From a virus: a DNA stretch of 64,000 nucleotides. Position 1 is the stretch's first letter, and every line of letters begins with the position of its first letter. This document shows, one piece after another, positions 1 to 64,000 of the stretch. The notes under the pieces were generated by a model. It was given only the letters and a program-made list of their open reading frames with translations. It was not told the DNA's origin and did not search any database. The position numbers and the translations under genes are program-made. The stretch is from positions 96,001 to 160,000 of the IMG/VR virus record IMGVR_UViG_3300010354_000044. The stretch is one strand, 5' to 3'.

Positions 1-147
1 ATACGGAAACTCATGAAGGGATCCTCCGACGAAGAGATAATGGATAGTATTCATGAAACTGCTGCTGAATACACACTTAACCGAAGGCAAATAAGGGTAC
101 GTGAAAACAGGACTAAAGGCGCACTTTGAATAACAGGACGGAAATTA

Positions 148-501
148 ATGGATTTTGAAAAATATGAAGAGTTATTTAAAACTCTTTCAAATCAATACAC
201 AGCGGCGTTGGAGAGGGACTTAGCCAGTCTGCATAATCAGAAAGTTAGGCTAAAGCAAGAACTGGAAGATATTGAGGCCGCGCTTAGAACATGCAAGTCT
301 GCCCGCAACAAAGGTATAATTACGGCTTCTAATGAGGTTCTCCAGACATTTAAGGAAGACGTTTTTAGGGAGTTGCCTGCTATTGGGAATCATGAAAATA
401 AAGAAGCCATATTTTTATCAGTTTGGGAGAAATGTGATAAAGATAAGGAGCGGACGTTTGAAGAATTAGAAGAGCTTTCCCGCCTGTTCTGTAGCACTTA
501 A
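148..501 (+). CDS. hypothetical protein, coiled-coil N-terminus
   Basis: 117-aa ORF with heptad-like L/E/K pattern. Confidence 0.6.
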   Translation: MDFEKYEELFKTLSNQYTAALERDLASLHNQKVRLKQELEDIEAALRTCKSARNKGIITASNEVLQTFKEDVFRELPAIGNHENKEAIFLSVWEKCDKDKERTFEELEELSRLFCST

Positions 502-511
502 CTGTTTGGCA

Positions 512-550
512 AATTTACGGGTCTTAATATTACAGAGAGGCCCGTAAATT
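512..550 (+). promoter_or_regulatory. intergenic stem-loop
   Basis: AATTTACGGGTCT ... AGGCCCGTAAATT inverted repeat between ORFs. Confidence 0.5.
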
Positions 551-575
551 CTTTAATAAGCCCAAGACTTGAAAA

Positions 576-899
576 GTGAAAAGAATGAAATACAGGATAT
601 TCTATAGCAATGCTCATGATGCCAAAGACAAAGGCTGGCAGAAGCAAGGCACCGTTGTAGAAATCAACAGCATGGGTGACTTAATAGCGCTGGCAGAAAG
701 CTTTAACAAAGAGGTCATCATAGGCAAAAACAACTTACCAGATTTTATTTATAATTATTGTCTGTGGGGCAAAGATAAGACCGAGTGGAAGCCTCTGCTA
801 GATGAAGACGATATTGAGTCTTATTATCTCTTAGAGATGCCAACAGAGGATTGGGTTAGTGATCAATGGATTGAAGTCTATAACGGTTATCGCGAATAG
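576..899 (+). CDS. hypothetical protein
   Basis: 107-aa ORF in the co-oriented gene run. Confidence 0.6.
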   Translation: MKRMKYRIFYSNAHDAKDKGWQKQGTVVEINSMGDLIALAESFNKEVIIGKNNLPDFIYNYCLWGKDKTEWKPLLDEDDIESYYLLEMPTEDWVSDQWIEVYNGYRE

Positions 900-917
900 C
901 ATTAGGAATTTACCGAT

Positions 918-1496
918 ATGAAAGATAATTTAAGCCCGGACGTAATTACTGCTGAGAAGAGCTTATGGCAAGTATTTATAGTCAGTACTGATTTACCGCG
1001 CGATCGTTTTGCCTTTGGAGCTACTGTAGTATTCTTCTTAGTACTTACGGTCTGCACCTTATTTGGCTATAAGTCACCACTACAAATACAAGCCGACTTA
1101 CTACTATGGGCGGGCAACGGTTTCCTATTTGGAGTAGGAGGACTAATCTTTGTAGTTACGGGTATTCTACTCACTGCATCTAGCAGTGAAAGTCTGTTAA
1201 TAGCCTTTTCGCAGGTTAAGCATAAAAAAAGTGGCCATAGCTACCTAAAGTATAACCTTGTGACGCTAATGTATGCAGCTATTGTATATTTAACCTTAGC
1301 CGTCATGTCATTCTTTATTTACGTTTTTGGTGGTTTTACTGTAGTGATAAGTAAGCTTATATATTTAGGCTTGCTAACCTTAATTTTTTACAGTTTAATG
1401 GTGTTAAAAACGTATATTTTTAATATATACGCAGTAATAATGGCTCGTGTTAGATTCGCTGTTGAGCTTCAGTTAGATAGCTCGGAAAATAATTAG
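918..1496 (+). CDS. integral membrane protein (~4 TM)
   Basis: Four long hydrophobic segments; AGGA SD-like sequence upstream. Confidence 0.7.
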   Translation: MKDNLSPDVITAEKSLWQVFIVSTDLPRDRFAFGATVVFFLVLTVCTLFGYKSPLQIQADLLLWAGNGFLFGVGGLIFVVTGILLTASSSESLLIAFSQVKHKKSGHSYLKYNLVTLMYAAIVYLTLAVMSFFIYVFGGFTVVISKLIYLGLLTLIFYSLMVLKTYIFNIYAVIMARVRFAVELQLDSSENN

Positions 1497-1505
1497 CTCA
1501 TTCGC

Positions 1506-1578
1506 CCAGGGTTGGCCGAGCGGATTAGGCAACGAACTCATAATTCGTTTTAGGCGGGTTCAACTCCTGCACCCTGGA
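1506..1578 (+). tRNA. trnI-CAT: tRNA with CAT anticodon, most likely Ile2 (lysidine) of cyanobacterial type
   Basis: Acceptor CCAGGGT/ACCCTGG, anticodon arm ACGAA-CTCATAA-TTCGT, T-loop GTTCAAC; no encoded CCA. Confidence 0.85.
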
Positions 1579-1582
1579 CTTC

Positions 1583-1658
1583 CCTCTGCTGGGCTAATTG
1601 GATAAGCCACCGCCCTTCTAAGGCGTTCACCATCCTGGTTCAAGTCCAGGGCAGAGGA
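1583..1658 (+). tRNA. trnR-TCT: tRNA-Arg(TCT)
   Basis: Acceptor CCTCTGC/GCAGAGG, anticodon loop CTTCTAA, T-loop GTTCAAG. Confidence 0.85.
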
Positions 1659-1685
1659 CTAATACATTAACCATACTGAATTACC

Positions 1686-1943
1686 ATGAATCCATCTATT
1701 GTTGCAGAACTTGATACGAAAGGGTTTATCATTTACAACGCGGATACCTTCTTCAGAGAAGGACATCATAATCTGACCCAAATTAGAATCGTCCGTGTCC
1801 GTTATAAAGCCTCGCAGGAACTGGCCTTTGTAACAATAGATGAAAGCGATTGGGAACGGTCATATATCGTTGGTGTTTACGATACTCGCAGACTAGCTAT
1901 ATCTTGCGGCAAAAAGATCGCTGATAATAGTTGTCTCACCTGA
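1686..1943 (+). CDS. hypothetical protein
   Basis: 85-aa ORF. Confidence 0.55.
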   Translation: MNPSIVAELDTKGFIIYNADTFFREGHHNLTQIRIVRVRYKASQELAFVTIDESDWERSYIVGVYDTRRLAISCGKKIADNSCLT

Positions 1944-1977
1944 TCTCATTACAAAAGAAAAAGATCGCAATTGAGAG

Positions 1978-2280
1978 GTGTTTTCCATGTCTGAATCTTC
2001 AAAAGTTAACCCCTTGGAGCGGGGCCCTAAACCTCGCAAGACCACTGGTTTTGGGGCTGATTTTGTGCATCCGGTACTAGCCGCTTATGCGGCTGAAGGC
2101 AATCAAGAAGAGGGCTACGACATCAGCTTCTACATGCCTGAGGGTCCGCATATACACCCTGAATATAAGGAGGGTGGTCAGGAGAGTAAGAGCGCCGACA
2201 TAAGCGAGTATATGCCTGAGGGCCCGCACGTTTTCAAAGATCCTGGTGTCGTAGAGGATGAAGAGCACGTGGATTGCTAG
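1978..2280 (+). CDS. acidic low-complexity protein with duplicated DISxYMPEGPH motif
   Basis: Internal repeat DISFYMPEGPHI / DISEYMPEGPHV; GAGG SD suggests start at the downstream ATG. Confidence 0.65.
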   Translation: MFSMSESSKVNPLERGPKPRKTTGFGADFVHPVLAAYAAEGNQEEGYDISFYMPEGPHIHPEYKEGGQESKSADISEYMPEGPHVFKDPGVVEDEEHVDC

Positions 2281-2323
2281 CAGAAGTTAGACTCTCTGAA
2301 AACTGTTTAGAGTTGAGGTAATT

Positions 2324-2818
2324 ATGTCTTTACTAAAGTTTTATGTGGCTGGTCACGACCTGGACGCATGCCGTGTAATTGCGGCTAACTTACGGCTTAA
2401 AGGTTATGAAGTCGTATCTCGGTGGCTAGATGAGCCCATGCTTCCAACAAAGGAATACACCCCCGAAGAGAAAACACGCATTGCGACAATGGACATTGAA
2501 GATGTCCGTAGTTGCAACGTGCTTATAACTTTCTCCGCGGGCTTTAAGGTAGCTGGGGGTAAGTTCGTAGAAATAGGTGCAGCTATTATTCAAGGAAAGC
2601 CAGTCATTGCAATTGGTGGCGCGGATAGTATGTTGATGCACCACCCCTTAGTCCTCCATGTGGACACCTTCCAAGAAGCTATGGACTTAGTGGCTACTAA
2701 ATCGTTCTTGTCTAAAATAAATCAAGTGCCCGTAGAGCCTGAAGGGCCCATTTGCCAAGCTGATCTTACAAGTCCAGTCTACAAGGCCTATATGGAGGAG
2801 CGAGAGTATTTGATGTAA
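2324..2818 (+). CDS. nucleoside 2-deoxyribosyltransferase-like protein
   Basis: FYVAG...DIEDVRSCNVLI...GGKFVEIGAA...GKPVI motifs typical of the NDT/Rcl family. Confidence 0.8.
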   Translation: MSLLKFYVAGHDLDACRVIAANLRLKGYEVVSRWLDEPMLPTKEYTPEEKTRIATMDIEDVRSCNVLITFSAGFKVAGGKFVEIGAAIIQGKPVIAIGGADSMLMHHPLVLHVDTFQEAMDLVATKSFLSKINQVPVEPEGPICQADLTSPVYKAYMEEREYLM

Positions 2819-2869
2819 GCTGCTGATTGCCTTAAACCATTTCTATAAAACTACTGAGGAGGGTATACT

Positions 2870-3631
2870 ATGTCCATAAGAAAGAATGTTATTAAACTGC
2901 CGGAAGAAGCTGGATTGGCCATGATTCTTATTCCGGGCGGGACCTTTACTATGGGTTCGCCTAAGAGTGAGTTGGGGCATGAACGTGATGAAGAGCCTCA
3001 GCATATTGTTACCTTAGAGCCTTTCTTAATGGGAGAGCATTTAATTACGCAGCATCAATGGCGAGCTGTGGCCAGTCTACCCAAGGTAGAGCGAGAGTTG
3101 GATTCTAACCCCTCTAGATTTGAAAGGGGGAAGTTTGACGGTCATTACTGCCCTGTAGAGGGAGTGTCTTGGGATGATGCTGTAGAATTCTGTGCTCGTT
3201 TGTCCGCCCATAGCGGGCAACTTTATACCTTACCCAGCGAAGCTCAGTGGGAGTATGCTTGTCGGGCTGGTACTGAAAGCCCTTTCTATTTTGGCGATCT
3301 CCTGACTAATAAGGCTAACTACAATGAGTTCCATAAAGGGCCTACTGATGTTGGGAGCTTTCCCCCCAATGCTTTTGGCCTTTATGATATGCATGGTAAT
3401 GTCTGGGAGTGGTGCTTAGATACCGGGCACGACAACTATGAGGGAGCTCCGACTGATGGTAATGCTTGGTTGACTGGAGGGGATAGTTCCCGTCGTATAG
3501 TACGTGGTGGTTCTTGGACTGATGATCCTAGGGACTGTCGCTCTGCCTGTCGGCTCCGGGCCCGCCTTGATAAGCGTTCCGACGACTTTGGCTTTCGTAT
3601 TGTAAGTCCAGCGACTAGCACTCGGGGGTAA
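2870..3631 (+). CDS. FGE-sulfatase (C-type lectin fold) domain protein 1
   Basis: FTMGS, LPSEAQWEYACRAG, PNAFGLYDMHGNVWEWC, RGGSW...GFRIV. Confidence 0.93.
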   Translation: MSIRKNVIKLPEEAGLAMILIPGGTFTMGSPKSELGHERDEEPQHIVTLEPFLMGEHLITQHQWRAVASLPKVERELDSNPSRFERGKFDGHYCPVEGVSWDDAVEFCARLSAHSGQLYTLPSEAQWEYACRAGTESPFYFGDLLTNKANYNEFHKGPTDVGSFPPNAFGLYDMHGNVWEWCLDTGHDNYEGAPTDGNAWLTGGDSSRRIVRGGSWTDDPRDCRSACRLRARLDKRSDDFGFRIVSPATSTRG

Positions 3632-3641
3632 TATATGATTA

Positions 3642-3680
3642 CCCCTCCCCCACCCCACTGCTCCTAAAACCGGCAGACTG
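3642..3680 (+). repeat. C-tract/CGGCAG dispersed element, copy 1
   Basis: CCCCTCCCCCACCCCACTGCTCCTAAAACCGGCAGACTG. Confidence 0.75.
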
Positions 3681-3700
3681 ACCTTTATTTATTGACTAAC

Positions 3701-3856
3701 ATGGCTAACCAACAAGAGAAACTAGCTCGCTTGAAAGAGATTCAAGCCCGTATTCAAGAGCTAGAGAATGCTAACAGCAACTCTACAGAACTGGTACAAT
3801 TACGGGCAGAGAAAAATAAGTTGACGATTTCCCTGTACGGTTATATTGTCATTTAA
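3701..3856 (+). CDS. small coiled-coil protein (51 aa, not in ORF track)
   Basis: MANQQEKLARLKEIQARIQELENANS...; fills the intergenic gap. Confidence 0.55.
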   Translation: MANQQEKLARLKEIQARIQELENANSNSTELVQLRAEKNKLTISLYGYIVI

Positions 3857-3873
3857 CGCTCCAGAGGTAAATC

Positions 3874-4161
3874 TTGCATACCTATAGATTCCTCCAACAT
3901 ACTCTCGTCTTAATTACTTACACCTGGCGCTGCGACGGAGGATGTTGTAGTAATGAAGAGGTGGTTTCTGAATCTTTTGAGAAAGGTGATTTGCTCGCCC
4001 TATATCAGCATCAACAAGGTTACTACCATTACTTGTTAGTGGATCTTGATAGCCCTGAGCAAGCTAGTCGGTTTGAGTATATGGGAAAAGATGCTATTCC
4101 TCGTATACATGAAGAAGAGATACAGGAATTAATTTCGGATGGTATCTTATGCCTTGCCTAG
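3874..4161 (+). CDS. hypothetical protein
   Basis: 95-aa ORF with GAGG SD. Confidence 0.5.
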   Translation: MHTYRFLQHTLVLITYTWRCDGGCCSNEEVVSESFEKGDLLALYQHQQGYYHYLLVDLDSPEQASRFEYMGKDAIPRIHEEEIQELISDGILCLA

Positions 4162-4229
4162 ATTGCGCTATCTTTTTTCAATTCCTGCCCGTACGTCACG
4201 GGCATAGTCCAATTACTTGATGCAAAATA

Positions 4230-4781
4230 ATGCTACGCCACAACGGAAATTTCTGGCTAGCGGCCCTTGAGTCGCTAGCCTTTGTTTTAAACGCCCTGGT
4301 ATTAGGGCTGTATATTCTCATAGCTGTGACTACCCTAGTAGTCATGTTTTTGACATCTGCGAAAGCGCAGCGTTTTTATAAAACGGTTTGGTTGGCCATT
4401 CAATGGTCCGCCGAGCTAGTCTATTGGGTGAGTCTTCTAGGCCTACTAACGATTTACACTCGCCTACCCAAGGAAACCCAAAAAAAGGCTCCGCAGCCGG
4501 AAGTAGCTCAGATTACCATCCCTGAGGCCGCTAGTACAGAGGGTTTACCTGAGCCTGAGGCTGAGAATGTAAAGCACAGTCCTCAGCAGGATTCTCCTAA
4601 GGAAGAAGAAGAGCTAAGCTCTATAAGTCTTAAGGAGTTAAAAGCTCGCGCCCGAGCACTGAATGTTCCTAGGTACTCAAAGTACACTGCCTCTAACCGA
4701 ACGGAATTAGAAGAGTTGGTCTTTACTGCCCAACAAGAGTCGGCTTTATCCAGACCCACTTGCGTTGGGCAGCGTCTCTAG
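4230..4781 (+). CDS. membrane protein with C-terminal Rho-N/HeH-like motif
   Basis: Two TM segments; LSSISLKELKARARALNVPRYSK...ELEELV. Confidence 0.6.
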   Translation: MLRHNGNFWLAALESLAFVLNALVLGLYILIAVTTLVVMFLTSAKAQRFYKTVWLAIQWSAELVYWVSLLGLLTIYTRLPKETQKKAPQPEVAQITIPEAASTEGLPEPEAENVKHSPQQDSPKEEEELSSISLKELKARARALNVPRYSKYTASNRTELEELVFTAQQESALSRPTCVGQRL

Positions 4782-5673
4782 GGCCGACTACGGTTCTACG
4801 CCAGTGCCCGCGGCGCCAATGCGTCGTTGGGCTAGCATGGTGGCCTATACCTTTGACTGCTGTGCGCCGTTCTACTACTGATGGAGTACTTAGCCACCGG
4901 GGGGACAGTACCGTAGAAGCCTTTGCGGGTCTTCTATTAATGTGTGCCCGAGCTGTTCCTACAGGCTGCTCCATTAAATCAGGCCTGTAGGTTAGAGTTA
5001 GCATTACTTGGATGACAATGCTCCTAACCCGGTCCGTAAACAGCCGGTCGGCCTCATTCATAGCAGTTCTACCCAATGATCGCTTTGGCTGTAGGATAGC
5101 GCCGCTTTCGTCAATACCAGAGCCTCCAAACCAGGTTGTATCACTAGCGTCATACCCTCCCCAGTGGAGGTTAAATGGAGCGTTATCTTCGGCCTGCAGG
5201 TCAGGAAGCACATAGCCAAAGCCCTCTCCATGGCTCGCTTCCATATTATCTCGGGAGGTTAAATGGACCACAACCCAATCTAATGGGCTTTTATCTGGGC
5301 TGACCAGACTATTGCAAGGGAATAATAGTAAAAATGTAGGTATAGGTGGGTGTAGATCTGCAAGTAATCCCTTGTCTACTGAGACGTCTGTGTGGTCAAA
5401 TGCCTGGAACAATTCTGTTTTGAGTGCATAGATGGGGGCCGCCTGCAGGAACCATAAAGCCAGGCGGTTGTTCACAAGATAGGTCGCCTGGTCTATTGTC
5501 TGCCGAGCTGTTGATTCATCCCGGTACATGGCCAGGCCGCTCCCCACCGCTGCACTTAACCTATTCCATTGGGTATAGCCCCGTGGAATCTTATAGGGCC
5601 TATGTTCGCGCACAAGGGCAATCTCGTTGGGTGCGAACTCGTGTTCTAAAAAGTTTAACGTCTCTGATCTCAT
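4723..5673 (-). CDS. conserved phage hypothetical with C-terminal SPxxHWRRGHWR...WxxP motif
   Basis: 316-aa ORF, AGGAGG-like context; motif recurrent in phage proteins, function unknown. Confidence 0.7.
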   Translation of the reverse strand: MRSETLNFLEHEFAPNEIALVREHRPYKIPRGYTQWNRLSAAVGSGLAMYRDESTARQTIDQATYLVNNRLALWFLQAAPIYALKTELFQAFDHTDVSVDKGLLADLHPPIPTFLLLFPCNSLVSPDKSPLDWVVVHLTSRDNMEASHGEGFGYVLPDLQAEDNAPFNLHWGGYDASDTTWFGGSGIDESGAILQPKRSLGRTAMNEADRLFTDRVRSIVIQVMLTLTYRPDLMEQPVGTARAHINRRPAKASTVLSPRWLSTPSVVERRTAVKGIGHHASPTTHWRRGHWRRTVVGPRDAAQRKWVWIKPTLVGQ

Positions 5674-5688
5674 GATTAGGAGGATCTA

Positions 5689-5964
5689 ATGAGGGCAATT
5701 ATAGTCTATCGGCATGGAGAGCCTTGGGAAGTATTTAAGAACTTTGCCGATGCTGCTGTTTATGTTAACAGTCAACAGAGGACTGGATTTGAGGATGTAG
5801 AAGAGCGAGTGGAGCCTTCCGAGTATAGAACAGACATGGTATGCATAGAAGGTCACGAAACTTATGGTATGGCCTCGCATTACTTCGAGTACAGAGATTG
5901 GATGGACAAAGAAAACGCCAATAACCTGTCTGAAGGACAATCTCTTACCAACATCATAGACTAA
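5689..5964 (+). CDS. hypothetical protein
   Basis: Strong AGGAGG SD upstream. Confidence 0.65.
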   Translation: MRAIIVYRHGEPWEVFKNFADAAVYVNSQQRTGFEDVEERVEPSEYRTDMVCIEGHETYGMASHYFEYRDWMDKENANNLSEGQSLTNIID

Positions 5965-6079
5965 TTGCCTGCAGCTTGCCTGTAATTAAGTAGCAGTTAT
6001 GCGACTATACCAGCCTAATTGTTACAACATTGCATGCAAGCTGCAGGCAAACCGTACTGTCAAATTTGAAAGGTTTTAT

Positions 6080-6214
6080 ATGCGCTGGATTTTAACTATT
6101 TTACTCAGCAGTAGTTTGATGCTACTCGCCGCTTGCGACGAACCGAACCGAGATGTTGCCCCTTCAGGCATGTGCTCCGTTAATGAAGAGCATACAAAGG
6201 GTTGCGCCGAATAG
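6080..6214 (+). CDS. small lipoprotein
   Basis: MRWILTILLSSSLMLLAA-C signal peptide II/lipobox. Confidence 0.6.
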   Translation: MRWILTILLSSSLMLLAACDEPNRDVAPSGMCSVNEEHTKGCAE

Positions 6215-6264
6215 ATTGCAAAGCAACCACTAATCTAAGCTATTATTAAATTAGTGGTTGTCGC

Positions 6265-6336
6265 GCCGCTGTAGCTCAACGGCAGAGCACCCGCCTTGTA
6301 AGCGGGGGGTTCTGGGTTCAAATCCCAGTAGCGGCT
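6265..6336 (+). tRNA. trnT-TGT: tRNA-Thr(TGT)
   Basis: GCCGCTG/TAGCGGC acceptor, CCCGC-CTTGTAA-GCGGG anticodon arm, GTTCAAATC. Confidence 0.92.
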
Positions 6337-6361
6337 TTGTCCACAAATTTAAGGTATTGAA

Positions 6362-6694
6362 ATGACTTACACAGATTTTGACCGTGCTGCTGAACTCAGC
6401 GGTGATTTATCGGACGAAATGGCTGCTAAAGCAATTGCGGAAGCTGAATTAGAGCCTTGCTCTTGTTGTAACTGCACTAATGCTACCGTTTTTAGCCTCT
6501 ATGACGTTGTGCGGTATCCAGAATATGGCAAGGACGAGGGCGAAATTCATGCTATTGATGGAAATAAATGCGAGGTCTTTTGGCCCCGCAGGGGACTTAA
6601 AGAGCCTCATATTGAGTGGGTCGCTTCCTCTAAATTACAGTTCATTAGGAAGCCTAGAGACCCATACGAATGGATTAATAAATACTGGTTTTAG
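6362..6694 (+). CDS. hypothetical protein (Cys cluster plus SH3-like barrel)
   Basis: CSCCNC followed by a DVVRY...GEIHAI...CEVFW beta-rich segment. Confidence 0.55.
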   Translation: MTYTDFDRAAELSGDLSDEMAAKAIAEAELEPCSCCNCTNATVFSLYDVVRYPEYGKDEGEIHAIDGNKCEVFWPRRGLKEPHIEWVASSKLQFIRKPRDPYEWINKYWF

Positions 6695-6781
6695 GACTGA
6701 GTATCTCCGCTGGCTATAGTTTGTACCATCCAAAGTATGAGCTGTAGCCACCGTTCAAGCTATTAATAAAGGTATTTTCTT

Positions 6782-6994
6782 ATGATTAAATGGGTTGGTT
6801 TGACTGCTTTTGTTGATAAGGAAGCAGTAGGCTGTGTTATGAACGTCAGCAATACATCATCTGCATCTTCTTGGGGTTACAGCTTCAAGCATAAAAATGC
6901 AGAGTTCTACGATAGCGGGTTTAGGTCAGAGGATAAAGCTAAGGAAGCATTTAAAGCAGCATTTAAGGCGGTCAGTCATGCGCCAGTTAAGTAA
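6782..6994 (+). CDS. hypothetical protein
   Basis: 70-aa ORF with AAGG SD. Confidence 0.55.
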   Translation: MIKWVGLTAFVDKEAVGCVMNVSNTSSASSWGYSFKHKNAEFYDSGFRSEDKAKEAFKAAFKAVSHAPVK

Positions 6995-7241
6995 AGCATT
7001 TAAATCACGGTTGGCAAAGTTTATCTACCGTTTACTTCTAGAAGGTGCAGAAATATCGCTTCCAGATGGCGACTATATACTAAAGCATAATGCGGCCTGG
7101 TTTACTTTAGGTACTGGAAGCCCGTACCCTATCTCTGTCCGCATCAGACTAGACGAGGATGTTTTCCGCGTAGATGTCTACAAATACCTAGAAGAGGGTG
7201 AGGACCCTATTCTATCCTACGACGGGACGATTGAATATTAA
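6978..7241 (+). CDS. hypothetical protein
   Basis: Probable start at MRQLSK overlapping the previous gene. Confidence 0.5.
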   Translation: MRQLSKAFKSRLAKFIYRLLLEGAEISLPDGDYILKHNAAWFTLGTGSPYPISVRIRLDEDVFRVDVYKYLEEGEDPILSYDGTIEY

Positions 7242-7254
7242 ACCGAGGTTTATT

Positions 7255-7518
7255 ATGACTTTTGAAGAGTTCAAGACTACTATCCAGAACCATGGCTTCC
7301 CTGCAGATTCTGGTCACTATAATAAATTTATACGCTTCTACGTATTTACAATCTACCCTGAGAAAATGGAGGATTTTGAGTTATTCCGTATTTTCTTTGA
7401 AAAGAACGAGTGGCGCGTATCCTCAAAGAAGCATGGACAGGATAAAAAGGAAACCCGTGAGCAGGAACTGCATAAAGCTTTAGAGGGGCATTATTGTACA
7501 CTGTTCGGCCTAAATTAA
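7255..7518 (+). CDS. hypothetical protein
   Basis: GAGG SD before MTFEEF. Confidence 0.55.
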   Translation: MTFEEFKTTIQNHGFPADSGHYNKFIRFYVFTIYPEKMEDFELFRIFFEKNEWRVSSKKHGQDKKETREQELHKALEGHYCTLFGLN

Positions 7519-7533
7519 TTTGGTGTTGTAGCT

Positions 7534-7869
7534 ATGGTTAAAATTACGTTGCAGCAGAATTTAGAAATGATTAAGAAAATCAGAGAATTGATAACTGGGC
7601 GCAGCGCCCTTGAAAGAGTCGTAACAGCAATTGACAGATTAGTTAGTGACTCAATGCTTGCCGGTAATTATGATCGCATACAAACTGGCGTACCCGAGGT
7701 TGCCAAAGGGCTAGATGCTGAGGATTACTCGTTGCTGTTGCGTGTCCTTAAGTATAAAATCCAAAGAGATAAAGCTCCAGCAGCTGCGCCCTTTTATGAA
7801 GAAGCACTTAAGTGCGCTATTGCATCCCGCCTTGATTATTTTGTTCTAGAGGATAGAGCTAATGGTTGA
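7534..7869 (+). CDS. hypothetical protein
   Basis: 111-aa ORF overlapping the next gene. Confidence 0.55.
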   Translation: MVKITLQQNLEMIKKIRELITGRSALERVVTAIDRLVSDSMLAGNYDRIQTGVPEVAKGLDAEDYSLLLRVLKYKIQRDKAPAAAPFYEEALKCAIASRLDYFVLEDRANG

Positions 7870-8887
7870 CTCCCAACAAAATGATAGTCGGTATCCGTAT
7901 ACCTACGCTTGGGACTACTTACGCGGTATCTGCGAAGGGAGTGTGTCAAGATCGGACGTCGCTAAAATAATGGAATTCTTAAGCGAGCTCTTGGGGAATG
8001 CCCTAAATCTCTCACCCAGCGAATTAGCTGAAGAGCTGGCAATTAAGATAGCTGACTATGCGCAGGCAAATCCTCATGACCCGCAAGTACTCGTAGACAA
8101 TGCTTCGCGGCGCCTCAATAAACCCACGATTACTGAAAAGGCCGATTCTATACAACCGGTGCCTGAAGTAATCACCATTAACCTACCAGGCGGGGTAGAG
8201 TTGGAAATGGTCGCTATTCCAGAAGGGAGTTTTCTCATGGGCTCCCCTGATGATGAACTAGGGCGTAGTAAAGACGAAGGTCCGCAGCATCAGGTGACTA
8301 TAGCTACCTTCCTAATGGGTAAATACCCTGTTACGCAGGCGCAGTGGCGTGCGGTAGCCGATCTGCCCCAGGTGGAATATTATCTGAATCCAGAGCCATC
8401 AAATTTTAAGGACGATAAATGCCCAGTTGAACAAATTACCTGGCATGAAGCTTTGGAATTTTGTGCTCGGTTATCCAAACTAACCGGTAAACCCTACACC
8501 CTCCCCAGTGAAGCCCAGTGGGAGTATGCTTGCCGGGCCGGTACCGCTACCCCATTTTACTTTGGCGAGACCCTTACCACTGACCTAGCTAATTACGATG
8601 GTGATTACATCTATGAACTCACCGAGGTGGGTAGTTTTCCTCCCAATGCCTTTGGCCTTTACGATATGCACGGCAATGTGTTTGAGTGGTGTTTAGATGT
8701 ATGGCATGAAACTTATGACGGTGCCCCGGTTGACGGAACTGCTTGGGTGACAGACGGGGACAGTTCCATTCGTGTACATCGTGGCGGTTCTTGGGACGAC
8801 GAACCTGGGAACTGTCGCTCCGCCTATCGGAGCAACGACTGGTCCTACAGCCGTGAGGCTTTTACCGGCTTTCGTATTGTGGTGTAA
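7862..8887 (+). CDS. FGE-sulfatase/CLec domain protein 2 with N-terminal RYPYTYA domain
   Basis: Same FGE motifs as 2870..3631; extra ~100-aa N-terminal region. Confidence 0.93.
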   Translation: MVDSQQNDSRYPYTYAWDYLRGICEGSVSRSDVAKIMEFLSELLGNALNLSPSELAEELAIKIADYAQANPHDPQVLVDNASRRLNKPTITEKADSIQPVPEVITINLPGGVELEMVAIPEGSFLMGSPDDELGRSKDEGPQHQVTIATFLMGKYPVTQAQWRAVADLPQVEYYLNPEPSNFKDDKCPVEQITWHEALEFCARLSKLTGKPYTLPSEAQWEYACRAGTATPFYFGETLTTDLANYDGDYIYELTEVGSFPPNAFGLYDMHGNVFEWCLDVWHETYDGAPVDGTAWVTDGDSSIRVHRGGSWDDEPGNCRSAYRSNDWSYSREAFTGFRIVV

Positions 8888-8960
8888 TGCCCAGGGTGTT
8901 ATTTAGACCAAGCAAAATATTGCGTCTTTGTTTTACCTCAACCCTTAGGAGGATTAAATA

Positions 8961-9167
8961 GTGAATCTAGAGTTACCCCATCTGGCGCTATACCGTGCGA
9001 TCAAGGGTAATTTGACGTACTGGTTAGCGCCGGGGGCTAACTTACCAACAGTAGGAGTACTGATGGAGGTTAGGCAGCGGTGGGAAATGCTTAAGCCCTA
9101 CGTCATTAACAAAAACCATAGAGCAATAGATAATGGCTTGGCTTTGGTGGAGCGTCAATTAAAATAG
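8961..9167 (+). CDS. hypothetical protein
   Basis: AGGAGG SD, GTG start. Confidence 0.55.
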   Translation: MNLELPHLALYRAIKGNLTYWLAPGANLPTVGVLMEVRQRWEMLKPYVINKNHRAIDNGLALVERQLK

Positions 9168-9219
9168 CGGCTCTTGGCATAAGCGAAGAGACATAACACT
9201 ACACAGAATAGGAATAATT

Positions 9220-9993
9220 ATGGCTGAGGTAACTACAATTACCCTGCCTGGAAGGGTAGAGTTAAAAATGGTAGCTATTCCAGAAGGGAGCTTTCCCATG
9301 GGCTCCCCTGCAGATAACATTGGGTTTTACTATAACGAGGGGCCACAGCATCAAGTAACACTGAATTCTTTCCTCATGGGTAAATACCCAATTACCCAGG
9401 CTCAATGGCGGGCTGTAGCGACCTTACCAGAGATTGAGATTAGTCTAGACCCCGATCCTTCAGCCTTCAAGGGGGATAACCGCCCCGTAGAGCAGGTGAA
9501 CTGGCATGAAGCCTTAGAGTTCTGCTACAGACTGTCTACCTATACTGGTACTGTTTATACTTTACCTAGCGAGGCTCAGTGGGAGTATGCCTGCCGTGCT
9601 GGTACTACTACGGCGTTTCATTTCGGCGAGACAATTTCTACCAACCAAGCTAACTACAACGGTAGTTATATTTACGCTAATGGCCACAAAGGAGTCTGGC
9701 GGGAGGAGACGACTGAGGTGGGCATGTTTCCTGCAAACGCCTTTGGTCTCCATGACATGCACGGTAATGTGTACGAGTGGTGTTTAGATAACTATGAGAT
9801 CAGCTACCGAGGCGCTCCAACCGATGGAAGCGCCTGGAAGCGTAAGAAGAGCCCATGGGAGATTCGCCATATACTCCGTGGAGGCTCTTGGGTTGATGGC
9901 CCTTGGTATTGCCGTAGTGCCCAGCGAGGATTCCTTAAAGAGTTTGTTTCAGATAGTTATATTGGCTTTCGTGTTGTATGTCTGCTGAAGTAG
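9220..9993 (+). CDS. FGE-sulfatase/CLec domain protein 3
   Basis: LPSEAQWEYACRAG, NAFGLHDMHGNVYEWC, RGGSW...GFRVVC. Confidence 0.93.
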   Translation: MAEVTTITLPGRVELKMVAIPEGSFPMGSPADNIGFYYNEGPQHQVTLNSFLMGKYPITQAQWRAVATLPEIEISLDPDPSAFKGDNRPVEQVNWHEALEFCYRLSTYTGTVYTLPSEAQWEYACRAGTTTAFHFGETISTNQANYNGSYIYANGHKGVWREETTEVGMFPANAFGLHDMHGNVYEWCLDNYEISYRGAPTDGSAWKRKKSPWEIRHILRGGSWVDGPWYCRSAQRGFLKEFVSDSYIGFRVVCLLK

Positions 9994-10007
9994 CCCGGCT
10001 AGCCTGC

Positions 10008-10217
10008 CACCCTAGCGGCCCCGCGGCTGCTGGGGTGCTCTTGTAAATTATTTTGGAGTTATAAAAATGTCTCAGCAACAAAAGACTGTTCAAGACTATG
10101 ACAAACAGTTAAAAGAGGCTCGTAAGAAAATCGAGCAAAACGCTACCTGGAGAAAAGCACAGGGTAAGTCTTAGTTCTATCACGTGCACCCTAGCGGTCC
10201 CGTGGCTGCTGGGGTGC
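10008..10217 (+). repeat. duplicated GC-rich hairpin (10008-10037 and 10186-10217)
   Basis: CACCCTAGCGG(C/T)C-CCG(C/T)-GGCTGCTGGGGTGC twice, each followed by TTGTAAAT. Confidence 0.85.
10067..10174 (+). CDS. 35-aa basic peptide between the duplicated hairpins
   Basis: GGAG SD; MSQQQKTVQDYDKQLKEARKKIEQNATWRKAQGKS. Confidence 0.55.
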   Translation: MSQQQKTVQDYDKQLKEARKKIEQNATWRKAQGKS

Positions 10218-10252
10218 TACCGTTGTAAATACTTCTGTTTAATAAAGAGTCA

Positions 10253-10678
10253 ATGAAAATCACAACTGATGGGCAATATCTGAATGTAACCTGGGGAAAA
10301 CAAATCAACACTAGGCATATTAGCAGGATTGAGCTCAAGGCATCTAATGGCGCGACCGGCGTATTAATTTGGGATCACCCAAAAAGTAGGCCTACATTTC
10401 TGGGCGATAACATGACCCAAGAACAATCGGCTGCGGGGGAGAAAGCTAAACATGAGATCCTGCAAGCAAAGCATAATATCATTAAAAGTACACTTGATTT
10501 CTTGCAACTTTTTCAAGACGGTGGCTGGCATACTATCTACCCTGTACCTTACTGTCCTACTAACACTAATTCTAGTGGTAGTGCTAAAGATGCTAAAGGC
10601 CGCGACCCCGTGGAGGCTTTTCAAGAACTGCAGGACTTGCTTGAGGGTTCGGTTATTGACGAAAGTGAAATTGACTAG
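10253..10678 (+). CDS. hypothetical protein
   Basis: 141-aa ORF. Confidence 0.6.
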   Translation: MKITTDGQYLNVTWGKQINTRHISRIELKASNGATGVLIWDHPKSRPTFLGDNMTQEQSAAGEKAKHEILQAKHNIIKSTLDFLQLFQDGGWHTIYPVPYCPTNTNSSGSAKDAKGRDPVEAFQELQDLLEGSVIDESEID

Positions 10679-10805
10679 CCTGCCTTTTATAGGCCTCTAC
10701 GTAGTCGAAGTGCTACCTATACAGCTTTGTAGTCCCGGTCCGTAACCTCGTAAAACCACTTCAGGTCGCTTTAGTAACGCCCTGAAATATGTACAAACTA
10801 ATTAG

Positions 10806-11015
10806 GTGTTAACTATGCTACTACCTATCACCCTTGATTTACCCCCACAGGCTGCGCCCACCGAGATTGTTCAGGCTGCTAGTTTGAGCTCTATCCCTGA
10901 TTGGGCCCTTACCTCTGAAGGCGAACTGGATAAGTCAGGCGGGGACCCCCGGGCTGAGTTCCCAGACAACCGCCAAGGGACCGGAGGTCCTGTTCCTCGG
11001 GCTCCCCGGAAGTAA
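10806..11015 (+). CDS. small Pro/Gly-rich hypothetical protein
   Basis: 69-aa ORF. Confidence 0.45.
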   Translation: MLTMLLPITLDLPPQAAPTEIVQAASLSSIPDWALTSEGELDKSGGDPRAEFPDNRQGTGGPVPRAPRK

Positions 11016-11088
11016 CTGCGGGTGCTAAGCTAATCCTAGGCCCTGTTATATAACAAGGCCTAGGTACTTTAACCTTTGGAGGTATACT

Positions 11089-11295
11089 ATGGCAGCAACA
11101 TGGCGGCAGATCCATGAAATAACGTCCCAAATGTCTGAGGACCAATTAGATCAACCTGTTTTACTTGAGGGTGATTGTTGGGAAGGTGTACACCTTGGTG
11201 TTATGTCCGAAGAGGATGTAAAACAGTATGGGAGTGAGCATGGGCCAGATCCTAACGTAAAGGTAGGAACACCTTACCTAAGTACTTGGGAGTGA
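11089..11295 (+). CDS. hypothetical protein
   Basis: GGAGG SD; TWRQIHE...MSEDQLDQPV motif. Confidence 0.6.
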   Translation: MAATWRQIHEITSQMSEDQLDQPVLLEGDCWEGVHLGVMSEEDVKQYGSEHGPDPNVKVGTPYLSTWE

Positions 11296-11359
11296 TATAT
11301 TTGCGCCAGAGGCCATTTTCTGTGTGTAGCAGAGCTACAGAATCATAATAAGTAGTATT

Positions 11360-11641
11360 TTGGAGAATTTTAACGTGGCTGAAAAGATTGCGCAAATGAA
11401 TGGCAAAGATTTTGCCTGCGTCCTCGGACTTGTAGCAACAAGAGCTTTTCTTGCATTGCTAAATCGGGACCTAAAAGATCTAGAAGATGGAACTACCTCT
11501 AGGGAGAAGCTAAAAGAGTCGCTGCCGCGGCGCGAAGCCTTATTAGCTAAATTCGCTGAATCTGAGGTCCCGGAAGATATTCTGGCTGCTCACCAAGTAA
11601 CGGATAAGTTTAGCGCCTACAAAAAATTCTTGGAAAACTAA
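11360..11641 (+). CDS. hypothetical protein
   Basis: TAATG coupling to the next gene. Confidence 0.55.
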   Translation: MENFNVAEKIAQMNGKDFACVLGLVATRAFLALLNRDLKDLEDGTTSREKLKESLPRREALLAKFAESEVPEDILAAHQVTDKFSAYKKFLEN

Positions 11642-11868
11642 TGCGTAAATTGATACTCAACCTAAGAAAAAAGATTGTAGACATAGTCGCGGGTTTATGC
11701 CTCGGGTGTTTACAACTTTTTATCATTGTTGTAGCCGTTCTTATAGGACTGGCTCCGTTTGTCGGTCTTGTATTCGCGATTGATTGGATATTAACTTACC
11801 TTGGACTCAATGTGCCTTTGTGGGTTACAGCGTTCATAATCTTCTTTATATGGCCTAAGAGGCAGTAA
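11641..11868 (+). CDS. small membrane protein
   Basis: Hydrophobic, 2 TM. Confidence 0.6.
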   Translation: MRKLILNLRKKIVDIVAGLCLGCLQLFIIVVAVLIGLAPFVGLVFAIDWILTYLGLNVPLWVTAFIIFFIWPKRQ

Positions 11869-11872
11869 AAAC

Positions 11873-12034
11873 ATGGCTAAACTCCCCGTAGCAGCTATTA
11901 TAGCTGCTATAGTTTTCCTGCTATTAACGGCTGCTTTCGCGTACCTTGCATCAATGATCCCGCCGCATCTTCTTCCTCCTTTGTTACTTCTGTGGCTGAT
12001 AGGAGTCTTAACAGCAAAGGCTTTCGGTCTTTGA
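11873..12034 (+). CDS. small membrane protein (53 aa, not in ORF track)
   Basis: MAKLPVAAIIAAIVFLLLTAAFAYLA...; 2 TM. Confidence 0.55.
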   Translation: MAKLPVAAIIAAIVFLLLTAAFAYLASMIPPHLLPPLLLLWLIGVLTAKAFGL

Positions 12035-12105
12035 TCTGACCAGTTTCTAAACACTCCAGCTCTTAGGCAGCTCGCGCCCGTGGTTCCTTAATTTAACAAA
12101 AAGTC

Positions 12106-12273
12106 ATGCTAAAAGGAGCTATCATCGCTTTTGGTGTCCTGCTTCTATTGGCAGCTCTCACAGGCCTCGCACTAATGATCATCCATCTGTTTGGTTTAGT
12201 AGGAATTCAGGTTCCTTTTTTATTTGGCCTGTGGCTAGCCGTTATTTTCCTAATATGCCTAGCCTCCATTTAA
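12106..12273 (+). CDS. small membrane protein (55 aa, not in ORF track)
   Basis: MLKGAIIAFGVLLLLAALTG...; 2 TM. Confidence 0.55.
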   Translation: MLKGAIIAFGVLLLLAALTGLALMIIHLFGLVGIQVPFLFGLWLAVIFLICLASI

Positions 12274-12289
12274 CTTACGGAGACAAATT

Positions 12290-12631
12290 ATGACACTACA
12301 CGAACTCGACATTAAATCACAGGTAAGTCGGCAGGTCGTTAAACAGGAACTTGCCGAATCATTTACCCGTAAACCACCCTTTCCAGTATTGCAAATAGAG
12401 AATGATGTGGCCAAGTTTATACAACTAGTAAATCACTGCCTTTATGTAGGCGATAAGGACTTGCTGCTGACCTGGGGAATTAACCCTATCAAAGAAAATC
12501 CGGGGTTACTTGGCTCTAACGATTTTGGGCTGTATAAAGAGACGTTTGAAAATCTTTATGAAAAAGCCCAGATAGAGCTAGAAAAGCAATGCTTCCTTGA
12601 GCTTGTGCAGCTGTTCTCTTCCTTTACTTAA
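12290..12631 (+). CDS. truncated phycobiliprotein-like (globin-fold) protein
   Basis: DVAKFIQLVNHCLYVG...LLTWGINPIKE...Y...F.N aligns by eye with the phycoerythrin-alpha RDxxxYxRLINYCLVxG...LDEWGIxGxxE segment. Confidence 0.55.
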   Translation: MTLHELDIKSQVSRQVVKQELAESFTRKPPFPVLQIENDVAKFIQLVNHCLYVGDKDLLLTWGINPIKENPGLLGSNDFGLYKETFENLYEKAQIELEKQCFLELVQLFSSFT

Positions 12632-12639
12632 TAAATCAA

Positions 12640-13296
12640 ATGAAAATATTTGAATCCTTAGTTAAACTCAGCAACTCCTGGGATGCCGATTTGGCTCAGA
12701 AGTTAGCTCTGCTTTACCTAGAAAGCCCCTGCCGCGCCGCTGAGCTGCATGAGATCGGGGTCAGCGATAGTTTGACCATATGGCTTCATTCTCAGGTTAC
12801 CTACGACCGCGGCGCGTGGGTAGACAAAAAGACTGGGTGTCGGTGCGCTGCTGTAAAAGATAATCATGATTATGATCTTTCCCTGCTAACTCAGCAGGCT
12901 GAAAATGGTTTACTGCATATAGCCAGTAGTGATATCGCAGGGGGCAGTCCTCTATGGTCATTGTCAACAAACGACATATCTCGTTTCATTTGTGTGCTCG
13001 GGCATATTAGGTATGGCATAGGGTTCAGCACCTCTGAAAAGTGCCTCCTATCTATCCTTATGGCGTCCGATTATCGGCAATGGGTTGCTGAAGACCGAAC
13101 ATGGGGTGGACACTGGGAACCCAAGCAAAGAAACTATGGCGCCCAGGCCCTATTGTCTGAGATTGGGCTGCAGGCTGTTACTTTAGATTGGCTAGGGAGG
13201 CCTGAGAAGAGCCGGGAGCATCCGAGGACCAAAGAAATGATGGTCTACTCCCACAAAGTTGTCCTTCCCGAAGCACTACCAACAGGACTCCTCTAA
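12640..13296 (+). CDS. hypothetical protein
   Basis: 218-aa ORF. Confidence 0.6.
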   Translation: MKIFESLVKLSNSWDADLAQKLALLYLESPCRAAELHEIGVSDSLTIWLHSQVTYDRGAWVDKKTGCRCAAVKDNHDYDLSLLTQQAENGLLHIASSDIAGGSPLWSLSTNDISRFICVLGHIRYGIGFSTSEKCLLSILMASDYRQWVAEDRTWGGHWEPKQRNYGAQALLSEIGLQAVTLDWLGRPEKSREHPRTKEMMVYSHKVVLPEALPTGLL

Positions 13297-13371
13297 TACT
13301 TTAAGACATCATGTTCAAAAAGCTAATCATACTTATTCTCCTGTTCATCGCCCTTTTAACAGACACTTCCA

Positions 13372-13710
13372 ATGGAAAATAATGAAAGCGTGGTAGAGCT
13401 AATGGAAATATACGGGGGCTTGTCCAAGCTGCGACCGATTCTTAAAGACGTTCCGCCTGAAAAGTGGGAAGGTCTGATAGAAGCAGCCCGGTATACAATA
13501 GAACTTCGCAAAGAGCTAGAAGAAAGTTCCATTCCTCATGAGGAATGGGGAGGCGCTATAGAGGCTTGCAAGATCCTTCTAGATCTAAAACGTTCTTACA
13601 AGGGCGGAAGTCTAGTTGAGGCCCTTAGCCGTAATCGCAGCCGGATAGCTAACTTAGATACACAATACCAAGCTTGGCTTCTAAGAAACGTTACTATGCT
13701 GATTGATTGA
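13372..13710 (+). CDS. hypothetical protein with internal repeat (PPEKWEGLIEAA / PHEEWGGAIEAC)
   Basis: 112-aa ORF with a duplicated helical unit. Confidence 0.55.
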   Translation: MENNESVVELMEIYGGLSKLRPILKDVPPEKWEGLIEAARYTIELRKELEESSIPHEEWGGAIEACKILLDLKRSYKGGSLVEALSRNRSRIANLDTQYQAWLLRNVTMLID

Positions 13711-13769
13711 GCTCAATCGTTTTCAGAAGTTAATTGTAGGAGAATCAATTTAAAAGTTTTAAAGAATAG

Positions 13770-13799
13770 TTGTCTTTTTTAACTTACGTGTGTTAAGGT
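13770..13799 (+). promoter_or_regulatory. putative sigma70-type promoter
   Basis: TTGTCT-N18-TAAGGT with extended TG, upstream of the 13824 GTG. Confidence 0.4.
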
Positions 13800-13823
13800 A
13801 GAAAGACCTTACTCTAGATAGCC

Positions 13824-14956
13824 GTGTACAAACAAAAACGTAAGCCCAAGAAGAGAGAAGTTGGTCGGCACAGCCCCGGCGCTCAGTCTCGGCTGGATAA
13901 GTTTGTACAGACCCATAGAGCAGAGAAGGAAGCTAATCCTCTGCCCTTGGATTTCTACCGCCCTATTTATCTCCCCAATAACTTCTGGGAGACTCTACGC
14001 AGCTACGGCAATCTGTACGTGTACGCACGTATGCTAGATAAAAAGGGCGCAGGGGTTGTTACCTTTAATACGGACTTTGCAGCGGGCGAGCTCTACATGA
14101 TGCCCCGGACGTGCAAAGATTATATCCGCACCTGCCTGCGGAAAGGTTTGTTTAGGCATATAGAGTGGTTAGACAAAACGACCGTCAAGGTCTATTACAA
14201 CTCTATGCCTAAGCTAATGTTGGGCTTAGAAGCAGAGTCCAACACTGAGATTCTCTTGGAGAGTCCGGAGGACATCCTGAGAAAAAAGTCCTGATTCCTG
14301 AGGATAGTGTCCTCAGGAAGCAGGAACAGAGTCAGTTTCGCGCTCAGCAGGAGCTGCGCACTAAGCTGCAGCAAAAGCTGAAAGACGAACTAAACGTAAG
14401 AAAGTTAGGTGCTGAAGGAGAAGAGCATGTAGAAAAAGAGTTTAAGGACCAAATGCTCACGCTTGCCGACTTCTTTAGAAAACCCTCTGTTAATGCCGGG
14501 GGCACTGTTTTGAAGAGGAAAAGTAAACGCCGAAAACGGCGGAATAAAGCTCTTATTTATCGCGGCAAGCGGTTCACGTTGGCGCATCCAGACGCCCCTC
14601 TGTTTGGAGCTACCCAGAAGGCGATCGGCTTAGAGATAGGCCGGGCCCGCAAGACTGTATCCCGACGGCTATCTAATAGCTATCGGGAGAAAGTGGCAAA
14701 GAAATATAAGATCACTATCAAACCCCTTCAGCGCACCCAGGTGTTAATCCATTTGGGTGATGCCGCTGCTGCAGAACAGGCCCAGCGAGAGTCGCTTGAG
14801 CGCCTCCCGATTGCGGTCTACAACGATAAATCTTATATTTGCCGGCCTAACGTCTACAAGGGGACAGCAGAGACACCAAGAAGCCAACGGCGGGTGCGTC
14901 AGCACCTTCGCCAACTTGAAGCTAAGCTACAAAAGCGTAGCTCCGATGATGCTTGA
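13824..14956 (+). CDS. HTH DNA-binding / putative replication-initiator protein expressed via -1 frameshift (156-aa short form, ~377-aa fusion)
   Basis: Frame 0 is 13824-14294; the -1 frame is open 14249-14956; wHTH-like segments in both halves (ATQKAIGLEIGRARKTVSRRL). Confidence 0.75.
14267..14319 (+). promoter_or_regulatory. programmed -1 ribosomal frameshift signal
   Basis: GGAGG 14267-71, 10 nt, A_AAA_AAG 14282-88 in frame, 6 nt, 10-bp hairpin TTCCTGAGGA-TAGTG-TCCTCAGGAA 14295-14319. Confidence 0.85.
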
Positions 14957-15014
14957 TTTTATCAAGCGTTGCTTCTTGGGTTTGGTTGCTTCAACACTAG
15001 CGCCCCTCCGCTAG

Positions 15015-15350
15015 GTTGTAGCAGCGAAGCGAAAAATTTATTGAAATAATATTTTCTTCGCTTCGCTGCTGGATTTTCAGCTCCGCCAGTTTTTTTTGGT
15101 GAGCTGCCCCGTGAAAAATTTTTTTATTATTTTTTTTTTGCGGGGCATGAAAGGGGGGTTATTCTTACACAAGGAAAAAGCTAGGGTATCCTTAGCTTGA
15201 TTTTTAGTGTAAAGTTATTTTTTATATTAATTTCGGGAATTAAGGGATTAAAGTTAAACCTATAGTTTTTGATAGGGGCTGCGCCCCTATCTTTTTTTTT
15301 GATTAACTTTCTAAATGTCCTTTAGAAGTTTGTATGGGTACAAACTGAAT
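15015..15350. other. non-coding AT-rich multi-hairpin region, putative replication origin
   Basis: About 7 inverted repeats including AGCAGCGAAGCGAA/TTCGCTTCGCTGCT; long T tracts; no ORF. Confidence 0.5.
15271..15300 (+). terminator. intrinsic terminator
   Basis: GATAGGGGC-TGC-GCCCCTATC followed by T9. Confidence 0.7.
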
Positions 15351-15354
15351 CAAC

Positions 15355-15753
15355 ATGTTCTATTCCTTTGAGTTATTCGGACCGCGCTTGCGCGCGTACG
15401 AGCAGAAATTAGCTGAGCTATCGCTGTATGACCCCCCAAGCCCCCCTTCCCCCCAAACCTCGGCAGAAGGACTTAGCGATACATCGCCCTTCCAGGAGGC
15501 TATTGATGCAGGATTAGCTATGCTAGACTGTATAAAACCAGCATCTACCGAAACCTACGGCCAACACTTTCTAAGCGTTGTCAAGCTAATAGTAAGAGCG
15601 CAGCAATACCCGCTGGCTTTACAACTCATTACAGATTACCGTTGCCCCGCTAAGTACATCTCGGGCGAACTAAAGACTTTAAAGGAAGCTATCAACACAT
15701 GTCTTACTTCACCGGCTACAGACAACGACTGCAGCTCAACCATCAGAACTTAG
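15355..15753 (+). CDS. hypothetical protein (contains C-tract element copy 2)
   Basis: 132-aa ORF. Confidence 0.55.
   Translation: MFYSFELFGPRLRAYEQKLAELSLYDPPSPPSPQTSAEGLSDTSPFQEAIDAGLAMLDCIKPASTETYGQHFLSVVKLIVRAQQYPLALQLITDYRCPAKYISGELKTLKEAINTCLTSPATDNDCSSTIRT
15432..15470 (+). repeat. C-tract/CGGCAG element, copy 2
   Basis: CCCCCCAAGCCCCCCTTCCCCCCAAACCTCGGCAGAAGG. Confidence 0.7.
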
Positions 15754-16220
15754 TAGAGCTCGCGTTGCAGTTAACCCAGGAAGGCCTTCGGGTGCAGTAT
15801 TATCTCCCTTCTGGTAGGACTCTCTTAAGCTCTCTGCGCGTCATTGACGGCGAGGAGTATCAACATCGGGTATCCAAAGAAGGACATTACTACTGGTATA
15901 AGATCTTCGTCAATGCCGTGCGTATTCAATTCAACACAGTCCCATACCGGTGGACATTTGAATACGATACGATCCCAGACTACCAGCACGGCTCTAGCAC
16001 TACCGGGAAAGAATTTATCGTAAATCCTTTATGTGGGGGCCGTCCTGGGTATGCCGACTGGAATAGGTTACCCTTTAGCGTGCAAGACGTTAAGGACAAT
16101 CTCCGGCCCTTCTACCTGCGTAATATCGGTGATCGCCAGCCTGGAATCCTTGATTATGTAGACCTTGTTCCACAAATGCCCGTAAACTTTAATGAAATCA
16201 AAGGAAGCTATGATGTGTAG
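15699..16220 (+). CDS. hypothetical protein
   Basis: 173-aa ORF with AAGGA SD. Confidence 0.6.
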   Translation: MSYFTGYRQRLQLNHQNLVELALQLTQEGLRVQYYLPSGRTLLSSLRVIDGEEYQHRVSKEGHYYWYKIFVNAVRIQFNTVPYRWTFEYDTIPDYQHGSSTTGKEFIVNPLCGGRPGYADWNRLPFSVQDVKDNLRPFYLRNIGDRQPGILDYVDLVPQMPVNFNEIKGSYDV

Positions 16221-16221
16221 A

Positions 16222-16398
16222 ATGACTAAAAGGCAACTACGAAAGATCAACCTATATTACTGTGTTTCTGCATCTCTTGTAATCTTACTTGCATTACTCT
16301 TGCAGTCTCCAATATCTAACCCGCTGACTCCCTTCCTAATTTCAGCAGTCTTTGTAGTTGGCATTTGGCTCTGGTTCATGAACCTGTTTGTCCGCTAA
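16222..16398 (+). CDS. 2-TM membrane protein, paralog 1 of 3
   Basis: MTKRQLRKINLYY...GIWLWFMNL. Confidence 0.65.
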   Translation: MTKRQLRKINLYYCVSASLVILLALLLQSPISNPLTPFLISAVFVVGIWLWFMNLFVR

Positions 16399-16436
16399 CT
16401 TTCTAAACCCTACCCCGAGGAAAATAACAATATACA

Positions 16437-16607
16437 ATGCCTAAAAAACAAGTACGCGCATTCAATAACTATTACCTCGCTTTTGCAACTCCCGTGCTTT
16501 TACTCGGGCTGCTTCTGCAGTCCGCAATAGGATTTAATGCCGTAACCGTTATCGTAACCATGGCAGTCGCCATAATAGGCGTTTGGCTATTGCTCAAAAA
16601 TTTGTAG
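16437..16607 (+). CDS. 2-TM membrane protein, paralog 2 of 3 (not in ORF track)
   Basis: MPKKQVRAFNNYY...GVWLLLKNL. Confidence 0.65.
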   Translation: MPKKQVRAFNNYYLAFATPVLLLGLLLQSAIGFNAVTVIVTMAVAIIGVWLLLKNL

Positions 16608-16658
16608 AGTCAGCGTCGGAAGGATGTCACTAATTTAGAAGCGCTTAAAGGTAACAAA

Positions 16659-16838
16659 GTGAATAGAAAACAACTACGGACAATCACACAATATTACATC
16701 TTCTTTGCAGGGCCTGTAATTAGCTTCTCAGCACTGCGGTACGTACTAGCAGGCCCTGATTTAAGCTTTATCGTCATACCCTTGTTAGTGATTCTAATAG
16801 GCCTTTGGGTCTTGTTTCTAAACCTAAAAGCTCGCTAA
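16659..16838 (+). CDS. 2-TM membrane protein, paralog 3 of 3 (not in ORF track)
   Basis: MNRKQLRTITQYY...GLWVLFLNL. Confidence 0.65.
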   Translation: MNRKQLRTITQYYIFFAGPVISFSALRYVLAGPDLSFIVIPLLVILIGLWVLFLNLKAR

Positions 16839-16865
16839 TTGTCTAAACCCTACCCCAAGGAAAAT

Positions 16866-19061
16866 ATGGCTACCATCAACCTGCTACCTAATTACCTTTA
16901 CCTCGCGTCAGGGCCCTCGGCGTCGGGTAAGAGCACAGCACTTAAGGGCCTGCCTGCAGGGGTAGTGGTGTCCTCAGACAGCTTGAGAACCCAAATATTC
17001 GGTCTTGAAGCTGATACTGTAGAGGGTAACCTACTAGCCCCTCCTAGCCTAAGACCCCGCCCTGTCAACGATAGCTTTATCTTTGACACCATGAGACAGA
17101 TCGTGGAGGCCCGTCTTAAAGCAGGACTGACAACAGTCGTAGACGCAACTTTGTTAACCGACCGTGACCGCAAGCAGTTCGTGGATATAGCTGCTAGCTA
17201 CAACGTCCCTGTTCAGATTTTGATCTGGGATGTTCCCGCCGAGCAGCTGACTACTAGAGATGCAGATCGTCAGTTCCGGGTAGGGGCTGAGGTTATCCAG
17301 CGACAACTGGAGCGCTTTGAGCGTACATCCCAGTACTCCTATATTGTAGACGACTACTTTGAGCTTGAAATAGCTCACCTAACAGTAGCTAGTAGCGTAG
17401 AACTGGATTTCGTGGGTGACATCCACGGCTGCTACGACCAGTTAATAGAACTGATTGAAAAGCTAGGCTATGTTATTGGCGAGGACGGTATTGCTAGGTA
17501 TGCTGGTAATGAGCCCCGGCGTCTGTGCTTTTTGGGCGACTATGTAGACCGAGGGCCCAAGTCCTTAGAGGTACTCAAATTCATTTACCGGAATACGCCT
17601 ACGCATTGGGCGTTGCTGGGGAACCATGATAGTAACCTTCTCAAGGGGTTGCTAGGAAAACCCGTAACCTCCAAGGCCACACAGGAGACCCTCCATGAAG
17701 TGATGGTCGCCAAGGCGGAGAAGTGGGTTACAGAGCTACTGACCTCACTGCCTCGTTATCTAACCTGGCGGAATGTCGTTATTTGCCATGCCGACATCCA
17801 GAGGCTTAACTTACCTCAGGAGACAACTCAGTGCGTTTACGGTTGTAGTAAACTGAACAGGCCTATAAACGCCGATGAAATCTGGAGTAAGACTGAGAAG
17901 CGCCTGCTTATCCGCGGTCACTTTACTCCTGACCACGAGTACGATAACGTCATTACCCTGGACGGTAATCCGGGCTATGGCGGTACTATTAAAGCAGGGC
18001 GTTTTGCTGTTGCTCAAGTTGCGGGTCGGAAGCATGATAACTTCTTAATCCAGCAATGGATTGAATTCTCATTAGGGCCTACGGAAGATTATGAAGAACG
18101 CAAGAAGACTGTAATAGGTTTTCGCCTTGCCGCTATGCCAAAAGAGTTGGTTAGCACGGCTACATCGCCTTGCGGCCACCTCAAGCTGTTTAAATACACG
18201 CCTAATGCCTTTAGACAGTCCTTTAAATCTGAAGGGCCTTGGCTGGAGTACCCTGACCTTAAGTACGCCCGAGGCCTTGTCGTAGGCCTTAACCACCAAC
18301 CGGTGAACACGGTCTTTCCTAAAATTCCTAGTTACACCGAAGGAATTGATCCGAGCAAGCAGGTGATTGCCGCGACAAAGTTGAACGGCTTTCTCCTAGC
18401 TACATTCAGACATCCTTACAAAGAGGATGTGGTCTTCACTACTACCGGGTCGTTTGACTCTGAGTACGTAAAGATGGGCCGTGCATTGTTCTACAAGCAC
18501 GCAAAACAGTCTCGGCAGCAGCTCCTAAACAGCCCGGGATTGACATTCTTGTGGGAGGTTATAGACCCTAATAAAGACCAAAATGTCCACCCTATTGCCT
18601 CGTCCGCAGGCATCTACCTAATTGCTGTAGGGCAAAATGGGGTAATCCTCCCCGAGGAGGAGATGCAAAGCTACGCCGGCAACTTGAATGTCAACTGTGC
18701 CAGTCATGTACAGACTGACTTCGGGTCAGTCCTAGAAATGGCCCGCACCAGCGACGGCGAGGGCTATATGATTAGGGACTTGGAAGGTAACTACCTTGCA
18801 AAGCTCAAATCACCGTTTTACCTGACTGTCAAGAAGTTTATGCGTCTATCGCCAAAGGCGGGCGCACAGCTCTTTAACGACCCTATTAATTTCAACTTTG
18901 AGTATATTTGGCAGCAGTGCATGGACAACCCTTATGCCAACGACCTTTATACCCGGCAGACAGCTATCGCCGAAGCTATCCGAACACACTTTTCCTGTGA
19001 AACTTGGCAACAAGCAGATAGTTTAACCCGTAGAGAATTTCTCTATCGCATGTTAAGCTAA
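16866..19061 (+). CDS. polynucleotide kinase / metallophosphoesterase / RNA ligase (RNA repair fusion)
   Basis: GPSASGKS P-loop and DAT; GDIHG, GDYVDRG, GNHD; ligase motifs KLNG, FLWE, EGYM, KLKS; AAGGA SD before ATG 16866. Confidence 0.88.
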   Translation: MATINLLPNYLYLASGPSASGKSTALKGLPAGVVVSSDSLRTQIFGLEADTVEGNLLAPPSLRPRPVNDSFIFDTMRQIVEARLKAGLTTVVDATLLTDRDRKQFVDIAASYNVPVQILIWDVPAEQLTTRDADRQFRVGAEVIQRQLERFERTSQYSYIVDDYFELEIAHLTVASSVELDFVGDIHGCYDQLIELIEKLGYVIGEDGIARYAGNEPRRLCFLGDYVDRGPKSLEVLKFIYRNTPTHWALLGNHDSNLLKGLLGKPVTSKATQETLHEVMVAKAEKWVTELLTSLPRYLTWRNVVICHADIQRLNLPQETTQCVYGCSKLNRPINADEIWSKTEKRLLIRGHFTPDHEYDNVITLDGNPGYGGTIKAGRFAVAQVAGRKHDNFLIQQWIEFSLGPTEDYEERKKTVIGFRLAAMPKELVSTATSPCGHLKLFKYTPNAFRQSFKSEGPWLEYPDLKYARGLVVGLNHQPVNTVFPKIPSYTEGIDPSKQVIAATKLNGFLLATFRHPYKEDVVFTTTGSFDSEYVKMGRALFYKHAKQSRQQLLNSPGLTFLWEVIDPNKDQNVHPIASSAGIYLIAVGQNGVILPEEEMQSYAGNLNVNCASHVQTDFGSVLEMARTSDGEGYMIRDLEGNYLAKLKSPFYLTVKKFMRLSPKAGAQLFNDPINFNFEYIWQQCMDNPYANDLYTRQTAIAEAIRTHFSCETWQQADSLTRREFLYRMLS

Positions 19062-19065
19062 TAGT

Positions 19066-19899
19066 GTGGAGTTGTGGACAGATCCAAGGGGTGGGGCAAC
19101 TCACCCTTTTTCTTATTATTTTTTAGCAGCCATGACATTTCTAGATTATGTCGTCCCCACAACCGACTCTTTATGGGTTGTAGTTGACTGGGACCGTTAT
19201 GGTGTCCCCCATGTCTATGGGGTACAAAATTACTTCGTAGCCCAAGAGTTAAGGGGTCTCCTTTATAGCAGTAACTTGGCTGCGGCTGCCCAGTATCAAA
19301 CGCTGACAAGAAGCCAAACACCAGGCCCAGTATACGAACCCGAGACTTATATATTGCCTACCTTAAGTCTCGGGTTATTGAAAGCTACTAGTGACTATTC
19401 TGATCAGATAGATACTATTATCTGTGAGTCCCGAATACAGCCCCGGGTTACCGCAGCCTTCACGCAAGATCTAAATCGCCAGTGCGTAACGTTTCAGCGT
19501 AGTTTTGCACCTTTACAGGCTGCAATTGAAGAAGCAAGGTCTGGTTTAACTTACACGCTACACCAGGAAGGGACTGGAGTGGATAGGCATTTCCAAGTCT
19601 TGGATATGAGTAGGAGGAATGCTTATATGCTAGAAGCTCTAGTGAACCATAATGTTTCTTTTTTACAGAAACAGGAATTAGAGGAGCTTAGTTGCCTGCC
19701 TGAATTATTAGTCTTAGCCTGCGCGTCTAAATTCCAGGAAGCTAAAACCCTTTTGGGCTTTATCTATGGACCCAACGTCCGCTGGCCTGATGGCGAGACA
19801 GACATAGTTAAAGCATACCCAGTAGGTACCCACTTTTCTGTAGTGACAAAACCCGGGCTGCAGATTTACACCTCGCCGGGGGATCTTCTTCAACTTTAG
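19066..19899 (+). CDS. hypothetical protein
   Basis: Up to 277-aa ORF following the PNK-ligase gene. Confidence 0.6.
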   Translation: MELWTDPRGGATHPFSYYFLAAMTFLDYVVPTTDSLWVVVDWDRYGVPHVYGVQNYFVAQELRGLLYSSNLAAAAQYQTLTRSQTPGPVYEPETYILPTLSLGLLKATSDYSDQIDTIICESRIQPRVTAAFTQDLNRQCVTFQRSFAPLQAAIEEARSGLTYTLHQEGTGVDRHFQVLDMSRRNAYMLEALVNHNVSFLQKQELEELSCLPELLVLACASKFQEAKTLLGFIYGPNVRWPDGETDIVKAYPVGTHFSVVTKPGLQIYTSPGDLLQL

Positions 19900-19912
19900 T
19901 ATCGTACAAGGT

Positions 19913-20146
19913 TTGAGTATGACCTATGTATTTCGCCTGAAAGGCTCTTCGTACTTGTGTCACCCCGACACTGGGGAGTTATGTCAATTCCGGTCTGAGC
20001 TAGAGGCCTATGCCTACGCTGAGAGCCGCGGCATAGAGGGGGAAGCTATAAGGCTGAGTCAGAGTAGCTATAAGCACCAAAAGCCCTGCGTCAACATGAC
20101 GTACATGGAAGCTATCCCAGTTCATATCGTCAATAGGGTAATTTAG
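19913..20146 (+). CDS. hypothetical protein
   Basis: 77-aa ORF. Confidence 0.5.
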   Translation: MSMTYVFRLKGSSYLCHPDTGELCQFRSELEAYAYAESRGIEGEAIRLSQSSYKHQKPCVNMTYMEAIPVHIVNRVI

Positions 20147-20149
20147 CCT

Positions 20150-20332
20150 ATGAATAAAAATACAACCCCGATGGGAGAAGGGGGAGACCCTGAAGATAAA
20201 AGGGTAGAGCTTGATGTTTTCTTTACTCCGGAACAAAAGAGAAAGCTAGAAGAGATAGCTAAAGCTACCGGGCTTGAGACATGGGAAGTCGCCCATAAAA
20301 TGCTTGAGTTAAATATGAACGATAGAAATTAG
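20150..20332 (+). CDS. putative ribbon-helix-helix (CopG-like) DNA-binding protein
   Basis: RVELDVFFTPEQKRKLEEIAKATGLETWEVAHKML. Confidence 0.5.
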   Translation: MNKNTTPMGEGGDPEDKRVELDVFFTPEQKRKLEEIAKATGLETWEVAHKMLELNMNDRN

Positions 20333-20341
20333 GAGGTAACG

Positions 20342-20788
20342 ATGAAGCTTGACTTAATTCAACGAGGACAATTTAGAGTACAAGAATGGAAGAAGGGGGT
20401 AGATAACGTAGTTTGCTTTGACTACATGGGTAGTTCAGAGTTTGAGGGTGAAGCATTAGGCGCTAGCCTCAAAACTATCAGGGATAATATAGAAGCTTAC
20501 AATCTTACAATCCAACAAGTTTCTGCTTATGGAAAGCAGATTAGTTACTTCCTATTCGCTCCAAAAGCGAATGAAGGAGAAATTGTTGAGGGTATCAAGC
20601 AAATAGCTTTGGATAAAGTGCATTTGAAAGAAGTAGCCTATTTTGATGCAGCCTGTGGGAATATTACTTGGCTTACTCCAAGAAACCTACCGAACTTGTG
20701 GTGGGATATTAAGAACCATTTTATATGGTGGTTACCCCATGAGCTGCAGGATGAATTTATGGCCGCGCTAAGGAACGGTGGGGCATGA
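20342..20788 (+). CDS. conserved phage hypothetical (FDYMGSSEFE motif)
   Basis: AGGAGG SD; DYMGSxEFE...WWDIxN pattern. Confidence 0.65.
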   Translation: MKLDLIQRGQFRVQEWKKGVDNVVCFDYMGSSEFEGEALGASLKTIRDNIEAYNLTIQQVSAYGKQISYFLFAPKANEGEIVEGIKQIALDKVHLKEVAYFDAACGNITWLTPRNLPNLWWDIKNHFIWWLPHELQDEFMAALRNGGA

Positions 20789-21213
20789 ATGCTGGACTAC
20801 CTAGCAATATGGTAATAGGTTTAATTCTACCTCTGCGGCTAATCAGCCTAGGCTATCCAGCAGGGAATTGGTTTATTGATTTTAGCCCTCAAGCATGCTT
20901 ACTAGCTAAGGTAGACTGGCCTGAGTTCTTCCGTCAGACAGGTATTCAGTTAATCCCGGAAACTTTCGGGGAAAGATTCCTCTTCCGTGATTTGCAGAGA
21001 GGTACCTTAGAGCTTAATGAAATCCTGGACGCTTTGGCCACACCAGTACACGGCCTTACTGGGGTTATTGTGCGGCTTGATGTAGCGAAACTCCCAGACG
21101 ACAAAGCCTGTTATAAATACCAATGGACTTATTTCTATGGGTATTGCGAGACTTTTGCGGGGCTTGACGGCGTGCTCCAATCGCTGGTTGAAAAGGCCAG
21201 TCAAGGGCAGTAA
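20785..21213 (+). CDS. hypothetical protein
   Basis: ATGA overlap with the previous gene. Confidence 0.55.
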   Translation: MNAGLPSNMVIGLILPLRLISLGYPAGNWFIDFSPQACLLAKVDWPEFFRQTGIQLIPETFGERFLFRDLQRGTLELNEILDALATPVHGLTGVIVRLDVAKLPDDKACYKYQWTYFYGYCETFAGLDGVLQSLVEKASQGQ

Positions 21214-21227
21214 AATCTTTAGAACCC

Positions 21228-21566
21228 ATGGAATATATCTTCGGGACGTTTATAACAGGCGAAACGAGAATGGTTAATTACAAGATACTAACAGGGCCCC
21301 TTGCAGGGGAGGTTGCTGAAGAGGGGCAAATCCTAGATTTGGATTATAAGGACTTGCCCTTTGACTGGAAGCTTATGATTGTTGAATGGGCGGACGAGAA
21401 CCCTAAATACAAACGTATAGCCCCCCTTTCCTACCAGCAGTCACAAAGCGGACATCTAGTGCTTTTGGATGACATTAAGTCCGACTACGAGACTAGCTGG
21501 CAGACTAAAGAGACGGATAGTCCTCCTACTATACAGCCCGCTTCTAAGTGGGTGACTCAAGATTGA
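21228..21566 (+). CDS. hypothetical protein
   Basis: 112-aa ORF. Confidence 0.55.
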   Translation: MEYIFGTFITGETRMVNYKILTGPLAGEVAEEGQILDLDYKDLPFDWKLMIVEWADENPKYKRIAPLSYQQSQSGHLVLLDDIKSDYETSWQTKETDSPPTIQPASKWVTQD

Positions 21567-21589
21567 TAACCCTTTAACATTTTTACACC

Positions 21590-21808
21590 ATGCTTGCACC
21601 AGCTATTTTACTTTTTGAAATCTACCCCAAGACCTACGTTAATCTCCGCGAGATTGCATCTATTGAGCGTGATCTTAATGACGCGACTATTTACTTATCA
21701 AACGGGAGGACTTATTGCGTTAGCCTTGGAATTCTTGAACTTATCATAAAAGAGATGACTGTAATTTCTCCTCGTGAGCCTGGCAAACGCCCGTCGGCAA
21801 TAGGGTAG
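21590..21808 (+). CDS. small hypothetical protein
   Basis: YVNLREIASIE...TIYLSNG beta-rich motif. Confidence 0.5.
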   Translation: MLAPAILLFEIYPKTYVNLREIASIERDLNDATIYLSNGRTYCVSLGILELIIKEMTVISPREPGKRPSAIG

Positions 21809-21872
21809 CAGCTAAATCAAGACGGAAAGGTAGAATATTGATCTGCCCCTAACAAACAAAGGTTCTTATGAT

Positions 21873-22172
21873 ATGGAACAAGGTAACCCAGCCAACTACG
21901 ATCCAAATCGAGTAAGGCCGCATATGTGCGCTGTATGCCCCCACCGTGAAGGGTCGCCACTAGCTTCTCTGGTACCAAAATTAATAGAGGTGGCGCTTAC
22001 GGAAGCAAACCACTTCTGTCATCTTGAACAAACCCAAGGGCTTGATCCCACTATCCTGTGCCGCGGAACCCGGAAGTTGCAAATAGAGTTTTTCACTACC
22101 TTGGGTGTTCTAGACGAACCTACGGATGAGTGCTGGGAGCGTACATTAAAGGCCCTACAAGATTCCGAATAG
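21873..22172 (+). CDS. Cys/His-rich putative metal-binding protein
   Basis: CAVCPHR...FCH...LCRG. Confidence 0.6.
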   Translation: MEQGNPANYDPNRVRPHMCAVCPHREGSPLASLVPKLIEVALTEANHFCHLEQTQGLDPTILCRGTRKLQIEFFTTLGVLDEPTDECWERTLKALQDSE

Positions 22173-22230
22173 TTTGCTTATCAGAAAAACAACAGAACAG
22201 GATTAACTCACTATTTACGGGACGTTACCT

Positions 22231-22746
22231 ATGAACAATGAAGAAATTTATAATACTTTAAACGCCTGGCTCTATAAAGAGATGTCCCTTACCAAACAGG
22301 AAATTGTTAAAATCCTTCATAGTTCTTTAAATGCCTGGGAGTATAAAGGGATGGATCTTACCAAAGAGGACATTGTTGCTATGCGGAAGCAGTGGGAGGC
22401 AATTAAGTTTGATACTCCCGAGTTCTTGCAAAATAGGATTGATAAAAAATTTGCTCACATCGCTCACATCCAAGCCCCCAAAAGCTTTGCGAGTCACGAT
22501 AATCTTGAATGCTTTGTTCACGATGTAAACGAGGCGCTAGAACGCTTTGCACCTGAATTCCTACGTGGCACCTATAAAAAGGTGAAATCACAGTATGTTT
22601 ACGAAAAGGATGATCTTAAGATATCTGCGAAACACATCTACGAGGGTATTTACGTTCTTGTAATATGGAAAGAAGGCGAATATATAAGTTCTGATATACA
22701 GGGTGCCGTTTCTAAATGGGCAGAGGATTACCATTATCATGAATAA
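22231..22746 (+). CDS. hypothetical protein with N-terminal duplication
   Basis: LNAWLYKEMSLTKQEIV / LNAWEYKGMDLTKEDIV repeat. Confidence 0.6.
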   Translation: MNNEEIYNTLNAWLYKEMSLTKQEIVKILHSSLNAWEYKGMDLTKEDIVAMRKQWEAIKFDTPEFLQNRIDKKFAHIAHIQAPKSFASHDNLECFVHDVNEALERFAPEFLRGTYKKVKSQYVYEKDDLKISAKHIYEGIYVLVIWKEGEYISSDIQGAVSKWAEDYHYHE

Positions 22747-22990
22747 GGAGGCGTTCACAAGCGCTGTCCACGAAAAGATCGGCTACCATGCCGGTGATGA
22801 AATTATGCCCGATGGTGGGGGTTTTTATTATTTCCGATGGAACCGAAGACAAACGGACAACAACCTAATTGTTGGCTATAAACCCAACAAACCAGAGGTT
22901 AGGTGGCTTGTTTACGAAAGTACCAAACCCATCAAGCTTGGATGGGGTCCGACCATAGATGCCGCTTTTACAAAAGCAGGATTATCATGA
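22739..22990 (+). CDS. hypothetical protein
   Basis: Probable start MNKEAF. Confidence 0.5.
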   Translation: MNKEAFTSAVHEKIGYHAGDEIMPDGGGFYYFRWNRRQTDNNLIVGYKPNKPEVRWLVYESTKPIKLGWGPTIDAAFTKAGLS

Positions 22991-23601
22991 ACTATGACCA
23001 ACTTACAGCAACACAGCTACGACTGTTTAACTTAATATCCCACGTCCATTCTTGGCAGCATCTCGCTCAGCTACCCGACCAAATTGCGGAAGCTCTTATT
23101 CATTTAGCATTTGCGAATAGGGGTTCTGGCTACCCAGCTATTGCCGCTAGGTATAAGCTCGAGCGACTAGCCTCTATGTCTCATTCCGAAATTATTCAAG
23201 CCTGGGACAAGTTAAACGATACACATTCTTCCTCTAGGATTACTGCCAAAAAGATCAAATTCTATGTAGAGGATGTTTATAGTGATAATGGGGTTCAGTA
23301 TATTCAGGAAGCCTATGAGTTCCCTAATGGGCTGATTATGTCTTTATTACCACCAAACTTCACTTATTTCTATCCTGACAGGATTAGGTTACGTGCAGAG
23401 CGCGTAATTGAGACTGAAGATACTATCACTTTCACTCCTCACAAACTCCACCAGGCTTTAACCGACAGCATCAGTACATTTGATCAGGACCACATAACAG
23501 AAGAACTAGCGTTTTTAGTCAACCAATTGATCAACGACTACTTCGCAGCCAAATCCCGCCCCATTACCCCTAAACCTAAAACCGGCAGCCTGCAATCTTA
23601 A
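22987..23601 (+). CDS. hypothetical protein
   Basis: Probable start MNYDQL (ATGA overlap). Confidence 0.55.
   Translation: MNYDQLTATQLRLFNLISHVHSWQHLAQLPDQIAEALIHLAFANRGSGYPAIAARYKLERLASMSHSEIIQAWDKLNDTHSSSRITAKKIKFYVEDVYSDNGVQYIQEAYEFPNGLIMSLLPPNFTYFYPDRIRLRAERVIETEDTITFTPHKLHQALTDSISTFDQDHITEELAFLVNQLINDYFAAKSRPITPKPKTGSLQS
23555..23597 (+). repeat. C-tract/CGGCAG element, copy 3
   Basis: CCCGCCCCATTACCCCTAAACCTAAAACCGGCAGCCTGCAATC. Confidence 0.75.
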
Positions 23602-23658
23602 CAAAGTTAAAAACCTGTAACCGCAGCGATATGTATTCCTGTCTCGGCCATTCTATTC

Positions 23659-24075
23659 GTGTCCGCCATGAGTAATGTCAATCCTTCCCCTAAAGCCCTC
23701 TTTATCTCTCCTGATGGCAAAGTCTACCCCGACACCCTGATTTGTTCTGGAAGCTTACCCCCAGAACTGCAAGGTAAACCCTGTCCCTACTCTCAAAATG
23801 GGCGATTACCCGATCCGGTGCCTCTAAATCCAGATGACCCTGGCTATACTCCTGACAAAGGTAAACCTGGGGACTTATGCCCGCCTTGTGCTAAACAACA
23901 ACTAGCCCACTTGGGGCATTGGCAGGGCCATGGCGGGCAATCCTTCCCTGAAGACCTATTACCGCTACGCCTATTCAAATGCCGAATGTGGTTTTGGCTA
24001 GTGGTGCCTGGTTTAGAAGATAACACCCCAACAGAACTGCTTTCTACGCCCCCCCCCTCTCCCCAGTACCCCTAA
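23659..24075 (+). CDS. Cys/Pro-rich protein resembling a conserved cyanobacterial hypothetical
   Basis: LIC...CPYS...CPPCAKQQL...LFKCRMWFWLVVPG; recalled as host-like, unverified. Confidence 0.6.
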   Translation: MSAMSNVNPSPKALFISPDGKVYPDTLICSGSLPPELQGKPCPYSQNGRLPDPVPLNPDDPGYTPDKGKPGDLCPPCAKQQLAHLGHWQGHGGQSFPEDLLPLRLFKCRMWFWLVVPGLEDNTPTELLSTPPPSPQYP

Positions 24076-24092
24076 AACCGGCAGTTTGCATC
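24049..24092 (+). repeat. C-tract/CGGCAG element, copy 4
   Basis: CCCCCCCCCTCTCCCCAGTACCCCTAAAACCGGCAGTTTGCATC. Confidence 0.75.
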
Positions 24093-24105
24093 ATTAACTT
24101 TTAAC

Positions 24106-24134
24106 TTGCAATTTTGCAAGTTATGTAGTAGTAT
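24106..24134 (+). promoter_or_regulatory. sigma70-type promoter for the RNA array operon
   Basis: TTGCAA-N17-TAGTAT; predicted +1 at about 24141-24142, the first base of RNA A. Confidence 0.65.
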
Positions 24135-24141
24135 GCTAAAT

Positions 24142-24193
24142 GGGCATAGCAACTTCCTTAACTTTGAAATTTGGCCATACCTAGTTGCCGCCC
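24142..24193 (+). ncRNA. structured small RNA A (Y-RNA-like)
   Basis: GGGC-ATA-GCAACT-[TCCTT...CT]-AGTTGC-C-GCCC. Confidence 0.75.
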
Positions 24194-24205
24194 TTTAAAC
24201 ATTTA

Positions 24206-24258
24206 ACCCGCATAAAGCATTCCTTTAAAACTATTTGGGATAACTATGCTTCGCGGGT
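24206..24258 (+). ncRNA. structured small RNA B (Y-RNA-like)
   Basis: ACCCGC-ATA-AAGCAT-[TCCTT...CT]-ATGCTT-C-GCGGGT; compensatory changes relative to A and C. Confidence 0.75.
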
Positions 24259-24276
24259 GGCTACTACCCGACTAGA

Positions 24277-24350
24277 CGGGGCATAGCGCAGTTTGGTAGC
24301 GCGCCTGCTTTGGGAGCAGGATGCCGCAGGTTCAAATCCTGCTGTCCCGA
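24277..24350 (+). tRNA. trnP-TGG: tRNA-Pro(TGG)
   Basis: CGGGGCA/TGTCCCG acceptor, CCTGC-TTTGGGA-GCAGG anticodon arm, GTTCAAATC. Confidence 0.93.
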
Positions 24351-24353
24351 TTA

Positions 24354-24409
24354 AGTCGCATAGCAACTTCCTTTTCCGTAATTCCTACCTACCCTTAGTT
24401 GCCGCGACT
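24354..24409 (+). ncRNA. structured small RNA C (Y-RNA-like)
   Basis: AGTCGC-ATA-GCAACT-[TCCTT...TT]-AGTTGC-C-GCGACT. Confidence 0.75.
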
Positions 24410-24432
24410 ACCATTATTAAGGAGGCCCGATT

Positions 24433-26265
24433 ATGACTAAGCTAGATACCCGTTTAATCAGGTGCGCCTTGGACTACTTCAAGTGCGTTCCGTTGTCAGA
24501 TGACAATGAAGTCGCTGAAGAGCCCGTACTTATTAAGAACCGCGGTATTGTGCTGCACCCTACTGCGGTGTACGCGGAAAAGGTAGTAGAAAATTGGCTG
24601 AGCAACTCCCCTAACGGGGAACAGATGAATAAGACCTTCTATACCTCCTGGCGGGAGTGCCTGGCGGTCTCAACCAAGCAGCATATGCTCAACCAATTTG
24701 TACACTACATTACCGCGTATCTTAACGACCGGGGGCTTAGTGATGAGATTATTGTTCCCCGCAATGAACAAGACATTGCTGCAGATCTGCGTCTGCAGGT
24801 TATTAGAGGGGTATCACTTGACGAATTGGTAATTAGGGCCCACAAGACCCTCTGTCAGAACATCGCCCATCCTCAAGAGGTTATAGAAGACCTGTTATAT
24901 ATTCTTGAGTGCGGCGAATTTGCCTGGAATGAGGAGGAATTGGCCAAGGTCACTAACCGAGAAGCTCGGTATCAAATCTTTAAGCTGCTGGGTCTATACC
25001 CTAGTGAAGCAGAGGAGCTAACCAAGTACCTCTTTTTCCTAGCCACCAGCGATTCCTTAATTATCGGCAACAAGCAGTATATCCAAAGCCTAAGGACATC
25101 TAATTACGTCTTGAAGCTAACCCAAGAGCAGATTGACTTAGTAGCCGAGTGCTTCCATCGGTTCAAGAACCTATGGCTGGCGCTTAAGAAAGCTTCCAGC
25201 GCAAATCCCAAAGTGGTTAATACCATATCGCGGAGAGCTAAAGAGCTGCATATACCTAAAAAGCTGCCGGCTATCAAAACTGTGACTTCGGGCACGTTCT
25301 CTAGTAGTGAATTGGAGGACCTAGGTCGTCGGTCTTCTATCAAAGACCTTGTTACAGCTATTAATGCACTGAAGCTGTACCAGGATACAGACAGACGGTT
25401 CTTCCGTGTCCGAAATGGTAGAGGTTGGGCTACTAAGGCTATGGAAGGGGTGTTAGGTATGCCAGTTAACGACCGGAAGGCTCAATGGTGTGCCTATGAG
25501 AAGACACTGCTTGCAATTCTTAAGGAGAAAGTTGCTGCAAAGGGTTTGCGGGTGTACTGTCCTGATTACGTGGACTATAGCTTCCCGACCAGTCGGAAGC
25601 AGATGGTTGGTAACATCCCTGTAGGAACTAAGGTGAATGTGCCCAAAGATTCTAGAAATTCCATTGTAGGTATCTATTGGGAAAATCAAGAAGATGCCCG
25701 AGTGGACCTAGACCTTACCGCTCATCATATGAGTGGTGAAGTAGTAGGGTGGTATACCCGTCATAGAAGTGCGCAAGTGCCCCTAGTTTATTCTGGAGAC
25801 ATTACCAGCGGGCCTGCGGCGGAGTATGTTTACCGCAGCCCTTCTTGTACCGATCCTTTCCTATTAGCAGTAACCCACTTTGAAGGACCTTTGGAAAACC
25901 TGCGGTTCCATTTGATCATTGGGCATGAGCTAGAGGAAGCTAAACATAGCATTAATCCAAATAATGTTTTATTTAGCCTGCCGCTGACTATGGCAAGTAA
26001 ACAAAGCTGCTTAGGGCTACTAACTCAGTCAGCAGAAGGTCTAACCTTCTTTGTCAACAACGTAGGGATTGGAAACCAGCGGGTAACCCGAGCGTGCGAA
26101 AAGATAGAAACTATTTTGATGCATGCATTAGCTAGTTCTAATACTGGCCTTAAGTTGCGTGACTTAAAGGATGTAATTGAGTTTGTAGACGAACCAGATT
26201 CAAACAGTATAAACCTATCCCCGAGCGAATTGATGGTTGACTCCTTCAACTGCTTTGTGGATTAA
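24433..26265 (+). CDS. large helical protein with C-terminal TerD-like domain (putative TROVE/Ro-TerD type)
   Basis: AAGGAGG SD; VGIYWEN...RVDLDL...YSGDITS..AAEYV TerD-like motifs; all-alpha N-terminal two thirds. Confidence 0.65.
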   Translation: MTKLDTRLIRCALDYFKCVPLSDDNEVAEEPVLIKNRGIVLHPTAVYAEKVVENWLSNSPNGEQMNKTFYTSWRECLAVSTKQHMLNQFVHYITAYLNDRGLSDEIIVPRNEQDIAADLRLQVIRGVSLDELVIRAHKTLCQNIAHPQEVIEDLLYILECGEFAWNEEELAKVTNREARYQIFKLLGLYPSEAEELTKYLFFLATSDSLIIGNKQYIQSLRTSNYVLKLTQEQIDLVAECFHRFKNLWLALKKASSANPKVVNTISRRAKELHIPKKLPAIKTVTSGTFSSSELEDLGRRSSIKDLVTAINALKLYQDTDRRFFRVRNGRGWATKAMEGVLGMPVNDRKAQWCAYEKTLLAILKEKVAAKGLRVYCPDYVDYSFPTSRKQMVGNIPVGTKVNVPKDSRNSIVGIYWENQEDARVDLDLTAHHMSGEVVGWYTRHRSAQVPLVYSGDITSGPAAEYVYRSPSCTDPFLLAVTHFEGPLENLRFHLIIGHELEEAKHSINPNNVLFSLPLTMASKQSCLGLLTQSAEGLTFFVNNVGIGNQRVTRACEKIETILMHALASSNTGLKLRDLKDVIEFVDEPDSNSINLSPSELMVDSFNCFVD

Positions 26266-26300
26266 GGCTTAGCGCGGTCGCTACACGGACAAGCGCTAAG

Positions 26301-26335
26301 AAGGCGGGGGTTTCCCTCCTTACCCCGCCTTTTTT
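26301..26335 (+). terminator. intrinsic terminator closing the RNA-array operon
   Basis: AAGGCGGGG...CCCCGCCTT followed by a T run. Confidence 0.75.
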
Positions 26336-26439
26336 AATACGAAACATGAGCCGAGGCCTCCTCGGCTTGTGTCTTTTTATCGCCATTTCCTAACTAATAT
26401 GTTATATTAAAAAATACAGCAGTCTAAGCTGCCCTCGAC

Positions 26440-27075
26440 ATGAAAAGAGCCAAGAATTGGGATTTCAATTCATCCTCAAATCCCCAACACATTCCTACTC
26501 CAGCGGCGCCTGCTACTGAAAGTAGAGAAAGGTTGACTACTAAAGCTGAGAGTGTACCTAAGAGAATAACACAAGGGCCCCTTACCTTATATCCGGAAAG
26601 AATTACTAATACTAATGTGAAACCACGCCTAGCCATAGAACTAACTCGTAGGCAGCAAGTGCATGTCGTTGCTGCAGTTGTTGGTGTATTGGCATTAGTG
26701 GCTGCCGGCTCAAGCTTAGTAACCCGCAGCATCCAGAGTACGTCACCTACGGGCGATGCTATGGCTGAGTTTAACTGTGTATCTACTAACAATGTAGACC
26801 CCACAGGGATTCAAACATTGTATAACGTACAATCTCAGGTCTTGGCAGCTAGAACCCCCAGGGATGTCCTTGGAGACCCCGGGTGTACATTAGCTAAAGA
26901 GGTCGCGTCACCTACCTTAGCTTCTCAGGTCCTTTTGTATGAAACCGATAGACTTGACGTAGTGCTGGCGGTTGTTGTAACCGAAAGTGCTGGTAAGTTC
27001 TTTGTACAAGATACGTTCTTTACAGACGGCTTTACAAGAATTGAAGTACAGCAAAGCCAGGGAGAATCACTGTGA
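26440..27075 (+). CDS. single-TM hypothetical protein
   Basis: VHVVAAVVGVLALVAAG hydrophobic segment. Confidence 0.6.
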   Translation: MKRAKNWDFNSSSNPQHIPTPAAPATESRERLTTKAESVPKRITQGPLTLYPERITNTNVKPRLAIELTRRQQVHVVAAVVGVLALVAAGSSLVTRSIQSTSPTGDAMAEFNCVSTNNVDPTGIQTLYNVQSQVLAARTPRDVLGDPGCTLAKEVASPTLASQVLLYETDRLDVVLAVVVTESAGKFFVQDTFFTDGFTRIEVQQSQGESL

Positions 27076-27644
27076 TTATAGCTATAGCAGGGCCCCATAG
27101 CAGTGGTAAGGATACTATTGCCGCTTTCTTAAAACCTTACGGCTTCAAAAGAATATCGTATGCGGATGAGGTTTGCCGGTGCGTATCCCATAAATACAAG
27201 CTCCCCTACGCCCGTCTTTTAGGCTTAAATCAAGAAGATAGACTTTGGCGCAGAACACCCCATACTAGCCTGGCTGTCCGTAACGGCGCACATTTAACCC
27301 CCTTGGATGTTCTAAATATAGAAGGGGATGGCAGCCGAGAAGTACAGCCAGATGTTTGGGTAAAGCACCTGCTGGATGTTATTGACAAAGATCCCCAAAG
27401 TAACTGGGTGATTCCAGGTCTAAGGCGCTTGAATGAAGCACAAGCTGTTCTAGCAAGGGGAGGGCTACTTTGGTATGTTCATAAACAGGGCCTTCCTTTA
27501 GGCCCTGAAGAGAAGGAACTCCCTTTTGTTAGGAATCTTGCTTCAGAGATTATTTATAACCAAGCAACCCTCTCTGACTTAGAGCAGACTGTAATGGGTC
27601 TAATATTAAAATTCAACATCCAGGGCGCAAATGCTACTTATTAG
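27072..27644 (+). CDS. deoxynucleoside monophosphate kinase
   Basis: IIAIAGPHSSGKDT, SYAD, SREVQPDVWV, RRLNEA. Confidence 0.8.
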   Translation: MIIAIAGPHSSGKDTIAAFLKPYGFKRISYADEVCRCVSHKYKLPYARLLGLNQEDRLWRRTPHTSLAVRNGAHLTPLDVLNIEGDGSREVQPDVWVKHLLDVIDKDPQSNWVIPGLRRLNEAQAVLARGGLLWYVHKQGLPLGPEEKELPFVRNLASEIIYNQATLSDLEQTVMGLILKFNIQGANATY

Positions 27645-27743
27645 TAGAGGCTTAAAAACGCCTCAAAAGCTGAGTGCTTTTGAGATAGTCTGGTTTAAGC
27701 ACACCAGAGATTACTTAGCTGTTAGTTATCGGCTGAAAAAGAA

Positions 27744-27944
27744 ATGTCAGAAGTAACCGTTCGTTATGTAGAGCGTGATCCAGAAGTAACCGTTCGTTAT
27801 GTTGACCCTGCTACGTATGACGCTATGTGCCAGCTAGCCGCGCAGGGGTACAACGGCGATCAGATTGATGCAACCCTTGGCCTCCCTCCCATCCCCTCCC
27901 CCCAACCTCGGCAGACTACGCATGAGCAGCCCAATTATAACTAG
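27744..27944 (+). CDS. small protein with tandem EVTVRYV repeat
   Basis: CAGAAGTAACCGTTCGTTATGT duplicated at 33-nt spacing. Confidence 0.5.
   Translation: MSEVTVRYVERDPEVTVRYVDPATYDAMCQLAAQGYNGDQIDATLGLPPIPSPQPRQTTHEQPNYN
27881..27917 (+). repeat. C-tract/CGGCAG element, copy 5
   Basis: CCTCCCTCCCATCCCCTCCCCCCAACCTCGGCAGACT. Confidence 0.75.
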
Positions 27945-28296
27945 AGTCGCTTACCAAGCCTACCAACTTAGGTGGCCGGCAGGACAGGGAAACACGGTCC
28001 TAGATATCTCGTTCTATAGATTTAACGAGCATTATAAATTAGATACCCTGCCTGCTCCTTATGTCCTGCAGCACTGGCAGGGTAAGCCAATTGGCTACCG
28101 ACGGTTTGGGTATTACTGTTCATCGGCAGATACGTATTACTCTAACTACACAGAGATAATACACGAAACCATTTGCCAACCCCTAGAGCTGCCGGATTCT
28201 ACAGTTTATAGGCCGGTAGCCGTTAACATTTTTTACGGGTCAAAGATTGAATATGATTCAGGAACAATTAAAGTGGTTGCCGCGCCCGAGCGTTAG
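27922..28296 (+). CDS. hypothetical protein
   Basis: Probable start MSSPII. Confidence 0.5.
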   Translation: MSSPIITRVAYQAYQLRWPAGQGNTVLDISFYRFNEHYKLDTLPAPYVLQHWQGKPIGYRRFGYYCSSADTYYSNYTEIIHETICQPLELPDSTVYRPVAVNIFYGSKIEYDSGTIKVVAAPER

Positions 28297-28792
28297 AAAC
28301 TCAGTTCTTATAACAGGTGCTGGCCTACTCGGATTTGTATTAATGACTCTAGTAACTTCCTCCGAAGGTACGCTGCAGGAATCCACGTTAACAGAGCAGA
28401 CCTTAAGCGCCTTAGGATATGTTAGAGGAGATATTACCCCTACAGTAAGCGTAGACGTACTTCCGGGTAGCATGCTTTTAAACTACAAAGAGCCTGCTAC
28501 TATCCATGCCTTAAGCAATGGGGTCATTACATTAGTACCAGGCTCCCCTAAATCTTATCGGCTGGAACTTATCAGCCCCTATGTAGTTCAGTTTCAACCC
28601 GAGGGCGGAAGTATAAAACTGATAAAAGACCGCTTTAAAGAAGGCGAACCTGTTTTGAAAGTAGAAGGAAGGATCGCAGTCACAATTTATTATCGGCAAG
28701 CATCTAATGAGATTAAGCCGGTTATTACATCAGTTATTAACAACCCGCAAGAACATAAAGCTGTTATAGACTCGATTATTCCGAAACCGTAG
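28247..28792 (+). CDS. membrane-anchored hypothetical protein
   Basis: N-terminal TM segment, beta-rich remainder. Confidence 0.55.
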   Translation: MNMIQEQLKWLPRPSVRNSVLITGAGLLGFVLMTLVTSSEGTLQESTLTEQTLSALGYVRGDITPTVSVDVLPGSMLLNYKEPATIHALSNGVITLVPGSPKSYRLELISPYVVQFQPEGGSIKLIKDRFKEGEPVLKVEGRIAVTIYYRQASNEIKPVITSVINNPQEHKAVIDSIIPKP

Positions 28793-28843
28793 CGCATAGC
28801 TACAGAAACAGCGGCACATAGCTACAACAACACCTAAAAACCC

Positions 28844-28873
28844 GCCCCCGGAGTGTACTGCCGGGGGTTTTTG
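28844..28873 (+). terminator. intrinsic terminator
   Basis: CCCCCGG...CCGGGGG followed by TTTTT. Confidence 0.7.
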
Positions 28874-28875
28874 TA

Positions 28876-29520
28876 TTGGAGAATCGCATGTACTGGATTA
28901 CTACAGAGAACAGAACCCGCATTGCCCTTTCTAATCTCACGGATAACCATGTCAAGAATGTCATTGAGTATATGCACAGAGAGTACTTAGGCCTGTATCG
29001 GCTTTGGGAGTTTCAACAGCAGTATCCCGAGGGTTCCTTATATCACTGTGGAGCTCTGTTTCCTGCTCGGGGGCGCATCGCTGGTTACTCAGAACTTGTT
29101 AAGGAAGCTGCACGGCGTGGGATAGCAGTAGAACATCCCCCAAACCCATTAACTCATGCTTATAATCCTAAGTTTGAGGGCTGGGGAAGGAGGTTGGATT
29201 ACAACAAAAATAAAGAACTCTTTGAACTTTATACTCGTTGTAGTAGCTGTAGCCGGGTATACTGGGTCGGAGAATGGTTAATCGGAAGCTCAAAGGTTAG
29301 GCTGTTACGCGTTTATAACCCAGTAAGTATCGTAGAAAATAGGCGTATTCTTGCAAGGTATACGCTTGACCTAGAAAGTCCCCACTTTTCTAGAAAATTG
29401 TCTAAGTTGATTAATTTAAGTTACAGTATAACAAATAATTATACTGTTCCTCCTAATGAAATTAACTATAAACGACAACGACGGGGACGTAAACCTAGAC
29501 ATTCAAGGACCACCCACTAA
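28876..29520 (+). CDS. hypothetical protein
   Basis: W.T...IALSNLTDNHVKN N-terminal motif common in phage proteins. Confidence 0.6.
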   Translation: MENRMYWITTENRTRIALSNLTDNHVKNVIEYMHREYLGLYRLWEFQQQYPEGSLYHCGALFPARGRIAGYSELVKEAARRGIAVEHPPNPLTHAYNPKFEGWGRRLDYNKNKELFELYTRCSSCSRVYWVGEWLIGSSKVRLLRVYNPVSIVENRRILARYTLDLESPHFSRKLSKLINLSYSITNNYTVPPNEINYKRQRRGRKPRHSRTTH

Positions 29521-29947
29521 GGTCTATAGCTACTGGAAATTACTGTCGGAAAACAAGGAGCTTGAACTAGCAATGGCGGGATCGGCGGAGGAAATAACTT
29601 TATTCCTAGCAGCTAATCAGAAGGAGGAGGTTCACGCTGCCCCTCTTAAAAAAGCTGAAGAGCGCGTGCATCCACCTGCCCCGTCCGCCAATCCTGACAT
29701 TGATTTAGAGCATAATGGATCAATCCTTAACCTACTTAAGGGGAACGAGGTTGCCTTTATTGATCCGGAAGGGTCAACAGCTAAGCAAGTGCTGGAAAAT
29801 TTATTACAAAGGTACCCCTCTAATACCGATTTAGGGTTGGACAAAAAGCTACAATCTGTAGTTAGAAAATACTTAAATGACTGCCGGGGGATAGGCCAAA
29901 AAAGATCCCCTAATGGCCAAGTAAAGTATATTCTCGGAGGTGATTAA
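29456..29947 (+). CDS. hypothetical protein
   Basis: 163-aa ORF, TAATG coupling to the next gene. Confidence 0.55.
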   Translation: MKLTINDNDGDVNLDIQGPPTKVYSYWKLLSENKELELAMAGSAEEITLFLAANQKEEVHAAPLKKAEERVHPPAPSANPDIDLEHNGSILNLLKGNEVAFIDPEGSTAKQVLENLLQRYPSNTDLGLDKKLQSVVRKYLNDCRGIGQKRSPNGQVKYILGGD

Positions 29948-30921
29948 TGCTTTTAGACGTACTTCTTAGCTTTCAAGCTTTAAAGCCTGAAGTTCCTAAG
30001 CAACAACCTAACAACAGCGACAGGATTGAAGTCCCTGCCCAGCCGTTCATCCCTTCCTTCGGAGGAGCCGGGCGCCAGCGGTCTGTCTATAGCCCGGAAC
30101 TACAGCGAAAAATATTGGATGGCGAAGCTACGTTAGTGAGCTTTACACTTCCTGAGGGCGAGCAAGCCCCTACGCCAGCGCCAGTACCTGTGCTTCAAAC
30201 TCCTTCTCTAGCTGAGCAGGTTAGTACAGGCTTAGAGCTGCTGCAAAAACCTAAGAAGCCCGTCAGAAAGATAATTGAAGTGCCTAAGTCAGCAACTGAC
30301 TTCGGTTACTTATTTGAAGGCGGGTCTAACAGCCCGTTAGCTATTATGGTAGGTACTTCTGAAGGCACCAGAACCTACAATGGGGGTAAGACTCAACATT
30401 ACAAAAGCCACATAGACCCAGGCAATAAGGCTGTAAACCAAGGGTCTTTCTCCTATCAACACAGTGCTGCTGGGCCTGAAGATGCGGATGCTAAGCAACT
30501 AAAAAGGCTACAAGGACAAGCCGCGGCGCTTATGCAGCAAGCTAACGACCTAGGAATCTCGGCTTATATAACCGAGTTTGCCTTTGCAATGATGATGGAC
30601 CTATGTACACAAAGTCCTACTTCTTGCCTAGGCTCTACTCAAAGGCCTAGGAGCCGAGGTCTAATGGCCTACCTAGCGGATGAGATTATTACAGCAAAAG
30701 ACGAAGGGCGTGTAATTGACACAAATTACTTAGATACTTTGTCTATTGATAGCTGGGCAGAAATCAGGGCAGCAACCTACATAGATACGACCGCTAATAA
30801 CTGGACGTCAACTGGCTTAAAGCGCGCGGGCGTTCCGTTGTCTAACTCTACCTTTAATGATCAAAAGAGGCGGACCAAAAGGGTGCAAGAGGCTTATAGC
30901 CATTACCTAAAGACAAAATAG
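29947..30921 (+). CDS. protein with cyanobacterial EGTRT...HxDPGN...GSFSYQH domain (possible cell-wall enzyme)
   Basis: Motif recognised from cyanobacterial exported proteins; function inferred. Confidence 0.5.
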   Translation: MLLDVLLSFQALKPEVPKQQPNNSDRIEVPAQPFIPSFGGAGRQRSVYSPELQRKILDGEATLVSFTLPEGEQAPTPAPVPVLQTPSLAEQVSTGLELLQKPKKPVRKIIEVPKSATDFGYLFEGGSNSPLAIMVGTSEGTRTYNGGKTQHYKSHIDPGNKAVNQGSFSYQHSAAGPEDADAKQLKRLQGQAAALMQQANDLGISAYITEFAFAMMMDLCTQSPTSCLGSTQRPRSRGLMAYLADEIITAKDEGRVIDTNYLDTLSIDSWAEIRAATYIDTTANNWTSTGLKRAGVPLSNSTFNDQKRRTKRVQEAYSHYLKTK

Positions 30922-30961
30922 TCCGGCATTGAAATTTATTAATTAACCCTTGGAGGGTAAC

Positions 30962-31312
30962 ATGCAACTAGCAAACTTGGTTGAGAATCAGACTACTGAG
31001 ATTACTAACCTTATGGAGGACTGGAAGCAAGTAATTTACAGTAAGTACTTTGCAAGATATGCAGATATTAACGTGGAGGACCTTGTAGTTAAGCTAACAG
31101 GAAAACGTAGATCACACCGTATAGAACTTCAGTTTCCTGTAGGAAATCAAACCATTACGCTTTATAGCGGCACTATAAAGCCCATTAGTACATTAGATCA
31201 AGTGTTGACTGGTGCGGGTAATCAAGAACAGTCATACTATTTGGCTGGTTGTTTAAACAGCACCTTGAGAGTAAGCATAACAGGGACAGAATTCCTTTGC
31301 ACCGAGGAGTGA
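30962..31312 (+). CDS. hypothetical protein, paralog of 31585..31995
   Basis: MQLANLV...WK...YF..Y shared pattern; reading frame continues past the TGA to 31456. Confidence 0.55.
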   Translation: MQLANLVENQTTEITNLMEDWKQVIYSKYFARYADINVEDLVVKLTGKRRSHRIELQFPVGNQTITLYSGTIKPISTLDQVLTGAGNQEQSYYLAGCLNSTLRVSITGTEFLCTEE

Positions 31313-31584
31313 GGTGTTGACGCTTCTCTGCAAACCTCTCAGCATGTTCTTATCAATCCTAAGTCCATAGGAGCGTATTTGTATACGCTGCTAGGTGATG
31401 AAGAGTCCCTCACAATGCTGGATGAAGAGCCTGTACCGGCTGAAGACGAGCTTTAACTCTCACTTGCGTTACAAGTAGCACTGGAGGTTATATCTATAGG
31501 CCTGATAACTTTTAGGCTAATACTTATTAGGCCTGTAGATATAAGGACCGTCTGCAACACTTCAACCTATAGACGGAGACTAAC

Positions 31585-31995
31585 ATGAACTTAGCTACGC
31601 TAATTAACGAACATAAGATCACCCTAGATTCCCTTATACAGAATTGGAAGGCCTTAACTCATGCTACATACTTTAAACAGTATGAGGAAGTAAGTCCTGA
31701 CAGATTGACAACAAAACTCGTTATCTCCAATAATCGGTACCGAATTCGCCTTGATATTTCTTTTGATTTAGGGCAGGGACCTTCTAGAGTTACGTTCTAC
31801 AGCAATCTGATAGAACCTCTGCCCGCAGCATCAGATTTGGAACAATGCCCAAATCTATATAATTATGTACGCAATAACCATTGGATTGTAGCTACTGGGT
31901 TAATGACCGTGGATAACCAGCCCATTGCGCCTAATGAGTTGTTAATGCATCTTATCATGCATAACGAACGGTTACTACTGACCTTCCTCCCTTAA
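31585..31995 (+). CDS. hypothetical protein, paralog of 30962..31312
   Basis: MNLATLI...WK...YFKQY. Confidence 0.6.
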   Translation: MNLATLINEHKITLDSLIQNWKALTHATYFKQYEEVSPDRLTTKLVISNNRYRIRLDISFDLGQGPSRVTFYSNLIEPLPAASDLEQCPNLYNYVRNNHWIVATGLMTVDNQPIAPNELLMHLIMHNERLLLTFLP

Positions 31996-32033
31996 CCTAT
32001 AACTAAAGGCTAATATACACCACAGCCTAAACT

Positions 32034-32618
32034 ATGGACAACGCACAAATTCTAGAAAACCTACATACTCTGCTGAAGGAATCTGTTGTGATTCCGCCCC
32101 AGTCAGAAGAGCAAACAACATACTTAATTGAGGATTTTGTTAAACGGCTGCTATTTCGCGCCAATAAGTACCCAAAAGTACGTGCTTGTTCCGTCGCCGT
32201 TGTTATTGACCAATTGGTCAATAAACAGACTTACCTATACCTTGAAAAGGGTAAATTGCGCGCAGCCTTCTACCCAACTGATCTAGAAAATATAGGGGAC
32301 CACTATCAATATTTATCCCGGGGTCTAAATGAAAACCACCTAGAACTACAGAGTCTACACCAGCGGGTTGTAGAACTCTCAAAAGACCTACGGAATGTAA
32401 AGGAAGAAATTTCTAAGGCTGAGAAAGCGTTAGAAAATAAGCGAACCTGTATACGTAATAGCATAAAGGATCACTTCTATCAATTTTTATTGGTAGAAAC
32501 CGGGCAGCAGCCTACCAAAGTAAACCGTGAACTATTCAATTTTTATTGGGAGAGTGAAGTTACTCATGCGGAAATCCGTAATAGATTCAAGGCCTTGAGC
32601 AGTAAGTCTGAGGAGTAA
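32034..32618 (+). CDS. coiled-coil hypothetical protein
   Basis: 194-aa ORF. Confidence 0.6.
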   Translation: MDNAQILENLHTLLKESVVIPPQSEEQTTYLIEDFVKRLLFRANKYPKVRACSVAVVIDQLVNKQTYLYLEKGKLRAAFYPTDLENIGDHYQYLSRGLNENHLELQSLHQRVVELSKDLRNVKEEISKAEKALENKRTCIRNSIKDHFYQFLLVETGQQPTKVNRELFNFYWESEVTHAEIRNRFKALSSKSEE

Positions 32619-32649
32619 AGGCTGCTCTTACTCGCTATTACTAAAAGGG

Positions 32650-33366
32650 GTGCCTATTGTCAATCAACTTCAAACAGTAGTTATGCGCCGATTACGAAAT
32701 CCAGACGATTTTAGTATCGTTCCTGTAAATAATGCTAAAAATGTAATAACCCCTTACAAGAAAACAGTTAGTATTCCACCCCTGTGTATACTGGCTACGT
32801 TAGCTACCGTCAGTGCCTTGCTTTTTGGTTTACAGGGTTTTATAAAAGACAACCCTGTTGTCACTGAGGAGCAAAGTACTGCCATTATTCTGGAGGGCGA
32901 GGCGCCCCAACTACAAGAAAACCCTGAGGCTGTATGGGGTGATCTAAGCTTTCCTATACATGCTAAATACTTCCAGCGGTACACATCAGGCTTTGGCTAT
33001 CGTGTACACCCAACTAAAGGATTAGGTGCATTCCACTACGGCTTAGACCTAGCGGCCCCGATGGGATCGCCTATAGTGGCCTGGGCTTCAGGCACCGTTT
33101 CAGTGTCTAATTACCAGGGTGACTGCGGCGAAACGATTATTATTAAGTCAAACGAGTGGGAGTCTATCTACTGCCATGGGCAAAAAAATAGTCGTTTAGT
33201 CCGTGAAGGGGATACTGTAAAAGCAGGTCAGCTTGTTATGCTCGTTGGGAGTACAGGGGCAAGCAGCGGCCCGCACCTTCACTGGGGGTTGCGTTACCAA
33301 GGTAAATGGGTAGACCCTAATGTAGTTCTTGTGAAAATGAAGGAGCAGCAGAAGGCCAACCCATAA
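32650..33366 (+). CDS. M23 family peptidoglycan metallopeptidase, membrane-anchored
   Basis: SGFGYRVHP, HYGLD, YCH, GPHLHW; N-terminal TM. Confidence 0.92.
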   Translation: MPIVNQLQTVVMRRLRNPDDFSIVPVNNAKNVITPYKKTVSIPPLCILATLATVSALLFGLQGFIKDNPVVTEEQSTAIILEGEAPQLQENPEAVWGDLSFPIHAKYFQRYTSGFGYRVHPTKGLGAFHYGLDLAAPMGSPIVAWASGTVSVSNYQGDCGETIIIKSNEWESIYCHGQKNSRLVREGDTVKAGQLVMLVGSTGASSGPHLHWGLRYQGKWVDPNVVLVKMKEQQKANP

Positions 33367-33390
33367 CTTGTACGATTCAAGTTATACAAA

Positions 33391-33452
33391 CCTCCTCCCC
33401 CTCCCCCTACCCTAAAGCAGCTTGCAAAACCCCCCAAGGACCGGCAGGCTGC
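33391..33452 (+). repeat. C-tract/CGGCAG element, copy 6
   Basis: CCTCCTCCCCCTCCCCCTACCCTAAA...CCCCCCAAGGACCGGCAGGCTGC. Confidence 0.7.
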
Positions 33453-33488
33453 TTTTTCTATATCTTCTAACCTATTAATCTTATTCTT

Positions 33489-34223
33489 ATGTACAACGGA
33501 GCTGTTCTATATGAGGGCCCGTCACTATTCAACGATGAACCAATCCTTTGTATCGTGACAGGACTAACGCGCCCCAGTACTAATATCAAAACGGGCCCTA
33601 TGGCTCAGGTCTATGTGATACCTAATCACAAGCCTACTGAAGCCATCAAAGAAGGAACTGATAACTCGGTCTGTGGTGACTGTCCACTGCGACGCACTAT
33701 GTGCTATGTAAGACCAGTCACGCTAAATCAGGTTTATACCGCCTATCTAGCTAATAAGTATACCCGTAATCTAGAGTGGGCGTTGGCGCAGATTAGTATC
33801 AATAGGTTACGAGTCCGGCTAACAGCTTACGGAGAGGCGCCTGCTGTCCCCTATAACGCCTTAGAGTCATTACTACAGTTCAAACACACTGGCTACACGC
33901 ATGCGTGGCGTAAGGACATAGACGAGCGCTGGAAAGGTAACCTTATGGCAAGTGTACAGACGCTGGAGGAAGCTGAAGAAGCGCAAGCGGCTGGCTGGCG
34001 TACCTTCCGTATTACCCTACCTGACGAGCCTGTGGCTGAAAACGAAATATTGTGCTTAAATGTAAAGCATAAGCTACCTTGCAGCCAATGCCTAAAGTGT
34101 AATGGCAGGGGGCCTAATGTTGTAGACCCTATTCACGGACTACAGCATAAAATAAATACTTATACTTATTTTAGAACTACTATACAAAATGCTGAACGAA
34201 CTTCTATTGCGCACGGAATTTAA
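33489..34223 (+). CDS. Cys-rich conserved phage protein (gp88-like, putative Fe-S)
   Basis: NxKTG, CGDCP...CYV, RLxxYGE, GYTHAW, MASV, C...CxxCxxC...HG. Confidence 0.65.
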   Translation: MYNGAVLYEGPSLFNDEPILCIVTGLTRPSTNIKTGPMAQVYVIPNHKPTEAIKEGTDNSVCGDCPLRRTMCYVRPVTLNQVYTAYLANKYTRNLEWALAQISINRLRVRLTAYGEAPAVPYNALESLLQFKHTGYTHAWRKDIDERWKGNLMASVQTLEEAEEAQAAGWRTFRITLPDEPVAENEILCLNVKHKLPCSQCLKCNGRGPNVVDPIHGLQHKINTYTYFRTTIQNAERTSIAHGI

Positions 34224-34437
34224 CAAACTAGGCCTAACAGCAGCCCACGTAGACTGGGCCTTACATTTCTATACTAATTACAACAACGAGCCTAAACAGT
34301 CTAGTGAGGAGGATAGGGATTTAAGGTACACCATCGCCCAAGCCGTTAACCAAGAACACCCGCCCCTTACTAAAGAGTCTATGTTTGCCTACCTGGCTCA
34401 GTTTTGCGCGACTACTGTAGAGTATAAGCTAAGCTAA
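34189..34437 (+). CDS. hypothetical protein
   Basis: 82-aa ORF. Confidence 0.5.
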   Translation: MLNELLLRTEFNKLGLTAAHVDWALHFYTNYNNEPKQSSEEDRDLRYTIAQAVNQEHPPLTKESMFAYLAQFCATTVEYKLS

Positions 34438-34532
34438 TTAGATTGAATCTCATAACCTATTAATGGGAGTCAACTGCCGAGGGTTACTCGGTAGTTATAT
34501 AGACTAAGCTGGTTAGATTGAACCTCATAGCC
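34430..34532 (+). repeat. imperfect 28-bp direct repeat flanking a hairpin
   Basis: TAAGCTAATTAGATTGAATCTCATAACC / TAAGCTGGTTAGATTGAACCTCATAGCC around AACTGCCGAG-GGTTA-CTCGGTAGTT. Confidence 0.65.
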
Positions 34533-34573
34533 GACCTTATCTTAGGGCTAAACATATAAAGGTTAATTAAGTT

Positions 34574-35191
34574 ATGGAGCACAGGTCTAAAGCTGAATCT
34601 AGTAACCAGAATGTTGTAGAGCAAATCAAGCGCAGCTTGCGGACTTTAGGGTATAAAGCCACAATAGAGAAACTGAACCGTCTCTCTAAAGTTCAAAAGT
34701 ACTGGGTAAGGGAAAATAGGTTACTAGAGAAGGCTTTAAGGAGATTCGGGGAGGAAGTAGGTTACGACCTGTATAATTTAGTTTTAGATCTAGAGACTAG
34801 CTATACAGCTGTAACCTCAACCTCAAGAATGTTTGATTACAAAAAGCATAGCCCGGTCACCTACACAATAGGCTTAGATAAATATAACTACCCAGAATTC
34901 CTAGTGTCCGGGGACGTGGAGACTGGCCATTACTATATTTCTTTAATAGGCGACTATATAGAAAAGTCAAATACGCCCATAGATCTAGGGGAACCCCTGT
35001 ATTTACAGGAGGAAATGATTCTTTTTAAAAGAGTCTCAAACCGTCATTGGAACAGACTAGGATTATTGCAATGGTATAACAGCTTTAAACCTAGCGAAAT
35101 TATACAAATACTTTATAGGCCCTTCCCCTGGGAGACTTTGGAAAGAGAACAGGTCCTTTATTGGACGTGTCCTATTAAATATACAAAGTAG
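34574..35191 (+). CDS. DUF4262-like domain protein
   Basis: YTIGL..YNYPEFLVSG...QILY..FPWE. Confidence 0.55.
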   Translation: MEHRSKAESSNQNVVEQIKRSLRTLGYKATIEKLNRLSKVQKYWVRENRLLEKALRRFGEEVGYDLYNLVLDLETSYTAVTSTSRMFDYKKHSPVTYTIGLDKYNYPEFLVSGDVETGHYYISLIGDYIEKSNTPIDLGEPLYLQEEMILFKRVSNRHWNRLGLLQWYNSFKPSEIIQILYRPFPWETLEREQVLYWTCPIKYTK

Positions 35192-35254
35192 CCTTCCTAT
35201 AAAGGATAGTAGCCTCAGCTCACGGGGCCTATTTTTATCTATTGAAATTTTACT

Positions 35255-37135
35255 ATGTCTCTAATCCTCTCAGAAGCTAACGTAACAAGTAACCTTAAGG
35301 ACCCGGAGGATATTGGCGCCCGGATTATTGAACGGCTTGACAGCGGGCATAATGTCTGTGTATTTGGCCAGCCCGGTACTGGAAAGACAACCCTAATTCA
35401 CCGAATCGTCCGCGAATCTAAGGACAAGCCCGTGCGGGTTATCTGTGTTGCAGCAACGGGGCGGGCTGCTATGAATATGGTGGATGGTATTACTATCCAC
35501 CGGTTTGCTGGCCTTATGATCGGCGATTTATCCTACTATCCATATATGGATGTAGAAGGTAAAAAGCACGTAGAGACTCATCGGTATAAAGTGGGTAGAA
35601 TGATGTACCCCCGCAAGCATACTAGGGAAAATCTAGAGAAAGTTTCCCCTCTATGTCTAGCTCCCCGCCTACTCATCATCGTAGATGAATTAGGGATAGC
35701 TACCTCTGAGCTATTTACCTTATTCTACGAACGGATTATGTGGCGGCGTAGAGACTCTGGTCTAAGTATGGACGGAGTTACCTGGGCCCTATTCGGTGAC
35801 TTTGGGCAAATGCTACCACCGACCTTAAACGCCCGCTTACTCTTTGAGCCTACAAAGTTCCTAATTCAGACCACTGTAGATAAAAAAGTTCCTATTAATC
35901 GGCCCAATGCGTTTAGTGTAACCCCTGTATCTGATAGCAATATAGGCGCTCACTTTGAAGTCCACGCGCTTACAAAGATTTGGCGCCAAGCTGACCCTAT
36001 TTATCTACAGGTAGTTAACTGGCTGTACTGGGGTAAAGGCATTCACCCAGCATTATTAGAGCGTGTTTATGAAACACCCCCCGAGAATGCTGTAACTATT
36101 TACTTCAACAACGACAAAGTACTCAGCGAGAATACTGCGTTTATCAAAAATTTTATGGAACGGCATGCTAATAATACGATCGTCAAAAGAACCTTTAGGG
36201 CGATCTATAGCAATATGCCTGAGAAGCCTAACACTAGCATCTGGCGAGACTTACTACCTGTAACCAAAGAATATACGATCGCCATTGCCCGGGGCAGCGA
36301 TGGTTCCTTAATTGAAGGTATGCCTTTCATGGTTACAGTTAATGTACCCGACCCAGGTAACAAAGAGAAACTATTAGTAGCTAATGGGGAACTGGTTACC
36401 ATCATTGACATATCCGACACAGCCGTTACCGCCCTAAAAAGTAATGGCACAGAAGTCTACTTAGATTATGTAGACCATCTTTTCAGTGATACCGCTAGGA
36501 GTAACGGTAAGACCGCTAAGTTCTTAATGCTGCCAGGATATCCCGGGCACAGCTGTACTATTTATAAAGTACAAGGATTAACCTTTGATGAGGGTAACCC
36601 TAGGACCTACGCAGTCTGGGAAGTTGTCCCTAATTCTACTAAGACTAAACCTTTAAACAGAGCCGGCGCCCTAACAGTATGCTTCAGCCGTAACCGAAGC
36701 TTGGATGATGTTTATATTACCGGACCCTCTGGGGATGTAAACGAGACTCTAAGTTACTTACAGCAGTCGCTAGTTACTGATGACCGTGTTATTAAATTTT
36801 TATTAGATGGTAAAGAACCTACATGGGTAAGGTTAAGCGACTATAGTTTTGTAGAGCTAACGTCTGTAGAGGAGCAAGCTATCAAAATTAAAGGGGAAAA
36901 CTCTACCCTGTACTGGGGCTCATTTGACCTTTATAACTGGGAGGAAGAATTAACCTGCACTAACTATAGGATAGGTTTTGTTAGACTTGAAGATAATACT
37001 ATCCCATTGTTTATAGGTAACAGCCAAACTCCTATCGGGAACGAGCTGCAAAGCCTTAACAAGCTGTTGCGCACAATTTTCAATATCTGGTATAGAGATT
37101 ACAAACCTAAGAGTATTTACAAAATTAATCAATAA
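35255..37135 (+). CDS. Pif1/RecD-like SF1B helicase
   Basis: GQPGTGKT, ATGRAA, TIHRF, VDE, GDFGQ, WRQAD, TIYKVQGLT, SR. Confidence 0.9.
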   Translation: MSLILSEANVTSNLKDPEDIGARIIERLDSGHNVCVFGQPGTGKTTLIHRIVRESKDKPVRVICVAATGRAAMNMVDGITIHRFAGLMIGDLSYYPYMDVEGKKHVETHRYKVGRMMYPRKHTRENLEKVSPLCLAPRLLIIVDELGIATSELFTLFYERIMWRRRDSGLSMDGVTWALFGDFGQMLPPTLNARLLFEPTKFLIQTTVDKKVPINRPNAFSVTPVSDSNIGAHFEVHALTKIWRQADPIYLQVVNWLYWGKGIHPALLERVYETPPENAVTIYFNNDKVLSENTAFIKNFMERHANNTIVKRTFRAIYSNMPEKPNTSIWRDLLPVTKEYTIAIARGSDGSLIEGMPFMVTVNVPDPGNKEKLLVANGELVTIIDISDTAVTALKSNGTEVYLDYVDHLFSDTARSNGKTAKFLMLPGYPGHSCTIYKVQGLTFDEGNPRTYAVWEVVPNSTKTKPLNRAGALTVCFSRNRSLDDVYITGPSGDVNETLSYLQQSLVTDDRVIKFLLDGKEPTWVRLSDYSFVELTSVEEQAIKIKGENSTLYWGSFDLYNWEEELTCTNYRIGFVRLEDNTIPLFIGNSQTPIGNELQSLNKLLRTIFNIWYRDYKPKSIYKINQ

Positions 37136-37137
37136 CT

Positions 37138-39606
37138 ATGGCTATTGTTAACCACAATCCCGGACCGGAGGTTACAAGCAATGTTCCGGGCGAACCCAAG
37201 CGACTTCAATCCCATCTAACAGTTGATGAGGGAGGTATCTCTCTATTAACAAGTACGCTGACTAATACGCTATACCCCGACATTGTAAGGACGGTGGTCA
37301 GGGAGCTACTGAGTAATGCTTATGATGAACATCGTAAGTATGGTGTCACCAAGCGGGTAGATATCAGTCTGCCTACGATGAATGATGCAAATCCTGTTTT
37401 GATTATCCAGGATTATGCCCATGGTATGAATTATGACTTTCTTACTAACCACCTGCTAGAGATTGGATTTAGCACAAAACGAGCCACAAACAAGCAAGTC
37501 GGAAAGTACGGATTAGGCCTGAAGTCCGCGTGGGGCTACCTCGAAGTGGAAAGGCTAGAGCAGTTTGCTTTAGAGTCTGTATTTCTAGACTCTGAAACTG
37601 GTTCCTTGCGTAAGATCGTGCTGAGCTGCTACCGAGATTCAAAAACAGGTAGCCCGGCTGCAGAAATTATTTACGATGGGCCTGCCTCTAGTGATGCAGA
37701 AACCGGGTGTAAATTTACTATCCCGGTACGTAGGTCAACTATTGATAAAATTGTTACTGAAGTTAGTGAGATTTATAATGAAGCTCACCTAAATGTTATT
37801 AACAAGCCTCAGAAGTTCTGGGGATGGCCTAACTTTGAAGGTAAGCACACTATCTTCACCTTTAACGGGGAGCTGTCAGAGCTAAACTATGAATTGACCT
37901 ATGTCTGTAATGAGAACGTTAAGTCGTCGTTTCTACCTTCGCCTACCTGTGATGCTAGAATCTACGTTGCGGACATGCCGTACACTGCTAATGAGTTGTT
38001 GCCAGGCTGTTGGTCCGAACCGACTGAGTTCTGTGCATACCTTAGGAACCGGGGAGACTTACTTCGCTCGGCCCCTGCAAGTCAGTTTGCCTGCTTTTAT
38101 CTAAAAATCCATGTAAAGGAGTTAGGTGCTATTGCGTTATCTCCTGACCGGACCCGTATCCTGAGCGAGTCTCACAAAAAGGTTGTTACCTGGTTCAGGG
38201 AGATACGTCACAAATTCCTCGCTGAAATGCAGAATACGTTAAATAGCCTCAATAACCCTATTGAAGCATTTGGGTATCTAAAAGAGCATTTCCATGAGGA
38301 ACCATCTTGCATCTACTGGCGAAACGGGTACTACCCATCCAAGCGTTATATTACCCACCGGAATTACACTGACGTTCTAGAATCCTACGATAATGATAAT
38401 AATCAAGTTAATACAGCCCGCCCCCGGCCCCTTACTCGGCTAATTACGGCTGCTATTAGCAATCGCTCAGTAAGCTTGGCCAAGGTGTACTTCTACTGTC
38501 CTGAAGCTAATAACCTCCTAGCACTGCCACCTAAGCGGTTAACGGAGGTAAAAGATTTCTTTATGTCCATTGAGGACTTTAAGACCTTCAAGATTATTCT
38601 GACAAAGACTGACTGTAAACCCTTTACAGAAAAGCAGATTAAGGATAAAGGACTAGAAAATACTAGCTTTTGCTTAGTTAGATGTAAAAATAGGGACAGC
38701 ATACCGACACCTTTAAAACAGACAAAAGATTATTTATCTGATTTGGGCATAAATTTTGAGGAGTACCAACAGAAGGACGCCAATAAGAGAAAGCTTGAAA
38801 GTCTATGGATTGGGTTATACAAGACCGAGAACTTGAGAAATAGCGACGATGTACCTGAGAAGCTTACTAAGGAGGAATGGGTAAAGCTATTAAATACCAA
38901 AGGTTTTGCTTTTAAGAAAAAGGATAATTACCATTATGGTTCAAGAGGAGATAGCTTTCTGATGGAACAAGGCGTCCCACTAGTGCTGGCTACTGATAGT
39001 GCTTACAAGGCATTATTAGAAGCAAGTAAAGGTGTTACTGTAAATAAGGACTTAATAGTTGAAGGGTTTGGGTCCGCAGAGAAAGTTATTATTAGTTTGC
39101 TAGAGCATCTGCGGGAAACCTACCCCGAACTAGACCGGGTTATGTATTTTGCTGAGTCTAATACCCTAAGTAAAATTCAGTTGTTTGGGCAGGGGGGTAT
39201 GCCTCTCAGTGATGACATGAAGGACAAAGTACGCGTCCTTGTTAATAGCTACTACGCATACCATGCGGCCCGAAGAGATGGTAAGCTAAAACAGCTTACA
39301 TGGCATACGTTCAGAAGCAGCATGCCGTCGGCCTATGCTGATGGGCGGGGGACGTGCATTATCAAATATATGGAGGACCTAGAGTTTCTAAAAGAGCTTG
39401 ACAGTTGTTATTACGACGACGTGTTAGAATCTATTAGAACCAACAAACTTTTAAAGTCTATTGAGAACAAACTGCATCTCATTCAAGAATACATTGCATA
39501 CAGGATTGCCGGCATCTGCCCGTTAAAATCGGCGTTCCTATGTAACGGTGGTACCTACGACCCCGTAATGCTCCGAGTTTTAGACAACTACATCCAAAAA
39601 CCCTAA
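37138..39606 (+). CDS. rIIA: rIIA-like protein (GHKL ATPase N-terminus)
   Basis: LY...VRELLSNAYD, QDYAHGM, STKR.TN.QVGKYGLGLKS. Confidence 0.8.
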   Translation: MAIVNHNPGPEVTSNVPGEPKRLQSHLTVDEGGISLLTSTLTNTLYPDIVRTVVRELLSNAYDEHRKYGVTKRVDISLPTMNDANPVLIIQDYAHGMNYDFLTNHLLEIGFSTKRATNKQVGKYGLGLKSAWGYLEVERLEQFALESVFLDSETGSLRKIVLSCYRDSKTGSPAAEIIYDGPASSDAETGCKFTIPVRRSTIDKIVTEVSEIYNEAHLNVINKPQKFWGWPNFEGKHTIFTFNGELSELNYELTYVCNENVKSSFLPSPTCDARIYVADMPYTANELLPGCWSEPTEFCAYLRNRGDLLRSAPASQFACFYLKIHVKELGAIALSPDRTRILSESHKKVVTWFREIRHKFLAEMQNTLNSLNNPIEAFGYLKEHFHEEPSCIYWRNGYYPSKRYITHRNYTDVLESYDNDNNQVNTARPRPLTRLITAAISNRSVSLAKVYFYCPEANNLLALPPKRLTEVKDFFMSIEDFKTFKIILTKTDCKPFTEKQIKDKGLENTSFCLVRCKNRDSIPTPLKQTKDYLSDLGINFEEYQQKDANKRKLESLWIGLYKTENLRNSDDVPEKLTKEEWVKLLNTKGFAFKKKDNYHYGSRGDSFLMEQGVPLVLATDSAYKALLEASKGVTVNKDLIVEGFGSAEKVIISLLEHLRETYPELDRVMYFAESNTLSKIQLFGQGGMPLSDDMKDKVRVLVNSYYAYHAARRDGKLKQLTWHTFRSSMPSAYADGRGTCIIKYMEDLEFLKELDSCYYDDVLESIRTNKLLKSIENKLHLIQEYIAYRIAGICPLKSAFLCNGGTYDPVMLRVLDNYIQKP

Positions 39607-39618
39607 GAGGTACTTCTA

Positions 39619-40506
39619 ATGTATAGCTGGACAATGACTGAAGGCAGCCTTTGTGTTGCTAACCAAAACGGCACGACAGTATTCAATAAGAACAGCACGC
39701 CGTTCTTTGAACACCTTGTAGACGCTGTTCTGAATGGTACTCAAGGAGATAATCTTGGAGAGTTTACCTCCAAGAAGTACAAAACTATTATGGAAGAACG
39801 CTTCCAAAAGTTAAGATCGCACCCTGCGCTATACCAACTTGTCAGTAAGTTTGCAGGCGACTCGGCACCCTTACTGCGAAACGCAATGACCAACTTCCTG
39901 CATAATGTGTTGGAAAATAGACTCGTCGTCCAAAAGATTGAAGATAATTTTGCTGGCACTGAGGACATTATCAACGAGCTTCTGTCCTTGAACATTGTCC
40001 GCAGTGTTCTCGAGAAGAAGGTTGCGCTTACCTTTGACGGCCAGGTTGTATTGTACAACCGGGCCTCCTGGGTTAAGTTTGACGGCAGCCTGGATAACTG
40101 GGCCCAGGACGATATTCCTCTTGTACCTATTCAAGGCAGCTGCGACCAATTGGTAGCGACCATGGATTACGTTAATGGCATGTGCTCTGACCAAGGCCGT
40201 ATTAATAGCATCATGGTGAATCCGGCTCACTTGCATCAAGAAGGTTGCAGCGATGACAAAGTCTTTAAGGCACGGGAATACACGCCGCTGGGCCCTCTGG
40301 AAGAAGGCAATGATCCCAATACTGGTGTTCGTCTTATCTACACCCAGTATTGCGATGCCGGCACTCTCCGGGTAAACCTACCCTTGACCCAGGATAACTG
40401 GAATTCGTACTTGTATAGTCTGCGTGGTGCTCGAGTAGAGGGTACTAGCGTAGAGACTGATCTGTTGCAGGTGGAAGCTGTACCCATGGTAAGCGCTAGT
40501 TGCTAG
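39619..40506 (+). CDS. rIIB: rIIB-like protein
   Basis: Directly follows the rIIA-like gene; NFL...LTxDG...DY...MVNPAH pattern. Confidence 0.55.
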   Translation: MYSWTMTEGSLCVANQNGTTVFNKNSTPFFEHLVDAVLNGTQGDNLGEFTSKKYKTIMEERFQKLRSHPALYQLVSKFAGDSAPLLRNAMTNFLHNVLENRLVVQKIEDNFAGTEDIINELLSLNIVRSVLEKKVALTFDGQVVLYNRASWVKFDGSLDNWAQDDIPLVPIQGSCDQLVATMDYVNGMCSDQGRINSIMVNPAHLHQEGCSDDKVFKAREYTPLGPLEEGNDPNTGVRLIYTQYCDAGTLRVNLPLTQDNWNSYLYSLRGARVEGTSVETDLLQVEAVPMVSASC

Positions 40507-40540
40507 ATTTAAGCTCCTCGTAGCTAAGTACGTAAAAGAA

Positions 40541-40577
40541 GGCCGCTGATACTCATCAGCGGCTCTCTCTTTTTTTT
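40541..40577 (+). terminator. intrinsic terminator
   Basis: GCCGCTGAT-ACTC-ATCAGCGGC then a T run. Confidence 0.7.
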
Positions 40578-40619
40578 ACTTTTCAGTATACTTATAAAGA
40601 GTTATATTAAAAAGTAATA

Positions 40620-41114
40620 ATGGATATAAAGCACGGGAGTAAAGCTGATAGCAGCTTAGGTCACTTAACTAACAGTCTTAAAGAATGCAGGGGAGATAGC
40701 ACGGCTATCTCACTAATGGTTCTAAATAATTACACTAAGCTCTACGCGGACCCACAGGGCTTAATTAATGCCATTAAAGAGTTGCCGACCTATCCCCACT
40801 CTTTAATTTATTTGCTGGAAATGGTAGCAGACCATCTCTACATCACCCAAGAATTTATAGGTACCGGAAATCAGTTACACCTTGAGTTGCTTAAAAATAG
40901 GGATATTAGGCGTAAACTTCAAGTAAACGCCTTCAGAGCCTTGCAAGCATCGTCTATGGAAGATTTACCTACCACAGCAACTTGGGTACTAACTTATCTA
41001 AGAAAGATTAATATCCTGTGGCCTTCGTTAATGCTGTATGAGAAAGCTCTACTCTATAACTATAAGCTAGGAAGGAAGTCTCAACAGCCGTCGGTAAAAC
41101 CTTACATTTTGTGA
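40620..41114 (+). CDS. hypothetical protein
   Basis: 164-aa ORF. Confidence 0.55.
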   Translation: MDIKHGSKADSSLGHLTNSLKECRGDSTAISLMVLNNYTKLYADPQGLINAIKELPTYPHSLIYLLEMVADHLYITQEFIGTGNQLHLELLKNRDIRRKLQVNAFRALQASSMEDLPTTATWVLTYLRKINILWPSLMLYEKALLYNYKLGRKSQQPSVKPYIL

Positions 41115-41197
41115 GCTAGCTCACCGCTGTATATAATTTTTACGCTATAAGTGTGGTCAACTTATAGAATAATGGTATACACTATGTACTTAATTAC

Positions 41198-42520
41198 ATG
41201 GTATACGCAATGACTAGGAAGCCTTCTGGGACTAAATCTACCGACCTAACACAAGGTTCATTTGACTACAGCCAATTTGGGATTAATAGCGCCCGGCTTC
41301 AAGGACTTACAGAATCAATCAAAACCCGGTTTCGGGACAGCTACATTGCTATGATTGATGTAGGTAATTACCTGATTGAAGTAAAGGACCTCCTAGAGCA
41401 CGGTGAGTTCACCGAATGGATTAGGTTAGAACTAGAGCCTGCTTTTGGGTTAACCTACTCTAAGGTTAATAACGTAATGAACCTAGCTAAGGAGTACGAA
41501 TCAGTTAAGGGAACCCCGCACGAGGCTGCGTTTCATACAATTGCATCTAATGAACTGGCGGCCATTTATAGACTTAGTACAGCTGATACCGTTCTTAAGA
41601 GCGCCATCTACGAAGCAACATCAGAGGTCAATATCCCGTCTAGAAAAAGCATTGAGCAAGCTAAAGCTATTGTGCGCAAGCACAATCTAGAGCAGCAGGA
41701 AATCACCCCGGAGGCCCGGGCTTATTTAGCTCAGTCTGCAATTGCAGAGGATGTCCGTGAGCTACAACGCATTGAAAAATTACCTAAGAAGACTCAATTG
41801 TTAGTTAGCAAAGCCCTGGTTTGCGGCGCTGCTGCCTCTACAAAAGAAGCCCTTCAGCAGATAAAAGAAAGTAAGGAGCCCGAAGCCAGCACTATAGATA
41901 CAGTAGCCGTTACTATACCGGACGCCATTAACCCTAAGGATTTTCTAAAGGTCTACACTGGAACACCTATCACAGCTATAAAGAAGATTCCCGACGATAG
42001 TATTAACATAGCTATTATAGAGGCTCCCTTAAAGTTTGACTGGGTTCAAGTAGAATTCCCACTTTTGCTAAAAACTATTGAGCCTAAACTTAAAGCCGGT
42101 GGTCTCGCTATTATCTCAATGGGTCATAAGGCCATCTGCGCTACCTACGATATAGTTGAGGCCTGTGGTTTACATGTGCTACAGCCTTTGGTGCTTCGGC
42201 TACAACCCGGGCGCACGTCTACTATTATTGGCGTGAACATTATGACAGCTAGTCGATTAGCGTTATGCTGCTTCAAGTCTCCTTACCGGCAGCCTCAGGG
42301 GTTAGTTGTTGACCTTCAAACCGTAGGACAAGAGGATGATACCCAGGATTCTGTCCCTTCTGGTATTGAAGCCGGGTTTGGAAAGTTTCTAACGCAGTTT
42401 AGCCACGCCGAAGATACTGTAGCCCATATCCAATTAAGTCCCTCCTTAAATTTTGGAATGCGCGACTACTTAGTAGAAACATCTAAATCATTTGCTAATC
42501 AGTTCATATGTGTTGGCTAG
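41198..42520 (+). CDS. DUF3102 domain fused to a degenerate DNA methyltransferase-like fold
   Basis: DVGNYLIEVKDLLEHGEFTEW; IPDDSINIAIIEAPL...LKAGG. Confidence 0.65.
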   Translation: MVYAMTRKPSGTKSTDLTQGSFDYSQFGINSARLQGLTESIKTRFRDSYIAMIDVGNYLIEVKDLLEHGEFTEWIRLELEPAFGLTYSKVNNVMNLAKEYESVKGTPHEAAFHTIASNELAAIYRLSTADTVLKSAIYEATSEVNIPSRKSIEQAKAIVRKHNLEQQEITPEARAYLAQSAIAEDVRELQRIEKLPKKTQLLVSKALVCGAAASTKEALQQIKESKEPEASTIDTVAVTIPDAINPKDFLKVYTGTPITAIKKIPDDSINIAIIEAPLKFDWVQVEFPLLLKTIEPKLKAGGLAIISMGHKAICATYDIVEACGLHVLQPLVLRLQPGRTSTIIGVNIMTASRLALCCFKSPYRQPQGLVVDLQTVGQEDDTQDSVPSGIEAGFGKFLTQFSHAEDTVAHIQLSPSLNFGMRDYLVETSKSFANQFICVG

Positions 42521-42567
42521 ACTAGTACACTTAAAATACCCATAATGCTATCAGCTATGGGTATAAC

Positions 42568-43575
42568 ATGAAAAGACTAGTTGTTTGCTGTGATGGAACG
42601 TGGAATCACCTTGATTTACAAACCCCTAGTAATGTAGTTGAGCTTGTAAAATCGTGTAAGTCCCGAGCCAGTGATGGTATTACACAGGTTTTACACTACA
42701 ACTCAGGTATTGGAACAGAAACGGATCTGAAAACTACTTTACTAGGCGGGGCATTTGGCAGAGGTCTAAATCAAGATATCAAAGAGACCTACCGGTTTCT
42801 GTGCCTGAATTACGAATATGGCGATGAGATTTATTTATTCGGATTTAGCCGCGGCGCTTACACAGCACGAAGCCTAGCGGGCTTAATTTACTGCTCCGGG
42901 CTACTACCTCGTCATTATATTGATGCGAGTAATATAGCTTGGAGGAATTACAGAAACAAACACAGGCCCAACTCTGAGCATTGTAAAGAGTTTAGAGAAG
43001 CTTATAGTAGTCGTTCTACGCCTATTACCGTTTTAGGCTGCTGGGATACTGTAGGGGCCTTGGGCATCCCTACTCCTTTTAATCTCTTCAAGAAAAACGG
43101 TTTCCACGACCTGTATTTAAATCGTAGTATTCAATACGCATTTCATGCTATGGCCCTAGACGAGCATCGGCGTATCTTTAACGTAACTCCTATGTATGCC
43201 ACACCAGAAACTGAGCTAGTTAATGCTTGGTTTCCAGGACATCACGGCTGTGTTGGCGGAGGCACTGGTATATTAAAACCCTTATCTAACATTGCTTTAC
43301 TATGGATGATTGACCAAGTCACTTTGTATACCGACCTGGATCTTAATCGCCCGCAGGTAGATACAAACCCAAGCTGCATCTTTAAGAATTCGCTCGGGTT
43401 TTATCGGATTCTAGGCAGACATTATAGGTCTGTGCCTGATTATAGTGAGCTGCACCCTAGTATCCTGCAGCGTCTTGATGACCTACCAAGCTATAAACCT
43501 AAGAATTTAAAGGATCTAAAACGCGCACAGCACCCGCCTACTAGGGGAACTAACCTAAAAGAACATCTTAATTAG
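42568..43575 (+). CDS. DUF2235 alpha/beta hydrolase (Tle1-like phospholipase)
   Basis: KRLVVCCDGTWN, GFSRGA, WDTVGALG, ALDEHR, WFPGHHGCVGGG. Confidence 0.92.
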   Translation: MKRLVVCCDGTWNHLDLQTPSNVVELVKSCKSRASDGITQVLHYNSGIGTETDLKTTLLGGAFGRGLNQDIKETYRFLCLNYEYGDEIYLFGFSRGAYTARSLAGLIYCSGLLPRHYIDASNIAWRNYRNKHRPNSEHCKEFREAYSSRSTPITVLGCWDTVGALGIPTPFNLFKKNGFHDLYLNRSIQYAFHAMALDEHRRIFNVTPMYATPETELVNAWFPGHHGCVGGGTGILKPLSNIALLWMIDQVTLYTDLDLNRPQVDTNPSCIFKNSLGFYRILGRHYRSVPDYSELHPSILQRLDDLPSYKPKNLKDLKRAQHPPTRGTNLKEHLN

Positions 43576-45729
43576 GGGTGTAATTGGGCTAATTGTTCGG
43601 CTACTATTATTTTTAAGAAGGAAACCATCCATAGCCTTGGCTTCTACCATAATACCTGTAGTATCTTCTAGGGTATCTGCAAAGTAATTACCTGGCGCAA
43701 TTTCGGTCTCCCAACTAGGCTGAAATAAAACATCATTGGCTTTGATGTTATTGAATGTTACCGGTAATTCACAACTAACAGTAACACTATTAGCCGGGCT
43801 ACCTTTAGCTGTAATTTCTACCGCAGCGACTTCCTTGTAATTACGTAAGATATAGGCTCGGCCAAGCCTGAACTCGTTACTAACAGCAGAACTTAATGTA
43901 ATAGTCCCCGACGCGGTCGGGCTAGGTGTAATAACCAACTGGCTAATGCTAGCGCTTGTCTCTACCGTAAATCCAATACCCGGTGAAGTTGCTTCAAGAA
44001 TAAAAGCTGTGGAATTTGAAGTGTAGGTAATGGAACGCACAGTCGTTAGTGCACGAGTAGAGATGGCATCTTCAATTTCACCGTATAGGCCCTGGATAAT
44101 AGCAATCCTCTTACTTTCAATCCCAGTACTATTATTAGGAGTCGTGAACGAAAATTTCTGTCCGTCAATAATCACAAACCCTGTAAACGCTCCTTGTATT
44201 AAAGTAGCATTAGTTCCTTGTGGTTCTACGGCAGTACAAAGCACCTGTTGGCGAGCAGTTACACTAACTGGGCTAACGTCAGCACCAATAGTCGTACTAA
44301 AGAACCGGGTCATGGGGAAGCGAATAAACGATTTCTCGCCTGCTCTTAATGTAATAGGTGTAAAAACAAAACGACCCTTGCCCTCAGATACGGGTACTTT
44401 GTAGTCTAAAAGGAATAAACAGTTTAACATTCCCGGGATGGGGAGCGGCGTCGTCTGTAGATTAACAGATGTATTCGTCCCCTCTATCAAAGGGACTTGA
44501 TCAATCTCGTCATCAATAGCAGACTTAAAGACCATAAAGTCTTTAATAACTCTAACTGCTTGCGGGGTAAAATCTAAAGGCCCCTGACTCGCTACAAAAT
44601 TACTATTGTTCAATAGCAACTGAGCTCGTAACTCGTAGTCTACATACAACCTAACACTATGATTAGGTTTGTTTCTAATAATTACCTGAGCAGTTTGAGG
44701 TAACAGCGCTGTATCATTTAAAACAAGATTGCCGCAGGTAACTCTTAGTTTACTGTCAATAATGTCAGCGCGAACATTTCCGGCAGAAAATATAACACCA
44801 TCCCCCTCCCAATCCTCAAGCGTAAATCGGCACGTCCACTCAGACGCTGAACTACCTGTACTCAAACCTGCGAAAGGAGATTGAGGGTAAATCAGAACCT
44901 CTGAAGCTCTAGTAGGGGTTCCAAATGTGCTCTCAATAAAGCTCGTAGGGAACGGATAAGCCTCTAGCTGAAAGCCTCCTAACCCTAACGTTGACTGAGC
45001 CCCTAGCTGCAGTAAGATCGTTACAGTGGTTTCATAATTGCTAGGTACCGCCGCAGTAGGGTTAATACCAACATTAGTATTATAATTTTCTTGATAACTA
45101 ACGTTGGGAATATTAGAAACCGTACCCACCGCAAATTGAAGCACGACCCGCTTGAATTTAGCTATATCATTCTGAAAGGGTTGGTTGGTACCCCAGAAAG
45201 TATCTAAATTAATGCCATCTAACTCCGCATTGGTAATACTGTTACTACCATCAAATGAGATAGCACCGTTAAGGACTGATAGTTTATCAGAGCTAGTAAC
45301 TAACCCCGCCAACGAGCTAATGTAGGCCGATAGGGTATAGAAGCCCGGCTTTAAATTCACCTGCTGGTAAATTACCCTACTCGGCAGACTACCTCCCCCA
45401 CTCGCCGATACCTTATCTGTAAGGTAGTTCTTGGTCATTGACAGATCAGTATCCCGATTGACAGCGACCTCCGAACCAATAGTCCACGCAGGAGCCTCAA
45501 TTTGCTGCGGAGATGCAATAAGGTTAGTCGTACCTGGCTCTAACAGTAGCCCACCCCCATTTAACAAGCGAGGCTCATGGATATTAGATTCTTTAAGAGA
45601 GTACCCGCGCGATTCAATGAATGGCACGTAAGCAGCAGAGGCTCTTTTAAAGGTGGGGATGACACCATTAGCCGGCAAAATAGTACCGGTTAGGTTAAAA
45701 ATAGTTTCTCTAGCTAGATTAATTGGCAT
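43555..45729 (-). CDS. virion structural / fibre protein with carbohydrate-binding-like domains
   Basis: FKRAS...PR...GLLLEPGTTNL, QLEA..FPTSFI...TRA motifs of phage fibre proteins. Confidence 0.7.
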   Translation of the reverse strand: MPINLARETIFNLTGTILPANGVIPTFKRASAAYVPFIESRGYSLKESNIHEPRLLNGGGLLLEPGTTNLIASPQQIEAPAWTIGSEVAVNRDTDLSMTKNYLTDKVSASGGGSLPSRVIYQQVNLKPGFYTLSAYISSLAGLVTSSDKLSVLNGAISFDGSNSITNAELDGINLDTFWGTNQPFQNDIAKFKRVVLQFAVGTVSNIPNVSYQENYNTNVGINPTAAVPSNYETTVTILLQLGAQSTLGLGGFQLEAYPFPTSFIESTFGTPTRASEVLIYPQSPFAGLSTGSSASEWTCRFTLEDWEGDGVIFSAGNVRADIIDSKLRVTCGNLVLNDTALLPQTAQVIIRNKPNHSVRLYVDYELRAQLLLNNSNFVASQGPLDFTPQAVRVIKDFMVFKSAIDDEIDQVPLIEGTNTSVNLQTTPLPIPGMLNCLFLLDYKVPVSEGKGRFVFTPITLRAGEKSFIRFPMTRFFSTTIGADVSPVSVTARQQVLCTAVEPQGTNATLIQGAFTGFVIIDGQKFSFTTPNNSTGIESKRIAIIQGLYGEIEDAISTRALTTVRSITYTSNSTAFILEATSPGIGFTVETSASISQLVITPSPTASGTITLSSAVSNEFRLGRAYILRNYKEVAAVEITAKGSPANSVTVSCELPVTFNNIKANDVLFQPSWETEIAPGNYFADTLEDTTGIMVEAKAMDGFLLKNNSSRTISPITPLIKMFF

Positions 45730-45743
45730 ACTAACCGTTTACT

Positions 45744-46409
45744 TTAGTAACTTAATGGGGCTTTATTGGTATCAAACTTTAATATTGGATTGCCAATACC
45801 CTTGGCGGAGGACTCTAAGGCCTTTCGCATATGGGTAAACTGACTCAGCATTTCCACCCTATCTTCCTGTGGAAGCTCTGTGATGGTTTCAATGAAACTA
45901 CTAGGAAGACCAACGATGGATTCTAATAGCTGTGCTGTCAACTTCTTGCCGGTATTCAGCTTTACATTCTCACTCATTAACTGCTGGTAAGTCTCTTCAT
46001 CCAACATTTCAAAGTTTATACCAGCTTCTTCACAGGCCTTATCCATCAAGTGGCGGCAATGCTTTAGTTCCCTCTCCGCATCCGCACGTTGAATAGCAAT
46101 GAACTCTATACCGCTCTCTAGCTGCTCAATCTCAATTTCTAAGAGTTTCCTCTGGGCGGTTAGATAATTAGCTGCGGGGGTGTCTCCAGCCTCTTCTGCT
46201 TTACCAATAGAAACATCCTGGATAGCTAACTCAGCTCTCTTCACTTCAATCTGCTGAGCTAACTTGCGGACCTCGAATTCTGCATTGACTAATGCCCGCT
46301 CTTTGTCTAAAGCTTGTAGGTAGCAGGCTCTATGTTTACCAATAAACGTAGGCTGCGCGTGGTAGATCCAGTCAAGCTGAGTATTACTATTTGTAGAAAG
46401 TTGTATCAT
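45744..46409 (-). CDS. coiled-coil protein in the tail module
   Basis: 221-aa helical ORF next to the fibre genes. Confidence 0.6.
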   Translation of the reverse strand: MIQLSTNSNTQLDWIYHAQPTFIGKHRACYLQALDKERALVNAEFEVRKLAQQIEVKRAELAIQDVSIGKAEEAGDTPAANYLTAQRKLLEIEIEQLESGIEFIAIQRADAERELKHCRHLMDKACEEAGINFEMLDEETYQQLMSENVKLNTGKKLTAQLLESIVGLPSSFIETITELPQEDRVEMLSQFTHMRKALESSAKGIGNPILKFDTNKAPLSY

Positions 46410-46702
46410 AGCCCTAACCTACTTGTTCCGTTTGTATTGTTACCCTGCAACTGCGCGCCTACTACTTCTAGTGACTGGCGATCCAATGGGTAACCAAATA
46501 CCGCACTACTAACAATCTGGGTGGGCCCATTTACATCGGGAACCTCAGGACCATCAACGTTTCTAAACCGGGTAACTGGTAGGTACTGAGAAATGTAGCG
46601 TTCTGTTGTATACGTTAACTCTTGTACAGTACCTGTATAAGCTACAGTTCGTAGATTACCCTGGTCATATACACGAATATCGTTAAGTGTCGTGAACTGC
46701 AT
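46406..46702 (-). CDS. hypothetical virion-associated protein
   Basis: 98 aa, in the minus-strand operon. Confidence 0.55.
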   Translation of the reverse strand: MQFTTLNDIRVYDQGNLRTVAYTGTVQELTYTTERYISQYLPVTRFRNVDGPEVPDVNGPTQIVSSAVFGYPLDRQSLEVVGAQLQGNNTNGTSRLGL

Positions 46703-46703
46703 A

Positions 46704-47213
46704 TTAAATAATAGGTACTAAATCAAACTGTTGGCCCGACTGAGAAAATAGCTTTAAACCTAAAGCGGTGTTTCTAACTTCATAAATTTCGTCGGTTATA
46801 TCTGATGAGGGAAACCAAGGCTCTGCCGGACTACTGCCTTCAACATTCTTTAACCAGTAAATGGTTTTCTTGAATTGAAACGTCTTCATTGTAGACCCAG
46901 TACCTACTGTAAACCGGTAGTAAATAACCTGGGTATATTTAGTCCCGGGAGTCTGTTTAGTAGGTGCCTGGTTCACAACATAGTAAATAGTCTCTGCACT
47001 CCGCCCTAGCTGGTTAGGGTCCCACCAGTAAGTTTTATAAGCAGCCTTTTGGACATAGGGCCGCGCATCTACTGTAGATTTCGGGTGCGCGTTCTCCGGC
47101 TCTACTAATCCAGCCTGGCTCTCCGCCCCTACATAAGTAAATTGATTTCCCGATTTGGTTGGAATAACCAAACGGGTTTCAATCGTCTCAAATGGGTTCT
47201 CAAATTTAGCCAT
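46704..47213 (-). CDS. hypothetical virion-associated protein
   Basis: 169 aa, in the minus-strand operon. Confidence 0.55.
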   Translation of the reverse strand: MAKFENPFETIETRLVIPTKSGNQFTYVGAESQAGLVEPENAHPKSTVDARPYVQKAAYKTYWWDPNQLGRSAETIYYVVNQAPTKQTPGTKYTQVIYYRFTVGTGSTMKTFQFKKTIYWLKNVEGSSPAEPWFPSSDITDEIYEVRNTALGLKLFSQSGQQFDLVPII

Positions 47214-47218
47214 AGTAA

Positions 47219-49270
47219 TTAACCGTTATACCTGTAAAGCGGAGTTTGTCCCGACACATTTTGTACAGCCCTAATTTGGGGAATTGTACGCTCCGACCAC
47301 ACAGCGACATTCTCTGTGTAATTCTGGACAACCTGACTTCTTCTAACTGACATAGTGCCCCCAAACAAATAGCCCTTTTTGCTGCTGGCGGCTCCACTCA
47401 TACTGGCGCGTCTTGAGTTAAAGCTGTTTAGATTTAAGGCTAGATTACTCAAGCTTTGGTTAACTGAATTAAACCTTACAGCTGAATTCCCCCCGATGAT
47501 AGGAGTTGTTGTAGAAGAGCCTGCAAATATATAGGCAGAGGTTTCGTCAGCAAATGAAGCGGCGCCAAATACGTTAGCGCCTAAGTCTAAAGAGCCAACC
47601 GCGTTAACACTGGTTGAATTCAAAGCAATAGAGCGGACACTATTTACGATGGTGGTATTATTAACCCCACCAAATATGTAACCTATGGATATACTAGATG
47701 CCCCAGAGTAGAAAGCTTCTGACGTACTAGAATAGGTCGTGGATGCCAAGCTAATAGCTAAAGCATTAGCGGCTTCTGTCACATATAACAGCTCCACCCC
47801 AGCATTACTACTTAGATGAGTCCCATTCGTTTGGACACCTCCAACGAAATAACCTTTTGTGTTATCTCCAAAGGCTGCGCCCCCAGATGGGTTTAATGCA
47901 GTTAAAGCTGCTAGGTTTAATTGAACTGAAGATTGTTTTACAAAATTGAATTTTTCTACAGTCCAGGTCCCTGACGTAGTATTGATGGGTGTTATAGAGC
48001 CAAGGCCGGTTATATACATGGCCGCTGACGAGGCTACTGAAGTAGCATCAGCTTTCGTTTGCACCAAGCCTGTATAAACTTCAGCAGCAATTGCATCAGC
48101 ACCTGGAATAGCTGAGATAACCTTCAACGTCTCAGTCTGGATATCAAGACGCTGGATAGTCTTACTGTAGCCAGTTATCCCATGTCCGCCCGCAATATAA
48201 ATAGCCCCAGGCAGCGCTGTCACCTGTTGAGGCTGCCCAATAGTGCTTGTGTAAACCGCCGGCATCTTGTAGTTAAAGACTTCACAAGATGCATTCTGTA
48301 GTTCAGCAATAGACCGTGCGTAATCTAAATTTACCCGGCGCTGTTGGTCAGCTAGAAAATTAGTATAAGCACGTCCAGCCGCTTCAATTCTGTTCCTTAA
48401 ATCAGGGACCCACTCAAGGTCTCCCCCACTAGGAGCAACTTGAATCATTGCTAGTGGGCTGGGTCTATTAGTTGTTAGAATATCATTTAAACTAATAGAC
48501 CCAGGCCCACTCCCGCCACTAGACTGATTGACCCACTCCAAGGACATAGCCGAGGAGGGTCCTTTAATAGCTAAGACGCGCCCTACAGCAGCACCGGAAG
48601 CGTTAATAGACCCTAAAGTAACAAGTTGATTAGACGCAACTAAACTTAGGATGTTATTGGATACGGTGAAGTCCGAGCTTAAGGCAATAGCCGCTGTTCC
48701 AGACTGCTGGCCTAAGGCAATCGTTCCCGGTGAGTTCTGTATCGTAGCCGGGGCCACAACGGTCGCTGGCGTTGGTAGGCTAATTTGGGAAGCAGTAACG
48801 GCTGCATTACTTATTTTGCCCCAAGGAACAGCACTAATTGACAGCTGCTCGCCTGATAGCTGAAATTCCGTACTTAGAGTATAAGCACGTCCGGCGCCTC
48901 CGAATCCCACAGGTAACTGGCGATCAGAGAGTAGAAGATTCTCTGCTCGTAATGTTCCTGTTAGTCGAGAAGCATCTAGGCTCTGGAGCTTTAAAGCTCC
49001 TCCCACAACATCAAATTCAGGCCCTAAAGGGACATAAGTGTTGCCAACAACAACCTGCCGAGGAAGACCTGCAAAACTTAGTTTACGTGAGCTAGGACTC
49101 CAACTTAACCCAGGCCCTGCAATATCGTCATTTTCACTTAGAGTTAGCTGGACATTTAGATTAACTTTTTCGGCAAAATTCCGTAAGGTATCTCCCTGTC
49201 CGTCTCCGGGAGTTATCCCCGTGTTAATTTGCTTCAGACCGTTAGGAAGGTCAGGTAAATTTATAGCCAT
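47219..49270 (-). CDS. tail fibre / receptor-binding protein with C-terminal Kelch-like propeller repeats
   Basis: INTGITPGDGQGDTLR N-terminal attachment motif; YIAGG, YFVGG, YIFGG, YIFAG, YLFGG repeats. Confidence 0.75.
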   Translation of the reverse strand: MAINLPDLPNGLKQINTGITPGDGQGDTLRNFAEKVNLNVQLTLSENDDIAGPGLSWSPSSRKLSFAGLPRQVVVGNTYVPLGPEFDVVGGALKLQSLDASRLTGTLRAENLLLSDRQLPVGFGGAGRAYTLSTEFQLSGEQLSISAVPWGKISNAAVTASQISLPTPATVVAPATIQNSPGTIALGQQSGTAAIALSSDFTVSNNILSLVASNQLVTLGSINASGAAVGRVLAIKGPSSAMSLEWVNQSSGGSGPGSISLNDILTTNRPSPLAMIQVAPSGGDLEWVPDLRNRIEAAGRAYTNFLADQQRRVNLDYARSIAELQNASCEVFNYKMPAVYTSTIGQPQQVTALPGAIYIAGGHGITGYSKTIQRLDIQTETLKVISAIPGADAIAAEVYTGLVQTKADATSVASSAAMYITGLGSITPINTTSGTWTVEKFNFVKQSSVQLNLAALTALNPSGGAAFGDNTKGYFVGGVQTNGTHLSSNAGVELLYVTEAANALAISLASTTYSSTSEAFYSGASSISIGYIFGGVNNTTIVNSVRSIALNSTSVNAVGSLDLGANVFGAASFADETSAYIFAGSSTTTPIIGGNSAVRFNSVNQSLSNLALNLNSFNSRRASMSGAASSKKGYLFGGTMSVRRSQVVQNYTENVAVWSERTIPQIRAVQNVSGQTPLYRYNG

Positions 49271-49360
49271 GCGCTGCTGCTATGTATCCTCGTGGAGATA
49301 AGAGGTTGTGTTGTTACAATAAGGCCTACAGGCCTTCTTGGAGTAGTCAACATTTAGTCT

Positions 49361-49402
49361 CCCTTCCTCCCCGCCCCCTCCTCCCCCAACCGCGGCAGGC
49401 TC
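49361..49402 (+). repeat. C-tract/CGGCAG element, copy 7
   Basis: CCCTTCCTCCCCGCCCCCTCCTCCCCCAACCGCGGCAGGCTC, between minus-strand genes. Confidence 0.7.
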
Positions 49403-49842
49403 TAACTCGGCCATTGCGACAGGTTAATTACACCTTCAGTAATGTCTTGCGGGCTGTGAATGTGGTACTGTCCCTGGCGCCTATTGTTCTCTTCGTCTAA
49501 GTCAGTAGCTATAGACAAGCATCTATTCTTTAATGTTTGTAACTCACCGTACATAATTTCAACAGACACTAAAGACGCTTCCGTAGAATTAAGGCTATTA
49601 GTTAAACTCAGTAGCGTAAAGTCTGGGGTAGACAGACTTGTGACCAATCTGGCTATCTCGGAGATAGCAATCCCAAGCGTCCCCTCTAAGGGGCTTCCTG
49701 GCTGCAAAACATCTTCCCTGCTAAAATACAAAGGTTTAATCCATAGTCTTAGCCCACCCCGGACCTGGCCCGCCGCAGGTAAATCCGTAAACCAATGGGC
49801 CATAGACTGTACCAAGTTTGTAGCCGATGTAAGTAGACTCAT
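49402..49842 (-). CDS. hypothetical structural protein
   Basis: HIHSPQDI His motif as in fibre proteins. Confidence 0.55.
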   Translation of the reverse strand: MSLLTSATNLVQSMAHWFTDLPAAGQVRGGLRLWIKPLYFSREDVLQPGSPLEGTLGIAISEIARLVTSLSTPDFTLLSLTNSLNSTEASLVSVEIMYGELQTLKNRCLSIATDLDEENNRRQGQYHIHSPQDITEGVINLSQWPS

Positions 49843-49848
49843 TATTAA

Positions 49849-50796
49849 TTACTGCCAACTCAATTCGTTATTTTCATTTACTACAATAGTCTTACCCGGA
49901 GCCCAGGTACCGGAGGCTAGTTGAGCCGGTTTAAACTGCCCAGCTACAACATCAATAGCGTTGTGCTGATGATTGGCATAAATAGCTACTAACTGGGTGT
50001 ATTTTGCTAGTAGCTCTGTATACTCCCTAGTTAAATTTACAAGTTGAGGGCTTATAATCCCTATGCGAGCATTCAGCTGACTTATCTTGTCGTTCAACCC
50101 TTCCATAGACTGAGATGGCGGTGTATTCCAACGGGCACCACCAATGACCTTACGAATCTGGGTCACGATATCATTTAAGGCCTGTGATATAGTCAGTTCA
50201 CCGACAGGCCTTCCAATAACTTCCGCCTCGTCATTCAATACAATACTACGCGTACTTTTAAATAAACCCGCTTCGTCAGCATAAACCGTTGTATTAATAT
50301 CTAGATTAAACTGATTTCCGTCCCAGGATAAACCAGGCCCTGCAAGGTTTTGAGTCCTACTCAGAGCAATAGATACATTGTGATTCATAATACTAACCAA
50401 GTCCTCTACAGACATGTCAGCAAGTTCATCTAAGGGAATAATTCTTAGTTCTTTTTCACCTTGTAACTCTGCTACTTGGATAATACCCCAGAGGGTAGGG
50501 TCAGAAGCTGATTGGTAATATAACTGAGGTGGAGTGTTGTCCTGAACCTCCCACTCAATAACTCCAGAGGATATACCATTAGGGCCTGGGCTAATACTAT
50601 AAGAAAATCCGTATGCATTATCTAGAGTAGTTTTAATAGCAAAAGGTTCATTAGGGGTATTAACCTCAAATCTAATATGGTCGCCCCGAATGATTGTAAC
50701 CGGTGGATTATTAATCACTCCATTTATGGAATAAAAATCCTTCCCAGCCAACGAACCTAACGTGACCTTGTAAGTACCTACGGATGGTGATAACAT
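49849..50796 (-). CDS. structural protein (cupredoxin-like N-terminus, fibre-like C-terminus)
   Basis: NPPVTIIRGD..F...PPQLYYQ; HQHNAIDV; shares LAGPGLSW with 47219..49270. Confidence 0.6.
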   Translation of the reverse strand: MLSPSVGTYKVTLGSLAGKDFYSINGVINNPPVTIIRGDHIRFEVNTPNEPFAIKTTLDNAYGFSYSISPGPNGISSGVIEWEVQDNTPPQLYYQSASDPTLWGIIQVAELQGEKELRIIPLDELADMSVEDLVSIMNHNVSIALSRTQNLAGPGLSWDGNQFNLDINTTVYADEAGLFKSTRSIVLNDEAEVIGRPVGELTISQALNDIVTQIRKVIGGARWNTPPSQSMEGLNDKISQLNARIGIISPQLVNLTREYTELLAKYTQLVAIYANHQHNAIDVVAGQFKPAQLASGTWAPGKTIVVNENNELSWQ

Positions 50797-50843
50797 TAAC
50801 CTAAAGCTATACAGTGTAGCTTTTTATAGTACAGTATGTAAAA

Positions 50844-51140
50844 ATGACTAATTTATCTAACATGCTTCCTAACACAACTGTTTTTACTGTAGGTACTATG
50901 GTTTTCAACACCCTAGACTATACACCAGTAGAAGTCCTAAGCAGTAATCCACTGACGACAGAAATTAAATATGGGTCAGGCTATGTATCTACAGTACCGA
51001 CTTCAGCCCTCCTAGACGAAGAGGAGTTCAACAAGCAAAAGGAAGCTTTAGTTAGACTACTAGAAAAGCGTTTGAATAATATCCGGAACCTTAATGCTAC
51101 CTACACGCATCTACGCCTCCAGAAATCGGACAGTGTTTAG
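50844..51140 (+). CDS. hypothetical protein
   Basis: 98-aa ORF. Confidence 0.5.
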   Translation: MTNLSNMLPNTTVFTVGTMVFNTLDYTPVEVLSSNPLTTEIKYGSGYVSTVPTSALLDEEEFNKQKEALVRLLEKRLNNIRNLNATYTHLRLQKSDSV

Positions 51141-52235
51141 ACCACCCTGGTCAACCAGAAATAAGGTCTGCTTGGGAGGCTCGGGCTTGAACCCAAAGCT
51201 CAAGCTGTAAGGATTAGGACCGCAGGTGCAGCCGTTAATAATATAATCCGAGGATGCAAAACTCTGATGCCAGTGGCCCATTACGGTAAGGTCGGCTCTA
51301 AGGTTTTGTATCTGATTAATTCTGTGAAGGTACTTCGGAATGGAAGTATGGGGGTTTCCGCCCGTAATATCATCCCCGTGCATTAGACGAATACGGTGAT
51401 TATAGGCGGTAATAAATTGCATACGCTCGGTTTTAATATGGAACGTACAATCTAATTTAAGCAGGCTAGCCTGCTGCTCCAGGTTATAAAACATAAATTG
51501 CTCATAGGAGTACCCTTGGTTTTGGTTCTCCCTTTTTTTCAACGTCGCTCTGCCGTGGTTACCTGGTACACAGACAACATCCAGCTTATAACCCTTAAAG
51601 AATTGAATAATACTCAATAAAACTTGGCCTACCTGAGCCGTCTCTTCTAAAACTGTAAGGGCATTACCGTGGACTTGGGTGTAAGGCTCATGAATATCCC
51701 CGTGGATATGGTCGCCTAAAAAACATAGCACGAGGCGTTTAATAGTTTGTATGGTACTAAGTTTCTTTAGTTCCTCAGCTGCTCTTTGAGCTACTGTAAT
51801 CATTCGTGTCCGGGCGATGTCTGGTGTGTGTTCATTTAGATTGTAAGTATTAGACCGCTCAATCACTTCTGCAAAATGGTTGTCACTAAACACCAGGAAG
51901 GCTGTTGCTTCGTTTTGAGTTGTAGTCGCTTTAATAATTAAAGGAGGCCGCTTATCGTCTAGGATTTGTTGGGCGTGTCGCCGCCGATTTTCTTCACTTA
52001 CTAGCTTATTAATAACCTGCTGCTGTTTAGTATTGATATTCCGAACTCGGTCGTAGGCTAAGTACCCATCTAGTTCATCAGGGTTGTCAGGTAAATACCA
52101 ATGTCCATCTTCTGACAGCAGCGCCCCCAGTTCAGTAAGCGTTGTTAGAATACTATTACGGTCTAACCCTGTACCGCTAACCAAATCATTGAATTTGCAA
52201 GTACCGTTTAGCAGACTCTTTAGTTCATCAGTCAT
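51111..52235 (-). CDS. calcineurin-like metallophosphoesterase / nuclease
   Basis: SDNH, GDHIHG, GNHG, HGD, GHWH. Confidence 0.85.
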   Translation of the reverse strand: MTDELKSLLNGTCKFNDLVSGTGLDRNSILTTLTELGALLSEDGHWYLPDNPDELDGYLAYDRVRNINTKQQQVINKLVSEENRRRHAQQILDDKRPPLIIKATTTQNEATAFLVFSDNHFAEVIERSNTYNLNEHTPDIARTRMITVAQRAAEELKKLSTIQTIKRLVLCFLGDHIHGDIHEPYTQVHGNALTVLEETAQVGQVLLSIIQFFKGYKLDVVCVPGNHGRATLKKRENQNQGYSYEQFMFYNLEQQASLLKLDCTFHIKTERMQFITAYNHRIRLMHGDDITGGNPHTSIPKYLHRINQIQNLRADLTVMGHWHQSFASSDYIINGCTCGPNPYSLSFGFKPEPPKQTLFLVDQGGLNTVRFLEA

Positions 52236-52271
52236 AGTTTAGTTCAAGGCAACGTTAAACACTGCCATTCA

Positions 52272-54173
52272 TTGTACCCAATTTCTCTTTTATTTAGTAT
52301 GGAAATTACAGCTAAAGTTAATCTGACCAATATTCTAGATAAAATAAGCCGTTACTTTAATAGTGACCCGTCTACTATCTTGGATGAACTCCTGCAAAAC
52401 TCTCGCCGAGCAGGAGCCACAGAAATACATATCAGAACTAATAGCAACAGCACAACAATCACGGATAACGGCTGTGGTATTGAACACCCCCAGGTTCTTG
52501 TGGACCTATTTAATAGTGACTGGGAAGACTTACCCGAGTCTGAAGACCCTGCCGGCGCCGGGTTATTTTCTTTGGCTAGCCACGGATGTATTGTGCGCAG
52601 CAAGTACTGGAGCGTAGAACTAACTAAGGACGTGTTCGCCGGCAAGGCTGCTGCCGAAGTTAAGCACGAGGAGGAGTATATTGCTGGCACGTCTATTACC
52701 GTTCCTATCCGTATTCTCCGGCCTTTACATATCCAAAGGCTTAGATACTTTCCGGCAGCAATATTCGTCTATGATGGAGATAGCCCAGATTACACCACTA
52801 CAGGTGGGTGTGATTATATAGAGGAGCGGTCGGATTACTCCATTAGATTGAATAGACGACTCGGAACCCCTAAGGTTATTGAATACCAAGGCTTAAAGAT
52901 TGGCTTTGTAGTCAAAGATTTTAAAGAAACTATCTCAAATTCCCTCTATATTAACTTCTATGGTATTCAAGTAAATGAAGTAGACGGAAGCTTACCATTC
53001 GACGTTTACATAGACGTTATTGCAGATACACCGCTGCGGTTTGTGCTTCCGGACCGCAAGCAAGTCTACAAAAATGACTTCTACTATGAGCTGGTTAAGT
53101 ATATCAAGACCATTATTTATCAGACAATAATGGAGCAAGAGAGCCATACCCTGCCTTATAGATTCTACAAAGAGGCTAAGGAGCTACTACCGGAATTCCC
53201 AGAAAGTACACCTATCTTTATAGACGTATTAACAAAGCAAGAGGTTACTGTAGGGCGAAATGCAAACTTGGAAGGACTTTATAAATTCCAGCAGCTGAGG
53301 TACATGGATTGTTTCTTATACCTTCGCGATCCTTTAGCTGACGCATGTACTGACAATAATATACTATTAGTCTACGCACCTGACGCTCATGTAGGCTACT
53401 CGTGGGCCAATATTGAAGAGGTAACGCTTTCTGTTGTAATCGCAAGTCAACAGCCTTTACCTTTGGAGGTGGAGCACGTTGATGATAATAGCTCTACTTA
53501 TAGAACTGTAGACAGCGGGGAACTTAAATCCTTTGAGCAATTTGCAGACTCTATTAAAATGTCGTTAACCAGCACCTCAGGCAAGGTTTACACAGCGGAG
53601 CTTAATTACCTGATGGTTAAGTTAGAGGATGCTGAGTTTGAAGTAGACACTTTAGGCGATGGCCAAGAAACGAAGGGTCCGGATGAAAAGAGTCTTGTGC
53701 TTAATACTATCAGTGCGGATTATAAAACACTTACAATTACCGACTTAGATGTCTTTTCGCCGATCACATACTCCTGGTTTGATCCAGCGTGCTTACTAGA
53801 TTCTGCTTCTATCCTTTACTTAAAGAATAAGCCTGAGCTGATTAATGATATTGTTGACTACTTAGCTGATTCTGTTTTTCAGTCCGGAGATTTTTCAGAG
53901 TATGAAACACAGGAGTGCGAACGAAATTTCCGGAGAGATGCGACAGACTTTGTGATTAGCCTACTACATGATGAGGATTCTGCTATCAAGGAATATTTTA
54001 CAGATGTCCTTAATGAACATCGTTACCGGGTTCCAAATGGTACGTCGGTTACCATCACACTGACGAATAACCAACGTACCGATGGGGAATGCCTCCCAAT
54101 TACGACTACAGTAGAGGTTACTTGTAATCAAGAAGGCCCTGACAATCAAGAAGGCCCTGACAGTCAAGAATAA
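52272..54173 (+). CDS. GHKL (HATPase_c) ATPase domain protein
   Basis: ELLQNSRRAGA, ITDNGCGI, EDPAGAGLFSL. Confidence 0.8.
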   Translation: MYPISLLFSMEITAKVNLTNILDKISRYFNSDPSTILDELLQNSRRAGATEIHIRTNSNSTTITDNGCGIEHPQVLVDLFNSDWEDLPESEDPAGAGLFSLASHGCIVRSKYWSVELTKDVFAGKAAAEVKHEEEYIAGTSITVPIRILRPLHIQRLRYFPAAIFVYDGDSPDYTTTGGCDYIEERSDYSIRLNRRLGTPKVIEYQGLKIGFVVKDFKETISNSLYINFYGIQVNEVDGSLPFDVYIDVIADTPLRFVLPDRKQVYKNDFYYELVKYIKTIIYQTIMEQESHTLPYRFYKEAKELLPEFPESTPIFIDVLTKQEVTVGRNANLEGLYKFQQLRYMDCFLYLRDPLADACTDNNILLVYAPDAHVGYSWANIEEVTLSVVIASQQPLPLEVEHVDDNSSTYRTVDSGELKSFEQFADSIKMSLTSTSGKVYTAELNYLMVKLEDAEFEVDTLGDGQETKGPDEKSLVLNTISADYKTLTITDLDVFSPITYSWFDPACLLDSASILYLKNKPELINDIVDYLADSVFQSGDFSEYETQECERNFRRDATDFVISLLHDEDSAIKEYFTDVLNEHRYRVPNGTSVTITLTNNQRTDGECLPITTTVEVTCNQEGPDNQEGPDSQE

Positions 54174-54829
54174 ACATAACCCTGCTGCCGATAAGGCTGA
54201 CTAACAGAAACCCGCTCTAGAATTTTCTCTATGAGCGGGTTTCTAGCAATATCAGACAGGCCCATCTCGCAGATGGCTACCTCGTCTAACCCGGTTAGGG
54301 TACTTATAGCCCAGCTAATCCCATTGCGCCCTGGAATATCAACCTGGTTAGGGTCTCCATTTAGGATCATTCTGGCGCCAGGGCCTATCCGAGTGATAAG
54401 GGTGAGGACCATATTGGCATCTAAGTTCTGGACTTCTTCACAAATAACCACACAATTGGAAAAGCTTCTGCCCCGGCAATGGCTGATTGGTATGATTTCA
54501 ATGACGTTATTGGATAACATATAGTTAATCTCACCGAGTTCGCAGAAGTGTACAAGGTTGTCTATGATAGGTCCAGCCATAAACCCCAACTTCTCCTCCA
54601 ACCCACCAGGGAGCGCCCCTATCCGTTCCCCACAAGACTCGGCAGCAAGCCGCACTATTTTTATAGAGGAGGTTTCATCATCTGTGTCTTTTAATAGCTG
54701 ATAAGCGGCCCATGCACTAAGGAGGGTTTTCCCTGACCCGGCTGGACCGCTTATTACCGTGATTGTGTTTTGATGGATTGCTTTGACTACGTGGCGTTGA
54801 GTAGCGGACTGAAGTCTAAACTTCTTCAT
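54164..54829 (-). CDS. phoH: PhoH family ATPase
   Basis: GPAGSGKT, IGALPG, RGRSF, EEVQN, TRIG, GDPNQ. Confidence 0.93.
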   Translation of the reverse strand: MKKFRLQSATQRHVVKAIHQNTITVISGPAGSGKTLLSAWAAYQLLKDTDDETSSIKIVRLAAESCGERIGALPGGLEEKLGFMAGPIIDNLVHFCELGEINYMLSNNVIEIIPISHCRGRSFSNCVVICEEVQNLDANMVLTLITRIGPGARMILNGDPNQVDIPGRNGISWAISTLTGLDEVAICEMGLSDIARNPLIEKILERVSVSQPYRQQGYVYS

Positions 54830-54891
54830 ACGAACTTAGCGTAACGATATCTAGAGTTTACATATTTATATATCCGATATCTGTACAACTT

Positions 54892-55509
54892 ATGCCTATT
54901 AATTCGCCTGGAAATCCTGACGAAACGAGTAGTGGCTTCTCGCTACTCAGTTATACGACTGTAAGAGATTGGTGTATTGACTATTCTGAAAAATACAACT
55001 ATGTCCTACCGCGGTACTCTGAAGATTACCAATTGCTACAGCATTGTATTGATGTTTATATCCTTTGCGAGAGCGAGCTTGGGTTTCGCTCCAGATTGCC
55101 TATTAGAAATGGAGAGGTTATTCTTAGCTGCTTAAGAGCTGACCTCTTTAGATTGACTGCATCTGCTGCTATGGCTTGCTGGTTAACGACAGACACTTTT
55201 CGGTGGCATGATCGTCTACCAATTATGATAGATACTAAGACGCCGCCCGACGATATAAGTGCACTTAGTATTAATGTTAACGCTGTAGGCACTGACTTCT
55301 CCTACGGCATTCTAGCTGATTTGACACTGGACAGTGCCCTCAGGACTCCTGTACGGTATGCTGCTAATGTACTTAGCCAAGATGAAACTCGGGCAGAGTA
55401 CCTAGCCCTACCTGAGTGTAAGTCTTATATTGTAGATATTATTGATAAAATTAAGCCCCACAACATAAACAAAACTCTTATTGCCAGATATCTCAATACT
55501 GGCCTTTAA
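54892..55509 (+). CDS. hypothetical protein
   Basis: 205-aa ORF. Confidence 0.6.
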   Translation: MPINSPGNPDETSSGFSLLSYTTVRDWCIDYSEKYNYVLPRYSEDYQLLQHCIDVYILCESELGFRSRLPIRNGEVILSCLRADLFRLTASAAMACWLTTDTFRWHDRLPIMIDTKTPPDDISALSINVNAVGTDFSYGILADLTLDSALRTPVRYAANVLSQDETRAEYLALPECKSYIVDIIDKIKPHNINKTLIARYLNTGL

Positions 55510-56008
55510 GATGAAGTGCGATAGAAACTATATTAATTACTACACTAACTGCTCTAATAGACTAAAGCTATGTAAATACTGCATAGTCAATGGCGGCAAG
55601 TATAATAACTATGAGCCAATTGACGAAACGCTGACACCTCACCCAGGGGTAGAGGCTTATAATAAAAATAAAGAACGGGGTGCTCAGGCCAACAAAAAAG
55701 GGAAACAAGCTGAAAAGCAAGCTATACAACGTTTAGCTAATAAACTTGTTTCTCCGACTGTGGCCTCGGGCGCCGTAAGGGGCGATGGAGATGCTAAGCT
55801 TTCAGATCTATGTAACTTAGAACATAAGCTAAGAAACCGCTTAGGAATCACCAAAGCCGAGTATGAAAAAGGGAAGCGGCAGGGGGTTGGTGTCTGGCAG
55901 CTAACAGACCCAGACACCAATACTTCTGTCTATATTCTCTCAGAAGACGTATTTGTAAGACTACTCAAGAGGTACTATGAGTCTGAAAGCACTGAAGAAG
56001 GTCTCTAA
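55481..56008 (+). CDS. PD-(D/E)xK nuclease, Holliday-junction-resolvase-like
   Basis: KKGKQAE...SGA..GDGD...LEHK; adjacent to recA. Confidence 0.6.
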   Translation: MPDISILAFKMKCDRNYINYYTNCSNRLKLCKYCIVNGGKYNNYEPIDETLTPHPGVEAYNKNKERGAQANKKGKQAEKQAIQRLANKLVSPTVASGAVRGDGDAKLSDLCNLEHKLRNRLGITKAEYEKGKRQGVGVWQLTDPDTNTSVYILSEDVFVRLLKRYYESESTEEGL

Positions 56009-57104
56009 CTTCGTAAGTCTAGACGAGTTAGCAGACACTCAACATGTTTCTACCGGAATTATCGGTTTAGATTATTTACTAGGAGGTGGATTACCCTTAG
56101 GTCGGGCCCTAGAGATTTACGGAGGCACCAACCTAGGTAAGTCAACACTAGCTATTTGGCTCTGTAATGCGATACTAACCGCTAATAAAAAAAACATCTG
56201 CCGGTACGTAGACGTAGAAAAACGATTAACTGGGGCAGACTTTAAGCGTATTATTCCAGAGGCTAACCGAAGCCGCATTGAGGTAAGTCAAGGCAATGAT
56301 TTGAAGTGCGATGTCATCCAACCTATGACACAATTCGTTTACGAATATAACTCACAGGCTGAGGTTGCAACATCTTCTAAAAAAAGCTCAAAAGAGACTG
56401 AAGCGGACAGTCCCCTAGAGTTTGATGATACTACAACCGTAGCCTTCGTCGTAGACAGCTTGCCTTTCCTAAATACTGAAGACCTACAAGAACGGATATG
56501 GTCCGAGAAAGCCTTTGAAGCTAGGGCCCCGGGCTCGCCGCTATCTAGAGCGCTAGCCAATGCAATAGGCGCTTTTACAACATTCGCTAGTAGCCATGCC
56601 AATGGTACTACTATCTTTATTAACCACGTAAGCCAGAAGATTGACCCGTATGTTATAGACATCCCACGCCCATGTGGACTACGCTATAGGCAGCTAGTAG
56701 CTAATTCCCTCCAATTGACCGGCAATAATAGGGAAGATAAAGAGGTGAAAGGCCTCTCTATTACTGCTCTTAAGGCTACTAAGGCTAGCAGTGCTCCCGC
56801 TAACCGTACTGCTGTAATGGCGATAAGCTATAAGCACGGTATAGAGCCAAGGTATTCGCTTTATCACCTCCTAATGGAGGGTGAGCTAAAGGATAAAGTA
56901 CTAGACGTAAATGGCCGAACTTATAACTTTCCGGCGGAACTTGAATTACAACCGTTCGTCGGCAAGAAAACGAACTTTTATGCTTATCTTTTAAACGAAG
57001 ATGAAGTGTATAATAAGCTATATTATTATGTGCTGGAGAATTTTTGTAAGTCGTCAGCACATAATAATATTATTGAAGAGGATATAGAAGAGTATGACGA
57101 GTAA
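55977..57104 (+). CDS. recA: RecA/UvsX-like recombinase
   Basis: STGIIGLDYLLGGGLPLGRALEIYGGTNLGKST, VDVE, VVDS, IFINH. Confidence 0.88.
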   Translation: MSLKALKKVSNFVSLDELADTQHVSTGIIGLDYLLGGGLPLGRALEIYGGTNLGKSTLAIWLCNAILTANKKNICRYVDVEKRLTGADFKRIIPEANRSRIEVSQGNDLKCDVIQPMTQFVYEYNSQAEVATSSKKSSKETEADSPLEFDDTTTVAFVVDSLPFLNTEDLQERIWSEKAFEARAPGSPLSRALANAIGAFTTFASSHANGTTIFINHVSQKIDPYVIDIPRPCGLRYRQLVANSLQLTGNNREDKEVKGLSITALKATKASSAPANRTAVMAISYKHGIEPRYSLYHLLMEGELKDKVLDVNGRTYNFPAELELQPFVGKKTNFYAYLLNEDEVYNKLYYYVLENFCKSSAHNNIIEEDIEEYDE

Positions 57105-57447
57105 GAACACCGAAGAGTCTGCGCAAGTGAGGCTTAAAGGAGGCGACCTTGATTCAATTGTGACAACTACATCCCCGAGCGTTAACGTTTCCAATACGGC
57201 TACACAGATTGATTCAGAAGCATTGGTCCTAATTCAAAGTTATCGGGCCAAGCTTGCTGAACTAGAGAAAAGCTTTGCGGAGCTGCAGCAACATATGGTT
57301 GAGTTAAAGGAGCAGTACGCAGTAGTTTACGGGGCCCTAGATGGTACCTATAAGCTATGTGCCGCTCTTTATCGTATAGACAATCCGCAAGAAGCTATTA
57401 ATCCGGCTGACGGAACTATTAAACGGGAGGCTACTGTTGGAAGTTAA
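57094..57447 (+). CDS. coiled-coil hypothetical protein
   Basis: 117 aa, overlapping both neighbours. Confidence 0.55.
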   Translation: MTSKNTEESAQVRLKGGDLDSIVTTTSPSVNVSNTATQIDSEALVLIQSYRAKLAELEKSFAELQQHMVELKEQYAVVYGALDGTYKLCAALYRIDNPQEAINPADGTIKREATVGS

Positions 57448-58843
57448 AGGTCAAGCCTTTAACTATATTACGGATGGAGCCCAGTTAGCCGCTGGGCTTC
57501 ACCGTTTAAAGGCTTCAGGATCAGAATTGGCATTAGATACAGAGACAGGGATTAGACCCGAATGGCGTAATAAGGTTACTGAATCTCGCGGCGATCCAAT
57601 TCAGCCTCGTCTATGTCCCCACTTAGGGCATATTTGCCTGCTAACCTTAACCCCAGTTAATGGCAAACCTGAGGTTTTTGATTTTGTGTGGTTGCGGCAT
57701 AACAAAGTAGATTTAAATCCTATCTACGAATTACTAGAGCAAAAGACCTTAATCGCGCACAAAGCGCAGTTTGATGGAAAAATGCTACTAGGAGAATTCA
57801 AAAAGAATACACTTCGTTGGTGGTGTACCCTTCAGGCAGACAAAGTCCTAAGTAACGCCACAGGCAGTAAGTATGGTCTAATCCGCGGCCATTCTCTTTA
57901 CTCCTGCTTACGAGATTACCTAGGTATTACCTTAAAGGGTAAGGGAAGTATTCAAACTCAGGATTGGGATCTAGACCTTGAAAAACGGACGTTGGATAAT
58001 CCGTATTGGCTAGAGATGCTTAACTATGCTGCTGCGGACACTAGATACCTACACCAGCTAAAAGCTAAATTAGAAGGGTGGATATGTAATCCACTGCCTA
58101 GTGACTGGATGAACCGACACGACACCCCAGATGAGGCCTGTGGGTTTGGTATGGCGCGTACCATGCAGCTAGAGAACGACATGATTAATATCTACATAGA
58201 AATGGAATATTACGGTTTTCCTACTTCTATAGATTTAATTAAAGAGTTTCAGGAAGGGATAGAGATTGAAATGTATGACCTTGCCTGCGACCTCTGTGAT
58301 CTCCTAGGTATTGAGTTACCTCCGCCTGATTTAGGTTTGGACTATATAAAACCATACCCCAAAACTCTTAAGGTTTTTAATAACCCGACTAAGGTTGTTG
58401 AACTCCTTAATGAACATAAGATCGTTACCGATAACGCTCAGAAATTAACCTTAACCCGGGTCTTAAGTTTGATGGATGAAATCTATAAACAACAGACTAC
58501 AGAGGGTAGCGATCAAGGTATTAGTTACCTCAATGACGAAGAAGAGTCCAGATATAAACTTATAGAAGACTATGAGTTATCTGACCTTGTACAAGGAAGT
58601 AAAATCCTTAATACGTTGCTACAGTATAAAAGGGCTGTAAAACAACATGGCATGAGTATGCTCCGGTTTGTTAATCCAGCTACCGGCAATATTCATCCGG
58701 ATGTTAAAGGCCCTGTATCCACTGGGCGCATGGCTATGGGGAGCCCTAACCTGCAGCAAGTATCTAATTCTAGTAAAGTACTTATAGAGTTGGATATTGT
58801 AGATGGCACTATTCAGCACTACAGTAGTAGTAAGTTAGTTTAA
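57437..58843 (+). CDS. polA: DNA polymerase family A, N-terminal piece (3'-5' exonuclease, thumb, start of palm)
   Basis: LDTET, HKAQFD, YAAAD, MEYYG, TGNIHP, TGRMAMGSPNLQQV then stop. Confidence 0.88.
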   Translation: MEVKGQAFNYITDGAQLAAGLHRLKASGSELALDTETGIRPEWRNKVTESRGDPIQPRLCPHLGHICLLTLTPVNGKPEVFDFVWLRHNKVDLNPIYELLEQKTLIAHKAQFDGKMLLGEFKKNTLRWWCTLQADKVLSNATGSKYGLIRGHSLYSCLRDYLGITLKGKGSIQTQDWDLDLEKRTLDNPYWLEMLNYAAADTRYLHQLKAKLEGWICNPLPSDWMNRHDTPDEACGFGMARTMQLENDMINIYIEMEYYGFPTSIDLIKEFQEGIEIEMYDLACDLCDLLGIELPPPDLGLDYIKPYPKTLKVFNNPTKVVELLNEHKIVTDNAQKLTLTRVLSLMDEIYKQQTTEGSDQGISYLNDEEESRYKLIEDYELSDLVQGSKILNTLLQYKRAVKQHGMSMLRFVNPATGNIHPDVKGPVSTGRMAMGSPNLQQVSNSSKVLIELDIVDGTIQHYSSSKLV

Positions 58844-59316
58844 TGCTTGTCATCAAATTGACTACCAGTGAATTAGTAATATTATCTTTATTTAAAGTTG
58901 ATGCTAACCGTTCTGTTTACAACCCGGATTTAAACCTATCTGGTAAAGCTTATGGTTTAGCCGTCAGATCATTGAAGCGGCGGGGGTTTCTAGTAAGTAC
59001 TAAAACCCCCTTAAAACTAACTAAAAGAGGAAAATTATTTGCAAAGATGAGTACCCACCCCCCTACGTCAGAACCCTACGCAATTACAATTAACCAATTC
59101 CTTTCTATTACTCCAGGTACTGCCATTAGTACTGAAGATGGACGCATTTATATAAACTCTGCCGATGGCGGCAGTTATGAGATAGTACTAGCCTTACAGG
59201 ACCTTACTGATCCTGAGGCCGAAGTTAAGCCTATCAGTGAACTGAGGATTGAAAATGGCGATTTGTTAGAAGAAGGAGACCTAGCTAATGTAAGCTGTAA
59301 CGAAGGTATGTTCTAA
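58843..59316 (+). CDS. winged-helix protein inserted between the two polA pieces
   Basis: AVRSLKRRGFLV...LKLTKRG wHTH pattern; TAATG overlaps at both ends. Confidence 0.65.
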   Translation: MLVIKLTTSELVILSLFKVDANRSVYNPDLNLSGKAYGLAVRSLKRRGFLVSTKTPLKLTKRGKLFAKMSTHPPTSEPYAITINQFLSITPGTAISTEDGRIYINSADGGSYEIVLALQDLTDPEAEVKPISELRIENGDLLEEGDLANVSCNEGMF

Positions 59317-60269
59317 TGGAGCTATTCTTTGAGTGCGCCCCTAAGAATATATTCCTAGCACCCCCAGGCTACTTCTGGTCCGGATTAGATTACAGCGGGC
59401 AAGAGCTCATGATCAGCGCTGTTGTGTCAGGCGATACAACGATGCTGGAAGCCTTTAGACAGCCAGAGCTAAAACCGCACCCAGAGACCGGAGAGCTCTG
59501 CCCAAACCCCTACGCGGACTTACATACAATTACAACCAGAAGCGCAGTCTTTCCTAAAATATTCGAAGGCCATGAGTGGTATGACTGGGTGAAGATAGCT
59601 AAAACTTACAAAGTGCCTAACTTTACAGAGGCGCCCCGTCAGTACGGGAAAAAGACGAATTTCTCGGCTATCTATTTATGTAACGCACCTACGCTAGCCA
59701 TTAACTTAGGCATTCCTGAGCAGCTAGCAGGAAACATTCTACAAGGCCATCGTAAAACCTATGCCGGATACTACCACTGGGCAGAGCAACAAGGGGCTAT
59801 TGGGGAGGCCTGTGGGTGGATTAGCACTCCTTGGCTAAAGCGTGTCCGGGGAGTCCATGAAGCTAATGCTAAAGGAGGAGGGTCAGCAAAGCTGCTAGCT
59901 CCTAATGTTTGCATTCAGGGGACAGGGGCCGATATTGCGAAGGCGGCTATGTGTAGAATATTCCGCTGGAAAGAGAAGCTCAATAAGCCTATAGAGTTTG
60001 CAAAACGCCCTCGTTTAATCGGACAGGTTCATGACGAGTTAGTACCACTTATTCCTGGAAAGTGCACGTTAAACCTGGATAAATCTAAGCTAGAGGAACG
60101 TGATAACATGACAGTTGTTACAAAGGCTTGTTGGGATGTACCCGAGGCATCCTATGAATTAGCCTTACAAATCCGTCAGATAATGATTGATGTCGAAACG
60201 GAGGCCTTTGATGGTGTATTGGAAGGTCGGGTAGATATGCCAAACCCAGCCCCCTGGTGGTCAAAATAA
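59316..60269 (+). CDS. polA: DNA polymerase family A, C-terminal catalytic piece
   Basis: Motif A DYSGQE, motif B RQYGKKTNFSAIY, IQGTGAD, motif C VHDE. Confidence 0.92.
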   Translation: MELFFECAPKNIFLAPPGYFWSGLDYSGQELMISAVVSGDTTMLEAFRQPELKPHPETGELCPNPYADLHTITTRSAVFPKIFEGHEWYDWVKIAKTYKVPNFTEAPRQYGKKTNFSAIYLCNAPTLAINLGIPEQLAGNILQGHRKTYAGYYHWAEQQGAIGEACGWISTPWLKRVRGVHEANAKGGGSAKLLAPNVCIQGTGADIAKAAMCRIFRWKEKLNKPIEFAKRPRLIGQVHDELVPLIPGKCTLNLDKSKLEERDNMTVVTKACWDVPEASYELALQIRQIMIDVETEAFDGVLEGRVDMPNPAPWWSK

Positions 60270-60288
60270 GTTAGGTAAAGGTAATACT

Positions 60289-60834
60289 ATGAGTCCGTTT
60301 AGTTTTATAAAATGGCTTAGATTCCAAAGTTTGTATGGCATCCTAAATAGTGCTGACATACAACAACAGCTAAACATGTACTCATTAGACAATAATATAA
60401 GCTACGTCCCTGAGCTTAACTACAGCGAAGAGACCTATGAAATTAACGTCTACGCCACTGATGTTAAACTGATTTATATCAGAAACAAGAATAATAAGCT
60501 TTACATAGAATTCCTTATTCCAGTAACGGTTAATTATCCATCACTGCTAGGAAAGAATTTCTGCGCCATTTACTTAGGTGAGACTCTCTCAGACTCATCC
60601 AATTTAGGTTGTGTCACCATGCGGTCTGGTATTGATTCCTCACCGGTATATTACCTCGCTCTGAATTTACCTTGGGCAATTAATAAGCACCAGTTTGGTC
60701 GTTTGTTAGATAGGGTATTTAATGAGTTTAGGCAGTTTAGTAAAAGTAGTGAGCTTATAGGAGAGCAACTTGCAGATACTGCGGCCCTACTACAAGAATC
60801 AATGGACCCAGATATAGAAGAAGCTGAGGACTAA
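60289..60834 (+). CDS. hypothetical protein
   Basis: 181 aa, acidic tail. Confidence 0.6.
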   Translation: MSPFSFIKWLRFQSLYGILNSADIQQQLNMYSLDNNISYVPELNYSEETYEINVYATDVKLIYIRNKNNKLYIEFLIPVTVNYPSLLGKNFCAIYLGETLSDSSNLGCVTMRSGIDSSPVYYLALNLPWAINKHQFGRLLDRVFNEFRQFSKSSELIGEQLADTAALLQESMDPDIEEAED

Positions 60835-60839
60835 AATTT

Positions 60840-62144
60840 ATGTTATCTATGCAAATTGATGCACTTATCAGTGCAATAAATCATGTTGCCTATTTTCCAA
60901 CTGTTAACCCAGGACATGTCCGCCGGTACTGTAAGTTTTCGGTATCCAACGGGGGGCGAGTAACGTTGTCTGTGTATGGCGCGGGCGATGTTTGGATTCA
61001 CCATTATATTAATAACACTCAGTCTATAGACGGTCTGGAAATCATATTAGGGGACTTGGACGCAGTAAAAAAGCTCAAGGCTACCTATTGCAGTATTAGG
61101 CAAACCTCAACCGGGGCTGAATTAATATCTTTTAATGAATTTAACCTTCGCAATAACCCCAAAGTATTGGATAAAATTACCCTAGGGGTCTACCCAGGGA
61201 CCTTAGATGCGTTCCCGGAATATAAGTCGGTAACCAACTTAATAACAACCGTTAGGAGCTCTACATTCCGGCGCATTATCAATACGGTAGACGAGACTAG
61301 TGAGCATAAAGACAAGAATAACTTAAGAGTTGTAAAACTTACTACGAGTCCTTTTGGTATTTATTCAAATGCTAGAATGGCCGATTATCTTAGGTTTTAT
61401 GTCTATGACACACAAGCCACCGAAGAGGAGGACTCAGAACCTACAGAGGCTAACTATTACATCCTAGGTAAGTATCTACATATTATCAGTAAGGTCACCG
61501 AGTCCTCAGAAGAGGATGGGGTTGAGATTCACTACGCAGCGGATAACAGCGGTGACAGACTAATATTCAAAGGACCTTTAGGCGAAGTTTCTGTACCGTT
61601 AGAAGTAGGCTATGCCGCTGATTTGGCCGAACGTACTTTTAGTAAAGTTCATTTATTTGAACAACAGCCAGTTTCTATTCTTACCAGAAAAACTATTAGC
61701 ATAAGTAGGCTTAGTGATGCCCTGCAGCTGCTAAATCCCACAAGCGCTGCTCATTCCTCTATGTACTTAGAGGCCAATGAAAACGATATTAATTCTTTAG
61801 TGCTCTATTTTGCCGGCGATATCTACCAGAATAATATAAGTACGCTACCCTTAAACCTTGACTATTGTGACTTAACAACATCATGGCCAGCTACTGCAAT
61901 AGACTACGAAGCTTTAACTATATTGGCCAAATTAGCGGCTCGTCTAGATAGCGATAAGAAAGGTGACCGGTTATCCTTAATCCTAGGCTTATATAAACAT
62001 ACTAGAGCCAGAAGTCGGCGGACCACTAGAGAGCATGATTTCGTGTTAAAAGCGGAGCTGCCTGACAAGATTGGTTATGACATAATACTACCCGTTAAAT
62101 GTAACTATGCCGAAGAAGTACAAACAGCCGCACCTGTACAATGA
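60840..62144 (+). CDS. putative sliding clamp (DnaN-like)
   Basis: LISAINHV...VTLSV N-terminus, FPEY linker, 3-domain length, replication context. Confidence 0.4.
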   Translation: MLSMQIDALISAINHVAYFPTVNPGHVRRYCKFSVSNGGRVTLSVYGAGDVWIHHYINNTQSIDGLEIILGDLDAVKKLKATYCSIRQTSTGAELISFNEFNLRNNPKVLDKITLGVYPGTLDAFPEYKSVTNLITTVRSSTFRRIINTVDETSEHKDKNNLRVVKLTTSPFGIYSNARMADYLRFYVYDTQATEEEDSEPTEANYYILGKYLHIISKVTESSEEDGVEIHYAADNSGDRLIFKGPLGEVSVPLEVGYAADLAERTFSKVHLFEQQPVSILTRKTISISRLSDALQLLNPTSAAHSSMYLEANENDINSLVLYFAGDIYQNNISTLPLNLDYCDLTTSWPATAIDYEALTILAKLAARLDSDKKGDRLSLILGLYKHTRARSRRTTREHDFVLKAELPDKIGYDIILPVKCNYAEEVQTAAPVQ

Positions 62145-62309
62145 AAACTATCCCTGGTGTTTTCCCCAAGACGTACTACCTCTTATAGTAAAAAAAGGTG
62201 ACTGTGTGCTAAATGACGGCACACCATATACAATCAAACAAGTCCTTAAAAGGGAAGAACCTAACGCTCCTATTCTTGTTATAGGAGAGCCTGTGTAGCC
62301 GATTACAAA

Positions 62310-63305
62310 TTGCATGCTGTGGACGATATCTATAACGCTGAGTTAGCAACCGGACCTGTCTATCATGGGCAGGTCCACCCATCATTCCCGTTTTTAGACA
62401 ATAATTTTAGGGGCTGTGAGAAATGCGAACTTTCCTGCGGCAGAGCTGTGCCGGGGGCCGGGCCCAAAGATTTAGCAAAGATTAAACTGATTCTAATTAG
62501 TGACTATCCCGGGCATTACGAAAAAACCTACGGGTTCCCGCAGGTACCTAGACCTTACGCCTATGCCAAAGAGGATGAAGAGGCTAAGAGCCAAGGTAAA
62601 TCTAAGAGGAGACGCAGCGCGTTTCCACCAGCCAACTCAGGTGAGTATATTAGGTGGCAACTGAAGAGATTGTTTGACCTAGACCCCTTTGAAGAGGTTT
62701 ACTACACCAATGCTATAAAATGCCCTGCTGAGATAGGAGGCACCGCCCTTACTGTAGGCTCTAAGCATCTTAAAGCTTGCTTACCTTGGCTGGAGCAAGA
62801 GCTAGACATCTTAGATAATGACCTACCTATCTTAATCGCCGGCTCTAAGGCTCTGGCCATGTTTGGGTATATCACCACTCTTAAAAGGAATTGTAGTGTT
62901 ATGGATTACTATAACCAAGTTCCTTTTATGTATAAAGACCATCCTGTTGTTGTCACCCATAATCCAGTAACTGTTGCCCGGAATAGTCTACGGTTGTTGA
63001 GTAACTGCAAAATACAGATTAAAGGCGGGGGCCCTTTTATCAGCCCAACAGCGGTTAGGCCCTGGGATACGGTACCCTCACCACAGTACTTATATAGTCG
63101 GACGCTTTGGTGGCTTGCGCCTTACTTATACCCCCGGGCTGCTACAGCAGCGTGGCATAAAGATGATGCCCTACTAAGCATTAAGACGACCATACGTAAG
63201 ACAAAGACTTCTATTACAGTACATATCCCTAAGCTATATACAGCAGACCAGGTCTTAGATAAGTTGGATGAGCTTCAGCTCGGTTTGGAAGTAACAAAGG
63301 TTTAA
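62310..63305 (+). CDS. uracil-DNA glycosylase superfamily (family 4-like)
   Basis: CEKCEL...VPGAG, DYPG..E, YYTNAIKC, ACLPWL..E, THNP. Confidence 0.8.
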   Translation: MHAVDDIYNAELATGPVYHGQVHPSFPFLDNNFRGCEKCELSCGRAVPGAGPKDLAKIKLILISDYPGHYEKTYGFPQVPRPYAYAKEDEEAKSQGKSKRRRSAFPPANSGEYIRWQLKRLFDLDPFEEVYYTNAIKCPAEIGGTALTVGSKHLKACLPWLEQELDILDNDLPILIAGSKALAMFGYITTLKRNCSVMDYYNQVPFMYKDHPVVVTHNPVTVARNSLRLLSNCKIQIKGGGPFISPTAVRPWDTVPSPQYLYSRTLWWLAPYLYPRAATAAWHKDDALLSIKTTIRKTKTSITVHIPKLYTADQVLDKLDELQLGLEVTKV

Positions 63306-63310
63306 CAACT

Positions 63311-64000
63311 ATGGCTATAACCGGTACCTTTCTAACAGGGACCCTTGAATTACAATACCCCACACTGTTAGATTTCAAAGAGTTCCCAATCTGGGAAAAA
63401 CGCTGCCGCAACGTTTACGACCAGCTTCCTCCTTATTACAGGGACAAACGCCCTTACCAATGGCAGTTTGCTGCTATCTACTGCTTACGGTCCTGTAACC
63501 TATTCGCCGGGGCTATGGGAATCGGTAAAACCCTAATTACTCTAGTGAAGATTAGAGCTCTCTACGACTTAACCAAGGGCAGGCCAGGCCGTATCCATAT
63601 TGTCGTTCCATCTAATACAGCATTTACAGAATGGAAACAGGAATTGGACCGGGTTATTCCAGGAACCTATACAGTAATACAATCCGAAAAAGATTTACTA
63701 AAAGCAACAACACCAATCTTCATATACACTATCCACCTTCCTAAACGTAAGTCAGCAAGTGGACAGTATTTAAGTAGGTACCTATCTAAGCGTGCAAAGC
63801 CTAACCTTCTAGTTATAGATGAGTTGGATGCTATAGGCAAAGAGTCCTCCCTACAATTCAAAGAGTTAAGTCGTATTAGACGCTCCGCGAAGCGGGTCCT
63901 AGGTTTAACAGGCACTCCAGCAGAACATCCCCATAACATTCACACTTACTGTAGATTTATTTACCAAAATCAATGGCCCTTTGACAATATAAAGGCCTTT
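63311..64000 (+). CDS. SNF2-like SF2 helicase (runs off the window end)
   Basis: RPYQ, AMGIGKT, IVVP, VIDE, LGLTGTP read from the sequence. Confidence 0.85.
   Translation, partial: MAITGTFLTGTLELQYPTLLDFKEFPIWEKRCRNVYDQLPPYYRDKRPYQWQFAAIYCLRSCNLFAGAMGIGKTLITLVKIRALYDLTKGRPGRIHIVVPSNTAFTEWKQELDRVIPGTYTVIQSEKDLLKATTPIFIYTIHLPKRKSASGQYLSRYLSKRAKPNLLVIDELDAIGKESSLQFKELSRIRRSAKRVLGLTGTPAEHPHNIHTYCRFIYQNQWPFDNIKAF

Follow-up and report, generated by a model that had tools for sequence, protein, structure and literature searches.

The window analyzed here is a 64,000-nucleotide stretch of DNA comprising bases 96001-160000 of a 171,984-bp IMG/VR virus record, which has a completeness of approximately 87%. 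The source is a freshwater phage, and its host is probably a cyanobacterium. In public gene calls, the locus under study appears as two hypothetical proteins of 156 and 167 amino acids (aa), unrelated to each other, and 55 codons are overlooked. The features of the locus are collected in Table 1. At the end of the first open reading frame (ORF1), the frame 0 codons are AGA AAA AAG TCC TGA (14280-14294), and the heptamer that they contain has the phase X_XXY_YYZ. The -1 frame is free of stop codons from 14249 to 14956 and has its earliest ATG, GTG, or TTG at 14453; none of the three occurs in the 165 nt that separate the slip site from this first ATG of "ORF2". Reading from ORF1 into the -1 frame gives a fusion with the junction peptide LRKK/VLIPEDSVLR, where the slash marks the change of frame.

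Table 1. Features of the frameshifted phage gene, in positions of the window.
Feature	Position	Strand	Description
Whole gene	13824..14956	+	155 codons in frame 0 and 222 codons in frame -1; predicted full-length protein of 377 aa
ORF1	13824..14294	+	Frame 0, GTG start; 156-aa product of standard decoding, with a basic N-terminal tail and a winged-helix domain
GGAGG, internal Shine-Dalgarno (SD)-like element	14267..14271	+	10 nt 5' of the heptamer; identical in all haplotypes
Slippery heptamer A_AAA_AAG	14282..14288	+	In phase with ORF1; identical in all haplotypes
Frame 0 stop	14292..14294	+	TGA here; TAA in two other haplotypes
Hairpin, putative stimulator	14295..14319	+	Perfect stem of 10 bp around a loop of 5 nt; starts 6 nt past the heptamer
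-1 frame segment missed by gene callers	14288..14452	+	55 codons; motif ...IPE......KQEQSQF and a long connecting helix
C-terminal domain containing a helix-turn-helix (HTH) ("ORF2")	14453..14956	+	Listed by gene callers as a separate 167-aa ORF

A first-pass annotation, made from the sequence alone, had described a slippery heptamer in the phase of ORF1, an SD-like GGAGG before it, a perfect 10-bp hairpin after it, and an open -1 frame with 55 overlooked codons. All of these were found at the positions and spacings given above, the hairpin both in the sequence and by RNA folding, and an in silico fusion reproduced the junction peptide as it had been written. The arms of the hairpin, TTCCTGAGGA (14295-14304) and TCCTCAGGAA (14310-14319), pair perfectly over 10 bp around the 5-nt loop, and a lower stem of 5 bp lengthens the structure to 14289-14325. 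Folding of the 81 nt at 14260-14340 gave -33.3 kcal/mol (z = -4.8), and none of 200 shuffled sequences was equally stable. AAAAAAG heptamers occur 33 times in the 172-kb genome compared to approximately 32 expected, and the strongest downstream fold among these 33 sites (-25.5 kcal/mol over 45 nt) is that of the slip site. All three elements of a dnaX/IS3-type signal (heptamer, SD, and structure) are present at canonical spacing and phase. In E. coli, this heptamer is the one most prone to shifting and occurs naturally in dnaX (Atkins et al. 2016, PMC5009743). The hairpin was also considered as an intrinsic terminator, which was ruled out since no run of T follows it.

The run of six A residues (A6) in the heptamer was compared among independent assemblies. 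It was the same in the source record, in an ENA assembly contig, in a Logan assembly of another run, and in JGI metagenome contigs. The ENA copy, a 151-kb contig, had no difference over the gene region. The Logan copy (L003) was 92.6% identical, and a JGI metagenome copy, which was also binned into an NCBI metagenome-assembled genome, was 96% identical. A further JGI contig had matching gene calls of 156 and 167 aa, and a lake-metagenome contig from yet another run covered 14216-14356 with four substitutions and no indel. Every copy for which DNA was available had A6, a frame 0 stop (TGA or TAA), and the hairpin. At the level of contigs rather than raw reads, A6 was present in all copies compared and A7 in none, and the agreement of these independent assemblies effectively excludes an assembly error in the run, which had been raised as a concern at the outset.

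These copies represent three haplotypes that are 91.5-96% identical over the gene. All three retained A6, the frame 0 stop, the upper stem of the hairpin, and the open -1 frame, without indels there. Only two substitutions were found among the haplotypes at 14263-14348, both synonymous in the -1 frame; the change of the frame 0 stop from TGA to TAA is synonymous in that frame (CTG to CTA). The upper stem was invariant, and the downstream fold ranged from -21.8 to -25.5 kcal/mol across the three haplotypes. All frameshifted copies are at least 91.5% identical, and the conservation of the signal covers little evolutionary time. Viral and metagenome contigs scanned with the back-translated sequence of each half contained no intermediate relatives, nor did the results of word-index searches, which consisted of the near-identical clade alone, and blastn of the locus against phage and plasmid collections produced no match. 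The frameshifted gene has one fixed position in the syntenic phage genomes. Two contigs from RNA libraries mapped solely to 14459-14999, beyond the slip site, and gave no sign of transcripts that cross the site or contain A7.

Substitutions among the three haplotypes were used to assess selection along the gene. The ratio of nonsynonymous to synonymous changes (pN/pS) was 0.08-0.13 for ORF1 and approximately 0.38 for 14453-14953, which indicates that both halves are under purifying selection. The sole indel among the haplotypes is a 3-nt, in-frame indel in L003, within the C-terminal part. In the 165-nt segment after the slip site, the -1 frame had a pN/pS of 0.33 (Fisher p 0.003) and was free of stops in every haplotype; the other two frames of the segment had pN/pS values of 0.6-1.5 and contained 4-6 stops. 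The openness of the linker is by itself uninformative, as 84% of permutations in which the observed substitutions were placed at random also remained free of stops, and the pN/pS of the variable part of the linker alone was marginal by permutation (p 0.06). Just past the ORF1 stop, only 1 of 54 columns was variable (14295-14348), compared to 28-29% of columns in the linker next to it and in the intergenic spacer upstream of the gene; the binomial probability of such conservation over 54 nt is approximately 3e-4 or less at a rate of at least 18%. By these patterns, the start-less 165 nt evolve like a coding region, and do so in no frame other than -1. With no canonical start codon in it, 14288-14452 can be translated only by ribosomes that come from ORF1 in the -1 frame.

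Searches of Pfam, PHROGs, and NCBIfam with both halves returned nothing above threshold, and a profile search of PDB sequences returned nothing meaningful. With the -1 frame part as the query, HMMER returned ten matches among 1.84 billion representative sequences. Eight of the ten were proteins of 282-350 aa that matched through their C-terminal halves (phmmer E values for the C-terminal part were 4e-17 to 1e-4), and the N-terminal halves of these proteins resemble ORF1. The distant homologs, at 21-38% identity, are single uninterrupted ORFs. For alignment, the sequence of the -1 fusion was built in silico. From end to end and across the junction, it was collinear with P0011-P0018, which are single-ORF homologs, as well as with 15 copies from genomes. 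Because the fusion aligns across the junction with uninterrupted homologs, ORF1 and "ORF2" are the two halves of one ancestral gene. The junction LLESPEDILRKK/VLIPEDSVLRKQEQSQF falls on the family pattern LLSPEDLKFKKAIIPEAIVKAKQQQSF, and LRKK/VLIPEDSVLRKQEQSQF likewise fits the pattern LKFKKAIIPEA..KQxQSF. The ATG at 14453, from which gene callers begin "ORF2", encodes an internal Met that is conserved in the family and aligns with a Met in P0010, P0012, P0013, and P0014. In a profile search of cyanobacterial genomes, the module was present in 12 of 401, never with internal stops, at E values down to 1e-107. The gene annotation is accordingly corrected from two listed hypothetical proteins to one gene.

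The uninterrupted copies were also compared to the phage gene at the homologous place for the elements of the signal. The A_AAA_AAG heptamer, the GGAGG, and a comparable hairpin were absent there in all 15 copies. At the position of the slip site, the homologs have AAG AAG, C_AAA_AAG, G_AAA_AAG, or codons for residues other than Lys. The downstream 45-nt fold in the 15 homologs was -2.5 to -14.2 kcal/mol, compared to -25.5 kcal/mol here. The residues SPED or PE are common to the homologs, which encode them without GGAGG; SPED is TCG CCT GAA GAC in one homolog and AGT CCG GAG GAC in the phage gene, and it is the latter spelling that creates the GGAGG. Since the 15 uninterrupted copies lack the heptamer, the GGAGG, and a strong fold, the signal coincides with the break in the frame. 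The first-pass annotation had looked to homologs that are in-frame fusions as a check on its reading; such homologs exist, and the slip signal was found only where the frame is broken. One cyanobacterial copy, L010 (4001-5000), has lost single bases within a G-run and close to its 3' end and has no slip signal. That copy is an ordinary pseudogene or lesion, or a sequencing error, and stands in contrast to the phage gene.

In an AlphaFold model of the homolog P0013 (pLDDT 92.6), the winged helix at the N-terminus is followed by a helix of 35 residues, which starts at the junction, and then by an HTH/beta domain at the C-terminus. Residues 18-84 of P0013, which are homologous to part of ORF1, form a winged helix with Z scores of 7-9 to many winged HTH (wHTH) structures. 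In a model of the -1 frame part from the window, a helix spans residues 3-35 and begins at the first shifted codon; its pLDDT was 86-94 over residues 1-30 and lower beyond, and that of the HTH region was approximately 90. The 55 overlooked codons had been called coiled-coil-like; what was modeled is a long helix. Because the junction is the start of the long inter-domain helix in both models, the short product is predicted to end at the boundary between two folded domains.

Taken together, these data make it likely that this gene, through a programmed -1 ribosomal frameshift, yields two proteins, a winged-helix protein of 156 aa and a full-length one of 377 aa. The proposal of the first-pass annotation, that a single coding unit is split by a -1 frame change at a three-part signal, gains strong support from the uninterrupted homologs, from the coincidence of signal and break, and from selection on the intervening segment. 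Most ribosomes would remain in frame 0 and stop at the TGA at 14292, which would give a protein carrying the winged-helix domain alone. Some ribosomes would pause on A_AAA_AAG, where they would be retained by pairing of the GGAGG 10 nt upstream with the anti-SD sequence and by the 10-bp hairpin 6 nt downstream. Two tRNA-Lys would then slip back by one base, and translation would continue in the -1 frame to 14956, with the junction DILRKK-VLIPEDSV in the 377-aa product. The slippage itself, the ratio of the products, and any role of the short form are what we infer from this arrangement.

More than one other scenario was weighed. The break could be a recent inactivating deletion (A7 to A6) in the ancestor of the clade, leaving either a pseudogene or a split gene in which "ORF2" is translated from the ATG at 14453, with the SD, heptamer, and hairpin present by coincidence. 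Homopolymer indels do occur in the family, as in copy L010, which is broken in a G-run, and the frameshifted copies are all close relatives. However, three independent signal elements lie at canonical spacing exactly at the break and in none of the 15 intact homologs, and purifying selection is seen on both halves and on the start-less 165 nt. No stop or indel has appeared across the break although the haplotypes differ at 28-29% of neutral-like columns, and A7, which would restore a plain fusion, is in no haplotype or assembly. A separate start at 14453 is structurally conceivable, since in the models it lies just past the linker helices and could begin a stand-alone C-terminal domain, and AAGGA is present 5 nt before this ATG in the window; yet the AAGGA is lost in L003 (AAGCA), and the Met encoded at 14453 is an internal conserved residue of the family. 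We therefore regard a deletion of this kind as quite unlikely.

Alternatively, RNA polymerase could add an A in the A6 run, and the resulting A7 mRNA would encode the identical fusion (RKKVLIPE) in frame with no ribosomal frameshifting. Where transcriptional slippage is known to be productive, the same base is repeated approximately 9 times or more, and a run of six A is short by comparison. In addition, the SD-like element and the hairpin would have no role in it, yet the broken copies conserve both and are the only ones to have them. There is precedent, as some insertion sequence (IS) elements and Thermus dnaX use slippage on A/T runs (Atkins et al. 2016, PMC5009743), but we consider it extremely unlikely to be the mechanism here. 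A further scenario concerns the hairpin only, in that the 10-bp inverted repeat could be a DNA-level operator for a dimeric HTH protein, possibly the product of the gene itself, or another DNA or RNA signal whose position is incidental. Its perfect 10-N5-10 palindrome has the shape of a typical operator and the gene does encode HTH domains. The half-site TTCCTGAGGA, though, occurs once in the 172-kb genome, copies with one mismatch are scattered, and none of them is in the non-coding 14957-15354. An operator would also leave the frame break, the heptamer, and the SD unexplained, and does not conflict with frameshifting; as an explanation in place of frameshifting it is very unlikely.

The function of the family was considered from its genomic context and predicted fold. 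In most genomic homologs, the module is the C-terminal part of proteins of 500-580 aa that have an N-terminal Prim-Pol domain (PF09250). In one locus (L015), a fusion of Prim-Pol and the two-HTH module adjoins a tyrosine integrase (209-862 and 1357-2916), which suggests that this locus is an integrative mobile element with its own primase-initiator. Stand-alone copies adjoin Xis-like and XRE-like HTH genes in variable, defense-rich regions. The stand-alone homolog in Nodosilinea sp. LEGE 07298 (L014, 1196-2146) is directly followed by a 14-repeat CRISPR array (2261-3300) with a repeat of approximately 37 nt and a spacing of 72-78 nt. Homologs in two other loci (L012 and L013) are 2 kb from WYL and Cas3, and those in L009 and L010 are beside a type I restriction-modification system.

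Whole-chain Foldseek comparison to the PDB placed RepE54, Rep 8ac8, and Pi in the top rows, with weak scores (E 0.018-0.13, TM 0.28-0.47). Over the plasmid initiators (RepE, Pi, and RepA of pPS10) and phage O-type proteins as a group, E was 0.02-0.3 and TM 0.3-0.47, and generic wHTH regulators score like RepE and Pi in this fold matching. The N-terminal domain alone is a generic winged helix, and VIA-align rows for residues 18-84 were generic wHTH proteins. Rows from BFVD included "Replication protein O", "Replication initiator", and "Replisome organizer", which were weak but recurrent; the best BFVD rows (E 2.5e-5 to 5.6e-4) were unnamed viral HTH proteins. Look-alikes in the ESM Atlas were viral HTH_36 proteins, which we treat as a lead only. 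The first-pass annotation had labeled the fusion a putative replication initiator. Such a role is plausible, since cyanobacterial elements have the module fused to Prim-Pol and its fold weakly resembles those of RepE, Pi, and O-like proteins. Our best guess, which could fall either way, is that in mobile elements the family recognizes the origin or controls replication, by binding DNA at an origin or a control site.

Among the neighboring genes, 8 had no Pfam match and 10 had no PHROG match, and searches of the phage genome returned no match to Prim-Pol, DnaB, or PolB. PolA is present in the phage, 44 kb from the frameshifted gene. This only DNA polymerase A match is spread over two open frames of 487 and 322 aa (window 58565-58771 and 59343-60062), so the phage polA may be split or interrupted. 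Directly downstream of the frameshifted gene (14957-15354) is an ORF-free stretch of approximately 400 nt with several hairpins, which had been described as origin-like. It contains an inverted repeat at 15020-15070 with 23-nt arms that are 87% complementary, and a weak 10-nt repeat, GCTTGATTTT, in three copies. Two of the hairpins, at 15178-15198 and 15271-15291, are followed by T-runs and look like ordinary terminators. Elsewhere in the window, a 740-aa protein (16839-19061) has AAA_33 kinase and calcineurin-like phosphoesterase domains and a long C-terminal extension, a Pnkp-like layout that suggests RNA repair. Two paralogous proteins with FGE-sulfatase (formylglycine-generating-enzyme-like) domains are encoded at 7862-8887 and 9220-9993.

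The phage also carries a tRNA-Lys(UUU), identified by aragorn at 94004-94074 of the record, approximately 2 kb before base 1 of the window and 16 kb upstream of the gene. Four more tRNAs (Met, Arg-UCU, Thr-UGU, and Pro-UGG) were identified in the phage genome by the same program. The tRNA-Lys(UUU) reads both codons of the slip site, and A_AAA_AAG is far less shifty given a tRNA-Lys(CUU), which in a host that has one would be a point against the proposed shift. It is conceivable, though we think it unlikely, that the frameshift is a regulatory device of an origin-binding or replication-control protein, in which the winged-helix-only default form would antagonize or tune the full-length form, and the ratio would be set during infection by the phage tRNA-Lys(UUU). 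If true, a virus would here be adjusting how efficiently its own message is recoded, by means of a tRNA that it carries.

Programmed frameshifts in tailed phages are documented mostly in tail-chaperone and capsid genes, and to our knowledge few well-supported ones are in phage genes of the DNA-binding or replication type. The mechanism proposed here is already well known, and the phage gene is a clean new example of it with a traceable origin. The uninterrupted homologs provide a comparison in which SD, heptamer, and hairpin arise together with the break in the frame. The analysis also defines a previously unnamed two-HTH module, which mobile elements of cyanobacteria join to Prim-Pol primases. 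SD pairing is used sparingly by cyanobacteria, a point against the proposed shift, and the gene offers a compact test case for SD-stimulated frameshifting in a probable cyanobacterial host.

The uncharacterized cyanobacterial two-HTH proteins (e.g., hypothetical protein IQ273_31810 of Nodosilinea sp. LEGE 07298) are homologous to the phage protein over the whole module of 260-300 aa, and share with it the junction motif, an RFTFV strand, and a GRSxRTVxRRLS helix-turn-helix. In contrast to the phage gene, all of them are uninterrupted, and most genomic copies have an N-terminal Prim-Pol (PF09250), which the phage protein lacks. RepE, Pi, RepA of pPS10, and phage O-type proteins likewise have two winged-helix/HTH DNA-binding domains in one protein of 220-300 aa; however, neither Rep_3 nor any other Rep family matched the phage protein in sequence. 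The CyRepA-type Rep of cyanobacterial plasmids was considered as a relative and rejected, as it has a different architecture (DUF3854 and DEXDc; PMC10079941).

The product logic is shared with the OrfA/OrfAB arrangement of the IS3 family (IS911 and IS150), in which a short frame 0 HTH protein is made by default and a long fusion by a -1 shift, with A_AAA_AAG near the end of the first ORF, an SD on the 5' side, and a structure on the 3' side. The phage family differs in having no DDE/RNase-H transposase domain. There was no DDE (rve) domain in the window protein or its homologs, for which Pfam matches were of HTH type only, and there were no terminal inverted repeats bracketing 13824-14956 beyond short chance matches. 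The earlier view that the locus is not an obvious IS therefore stands, and the gene resembles an IS3 element in its signal without being an IS. The signal itself is also that of E. coli dnaX, which has the same heptamer, an SD-like element 10 nt upstream, and a stem-loop approximately 6 nt downstream (PMC5009743). Like dnaX, which encodes tau and gamma, the phage gene would be one gene of DNA metabolism giving two proteins with a common N-terminus, although the proteins are unrelated. In dnaX, the shifted ribosome halts almost at once and frameshifting yields the short protein, whereas in the phage gene standard decoding stops two codons past the site and frameshifting would yield the long one.

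What the first reader, a model, noticed from the sequence alone, without database searches (positions are those of the whole stretch)
24106..26335. Operon of three covarying small RNAs, tRNA-Pro and a TROVE/Ro-TerD-like protein: candidate phage Y-RNA-like ribonucleoprotein system
Seen: three 52-56-nt units (24142-24193, 24206-24258, 24354-24409) share one architecture. Each has an outer stem ending in GC, an asymmetric internal loop 5'-AUA / 3'-C, a 6-bp inner stem, and a 25-28-nt loop starting UCCUU. The stems differ but still pair: the outer stems are GGGC/GCCC, ACCCGC/GCGGGU and AGUCGC/GCGACU; the inner stems are GCAACU/AGUUGC versus AAGCAU/AUGCUU. This is real covariation around an invariant bulge, the signature of a protein-binding RNA motif. 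A TTGCAA-17-TAGTAT promoter points at the first base of unit A, a tRNA-Pro lies between B and C, and a 610-aa helical + TerD-like gene and a terminator complete the unit. Established: Ro60/TROVE proteins bind Y RNAs at a bulged helix, and bacterial Y RNAs are encoded next to the Ro gene and tRNAs, often in RNA-repair contexts. Inference: these are the cognate RNAs of this protein, a new Y-like RNA class. RNase P/Z processing of the tRNA could release them, and they may act with the phage PNK-ligase at 16866 to protect or repair RNA. Alternatively they are autoregulatory binding sites in the leader.
Basis: partly seen in the sequence, partly recalled or inferred. Interest (0 to 1): 0.9.

Follow-up and report, generated by a model that had tools for sequence, protein, structure and literature searches.

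The report
Phage handle RNAs with TerD-domain partner
Three small folded RNAs in front of an uncharacterised 610-residue phage gene belong to a widespread, uncatalogued RNA family that travels with this one protein family, so the pair is probably an undescribed RNA-protein particle built like Ro60 with its Y RNAs, though the protein is not a detectable Ro60 relative.

Summary
Units at 24142-24193, 24206-24258 and 24354-24409 share one architecture: outer stem, 5'-AUA/3'-C internal loop, 6-bp inner stem, loop starting UCCU. A covariance model built only from other loci finds exactly these three in the window (30.5, 27.1 and 20.6 bits; next best 9.2).

The 610-aa protein belongs to a large, almost wholly viral family (1162 clusters at 50% identity) with no Pfam domain. 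The same RNA "handle" lies on the gene's strand, usually directly upstream, in nearly every homologous locus examined. These include S-CRM01, S-CBWM1, the gut phage Phass-1 and a Leptolyngbya chromosome.

An RNA-first scan recovered the protein in 35 of 60 loci with a paired handle and in 0 of 20 without.

In relatives the loop often carries tRNA-like modules with sub-threshold Rfam YrlA matches, yet none of six carrier genomes encodes a TROVE protein.

The C-terminal domain has a TerD fold (Z 11.7). The N-terminal helical domain has no recognised fold, and profile comparison with phage Ro60 is negative.

Best reading: a Ro60/Y-RNA-like particle with a non-homologous protein. Binding and function are inferred. 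This scan has reached the same reading on other genomes. I found no publication describing it.

The parts
24106..24134 (+). Promoter-like site TTGCAA-17 nt-TAGTAT. It would place the transcript start at about 24141-24142, the first base of unit A.
   Evidence: Read from the sequence. It matches 8 of 12 consensus positions and was not called by the scan. In relatives a -10-like box also sits just before the first unit: Phass-1 has TTGACA-17-TATAAT at L003 5990-6018, and L008 and L009 show similar boxes.
24142..24193 (+). Handle RNA unit A: GGGC / AUA / GCAACU / 28-nt loop starting UCCUU / AGUUGC / C / GCCC
   Evidence: Independent model R2 scores it 27.1 bits, E 8e-6.
24206..24258 (+). Handle RNA unit B: ACCCGC / AUA / AAGCAU / 25-nt loop / AUGCUU / C / GCGGGU. 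The loop holds UUUGGGA (24234-40), identical to the tRNA-Pro anticodon loop.
   Evidence: R2 scores it 30.5 bits, E 6e-7.
24277..24350 (+). tRNA-Pro(UGG), 18 nt after unit B and 3 nt before unit C
   Evidence: ARAGORN; Rfam tRNA at 69.6 bits.
24354..24409 (+). Handle RNA unit C: AGUCGC / AUA / GCAACU / 28-nt loop / AGUUGC / C / GCGACU. It ends 9 nt before the Shine-Dalgarno sequence and 23 nt before the ATG.
   Evidence: R2 with filters off scores it 20.6 bits, E 1.6e-4 in 10 kb.
24433..26265 (+). 610-aa partner protein: N-terminal helical domain of about 400 residues with no recognised fold, then a TerD-fold beta-sandwich (residues 406-565, nt 25648-26127), then C-terminal helices.
   Evidence: ORF. 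The family has 1162 clusters. The model has pLDDT 91.5. TerD fold: Foldseek probability 1.0 and VIA-align Z 11.7 and 10.5. No Pfam family.
26303..26335 (+). Intrinsic-terminator-like hairpin (7-bp G+C stem, 13-nt loop, six T). A second hairpin follows at 26344-26372.
   Evidence: Read from the sequence. The second hairpin was called by the scan.
16866..19061 (+). Context only: a Pnkp-like RNA end-healing gene (P-loop kinase plus metallophosphoesterase, with an unassigned C-terminal region of about 370 aa), 5 kb upstream.
   Evidence: Pfam AAA_33 at 1.9e-23 and Metallophos at 9.7e-12.

Best explanation
The three hairpins are small non-coding "handle" RNAs, the cognate partners of the 610-aa protein encoded just downstream.

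They are most likely transcribed from the promoter at about 24106-24134 as one precursor with tRNA-Pro and the gene. tRNA maturation would cut them apart: RNase P at the tRNA 5' end and 3' processing at its other end. These steps are inferred.

The protein is inferred to dock on the invariant part of the RNA: the two-helix stem with its A-N-A / C internal loop, the closing U-A pair and the loop nucleotides UCCU...U. The variable loop is free to carry a second module. In this window the loops are short (25-28 nt) and carry none. In relatives they carry tRNA-like domains or whole tRNA bodies.

The particle is therefore a functional analogue of Ro60 with its Y RNAs, acting on tRNA or RNA metabolism during infection. 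It uses a non-homologous protein: a new helical domain plus a TerD-fold domain.

Unit C lies directly in front of the ribosome-binding site, so it probably also lets the protein repress its own translation.

Shown here: the RNA family, its covariation, its co-occurrence with the gene, the TerD fold, and the absence of TROVE. Inferred: direct binding, processing and biological role.
For: 1. Family membership without circularity. Model R2 contains no window sequence and finds units B, A and C at 30.5, 27.1 and 20.6 bits, with the next best hit at 9.2.

2. Protein-first association. Across 20 loci that hold a homologue, model R1 gives 57 hits at E<1e-3. All are on the gene's strand, and most lie within about 400 nt upstream or just downstream of the gene.

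3. RNA-first association. A sequence-only pattern scan of IMG/VR listed 80 loci. In 60 the inner stem pairs, and 35 of those hold the protein on the same strand. None of the 20 loci with unpaired hits holds it. Two complete jumbo-phage records with units but no adjacent gene encode the protein elsewhere, each with one unit 24-41 nt before its start.

4. Covariation. 99% of stem cells are paired, 9 of 10 pairs show changes on both sides, and 92 cells have double changes against 21.6 in shuffles. Registers slid by 1-3 columns pair only 31-53%. A5, A7, U13-A52, UCCU, the last loop U and the bulged C are invariant, and the scan did not require all of these.

5. The RNA is the only conserved neighbour. 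No protein-coding neighbour recurs across distantly related loci. About half of the loci sit in tRNA clusters on the same strand.

6. Not only a leader. In Phass-1 six units form their own promoter-driven array 1.2 kb downstream of the gene, followed directly by a tmRNA gene. Units also occur after the gene's stop codon and between tRNA genes.

7. Y-RNA-like modules. Units in S-CRM01, L067 and L086 match Rfam YrlA at 30-45 bits (E down to 6.6e-7, below the gathering score) and fold as handle plus T arm, closed acceptor stem and D arm. In at least 12 loci a permuted handle replaces the anticodon loop of a tRNA body.

8. No Ro60 present. No TROVE protein is found in six carrier genomes, and no handle is found beside four canonical phage Ro60 genes.

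9. Autoregulation. In 15 of 17 loci the last unit ends 6-41 nt before the start codon.

10. Repair context. A Pnk gene follows the homologue in L024, and a Pnkp-like gene lies 5 kb away in the window.
Against: - No direct evidence exists that the RNAs accumulate or that the protein binds RNA. No transcript data were available.
- The helical domain matches no known RNA-binding fold.
- TerD domains are known as Ca2+-binding proteins of stress-response systems, not as RNA binders.
- Only 3 of 310 stem cells are G-U pairs, which is unusually few for an RNA helix.
- The window's own loops carry no tRNA-like module.
- The window's handles deviate from the family consensus at the pair before the closing U-A: C-G or A-U in place of G-C.
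- The promoter is a weak consensus match.
- 25 of the 60 paired-handle loci showed no gene in the DNA fetched. Some of these hits lie at locus edges or in fragments.
- One 99%-complete 37-kb record has a handle-like hit but no protein.
Confidence: 0.65

Rival explanations
1. The hairpins are purely cis-acting leader elements: translational operators or attenuators through which the protein, or a host factor, controls expression of the 610-aa gene. They are not stable trans-acting RNAs.
For: The array lies between the promoter and the gene. In 15 of 17 loci the last unit ends 6-41 nt before the start codon, inside the ribosome's footprint. Even jumbo phages with dispersed units keep one directly before the gene.
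Against: Many units are not in the leader. Phass-1 has a separate promoter-driven six-unit array ahead of a tmRNA gene. Other units lie after the stop codon (L001 4830, L005 2133 and 2246, L012 5827 and 5887, L024 1847), between tRNA genes 2.4 kb away (L002 477), or tens to hundreds of kb away in jumbo phages. Loops that carry tRNA-like domains have no role in an operator.
Confidence: 0.12
2. The protein is an RNA-processing enzyme and the handle is its recognition and cleavage or joining site. It might excise the handle from tRNA bodies that carry it in the anticodon position, or release units from precursors. End-healing and ligase enzymes would finish the job. The free hairpins would then be products or regulators rather than scaffolds.
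For: Permuted handles sit exactly where the anticodon loop should be in at least 12 tRNA-like genes (Rfam tRNA hits of 102-114 nt). Pnk or Pnkp genes lie next to or near the module. N175, E177, N263 and R327 are invariant in the helical domain.
Against: No nuclease or ligase fold or motif was detected. The stand-alone hairpins of this window have nothing to excise. The invariant acidic residues lie mostly in the TerD metal-site region.
Confidence: 0.12
3. The hairpins work independently of the protein, as transcript-processing or stabilising elements of phage tRNA operons or as decoys for host factors. They co-occur with the gene only because both ride on one mobile cassette.
For: The module has no conserved protein neighbours and sits in variable contexts. 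The Leptolyngbya copy lies next to transposases and an integrase fragment. Homing-endonuclease genes are annotated in the same S-CBWM1 tRNA region.
Against: Co-occurrence holds at genome level even when units and gene are far apart. It also holds across phages of cyanobacteria, the gut and other habitats whose proteins share only about 22-35% identity. Invariant single-stranded nucleotides point to one specific binding partner.
Confidence: 0.07
4. The elements act at the DNA level, as single-strand DNA hairpins recognised for recombination, replication or mobility (like REP/RAYT or IS200/IS605 ends). The protein would be the DNA-handling enzyme.
For: G-T (G-U) pairs are very rare, 3 of 310 cells. 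The elements are strand-specific, bulged hairpins with conserved flanking nucleotides.
Against: Every unit has the orientation of the surrounding tRNA and protein genes, and the first unit starts at a promoter-like -10 box. Loops fold as tRNA-like domains with T- and D-arm sequence signatures that matter only in RNA. No transposase, nuclease or recombinase similarity was found.
Confidence: 0.03

Closest known systems
Ro60 (Rsr; TROVE HEAT-repeat ring + vWA) with Y RNAs, especially bacterial and phage YrlA (Rfam RF02553; PMC4201824) and Thermus phage phiLo Ro60 with Yrl1/Yrl2 (PMC12135203)
   Same: - A protein of about 550-610 aa, with a large helical domain and a C-terminal metal-binding-type domain, is encoded right beside one to several small RNAs.
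- The RNAs are modular: a conserved bulged stem formed by the two ends, plus a variable module that is often a tRNA-like domain with T arm, D arm and a closed acceptor stem.
- The RNAs lie upstream of the gene, as in phiLo.
- The module neighbours tRNA and RNA-repair genes.
   Different: - The protein has no detectable TROVE homology.
- Its C-terminal domain is TerD, not vWA.
- The handle lacks GNCGAAN0-1G. Its own invariants are the A-N-A / C loop, the U-A closing pair and UCCU.
- The carrier genomes encode no Ro60.
- Copy number reaches 9 or more per genome.
- Permuted versions sit in the anticodon position of tRNA bodies.
TerD-family proteins (Klebsiella TerD 2kxt; Streptomyces SCO6318 2qz7, 3ibz, 2qng)
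   Same: Residues 406-565 adopt the TerD beta-sandwich: Z 11.7 and 10.5, Foldseek probability 1.0. Acidic positions are conserved: D425, D427, D456 and E464 are invariant.
   Different: TerD proteins are stand-alone domains of about 190 aa from tellurite and stress-resistance operons, with no known RNA partner. Here the domain is fused to a 400-aa helical domain and linked to an RNA family. Pfam TerD does not reach E<=1.
Stable small RNAs in the phage T4 tRNA gene cluster (species 1 and 2, also called RNA C and D). This comparison is from my own knowledge and was not checked here.
   Same: These are non-tRNA stable RNAs encoded inside a phage tRNA cluster, co-transcribed with tRNAs and released by tRNA-processing enzymes. 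Their function is unknown.
   Different: No sequence or structural relation was tested, and no partner protein is known for the T4 RNAs.
Type III toxin-antitoxin loci (ToxIN and similar), where an RNA repeat array lies upstream of the protein it binds
   Same: The layout is promoter, array of structured RNA units, then the gene for the protein presumed to bind them.
   Different: Type III antitoxins are near-identical tandem repeats of about 36 nt, cut by a small (about 170 aa) ToxN/AbiQ endoribonuclease. Here the units differ in sequence and covary, their loops vary from 15 to over 100 nt, and the protein is 600 aa with no ToxN-like fold.
MXAN_6230/SCO0854 family RING-domain proteins (NCBIfam NF041916)
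   Same: Weak local matches (E 4e-5 to 2e-3) cover the end of the helical domain and the start of the TerD domain. The ESM Atlas lists Prok-RING_4 clusters as the nearest named look-alikes, at scores of 0.82-0.87.
   Different: The scores are far below the family cut-off (about 20 bits against 600). The protein has no RING domain, and those proteins are actinobacterial or myxobacterial cellular proteins. This is a lead, not a membership.

Membership tests
Ro60 / TROVE protein family | Sequence match to the TROVE domain (Pfam PF05731) | tested here: not met
   No Pfam family at E<=1 for the protein, and none in 10 homologues. A six-frame TROVE search of the whole 172-kb record gave 0 hits, while the positive controls and phage Bxz1 did match.
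Ro60 / TROVE protein family | Profile-level homology to known Ro60 proteins | tested here: not met
   hhalign of the 83-sequence family alignment gave probability 0.15% against Bxz1 Ro60 and 0.13% against an alignment of four phage Ro60 proteins. An HMM search against all PDB sequences gave 0 hits at E<=1, although Ro60 structures are in the PDB.
Ro60 / TROVE protein family | HEAT-repeat ring fold of the N-terminal domain | tested here: inconclusive
   No Ro60 chain is among the Foldseek or VIA-align matches of the full-length model. The best helical matches have Z<8 and cover only residues 277-372.
Ro60 / TROVE protein family | C-terminal vWA domain with MIDAS site | tested here: not met
   The C-terminal domain is a TerD beta-sandwich: Z 11.7 to 2qz7_B, 10.5 to 2kxt, Foldseek probability 1.0.
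Y RNA / YrlA (Rfam RF02553, RF00019) | Match to the Rfam covariance model at gathering score | tested here: not met
   The window units give no Y RNA or YrlA hit even at E<=10. Related long-loop units reach 30.6-45.5 bits against a gathering score of 69.
Y RNA / YrlA (Rfam RF02553, RF00019) | Ro60-binding motif GNCGAAN0-1G (bacteria) or GGUCCGA (vertebrates) in the 5' strand of the stem | tested here: not met
   The motif is defined in PMC4201824. The handle consensus is RGRY-A-N-A-NNNNGU-UCCU, with no CGAA.
Y RNA / YrlA (Rfam RF02553, RF00019) | tRNA-like domain (T arm, D arm, closed acceptor stem) in the loop | tested here: not met
   The window loops are 25-28 nt and lack such a domain. The feature is met in some relatives: L001 2618-2735, L067 1470-1700 and L086 3299-3737.
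Y RNA / YrlA (Rfam RF02553, RF00019) | Encoded beside a Ro60 gene | tested here: not met
   No TROVE gene is found in this virus record or in five other carrier genomes.
TerD domain (PF02342 fold family) | TerD beta-sandwich fold | tested here: met
   Residues 406-565: VIA-align Z 11.7 (rmsd 3.2 over 143 residues) and 10.5; Foldseek E 2e-6 to 1e-4 at probability 1.0 to 2qng, 3ibz, 2kxt and 2qz7. The model has pLDDT 91.5.
TerD domain (PF02342 fold family) | Sequence match to Pfam TerD | tested here: not met
   No hit at E<=1. A look-alike cluster in the ESM Atlas carries PF02342 in only 22% of its members.
Handle-RNA family defined here (models R1 and R2) | Detected by a covariance model built without the window's own sequences | tested here: met
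   R2 scores 30.5, 27.1 and 20.6 bits, with the next best hit in 10 kb at 9.2 bits.
Handle-RNA family defined here (models R1 and R2) | Same-strand neighbourhood of a homologue of the roughly 600-aa helical + TerD protein | tested here: met
   The units lie 24-291 nt upstream of the ORF at 24433. This layout is the rule in 20 homologue loci and a cyanobacterial chromosome.
Type III toxin-antitoxin (ToxIN-like) | Near-identical tandem RNA repeats and a ToxN/AbiQ-fold endoribonuclease | tested here: not met
   The units differ in stem sequence and loop. There is no PADLOC hit and no ToxN-like fold match.

The most novel reading that the evidence does not exclude
The protein-handle pair is a programmable display platform for tRNA mimics. 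The protein grips the invariant handle. The phage grafts onto that handle short loops, anticodon-loop look-alikes, permuted tRNA-like domains or whole anticodon-less tRNA bodies. The resulting particles would either soak up host tRNA-targeting defence nucleases or bring the phage's own end-healing and ligase enzymes to broken tRNAs. That would make it a Ro60-independent, phage-specific system for protecting or repairing tRNA, evolved convergently with Ro60/YrlA.
Probability: 0.25. Interest if true: 0.92.

Novelty: new variant of a known kind. Interest (0 to 1): 0.85.

Why it matters
If the inference holds, large phages of very different hosts share a two-part RNA-protein module that no catalogue lists. 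Hosts and habitats include cyanobacteria and the human gut; fold matches to Campylobacter and Lactobacillus phage proteins suggest, untested, an even wider range. The module is absent from Rfam, and the protein has no Pfam, PHROG function or NCBIfam name.

It would be a second, independently evolved solution to the design known from Ro60 and Y RNAs: a protein handle plus a tRNA-like effector module. It would also give a function to a protein family of over 1000 clusters and to many unexplained gaps in phage tRNA arrays.

It is directly testable in cultured systems: S-CRM01 on Synechococcus LC16 and S-CBWM1 on CBW1002. It may bear on how phages defend their translation apparatus against tRNA-targeting host immunity. 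It would also assign a TerD-fold domain to an RNA-linked context for the first time.

Tried and rejected
- Known RNA families. The Rfam scan of the region at E<=10 gave only the tRNA and chance-level hits.
- K-turn, bulge-helix-bulge and ribozyme readings. I rejected these by inspection. The positions after the 3-nt bulge are Watson-Crick pairs that covary, not tandem G-A pairs, and the two bulges face each other.
- Word-indexed protein search. It found only the protein itself, so the exhaustive phmmer search was needed.
- Single-sequence AlphaFold model. It was unusable at pLDDT 34.
- The search for related loci with the 83-sequence alignment. It failed because no stretch was conserved enough.
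- Scan of species-representative bacterial genomes with the 11-sequence alignment. It found nothing. Cellular spread is therefore known here only from the Leptolyngbya copy.
- Bacterial genome handle. My attempt to get one to test the RtcB-operon context noted earlier in this scan failed, because that genome is not held. The lead remains untested by me.
- Botulinum-toxin, RyR and similar Foldseek rows. They have probability <0.5, TM about 0.1 and rmsd about 30 Å, so they are noise.
- PADLOC, PHROGs and NCBIfam. They gave no usable family.
- ESM Atlas search of the N-terminal 400 residues. It gave no named family.
- Type III toxin-antitoxin reading. Rejected; see Membership tests.
- Literature searches. 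They found no description of this RNA or protein family.
- Complex prediction. Not used, because it takes no RNA and a dimer of the protein exceeds its size limit.


Full report
**1.

The sequence contains three units at 24142-24193 (A), 24206-24258 (B) and 24354-24409 (C). Each has:
- an outer stem (GGGC/GCCC, ACCCGC/GCGGGU, AGUCGC/GCGACU);
- an internal loop of AUA on the 5' strand facing a single C on the 3' strand;
- a 6-bp inner stem (GCAACU/AGUUGC in A and C, AAGCAU/AUGCUU in B);
- a 25-28-nt loop starting UCCUU.

RNAfold gives exactly this fold as the minimum-energy structure of each unit. tRNA-Pro(UGG) sits at 24277-24350, 18 nt after B and 3 nt before C.

The 610-aa ORF starts at 24433, behind AAGGAGG. 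The proposed promoter (24106-24134) is present but matches only 8 of 12 consensus positions, so the scan did not call it. A terminator hairpin with six T lies at 26303-26335, and a second hairpin follows at 26344-26372.

**2. The units belong to a large RNA family tied to one protein family**

tblastn found homologues of the ORF in Synechococcus phages S-CRM01 and S-CBWM1 and in the gut phage Phass-1. All three copies lie in or beside tRNA genes.

A simple pattern, then a structural scan, found the same motif on the gene's strand in all three phages:
- six units in S-CRM01, five directly upstream of the gene and one directly downstream;
- two units in S-CBWM1;
- six units in Phass-1.

An exhaustive phmmer search showed a family of 1162 clusters at 50% identity, 1026 of them below 1e-10. 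By ESM Atlas taxa the family is almost entirely viral.

Among 17 further IMG/VR loci that hold a homologue, model R1 found units in all but three (L014, L018, L020). Across the 20 homologue loci it gave 57 hits at E<1e-3, every one on the gene's strand. In the whole 172-kb virus record of this window it finds only the three units of the finding.

To remove circularity I built a second model (R2) from 31 units of other phages and a cyanobacterium. It recovers units B, A and C at 30.5, 27.1 and 20.6 bits, with the next best hit in 10 kb at 9.2 bits.

**3. Covariation and invariants**

On 31 units, 99% of stem cells pair and 9 of 10 pairs change on both sides. There are 92 double-change cells against 21.6 in shuffles, and registers slid by 1-3 columns pair only 31-53%.

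The units were collected by a scan that demanded pairing, so the percentage paired is partly built in. The stronger evidence is independent of pairing:
- the strand and position bias;
- the RNA-first test in section 4;
- invariant nucleotides that the scan did not ask for, namely the G before the closing U-A pair (28 of 31 units), U after UCC, the last loop U, and C after the 3' A.

The consensus is RGRY / A-N-A / NNNNGU / UCCU(A/U)... ...U / ACNNNN / C / RYYY. The window's units deviate at one pair: C-G or A-U where most units have G-C.

G-U pairs are oddly rare, 3 of 310 cells. I cannot explain this.

**4. Reciprocal (RNA-first) test**

I scanned IMG/VR with a sequence-only pattern that does not require pairing. 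It returned at least 119 stretches, of which 80 were listed.
- In 60 of the 80 loci the four free inner-stem positions pair with at most one mismatch.
- 35 of those 60 hold the protein (HMM E values of 1e-39 to 1e-225), always on the same strand and nearly always adjacent.
- None of the 20 loci with only unpaired hits holds it.

I then searched five whole records whose paired handle had no gene nearby:
- Two complete jumbo phages (424 and 411 kb) encode the protein elsewhere, each with one unit 24-41 nt before its start.
- Two are fragments.
- One 99%-complete 37-kb record has no protein.

No protein-coding neighbour is conserved across distantly related loci, so the RNA is the gene's only constant companion.

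A cellular copy exists in the [Leptolyngbya] sp. PCC 7376 chromosome. Four units lie directly upstream of it, and transposases and an integrase fragment lie beside it.

**5. What the protein is**

With an 83-sequence alignment AlphaFold2 gives a confident model: pLDDT 91.5, pTM 0.89.

Residues 406-565 are a TerD beta-sandwich. Foldseek gives probability 1.0 to 2qng, 3ibz, 2kxt and 2qz7. VIA-align gives Z 11.7 and 10.5. The invariant acidic residues D425, D427, D456 and E464 lie in this domain.

The first 400 or so residues are helical and match nothing convincingly; the best Z is below 8 and covers only residues 277-372.

The TROVE idea fails every test I could run:
- no Pfam hit;
- no PDB sequence hit with the family profile;
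- hhalign probability 0.15% to Bxz1 Ro60 and 0.13% to a four-phage Ro60 alignment;
- no Ro60 chain among the fold matches.

The fold question for the helical domain alone stays formally open.

Full-length structural relatives exist in a Siphoviridae metagenome phage, Lactobacillus phage LpeD and Campylobacter phages IBB35 and CP21. There is a weak local match to the bacterial RING_SCO0854 family.

**6. Why the Y-RNA analogy is nevertheless apt**

In relatives the loop of the handle is a cargo site.
- *YrlA-like cargo.* S-CRM01 unit 2618-2735 matches Rfam YrlA over the full model at 35.9 bits. L067 and L086 units reach 30.6-45.5 bits, all below the gathering score of 69 but with E down to 6.6e-7. 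The L067 unit folds as handle plus T arm, closed acceptor stem and D arm.
- *Whole-cloverleaf cargo.* L055 3605-3720 is a handle enclosing a whole cloverleaf with a 4-nt "anticodon loop".
- *Permuted handles.* In at least 12 loci the handle is permuted. Its outer stem is capped by a 3-6-nt loop, and its inner stem opens into the anticodon stem of a tRNA body. This gives the same three-dimensional object with the RNA ends at the acceptor stem.

This is the YrlA design described in PMC4201824. Three things differ:
- The handle lacks the Ro60-binding GNCGAAN0-1G motif.
- None of six carrier genomes encodes a TROVE protein.
- No handle lies beside four canonical phage Ro60 genes.

The known phage Ro60 locus of Thermus phage phiLo has the same gene order, with two Y-like RNAs upstream of the protein gene (PMC12135203).

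**7. How it most likely works**

*Shown:*
- a conserved RNA handle with variable cargo;
- obligate co-occurrence with a helical + TerD protein;
- co-orientation with tRNA genes, and twice with a tmRNA gene (Phass-1 and L009);
- a promoter-like -10 box just before the first unit in several loci.

*Inferred:*
- The window's promoter drives one precursor: A, B, tRNA-Pro, C and the mRNA.
- tRNA processing releases A-B and C.
- The protein docks on the handle's invariant bulges and UCCU.
- The particle acts on tRNA or RNA metabolism, as Ro60/Y RNA does.

In 15 of 17 loci the last unit ends 6-41 nt before the start codon; in the window the gap is 23 nt, or 9 nt to the Shine-Dalgarno sequence. The bound protein should therefore also block its own ribosome-binding site, so autoregulation is a likely secondary role.

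Links to RNA repair are contextual only. A Pnkp-like kinase plus metallophosphatase gene lies 5 kb upstream in the window, and a T4-type Pnk gene directly follows the homologue in L024.

**8. Rivals**
- *Purely cis-regulatory leader.* This is contradicted by units far from the gene, after its stop codon, in a separate promoter-driven array and with tRNA-like cargo.
- *Enzyme reading.* The protein might cut or join RNA at the handle, for example excising handles from anticodon positions. I cannot exclude this, but no catalytic fold was found.
- *Hitch-hiking on one cassette.* This is contradicted by co-occurrence at genome level across very distant phages.
- *DNA-level hairpins.* This is contradicted by transcription-consistent orientation and tRNA-like loops.

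**9. Novelty and earlier notes**

Rfam, Pfam, PHROGs, NCBIfam and PADLOC do not name either partner. Five literature searches found no description.

This scan's own notes show that other agents reached the same reading on at least eight other genomes. I reached mine before reading them and re-tested the parts I cite. I could not test their report of a bacterial RtcB-operon context. I borrowed the word "handle" from those notes.

I rate the finding a new variant of a known kind: a Ro60/Y-RNA-like particle with a different protein and a different RNA docking motif. The existence of the pair is close to certain. Direct binding is likely, at about 0.65-0.7. The biological role is open.

Noticed in passing
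L003 6632-7070 (Phage Phass-1, OQ749652, reverse strand of the record): A tmRNA gene (Rfam RF00023, 77.9 bits, E 6e-29) lies 9 nt after the six-unit handle array. It is not annotated in the GenBank record and ARAGORN did not call it. L009 3530-3806 also has a tmRNA just downstream of the homologue.
   Followed up: partly
L044 7721-7748; L055 3772-3799 and 8885-8913; L078 6235-6263; L099 8768-8795; L107 2371-2399; L125 6356-6384; L147 1853-1881, and others: These are circularly permuted handles. The outer stem is closed by a 3-6-nt loop, and the inner stem opens into the anticodon stem of an otherwise complete tRNA body. Rfam calls them tRNAs of 102-114 nt. They look like anticodon-less tRNAs carrying the protein's docking site, or tRNAs with a handle-shaped intron.
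   Followed up: partly
L151 8600-10755 ([Leptolyngbya] sp. PCC 7376 chromosome, CP003946): This is a cellular copy of the module: four handle units directly upstream of the homologue WP_015132806. It is flanked by IS630-, IS4- and IS1-type transposase genes and an integrase fragment, so it probably arrived on a mobile element.
   Followed up: partly
window 24234-24240 and 24309-24315: The loop of unit B contains UUUGGGA flanked by UA/UA. This is identical to the 7-nt anticodon loop of the neighbouring tRNA-Pro. My rough chance estimate is under 1-2%. The S-CRM01 unit at L001 4830-4879 has UUUGGAU, again with UGG. This may hint at anticodon-loop mimicry.
   Followed up: partly
window 16866-19061: A 731-aa ORF has an N-terminal P-loop kinase (AAA_33) and a central calcineurin-like phosphoesterase, the domain order of bacterial Pnkp. 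The C-terminal region of about 370 aa, the presumed ligase, has no Pfam hit at E<0.001.
   Followed up: partly
L024 1847-3052: In a 3.1-kb metagenome contig the closest homologue (P0002) is followed by one handle unit and then a T4-type polynucleotide kinase-phosphatase gene (HAD_PNKP + AAA_33).
   Followed up: partly
alignment A3 (31 units from the window and L001-L019): Only 3 of 310 stem cells are G-U pairs, far fewer than usual for structured RNAs. The reason is unknown. The protein may demand strict helix geometry.
   Followed up: no
L002 5210-5386 (S-CBWM1): Two genes annotated in the record as tRNA pseudogenes are called by ARAGORN and Rfam as tRNA-Trp(CCA) and tRNA-Ser(GGA), at 53.7 and 45.5 bits.
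   Followed up: no
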